2,045 bases of DNA from Naegleria gruberi (lineage: Eukaryota). The translations under genes and the position numbers were made by a program. Positions 1 through 2,045 of the stretch are shown one piece after another. How positions within the stretch are numbered: the stretch's first letter is position 1; each line of letters opens with the position of its first letter. The stretch lies in assembly GCA_000004985.1 (NCBI GenBank), contig GG739294.1. One strand, 5' to 3'. The notes under the pieces were generated by a model. It ran no database searches, was not told the origin of the DNA, and saw nothing but the letters and a program-made list of their open reading frames with translations.

Positions 1-161
1 CATGATTTTATTCAATTTTCTAAAAATGAAATTTTAATTTCTTTAAATAATCAAAATTTAATTATTTTAAATTTAATTGATTATTTAAAATGATTTCATA
101 AATTGTTTAATTAAATAATAATAAAATATTAGTATTATATTTAAAATATTATTATTTAAAA

Positions 162-761
162 TTAATCCCAATCATCTTGATCTTGAATATTTGCAATATT
201 TTCCATTTTTCTATTTTTAAATCTATTATCATCATCATCATGTTCATAATAGGAAATATTTAAATTTGTATCCCAAACTTCAATAAAATGATCATTTCCA
301 GCAGAAAATAAAAATTGATTTTTTTCATCTAAACATAGACATTTAATTGAATCATAATGAATTTCTGATAAAGTTTTAATTTTTTTTCCATTAAATTTAT
401 CAAATAATTCAATTCTATTAAAAGAAGCATGAAATAAAATATCACCTTCTGATTCTTCAATTAAATGACATGATGTCTTGTTATTATTTATAATATTACA
501 ATTATATTGTGTATTTTTACCATTTGATACTATCCATTTCATTAATTTATTATCATTACTTGAACTATATATATATTGTCCACATTTGGAAAATTTAATA
601 CTATTTATAGATTGATTATGTGCTATTGGTACTTTAACATTGGAATAATTATATGATTTACTTGTTGAAAATCCAACTTGTTGTGTTTTTCTTTTTTCAA
701 TTCTATTTTTTACATTATTTATATTTGAATTATTATTATTTAAATTATTTAAATTATTATT
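162..761 (-). CDS. C-terminal portion of a WD40-repeat protein. It is partial and the 5' boundary is unresolved: the first ATG is at 540-542, but the frame stays open up to 761.
   Basis: The stop TAA is the reverse complement of 162-164. The listed 126-aa ORF contains a canonical WD blade ending (LFSAGNDHFIEVWD) and an acidic tail (HDDDD...QDDWD). By hand translation the same frame stays open for 73 more codons above the ATG (543-761). That stretch reads ...VKVPIAHNQSINSIKFSKCGQYIYSSSNDNKLMKWIV, which is itself a WD repeat (H-x..-F-S-x-G-x-Y-x-S-S-S-x-D-x-x-x-x-W). Coding therefore almost certainly extends upstream of M542. The in-frame stop (minus TGA) sits at 762-764, exactly where the AT-only run 705-761 ends, so the true 5' end is probably an intron acceptor. 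Minus AG candidates are at 704/703 and 692/691. Confidence 0.7.
   Translation of the reverse strand, partial: NNNLNNLNNNNSNINNVKNRIEKRKTQQVGFSTSKSYNYSNVKVPIAHNQSINSIKFSKCGQYIYSSSNDNKLMKWIVSNGKNTQYNCNIINNNKTSCHLIEESEGDILFHASFNRIELFDKFNGKKIKTLSEIHYDSIKCLCLDEKNQFLFSAGNDHFIEVWDTNLNISYYEHDDDDNRFKNRKMENIANIQDQDDWD
228..241 (-). repeat. (ATC)4 on the plus strand, which is (GAT)n on the minus strand and encodes the DDDD run in the acidic C-terminal tail of the WD40 protein.
   Basis: Plus 228-241 reads atcatcatcatcat. The minus frame gives HDDDDN. Confidence 0.85.
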
Positions 762-1013
762 TCATTCGTTTGTACTTGTTTGAACGCATGTGCTCCAAGG
801 CTTTGAAAACCACCATCACTCAACATATATTTAACCACCATCACTCTGCTCCCTGAATCACAGTACAGTGCGGTGAGGGCAGTAGTAATGATAATGATGA
901 GCACTTGGGAATCAACTATACATTAATCATGCATTTCAAAAAAAAAACATCACACCTCTCTGAGAGATCTAAAGAACTTCATCACACTAGAACATTTAAT
1001 AGATTCACACTCA
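762..1013. promoter_or_regulatory. An unusually G+C-richer, C/A-rich (plus strand) block between the 5' side of the minus WD40 ORF and the plus ORF at 1014. It is a candidate divergent promoter or regulatory region with CA-rich or G-box-like elements.
   Basis: By hand count 781-900 is roughly 40-47% G+C, against near-pure AT in the neighbouring spacers (1-161, 705-761, 1428-1603). The plus strand is C/A-rich with few G in 805-860. It holds a 14-bp perfect direct repeat and CATCAC at 814-819, 839-844, 949-954 and 980-985. TCACAC/ATCACA variants occur at 857-862 and 1005-1010. An A10 run lies at 938-947. No ORF is convincing on either strand; the segment TAGTAATGATAATGATGA at about 882-900 places stops in one plus frame repeatedly. 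Confidence 0.35.
808..846. repeat. Perfect 14-bp direct repeat AACCACCATCACTC at 808-821 and 833-846, separated by an 11-bp AT spacer (AACATATATTT). Copies are 25 bp apart start to start.
   Basis: Read directly from the sequence. On the minus strand each copy reads GAGTGATGGTGGTT, a GT-rich, G-box-like sequence. Confidence 0.85.
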
Positions 1014-1427
1014 ATGATGTTCAACAAGAAGACAATAACTAATCCAATTAATAATATTATTATAATGAGTATACTATTAACATTGTGTATTATAATATTA
1101 CCTAATAAGCATGTAATACATTGTAAAGTATTGTGTAACTATAATGGAGATTGTTCATTAAGATATTATTTATCTTCAATTGAAAATGAATATACTAAAT
1201 TATATTTATTACATTCTCAATTAGATAGTTATATTAATATTTTAAATGTAAAGAATGCAACTTTATATGAAACTGAAATTTTACAAAGGAGAAATCAATT
1301 AAAACAAATTAAAGAAAATCAAAGAACATTATTATTTGATATTCATTCATTAAAAAGAAAATGTTATTTGAATGATGGTGATAATTGTGATATTCCAATA
1401 ATATTACAAAAAATAGAAATTACATGA
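1014..1427 (+). CDS. Hypothetical small protein of 137 aa with an N-terminal hydrophobic signal peptide or signal anchor and six cysteines. It may be secreted or a type II membrane protein.
   Basis: This is a complete ORF from ATGATG to TGA. Codon usage is Dictyostelium-like (AAA, AAT, ATT, TTA, CAA, GAA, AGA, TGT) without collapsing into pure low complexity. A hydrophobic run IIIMSILLTLCIIIL follows a 16-residue polar N-region. Cysteine spacing is C-x3-C-x5-C and C-x7-C. A predicted helical, charged segment ETEILQRRNQLKQIKENQRTLLFDIHSLKRK follows. The start context (tcaATGATGt) is not the typical A-rich one, which lowers confidence. Confidence 0.5.
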   Translation: MMFNKKTITNPINNIIIMSILLTLCIIILPNKHVIHCKVLCNYNGDCSLRYYLSSIENEYTKLYLLHSQLDSYINILNVKNATLYETEILQRRNQLKQIKENQRTLLFDIHSLKRKCYLNDGDNCDIPIILQKIEIT

Positions 1428-1501
1428 AACTATTTATTAAGAATATTAAATGTAATATATATCTACTCATTAGAGTTTCAATACTCTATTATTATATATT
1501 T

Positions 1502-1515
1502 GGAAAGAAATTTCC
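1502..1515. promoter_or_regulatory. Short palindrome GGAAA-gaaa-TTTCC containing GAAnnTTC (a heat-shock-element-like core) about 90 bp upstream of the 1604 ATG.
   Basis: GGAAA (1502-1506) and TTTCC (1511-1515) are reverse complements. GAAatTTC lies at 1507-1514. It is the only G/C-containing island in an otherwise AT-only spacer. Confidence 0.25.
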
Positions 1516-1531
1516 GTTTTACTGTAAATTA

Positions 1532-1558
1532 CATCATTAAGCATCATTAAGGATTAAG
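1532..1558. repeat. Tandem direct repeat (CATCATTAAG)x2 followed by a partial third unit GATTAAG. It lies 45-70 bp upstream of the ATG at 1604 and is a candidate promoter element.
   Basis: 1532-1541 and 1542-1551 are identical 10-mers. ATTAAG occurs three times in 27 bp. Confidence 0.7.
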
Positions 1559-1567
1559 TTCTTTTGT

Positions 1568-1573
1568 AATAAA
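1568..1573 (+). other. AATAAA hexamer, a possible polyadenylation signal for the 1014-1427 gene, about 140 nt past its stop.
   Basis: The motif is present, but in DNA this AT-rich AATAAA arises by chance and it lies only about 30 nt before the next gene's ATG. A second candidate for the minus gene is plus TTTATT at 7-12. Confidence 0.2.
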
Positions 1574-1603
1574 TAACATTCAATTTCAATAATTTATAAA
1601 AAA

Positions 1604-2045
1604 ATGTCATTTCTCTATCTAGTACATAAATATTCTCAACCTCAAACAGCCTCATCATCACCTGTTGATGAATTAAAATCTCCGAGAATGTCTAATCAAC
1701 AACAACAACAACAAGATTTAAAATCACCAAAAGGAGGAGCCAATAATAATAATAGAAATAAACCAACATCACCCAATACAAAAACCAATAATTCTGAAAA
1801 GGAACATGAGCCTCCAAAACCCATTGAAGAAGTAATATTATTAAATTATGATATGGATAAAAGTATTGTATTATTAGATAAAATTAAGGAAATGTGTTGT
1901 TTTCAAGATGTTGAACATTTAGATTTAGTTAATTTTAAAACAGGTGAATGTGTAATGATACATTTAGATCCATTTGCTCCTGGTTCTAAATATTTAAAAA
2001 AAGGTGAAAAATATTTTCCATGTAAAGTAATAATACAAACAATAC
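1604..2045 (+). CDS. Hypothetical protein, 5' part only; the ORF runs off the window end. It has an S/N/Q-rich, probably disordered N-terminus with SP motifs, then a compact globular-looking domain.
   Basis: The ATG is at 1604-1606 in the classic aaaaaaATG context, with an in-frame TAA at 1574-1576 upstream. The frame is open for 147 codons to the window end. Hand translation gives MSFLYLVHKYSQPQTASSSPVDELKSPRMSNQQQQQQDLKSPKGGANNNNRNKPTSPNTKTNNSEKEHEPPKPIEEVILLNYDMDKSIVLLDKIKEMCCFQDVEHLDLVNFKTGECVMIHLDPFAPGSKYLKKGEKYFPCKVIIQTI. The in-frame (CAA)6 and (AAT)4 tracts are typical of Dictyostelium coding sequence. Confidence 0.65.
   Translation, partial: MSFLYLVHKYSQPQTASSSPVDELKSPRMSNQQQQQQDLKSPKGGANNNNRNKPTSPNTKTNNSEKEHEPPKPIEEVILLNYDMDKSIVLLDKIKEMCCFQDVEHLDLVNFKTGECVMIHLDPFAPGSKYLKKGEKYFPCKVIIQTI
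1697..1714 (+). repeat. (CAA)6 in-frame trinucleotide repeat encoding Q6. The nearby (AAT)4 at 1742-1753 encodes N4.
   Basis: Read directly. Its frame matches the ATG at 1604 because 1697-1604 is divisible by 3. Confidence 0.9.

Follow-up and report, generated by a model that had tools for sequence, protein, structure and literature searches.

A 5'-truncated ERCC8/CSA-like WD40 frame at a break in Naegleria-type gene order

ERCC8/CSA is the substrate receptor of the CRL4-CSA ubiquitin ligase, which acts in transcription-coupled repair, and in the DDB1-CSA structure (PDB 4A11) an N-terminal helix-loop-helix segment docks on DDB1. PDB entries 4A11 and 7OO3 contain human ERCC8/CSA (Cockayne syndrome A). 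Three full-length orthologues were used for comparison: N. fowleri P0005 (522 aa; gene at L002 4802-6370), N. lovaniensis C9374_002287/P0006 (591 aa) and P0021 (470 aa). The best specific solved relative of the 522-aa protein is human ERCC8/CSA (E 7.7e-34), and a JGI-named ERCC-8 is present among the homologues of the full-length protein. The two Naegleria ERCC8 genes are single uninterrupted ORFs, and in both species the gene order is beta-propeller, ERCC8, dynamin, Il2rg-like and Ku70. Here, we describe a window (the whole stretch of DNA that was analysed, 2,045 nucleotides) where the first ~300-420 ERCC8 residues and the dynamin gene of this arrangement are absent.

Extent and identity of the minus-strand frame

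162..761, minus strand: C-terminal third (WD5-WD7 plus acidic ...DQDDWD tail) of a predicted ERCC8/CSA-like WD40 protein (translation, tblastn, phmmer, Pfam)
534..632, minus strand: WD blade (WD5 equivalent) VPIAHNQSINSIKFSKCGQYIYSSSNDNKLMKW, spanning the first ATG (Pfam WD40, orthologue alignment)
540..542, minus strand: first ATG of the WD40 frame (ORF list, orthologue alignments)
762..764, minus strand: closing stop TGA, at the putative breakpoint (translation, composition)

Translation of the minus strand from 761 down to 162 gives 199 codons followed by TAA at 164-162, and that of 162-842 reads ...QTSTNE(stop)NNNLNNLNNNNSNINNVKNRIEKRKTQQVGFSTSKSYNYSNVKVPIAHNQSINSIKFSKCGQYIYSSSNDNKLMKW...DQDDWD(stop). 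As the preliminary description had claimed, the frame that ends at 162 stays open from 542 to 761, and its 73 codons at 761-543 were open by chance in 20 of 100,000 mononucleotide shuffles. The first Met, M542, is M74 of the 199-aa frame, is invariant in four of four aligned sequences and corresponds to the second M of the orthologues' MMKW; judged from this alignment, it is a conserved internal Met of blade 5 and not a start codon, which would be why the frame continues open above it.

The blade reported upstream of M542 is genuine. Against the Pfam WD40 model (PF00400, gathering threshold 27 bits) the 199-aa frame scores 46.9 bits in two stretches, the better of which (aa 46-76, window 626-534) lies nearly all upstream of M542, while the 126-aa ATG-initiated ORF by itself reaches 22.9 bits, under the cut-off. 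The blade VPIAHNQSINSIKFSKCGQYIYSSSNDNKLMKW pairs with VPLAHNDHINSLCFAHDGQYLFSSSNDRRMMKW of N. fowleri and with the equivalent stretch of P0006 and P0021. Even taken alone, the 73 codons at 761-543 align colinearly with the three full-length orthologues (62% identity, E 8e-19, for one; 51%, E 3e-18, and 58%, E 2e-15, for the two others).

Similarity extends through the rest of the frame and stops at its upstream end. In tblastn, only aa 348-503 of the N. fowleri 522-aa protein match the window, at 701-255 (42% identity, E 2e-35), and P0021, the best library match, is aligned at its residues 300-468. Fragment residues 27-163 align in one stretch to residues 241-377 of the 396 of human ERCC8 (phmmer against PDB, E 1.3e-11), a region covering WD5-WD7 and the acidic tail, so that about three blades are encoded; the acidic C-terminal tail with Trp is common to both proteins. 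Across 176 ungapped C-terminal columns the frame is 41.5-47% identical to the three orthologues, and it retains 54 of the 80 positions that are invariant among them in a four-way alignment. We thus take 162-761 (minus strand) to be, as far as the alignments allow it to be read, the 5'-truncated part of the source genome's ERCC8/CSA orthologue. The search for a full-length orthologue proposed earlier hence found proteins of 470-591 aa, colinear with 543-761, of which the frame represents only the last ~155 aligned residues and the tail, and the 126-aa M-initiated ORF is, as had been argued, not the whole protein.

A closed seven-blade propeller in one polypeptide is not encoded here, there being only about three blades and nothing further upstream. 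An AlphaFold model of the fragment (~11 strands) had a mean pLDDT of 36.9, a low confidence that made it unfit for a fold search. A word-index protein search with the 199-aa frame gave zero matches, and exact look-ups found neither the 126-aa ORF nor ORF137 (see below) on record. Reading TGA as a sense codon was ruled out, since Trp is TGG in three of three cases, ~600 conserved codons hold zero in-frame TGA and the conserved genes close with TAA at orthologous positions; reading through TGA 764-762 would gain only 21 codons and no ATG.

The junction at 762 and the block beyond it

702..761, minus strand: Asn-rich, AT-only low-complexity run with in-frame AAT periodicity (sequence and translation; GC 3-7%)
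762..1013, no strand assigned: GC-richer block between the truncated gene and ORF137 (33-55% GC in a 22% GC window)
808..846, plus strand: AACCACCATCACTC, two perfect copies 25 nt apart at 808-821 and 833-846 (repeat search)
1014..1427, plus strand: ORF137, an orphan with hydrophobic N-terminus, in part of the Naegleria dynamin position (ORF list)

The preliminary description placed the end of the frame, at TGA 764-762, where the AT-only run meets the GC-richer block. This was reproduced, with GC changing sharply from 3-7% in 700-759 to 40-55% in 760-880. Homology to the orthologues begins at I21 (window 701), directly after their linker, and the in-frame AAT periodicity is maintained up to 761, which places the breakpoint inside coding sequence. 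By its position, 702-761 is probably the remainder of the low-complexity WD4-WD5 linker. Going upstream, the frame next meets stops at TGA 818-816 and TAA 829-827, and the interval holds no ATG in frame.

From the end of the frame to the ORF at 1014 we measured 252 bp, in line with the earlier figure of about 250 bp before the next gene on the opposite strand, and no convincing exon was found there, as had also been stated: 762-1013 holds nothing like the missing ERCC8 N-terminus on either strand. Nor was any similarity to the N-terminal parts of the orthologues (N. fowleri aa 1-347, N. lovaniensis 1-420, P0021 1-300) detected anywhere in the window, and tblastn and tblastx searches of both strands of 762-1603, with E up to 5-50, revealed no ERCC8 N-terminal exons or dynamin remnants. 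An orthologue N-terminus colinear with 762-1013, which would speak against truncation, was accordingly not seen in these searches.

The block itself resembles nothing to which we compared it. It contains no tRNA, matches Rfam families at noise level only, shows no excess folding energy (z-scores +1.15 and -0.13) and is unlike the Naegleria loci at the nucleotide level. Searches of plasmid, phage, viral, JGI and GTDB collections also gave no match, and contamination by a vector, plasmid or phage was dropped as its source. A box C/D snoRNA (C box RUGAUGA, D box CUGA, terminal stem and a score above the Rfam gathering threshold) was likewise dropped, as the one C/D pair (894 and 960, plus strand) has a terminal stem of just 1 bp and the Rfam scores are 20.3 bits for snoR79 (threshold 80) and 15.8 for snoZ267 (threshold 43). 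So were transposon ends, the inverted repeats flanking 720-1399 having 19-nt arms of 84% identity, which is nothing unusual at this base composition, with 53 such pairs in the window. ORF137 belongs to no Pfam family and has no homologue in the Naegleria loci; compared with a 98% identical short metagenome contig (L001), which begins at window 1100 inside ORF137, it differs by three non-synonymous changes, one synonymous change and a 5-nt insertion right before the stop.

A shortened gene that is still alive, with its three-blade C-terminal module expressed from a new 5' end, is an unlikely explanation for this junction. A short first exon within the GC-richer block might supply this 5' end, joined to the frame by splicing as in the preliminary model of exon 816-776 and intron 775-703 or alike. 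The coordinates of that model are exact (ATG 816, a 73-nt intron and a 193-aa product) and its GT-AG borders and phase are correct; what fell away is specific support, as it is one of 95 equivalent models, the number of ATG/GT/AG combinations joining the block to the frame with uninterrupted products (133-198 aa). The availability of so many models favours the idea in principle, but none stands out. The donor GTACAA agrees poorly with the few reconstructed Naegleria donors, GTAAGT, GTATGT, GTAACG and GTTTGA, sharing only its first three bases with GTAAGT, GTATGT and GTAACG, and the putative intron would remove the in-frame AAT periodicity of a stretch that continues the orthologues' linker. 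Alternatively, translation could start at ATG 841 in the adjacent minus-strand frame, open for 51 codons (904-752) and also holding ATG 826, which would fuse to the WD40 frame if AAA at 761-759 were one base longer, whether through an error in the sequence or a genuine -1 shift; however, a 51-codon open frame is not rare at 40% GC (an estimated ~4% per frame). Selection on a living gene would explain without recency why the frame is unbroken and stays conserved as far as the junction. Against it, the new N-terminal peptides are without any match, AlphaFold models the fragment as unfolded, and three blades without the DDB1-binding segment cannot, given the DDB1-CSA structure (PDB 4A11), make a CSA-type propeller.

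Gene order and origin of the truncation

1..93, plus strand: 3' end of a convergent gene (...NLIILNLIDYLK, TGA 91-93; translation)
1604..2045, plus strand: 5' part of a PF15874 (Il2rg-like) gene, the right-hand synteny anchor (Pfam, 22.4 bits)

The window and the L001 contig together give the order ERCC8-3', block, ORF137, Il2rg-like and Ku70, in the same orientations as in Naegleria. The Il2rg-like gene is 99% identical to P0001 and 50% to N. fowleri P0003, and Ku70 follows it in L001, as in Naegleria. On the other side, 1..93 has the position of the convergent beta-propeller gene of Naegleria (L002 3391-4638, L003 11911-13083), a match that is positional only, the stretch being too short for scorable sequence similarity. 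Both Naegleria-type flanks are hence retained, and ERCC8 keeps its genomic position minus the intervening dynamin gene; between the flanks, in place of dynamin and some 300-350 N-terminal codons of ERCC8, lie the 252-bp block and the orphan 137-codon ORF. The synteny comparison that had been suggested thus found 762-1603 standing in place of the ERCC8 N-terminus and dynamin of Naegleria. A dictyostelid origin, assumed at first, does not agree with neighbours that show 47-54% identity to Naegleria proteins and keep their order, and with a gene that is itself heterolobosean. Window GC is 22%, which agrees better with the 24.8% of Willaertia (PMC6892926) than with the 33-37% of Naegleria (PMC12482156); the source would be an AT-rich relative of Naegleria, probably similar to Willaertia.

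Of the origins proposed in the preliminary description, 5' exons far upstream, with the ORF at 1014 nested, were abandoned, since Il2rg-like and Ku70, the conserved neighbours, come directly afterwards in the upstream direction and leave no room for them. A gene 5'-truncated at ~762 was borne out by orthologues of 470-591 aa whose N-terminal part is missing here and by synteny broken at 762-1603.

We tentatively favour, as the leading account, a local deletion or replacement of recent date, leaving what is most likely a non-functional ERCC8/CSA remnant. Such an event would have broken the gene within the low-complexity WD4-WD5 linker, and this would be why the frame ends at 762. Judged against Naegleria, roughly 3.5-4 kb would have been deleted or replaced, removing blades 1-4, the N-terminal DDB1-binding segment and the adjacent dynamin gene, and leaving the GC-richer block and ORF137 beside the conserved Il2rg-like and Ku70 genes. 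With no start codon, no DDB1-binding segment and three of seven blades, the remnant could not be expected to form a substrate receptor for CRL4-CSA, and most likely it has no function. We infer that the truncation must have been recent, because the 199-codon frame is intact where stop codons arise easily: in a neutral simulation the probability that it stays open was 0.14-0.38 at 2% divergence, 0.01-0.10 at 5% and ≤0.013 at 10%. The ERCC8 N-terminal part may lie elsewhere in the source genome.

The intact frame and the 54 of 80 retained invariant positions would fit a functional gene equally well, and a neutral remnant requires a very recent event.

The break could instead belong to the assembly, the real genome having a complete ERCC8 and then dynamin and the contig having skipped ~3.5-4 kb, through collapse or mis-joining at the (AAT)n-like run 705-761 or through a chimeric whole-genome-amplification molecule; we consider this rather doubtful. 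The junction does fall exactly at the end of that 57-nt AT-only run, at a very sharp composition step, and the fragment is without any decay. Moreover, the sole related contig found is the short metagenome contig ending inside ORF137 at 1100, so the locus appears to assemble poorly. That contig does not cover the junction, and no independent contig across it was found by protein pattern in JGI metagenomes, by 20-mer DNA search in JGI, IMG/VR and GTDB or among IMG/VR proteins. However, a mis-join at a common low-complexity k-mer would be expected to link random loci, whereas the two sides here are the neighbours, and have the orientations, that synteny predicts; the Naegleria gene order being kept, a random chimeric join is an unlikely source. 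In addition, no second copy of the AT run is seen within the window, and neither dynamin nor ERCC8 N-terminal sequence adjoins the junction.

A split or relocated gene is quite improbable. The four N-terminal blades would be encoded elsewhere, having moved with dynamin by rearrangement, and the parts would either assemble as two polypeptides or be united through trans-splicing or a very long intron. The case for it is indirect: propellers completed in trans are known (Sec13-Nup145C), the fragment is intact and the break falls within a long linker of low conservation, at which interruption of a propeller could be tolerated. Yet no frame-preserving acceptor exists between the TGA and conserved sequence, the nearest upstream AG leaving TGA in frame; the upstream genes are conserved neighbours; and no N-terminal fragment from an AT-rich organism is present among the homologues of the full-length protein. 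We know of no trans-splicing of coding exons in Naegleria relatives. Very unlikely, too, is that the three-blade CSA module is an expressed gene arisen by gene fission, either with a new first exon in the GC-richer block or with its propeller rebuilt in trans by a separately encoded four-blade N-terminal half. Only one positive hint points to an expressed three-blade module, namely that the 199 codons have stayed open and conserved although the genome is stop-prone.

Altogether, the locus is an ordinary gene remnant or breakpoint and not a new gene structure, and it leaves knowledge of WD40 proteins and of gene structure unchanged. For annotation, the appropriate label is ERCC8/CSA fragment; neither a 126-aa WD40 protein from M542 nor an invented intron belongs there. 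If the truncation is biological, the lineage or strain would recently have lost the CSA arm of transcription-coupled repair and a dynamin paralogue, a small checkable point for Naegleria/Willaertia comparative genomics; if it is an artefact, it would mark a false join at a poly-Asn (AAT) run, to which very AT-rich eukaryotic assemblies are typically prone.

Comparison with known systems

With human ERCC8/CSA the fragment shares the single-stretch alignment over residues 241-377 of the best specific solved relative of its N. fowleri orthologue, but it is without the DDB1-binding N-terminal segment, WD1-WD4 and a start codon. Between WD4 and WD5, heterolobosean orthologues carry a long stretch of low complexity that is inserted relative to the human protein. 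To the Naegleria orthologues and P0021 the fragment is alike in its C-terminal columns, in the position of the downstream convergent neighbour and in the upstream Il2rg-like and Ku70 genes, whereas those orthologues are complete single ORFs of seven-blade size followed by a dynamin gene. In principle a second polypeptide could complete its blade set, as in Sec13-Nup145C and Seh1-Nup85, which would be a resemblance only, the fragment having no start codon. It differs from truncated gene relics (unitary or partial pseudogenes at deletion breakpoints) in having no disabling mutation in its 199 codons, which needs a very recent event or residual function; like them, it is a 3' part that stops at a break in composition and homology, a fragment without a start codon between flanks of conserved synteny.

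The open WD40 frame and its family

The minus-strand frame that ends at 162 continues well above its first ATG:

TGA 764-762 to TAA 164-162, minus strand: open frame of 199 codons, no internal stop

Translation of the window showed M542 (542-540, minus strand) to be the earliest ATG, GTG or TTG in this frame, the 73 codons 5' of it encoding NNNLNNLNNNNSNINNVKNRIEKRKTQQVGFSTSKSYNYSNVKVPIAHNQSINSIKFSKCGQYIYSSSNDNKL. The 219 bases of that stretch stayed open in 20 of 100,000 mononucleotide shuffles; against Pfam WD40 (cut-off 27 bits) the 199-aa frame scored 46.9 bits, with its top repeat at aa 46-76 (window 626-534), and the 126-aa ATG-initiated ORF by itself scored 22.9 bits, under the cut-off. 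The 73-codon reading is hence not due to chance, and a frame open above its first ATG, as proposed in the preliminary description, is borne out by translation, shuffles and Pfam. M542 aligned to the second Met of MMKW, invariant across all orthologues, and is an internal residue of blade 5, no initiator, which accounts for the open frame upstream. The 126-aa ORF is thus incomplete, as had been supposed, full-length orthologues having 470, 522 or 591 aa.

Searched directly against proteins, the 199-aa frame gave no match; HMMER, run exhaustively over 1.84 billion representatives, placed the 470-aa orthologue P0021 first, aligned over residues 300-468. In tblastn, the 522-aa WD40 protein of N. 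fowleri matched the window only with residues 348-503 (at 701-255, 42% identity, E 2e-35), and neither its residues 1-347 nor Naegleria dynamin had a match there. The 73 codons alone (543-761) recovered full-length orthologues, being colinear with residues 344-400 of 522 (N. fowleri), 427-469 of 591 (N. lovaniensis) and 294-350 of 470 (P0021) at 51-62% identity (E 2e-15 to 8e-19). Among solved structures, human ERCC8/CSA is the closest specific relative of the N. fowleri protein (E 7.7e-34), whose homologues also include one that JGI names ERCC-8. The window fragment aligned in a single stretch to residues 241-377 of 396 of human ERCC8 (E 1.3e-11), which by the UniProt repeat annotation covers WD5-WD7 and the beginning of the acidic tail. 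By these alignments the frame is only the C-terminal part of a WD40 gene of the 522-aa type, of the ERCC8/CSA family. Its identity to orthologues is 41.5-47%, and that of P0021 to the Naegleria proteins 47-49%.

Truncation at 762 and the conserved neighbourhood

Both Naegleria genes are single uninterrupted ORFs, of which the window lacks the first 300-420 residues, the figure varying by orthologue; the proposed 5' truncation at about 762 is accordingly supported. In the alignment the break falls inside the low-complexity linker that separates WD4 from WD5. The Asn-rich run 702-761 shows AAT periodicity in frame right to the codon before the TGA, so that the break lies in what had been coding sequence. 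The composition step described at 762 is likewise real (GC 3-7% across 700-759 versus 40-55% across 760-880). An orthologue N-terminus colinear with 762-1013, raised earlier as a case against truncation, did not materialize: across 762-1603, on both strands, there is no similarity to the ERCC8 N-terminus or dynamin. The flanking features are:

762-1013: GC-richer block, 252 bp, 33-55% GC within a window of 22% GC
1014-1427, plus strand: ORF137, orphan ORF of 137 codons
1604-2045, plus strand: neighbour gene, by Pfam weakly PF15874 'Il2rg'-like (510-1157 in L001, 10001-10612 in the N. fowleri locus L002, 7072-6515 in the N. lovaniensis locus L003)
N. fowleri gene order: beta-propeller (+), 522-aa WD40 (-), dynamin (-), Il2rg-like (+), Ku70 (-)

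The Il2rg-like neighbour is a 99% match to P0001, encoded by the ENA metagenome contig L001, and a 50% match to N. fowleri P0003. L001 corresponds to window 1100-2045 at 98% nucleotide identity and runs on into a Ku70 C-terminus 54% identical to N. fowleri Ku70. These matches indicate a heterolobosean related to Naegleria, not the dictyostelid that had been assumed. The 22% GC of the window is nearer to that of Willaertia, sister to Naegleria (24.8%; PMC6892926), than to the Naegleria range (33-37%; PMC12482156), which suggests a Willaertia-like organism.

Gene order in N. lovaniensis equals that in N. fowleri, and segment 762-1603 occupies the place where the 5' two-thirds of ERCC8, an intergenic spacer and the dynamin gene belong, its Naegleria equivalent being roughly 3.5-4 kb. 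The conserved Il2rg-like and Ku70 neighbours directly adjoin the GC-richer block and ORF137, which contradicts the suggestion that 5' exons lie far upstream and that an intron between them hosts ORF137.

Several observations concern the neighbourhood itself. The PF15874 ('putative interleukin-2 receptor gamma chain') gene is small and stands head-to-tail beside Ku70 in Naegleria and in the window organism; its poly-Gln tract varies, window and L001 differing by a 3-nt indel at 1697-1699. The N. fowleri locus has a further ORF call that separates ERCC8 from dynamin (L002 6463-6651, 62 aa of Gly/Val low complexity) and that is probably spurious. A DDE transposase gene (PF01609/PF13359; L003 14170-15426) lies downstream of ERCC8 in N. 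lovaniensis, at a distance of about 2.4 kb, and mobile elements are therefore active in the neighbourhood.

The GC-richer block and ORF137

The GC-richer block contains no tRNA or coding homology and had no match in plasmid, phage, IMG/VR, JGI or GTDB collections or in the Naegleria loci. Its Rfam matches were all sub-threshold (snoR79, 20.3 bits against 80; snoZ267, 15.8 against 43), its one C-box/D-box pair (894, 960) lacks a terminal stem, and its folding energy was no better than that of shuffles (z +1.15 and -0.13). Within a 22% GC genome, the block may be constrained or recently acquired.

879-932, plus strand: sub-threshold C/D-box snoRNA match, snoR79
848-806, minus strand: the same, snoZ267
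958-874, minus strand: the same, SNORD83
808-821 and 833-846: perfect 14-nt direct repeat AACCACCATCACTC, 25 nt apart
904-752, minus strand: second frame, 51 open codons spanning the breakpoint, with ATG 841 and ATG 826

A third copy of AACCACCATCACTC (86% identity) lies within coding sequence at 1761-1774; the repeat may have a regulatory role or be a mere coincidence. In sequence of 40% GC, an open frame as long as 904-752 would by our own estimate arise by chance in a few percent of cases. Lengthening the AAA run at 761-759 by a single A would join this second frame to that of ERCC8.

ORF137 belongs to no Pfam family and has no counterpart in the Naegleria loci. It has a hydrophobic N-terminus as well as Cys-rich and coiled-coil-like parts, and 137 open codons are improbable by chance at its composition. 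Between window and L001 (98% identical) it shows three non-synonymous changes and one synonymous, and a 5-nt insertion alters its last codons; constraint on it looks weak. L001, contig k127_146106 of ENA ERZ929261 and the sole independent one at the locus, stops within ORF137 (L001 position 1 is window 1100). A branch in the assembly graph, caused by strain polymorphism or a repeat, may be the reason, or else thin coverage just beyond the right end of the GC-richer block.

Origin of the fragment

Since synteny is conserved on both sides in the correct orientation, which a random mis-join is very unlikely to give, we favour a local event: tentatively, a deletion or replacement would have broken the ERCC8/CSA gene and left a relic. 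The remnant is undamaged, which is a difficulty for a relic. In simulations of AT-biased neutral drift the 199-codon frame survived with P 0.14-0.38 at 2% divergence, 0.01-0.10 at 5% and 0.013 or less at 10%; such an event would therefore have to date from around the time when window and L001 (2% apart) diverged. The same lack of decay is compatible with an assembly or amplification artefact at 762, as is a junction lying where an AT-only low-complexity run stops, and no independent sequence spans 762 (L001 starts at 1100; protein and DNA scans of JGI, IMG/VR and GTDB were empty). The synteny preserved on both flanks tells against mis-joining through a k-mer; a locally collapsed assembly or a chimeric product of amplification could still agree with it. 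We consider an artefact unlikely.

An intact conserved frame, with 54 of the 80 orthologue-invariant positions retained, is also what selection on a living short gene keeping a three-blade module would produce. Such a gene has no supported start. Counting every upstream ATG-GT...AG combination that splices stop-free into the frame gave 95 models, none adding homology; the hand-built one (ATG 816, exon 816-776, intron 775-703 of 73 nt, 193 aa) has correct GT-AG borders and phase but is one of these, with nothing that sets it apart. Its donor GTACAA shares only GTA with the GTAAGT, GTATGT and GTAACG of N. lovaniensis, where four introns reconstructed from annotated gene ranges (the fourth donor being GTTTGA) measure 52-119 nt. 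Read-through of TGA 764-762 adds only 21 codons and no ATG.

TGA as a sense codon was rejected, the standard code fitting codon usage and TAA ends: about 600 codons of conserved genes hold no in-frame TGA, Trp is TGG in three of three cases, and these genes end in TAA at orthologous positions. Two ORFs do end in TGA, at 91-93 and 1425-1427; past the former, the frame reads W/FHKLFN*, loosely like the Naegleria C-terminus ...ILHKIRIPH.

As the DDB1-CSA structure indicates, three blades that lack the DDB1-binding N-terminus are unable to act as CSA; the fragment is moreover predicted to be disordered (pLDDT 36.9). A living gene is hence rather improbable. A split gene or trans-splicing is very unlikely, and a stand-alone or trans-complementing three-blade CSA module is similarly improbable.

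Altogether, the window shows a gene fragment cut short at a breakpoint, a phenomenon of a well-known kind and without surprising biology, worth recording for annotation; if real, it would mean that the lineage has recently lost CSA together with a dynamin paralogue. By structural definition the fragment fails as ERCC8/CSA, having neither seven blades nor the N-terminal DDB1-binding segment, whereas its sequence and genomic position place it inside the ERCC8/CSA orthologue group.

What the first reader, a model, noticed from the sequence alone, without database searches (positions are those of the whole stretch)
762..1013. Compositionally anomalous CA-rich/GT-rich island with a perfect 14-bp direct repeat between two divergent genes
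In a genome where non-coding DNA is almost pure AT, a ~250 bp non-coding block at roughly 40-47% G+C with strong strand asymmetry stands out. The plus strand is C/A-rich and the minus strand G/T-rich. It contains the 14-mer AACCACCATCACTC twice, 25 bp apart, a CATCAC core four times, and GTGTGATG and GGTGG motifs on the minus strand. In Dictyostelium, developmentally regulated promoters carry CA-rich elements and GT-rich G boxes bound by factors such as GBF. This could therefore be a shared divergent developmental promoter for the WD40 gene and the 1014 ORF. Alternatives are a small Pol II or Pol III ncRNA gene, or a fragment of a mobile element or foreign DNA inserted into the 5' part of the WD40 gene; see the separate gene-structure finding.
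Basis: partly seen in the sequence, partly recalled or inferred. Interest (0 to 1): 0.55.

Follow-up and report, generated by a model that had tools for sequence, protein, structure and literature searches.

The report
GC-richer repeat block beside truncated gene
A 250-base stretch that is unusually rich in G and C and carries an exactly repeated 14-base word lies between two back-to-back reading frames of an AT-rich, Naegleria-like amoeba (not Dictyostelium). It is most likely their control and leader region, at the point where a DNA-repair gene lost its front two-thirds, and nothing ties it to a known RNA gene, mobile element or foreign DNA.

Summary
Window 762-1013 has 38% G+C (48% at its peak), against 6-18% for the other spacers. 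The 14-mer AACCACCATCACTC occurs twice (808, 833), which 0 of 5000 shuffles reproduce, and CATCAC occurs four times, also 0 of 5000.

The setting is wrong. The flanking genes identify an AT-rich heterolobosean amoeba (Naegleria/Willaertia-like), not Dictyostelium. The GBF/G-box reading therefore does not apply.

The "WD40 gene" is only the last ~175-190 codons of a CSA/ERCC8-like gene. Relatives carry that gene intact and without introns (470-522 aa) in the same neighbourhood. The island starts exactly where this homology and reading frame end, and an orphan ORF (1014-1427) follows it.

I found no Rfam family, tRNA, protein domain or similarity to any searched collection. The plus strand shows no significant fold. 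One minus-strand hairpin (834-895, -25.4 kcal/mol, z about -2.6 to -3) is the only structural signal.

The best reading, at about 0.4 confidence, is a lineage-specific divergent promoter/5'-leader block sitting on a rearrangement junction.

The rivals are:
- recent junction filler
- a minus-strand hairpin RNA
- a MITE-like element
- a C/D snoRNA (weak)

No orthologous copy or transcript data could be obtained. Interest is modest.

The parts
762..1013 (.). Compositional island (38% G+C) between the CSA-like remnant and ORF2
808..821 (+). 14-mer copy 1, AACCACCATCACTC. On the minus strand it reads GAGTGATGGTGGTT and contains ATG 816-814.
833..846 (+). 14-mer copy 2, identical to copy 1. It forms the 3' arm of the minus-strand hairpin and contains ATG 841-839 on the minus strand.
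834..895 (-). Imperfect hairpin with 19 bp of main stem (12 + 7 bp, one bulge) plus a 3-bp apical helix, kept by G.U pairs on the minus strand only. dG is -25.4 kcal/mol. Its 5' arm (876-895) is a degenerate inverted copy of the 14-mer.
   Evidence: z -2.59 on minus, -0.42 on plus; z -2.96, 7th of 396 windows by z-score and the lowest free energy in the window.
776..943 (-). Rod-like core with nested short inverted repeats (776-784/935-943 and 787-795/899-907) around the hairpin
   Evidence: z -1.65 on minus, -0.17 on plus.
940..949 (+). A10 tract (T10 on the minus strand)
948..955 (+). CATCACAC, 66 nt upstream of the ORF2 ATG
980..987 (+). CATCACAC, 34 nt upstream of the ORF2 ATG
776..816 (-). 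Putative mini-exon (inferred only): ATG 816-814 plus 13 codons, MVVFKALEHMRSN(K)
   Evidence: the spliced model is in frame.
703..775 (-). Putative 73-nt GT..AG intron (inferred only), 11% G+C, overlapping the AT-rich tandem array 709-761
162..716 (-). C-terminal ~175 codons of a CSA/ERCC8-like WD40 gene. The open frame runs up to the TGA at 764-762.
   Evidence: 46% identity to residues 294-468 of P0005.
1014..1427 (+). ORF2, an orphan of 137 codons. The frame is open from 925.

Best explanation
The island is a lineage-specific divergent regulatory and 5'-leader block in an AT-rich heterolobosean amoeba. It sits on the junction of a rearrangement that removed the first ~290 codons of the CSA/ERCC8-like gene.

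Proposed mechanism, all of it inferred:
- The right part (about 905-1013) holds the A10 tract and two CATCACAC words at -66 and -34, on a C-rich, G-poor sense strand. It serves as promoter and 5' leader of ORF2.
- The left part (776-905) supplies the upstream module, and possibly a new 5' end for the CSA remnant. That 5' end would be ATG 816-814 inside 14-mer copy 1, joined through a 73-nt GT..AG segment to the conserved frame.
- The identical 14-mers and the CATCAC cores act as repeated protein-binding or start-site words.

What is shown: the composition, the repeats, their non-randomness, the position relative to the two frames, the truncation of the CSA-like gene, and the absence of any known RNA, protein or mobile-element signature.
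For: 1. Position.
- The block directly precedes the ATG of ORF2.
- ORF2's frame is open for 167 codons in 19% G+C DNA. By my own estimate from base composition, the chance of that is of order 1e-7.
- The block also starts at the TGA that closes the CSA-like frame. That frame has no in-frame ATG/GTG/TTG until 542.

2. Non-random words.
- The repeated words all share one orientation.
- Only the 14 nt are identical. The flanks differ, so this is not a simple tandem duplication.

3. Composition.
- 911-1013 has 24 C and 7 G on the ORF2 sense strand.
- The 100 nt upstream of three genes on a Naegleria fowleri-like contig are likewise C-rich and G-poor on the sense strand (C 0.26-0.36, G 0.05-0.09). 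One of them ends ...CCACCACCATCAACACC|ATG.

4. Alternatives give no signal.
- No Rfam match better than E 0.64 and no tRNA.
- Fold z-scores for the whole island are +1.15 and -0.13.
- No Pfam domain in any frame.
- No match in plasmids, phages, IMG/VR, JGI metagenomes or GTDB genomes.

5. Retained G+C. The genome's other spacers have 6-18% G+C, so 38-48% implies either constraint or recent origin.

6. Splice model. A canonical GT..AG segment of 11% G+C links ATG 816 in frame to the CSA remnant, giving a 193-aa product.
Against: - No transcript, TSS or orthologous sequence was available.
- The island shows no significant similarity to the CSA/gene-3 spacer of a relative with an intact gene, nor to the CSA upstream region of the N. 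fowleri-like contig.
- The only other promoter-containing spacer in the window (1428-1604) has just 18% G+C. G+C richness is therefore not a general promoter property here.
- In related loci, CATCA is no more frequent upstream of genes than genome-wide, at about 0.4 per 100 nt per strand.
- The left half has a strand-specific hairpin, which points to an RNA-level feature rather than a DNA-level one.
- ORF2 has no homologue anywhere. Against a 98-99% identical strain it differs by 3 non-synonymous changes, 1 synonymous change and a 5-nt indel. Its status as an expressed gene is not secure.
Confidence: 0.4

Rival explanations
1. Neutral junction filler. The block is recently acquired DNA left by the rearrangement that truncated the CSA-like gene. 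It could be captured DNA or templated insertions made during end joining. It has no function and has not yet decayed to the genome's AT richness.
For: - The island begins exactly where CSA homology and frame end. Relatives have an intact, intronless gene in the same gene order.
- The remnant's frame is still open and 46% identical to P0005 over 175 aa, which fits a recent event.
- Short direct and inverted copies lie close together, namely the two 14-mers and a degenerate inverted copy.
- There is a 26/32 match to window 324-355 inside the remnant, at P about 0.03.
- The block has no similarity to the spacers of relatives.
Against: - Two 14-mers stay perfect while their flanks are unrelated, and four CATCAC cores share one orientation. 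That looks more like kept words than like scrap.
- ORF2 next to the block has fully native composition (19% G+C), so it is not recent foreign DNA.
- No source sequence was found in any collection searched.
Confidence: 0.25
2. A structured RNA made from the minus strand. The 776-943 core folds as a long imperfect hairpin. It could be a small-RNA precursor, or a 5'-UTR element of the CSA remnant in which two identical AUG-containing 14-mers compete for one partner arm.
For: - Hairpin 834-895 has dG -25.4 kcal/mol and makes up 51% of the ensemble. Its z-score is -2.59 on the minus strand against -0.42 on the plus strand, so pairing is kept by G.U pairs on one strand only.
- It has the lowest free energy in the window, with z -2.96.
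- The 168-nt core has z -1.65 on the minus strand and -0.17 on the plus strand.
- From general knowledge, G+C-rich islands in AT-rich genomes often mark RNA genes.
Against: - By z-score the hairpin ranks only 7th of 396 windows, and it was picked after looking.
- The whole island is not better folded than shuffles.
- No Rfam family matches.
- No covariation test is possible because no homologue exists.
Confidence: 0.15
3. A miniature inverted-repeat element, or a fragment of another mobile element, inserted at the 5' side of the WD40 gene.
For: The core has a rod-like, palindromic layout with short terminal inverted repeats at 776-784/935-943 and 787-795/899-907. Its composition differs from the surroundings.
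Against: - The terminal repeats are only 9 nt long at 89% complementarity. No target-site duplication is visible.
- No second copy exists in the window or in the 1.8-kb contig from the related strain. No match exists in any collection searched.
- An insertion alone does not explain the missing ~290 codons.
Confidence: 0.1
4. A box C/D snoRNA on the plus strand, about 885-968, with box C AUGAUGA at 893-899 and box D CUGA at 960-963.
For: The two boxes lie in the right order, about 65 nt apart. There is a weak cmscan match to the plant family snoR79 at 879-932, at 20.3 bits and E 0.64.
Against: - The score is far below the family's gathering score of 80, and the aligned segment lacks box D.
- There is no terminal stem and no recognisable D'/C' boxes. 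An A10 run sits in the body.
- The fold z-score is +0.75.
Confidence: 0.04
5. A Dictyostelium developmental promoter with CA-rich elements and GBF-bound G boxes.
For: GT-rich words (GTGTGATG twice, GGTGG twice) are present on the minus strand.
Against: - The organism is not a dictyostelid. Of the four hits to gene 3, the only named one is a Naegleria fowleri protein, and the other three are unnamed metagenome proteins.
- Gene order matches Naegleria-like contigs.
- No dictyostelid protein appeared among those four hits, and the other two protein searches returned no hits at all.
Confidence: 0.01

Closest known systems
Divergent (bidirectional) promoters with clusters of one repeated binding word and a poly(dA:dT) tract
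   Same: A short spacer between two frames that point away from each other. Several same-orientation copies of one core word (CATCAC), two of them within 70 nt of an ATG. An A10 tract.
   Different: No transcription start, factor or conservation is known here. One of the two 'genes' is a truncated remnant. The block is far richer in G+C than the other promoter-bearing spacer of the same window.
Dictyostelium CA-rich elements and G boxes bound by GBF
   Same: Superficial word content: a CA-rich strand opposite a GT-rich strand, with paired GTGTG-type words.
   Different: The host is a heterolobosean amoeba, not a dictyostelid. No GBF-type factor is known there, to my knowledge. Membership fails on the host criterion.
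G+C-rich islands that mark non-coding RNA genes in AT-rich genomes (the approach used for Dictyostelium, Plasmodium and AT-rich archaea)
   Same: An isolated G+C peak in a very AT-rich spacer, with one stable, strand-specific hairpin.
   Different: No family match, no overall folding signal, and no boxes with a closing stem. Nothing is available to test covariation.
Miniature inverted-repeat transposable elements (MITEs)
   Same: A ~170-nt rod-like imperfect palindrome with short terminal inverted repeats.
   Different: No target-site duplication, no other copy found, and the terminal repeats are very short.
Templated insertions or filler DNA at end-joining junctions
   Same: The block lies exactly at a gene-truncating junction. 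It contains short direct and inverted copies of nearby words.
   Different: At 250 nt it is much longer than typical templated insertions. Its source is unknown. The perfect 14-mers with unrelated flanks could equally be selected words.

Membership tests
Dictyostelium GBF/G-box developmental promoter | The host is a dictyostelid that encodes GBF | tested here: not met
   The only named relative of gene 3 is a Naegleria fowleri protein at 50% identity. The gene order gene3-Ku is shared with Naegleria-like contigs. No dictyostelid protein appeared among the four hits to gene 3, and the other two protein searches returned no hits.
Dictyostelium GBF/G-box developmental promoter | Two closely spaced G-rich GT half-sites | tested here: inconclusive
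   GTGTGATG occurs twice on the minus strand, 32 nt apart (948-955 and 980-987). GGTGG occurs twice. No binding matrix was available.
Box C/D snoRNA | Box C (RUGAUGA) near the 5' end and box D (CUGA) near the 3' end | tested here: met
   AUGAUGA at 893-899 and CUGA at 960-963 on the plus strand.
Box C/D snoRNA | A terminal stem that brings boxes C and D together | tested here: not met
   The flanks 884-892 and 964-972 do not pair. The fold of 885-970 has z +0.75.
Box C/D snoRNA | A guide of at least 10 nt complementary to rRNA, ending next to box D or D' | not testable with these tools
   No rRNA sequence of this organism or a close relative could be obtained.
Box C/D snoRNA | A match to a curated family model | tested here: not met
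   The best match is snoR79 at 20.3 bits against a gathering score of 80, E 0.64.
tRNA / tRNA-derived element | A cloverleaf detectable by ARAGORN | tested here: not met
   0 genes found.
MITE / transposable element | Terminal inverted repeats | tested here: inconclusive
   9-nt arms at 89% complementarity at 776-784/935-943 and 787-795/899-907.
MITE / transposable element | Target-site duplication | tested here: not met
   No direct repeat flanks 776-943 (by inspection).
MITE / transposable element | Multiple copies in the genome | not testable with these tools
   The genome of this organism is not in any searchable collection. There are no matches in JGI metagenomes, IMG/VR, GTDB genomes, plasmids or phages.
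Hairpin small-RNA precursor | A stable hairpin, more stable than shuffled sequence | tested here: met
   834-895 on the minus strand has dG -25.4 kcal/mol and z -2.59 to -2.96. It ranks only 7th of 396 windows by z-score.
Hairpin small-RNA precursor | Mature small RNAs, or conservation with compensatory changes | not testable with these tools
   No reads and no homologous sequence were available.
Protein-coding exon of the CSA/ERCC8-like gene | Significant similarity to the missing part of the protein | tested here: not met
   A test of all three frames was not significant, with 196 of 500 shuffles reaching the score. Restricting to the CSA frame gave only P about 0.045 and includes three in-frame stops. 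No WD40 domain appears in any frame.
Promoter / 5' leader | Lies directly upstream of a reading frame with coding evidence | tested here: met
   ORF2's frame is open over 925-1427 in 19% G+C DNA.
Promoter / 5' leader | A mapped transcription start, or conserved words in orthologous spacers | tested here: inconclusive
   No transcript data exist. The spacers of the two relatives show no significant similarity. CATCA is not specifically enriched upstream of genes in related loci.

The most novel reading that the evidence does not exclude
The 776-943 core is transcribed from the minus strand as a ~170-nt hairpin RNA. It would be either a small-RNA precursor or a 5'-UTR switch. In the switch, two identical 14-mers, each carrying an AUG, compete for a single complementary arm and so decide which start codon of the truncated CSA transcript is exposed. 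To my knowledge, this would be the first structured regulatory RNA described in a heterolobosean amoeba.
Probability: 0.1. Interest if true: 0.55.

Novelty: new member of a known kind. Interest (0 to 1): 0.3.

Why it matters
Almost nothing has been published on promoters or small RNAs of Naegleria-type amoebae; a literature search returned nothing relevant. A clearly non-random, repeated word set next to two gene starts is therefore a usable handle for reporter or binding experiments.

The side result may matter more. In this lineage the transcription-coupled-repair gene CSA/ERCC8 survives only as its last third. That third keeps an open and conserved frame and abuts this block. If the remnant is expressed from a start inside the block, it would be a natural example of a beta-propeller protein cut down to about three blades.

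The case also shows that AT-richness with poly-N/poly-Q coding is not enough to call a sequence Dictyostelium.

Tried and rejected
1. ORF2 as an inverted copy of the missing CSA N-terminus.
- By eye, blade-like motifs seemed to line up.
- Shuffle tests were not significant: 110-137 of 500 shuffles and 57-272 of 400 reached the observed score.
- No WD40 domain was found. Rejected.

2. The island's minus-strand frames as the missing CSA blade.
- The three-frame test was not significant.
- A frame-restricted test gave only P about 0.045, with three in-frame stops. Kept only as a faint hint.

3. Orthology of the island with other spacers.
- Against the CA-repeat tract upstream of CSA in the N. fowleri-like contig, 317 of 1000 shuffles scored as well.
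- Against the 221-nt CSA/gene-3 spacer of organism B, 810 and 374 of 1000 shuffles scored as well. Rejected.

4. CATCA as a general start-proximal word in heteroloboseans.
- It is enriched against shuffles.
- It is not enriched against its genome-wide frequency, and it is equally frequent in both orientations. Not supportive.

5. The island as a duplicate of another part of the window. There is only a 26/32 match to 324-355, at P about 0.03.

6. A similarity to an intron of the N. fowleri-like dynamin gene, judged to be chance after reading the sequence.

7. Searches for more copies or orthologues, all empty or unrelated:
- two JGI metagenome scans (the four hits are unrelated)
- IMG/VR
- GTDB genomes
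- plasmids and phages
- exact-product look-ups of four window ORFs
- protein searches with the WD40 remnant and ORF2

8. A retrocopy reading (element followed by A10). No target-site duplication is present, so it was not pursued.

Full report
**1. What is in the sequence**

The window is 22% G+C overall. Positions 762-1013 reach 38.1%, and the best 100-nt stretch (786-885) reaches 48%. The other spacers have 5.7% (92-161) and 18.1% (1428-1604). The coding parts have 19-28%.

The 14-mer AACCACCATCACTC lies at 808-821 and 833-846. None of 5000 dinucleotide-preserving shuffles of the island contained an exact repeat of 14 nt; the longest was 13 and the mean 7.7. Only the 14 nt are shared. The flanking 11 nt are unrelated, and Tandem Repeats Finder does not call a 25-nt period.

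CATCAC occurs at 814, 839, 948 and 980, all on the plus strand. None of 5000 shuffles gave 4 or more copies. The whole window has 6 copies against 0.65 expected. CATCACAC occurs at 948 and 980.

The strand asymmetry is patchy. 801-860 is C-rich, 861-910 is G-rich on the plus strand, and 911-1013 is C-rich again. The observation therefore stands, with small corrections to the quoted G+C range and to the claim of uniform skew.

**2. The organism is not Dictyostelium**

- The partial gene at 1605-2045 belongs to Pfam PF15874. Its best matches are a 99% identical protein on a metagenome contig (L001), two further metagenome proteins, and an unnamed Naegleria fowleri protein at 50% identity. No dictyostelid protein appeared among those four hits.
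- L001 is 98-99% identical to window 1100-2045. It continues into the C-terminus of a Ku protein that is 54% identical to the Ku gene next to the homologous gene on the N. fowleri-like contig L002.
- The same gene3-Ku order is seen on L003 and L010.
- Willaertia magna, the sister of Naegleria, has a 24.8% G+C genome (PMC6892926). That fits the window.

I therefore treat the source as an AT-rich heterolobosean amoeba, possibly Willaertia. The species assignment is an inference.

**3. The left-hand 'WD40 gene' is a remnant**

- The minus-strand frame 716-162 matches residues 294-468 of a 470-aa protein (P0005) at 46% identity. It also matches the end of a 522-aa protein (P0009).
- From my own knowledge of the family, both look like CSA/ERCC8. 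Both are encoded as single uninterrupted frames on their contigs.
- tblastn finds nothing in the window for residues 1-293 on either strand.
- The frame is closed by TGA at 764-762. It has no ATG/GTG/TTG until 542.
- In one relative ('organism B'), contigs L009 and L003 overlap by 17 nt. Joined, they show the intact gene diverging from the gene-3 homologue across a 221-nt spacer.
- In the N. fowleri-like contig a dynamin gene lies between the two.

This lineage has therefore lost about 290 N-terminal codons. The island and ORF2 occupy their place. The island begins exactly at the point of loss.

**4. The right-hand neighbour**

ORF2 (1014-1427) has no homologue among 5.8 billion proteins and no Pfam domain. 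Its frame is nevertheless open for 167 codons (925-1427) in 19% G+C DNA. By my own estimate from base composition that is very unlikely by chance. Against strain L001 it shows three non-synonymous changes, one synonymous change and a 5-nt indel before the stop. Constraint on it is therefore unproven.

**5. Tests of what the island could be**

RNA gene:
- cmscan against Rfam 15 at E up to 10 gives only a 20-bit match to snoR79, whose gathering score is 80. ARAGORN finds nothing.
- The whole island folds no better than shuffles, with z +1.15 on the plus strand and -0.13 on the minus strand.
- A plus-strand C/D candidate has box C at 893-899 and box D at 960-963. It lacks a terminal stem.
- One feature stands out. 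On the minus strand, 834-895 forms an imperfect hairpin with 19 bp of main stem (12 + 7 bp, one bulge) plus a 3-bp apical helix, at -25.4 kcal/mol. It makes up 51% of the ensemble and has z -2.59. The plus strand reaches only -17.2 kcal/mol and z -0.42.
- The hairpin's 3' arm is 14-mer copy 2. Its 5' arm is a degenerate inverted copy whose differences are transitions that keep G.U pairs.
- In a scan of the whole window it has the lowest free energy but ranks only 7th of 396 windows by z-score.
- Short nested inverted repeats extend it to a 168-nt rod at 776-943, with z -1.65 on the minus strand and -0.17 on the plus strand.

Coding:
- No domain appears in any frame.
- There is no significant similarity to the missing CSA part. 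A frame-restricted test reaches only P about 0.045, with three in-frame stops.

Mobile or foreign DNA:
- There is no match in plasmids, phages, IMG/VR, JGI metagenomes or GTDB genomes.
- No target-site duplication is visible.
- The only internal duplicate is a weak 26/32 match to 324-355.

**6. The promoter/leader reading**

The block is the only non-AT-saturated DNA upstream of ORF2. Its last 100 nt are C-rich and G-poor on the ORF2 sense strand. They contain an A10 tract and CATCACAC at -66 and -34.

On the N. fowleri-like contig, the 100 nt upstream of CSA, dynamin and the gene-3 homologue are similarly C-rich and G-poor on the sense strand. The dynamin leader ends ...CCACCACCATCAACACC before the ATG. 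That resemblance is compositional only:
- alignments to the spacers of relatives are not significant
- CATCA is not more frequent upstream of genes than elsewhere in those loci

On the other strand, ATG 816-814 lies inside 14-mer copy 1. A 73-nt GT..AG segment of 11% G+C (775-703) overlaps the AT-rich tandem array 709-761. It would join that ATG in frame to the CSA remnant and give a 193-aa product. This model is consistent but unverified.

**7. Verdict**

The most economical account is that the island is a lineage-specific divergent regulatory and 5'-leader block lying on a rearrangement junction (confidence about 0.4). A recent, functionless junction filler (0.25) explains two things equally well: the coincidence with the truncation, and the still-open remnant frame. 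A minus-strand hairpin RNA (0.15), a MITE-like element (0.1) and a C/D snoRNA (0.04) remain possible. The Dictyostelium GBF reading fails on the host.

No orthologous copy and no expression data could be obtained, so none of the functional statements is shown. The decisive data would be this amoeba's complete genome and its transcriptome.

Noticed in passing
window 1-2045; L001, L002, L003: The window comes from an AT-rich heterolobosean amoeba (Naegleria/Willaertia-like), not from Dictyostelium. The only named relative of gene 3 is a Naegleria fowleri protein, and the gene3-Ku order is shared with Naegleria-like contigs.
   Followed up: yes
window 162-764 (minus strand): The CSA/ERCC8-like WD40 gene keeps only its last ~175-190 codons, yet the frame is open and 46% identical to an intact relative. 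The first ~290 codons are nowhere in the window. Relatives have an intact, intronless 470-522 aa gene in the same neighbourhood.
   Followed up: yes
window 703-816 (minus strand): ATG 816-814, a GT..AG segment of 73 nt (11% G+C) and the CSA remnant are mutually in frame. Together they would give a 193-aa truncated propeller protein. A second ATG (841-839), in the other 14-mer copy, opens a 30-codon overlapping frame.
   Followed up: partly
window 1014-1427: ORF2 is an orphan with a hydrophobic N-terminus followed by a probable coiled coil. It has no homologue in 5.8 billion proteins and no Pfam domain. Against the 98-99% identical contig L001 it differs by 3 non-synonymous changes, 1 synonymous change and a 5-nt indel that changes the C-terminal tail.
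   Followed up: partly
window 1532-1551: A perfect tandem CATCATTAAG x2 lies 55-73 nt upstream of the gene-3 ATG and is kept in strain L001. The word ACTGTAAAT..CATCA also precedes the homologous gene in organism B, but the match is not statistically significant.
   Followed up: partly
window 709-761: An AT-rich tandem array (unit ATTATTTAA, also periods 15 and 24) abuts the island. In the CSA frame it reads as an Asn/Leu-rich run that has no counterpart in relatives.
   Followed up: no
window 21-110: The strongest fold z-scores of the whole window (to -4.7, on both strands) are AT-rich palindromes where two genes converge. They could be a shared 3'-end element or just AT-rich symmetry.
   Followed up: no
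L009 1-65 with L003 1-173 (also L010, L011): Contigs from two independent assemblies all break inside the CSA/gene-3 spacer of 'organism B'. A 17-nt overlap rebuilds a 221-nt divergent spacer that contains TTTCGCGC, an E2F-like word.
   Followed up: partly
L002 6480-6600: The N. fowleri-like contig carries a ~100-nt (CACCAC/CAACAC)n tract on the CSA sense strand, 110-230 nt upstream of the CSA start. It resembles the window's 14-mer in word content, but the similarity is not significant.
   Followed up: yes
window 978-1008 vs 324-355: A 26/32 direct match links the right end of the island to a stretch inside the CSA remnant, at P about 0.03 by shuffling. It could be chance or a templated copy.
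   Followed up: no
window 1697-1714 vs L001: The CAA (Gln) run in gene 3 differs by one unit between the two strains.
   Followed up: no
window 929-1042 (plus strand): A 37-codon upstream frame (ATG 929) overlaps the ORF2 start in another frame. It would act as a uORF if ORF2 transcripts start upstream of 929.
   Followed up: no
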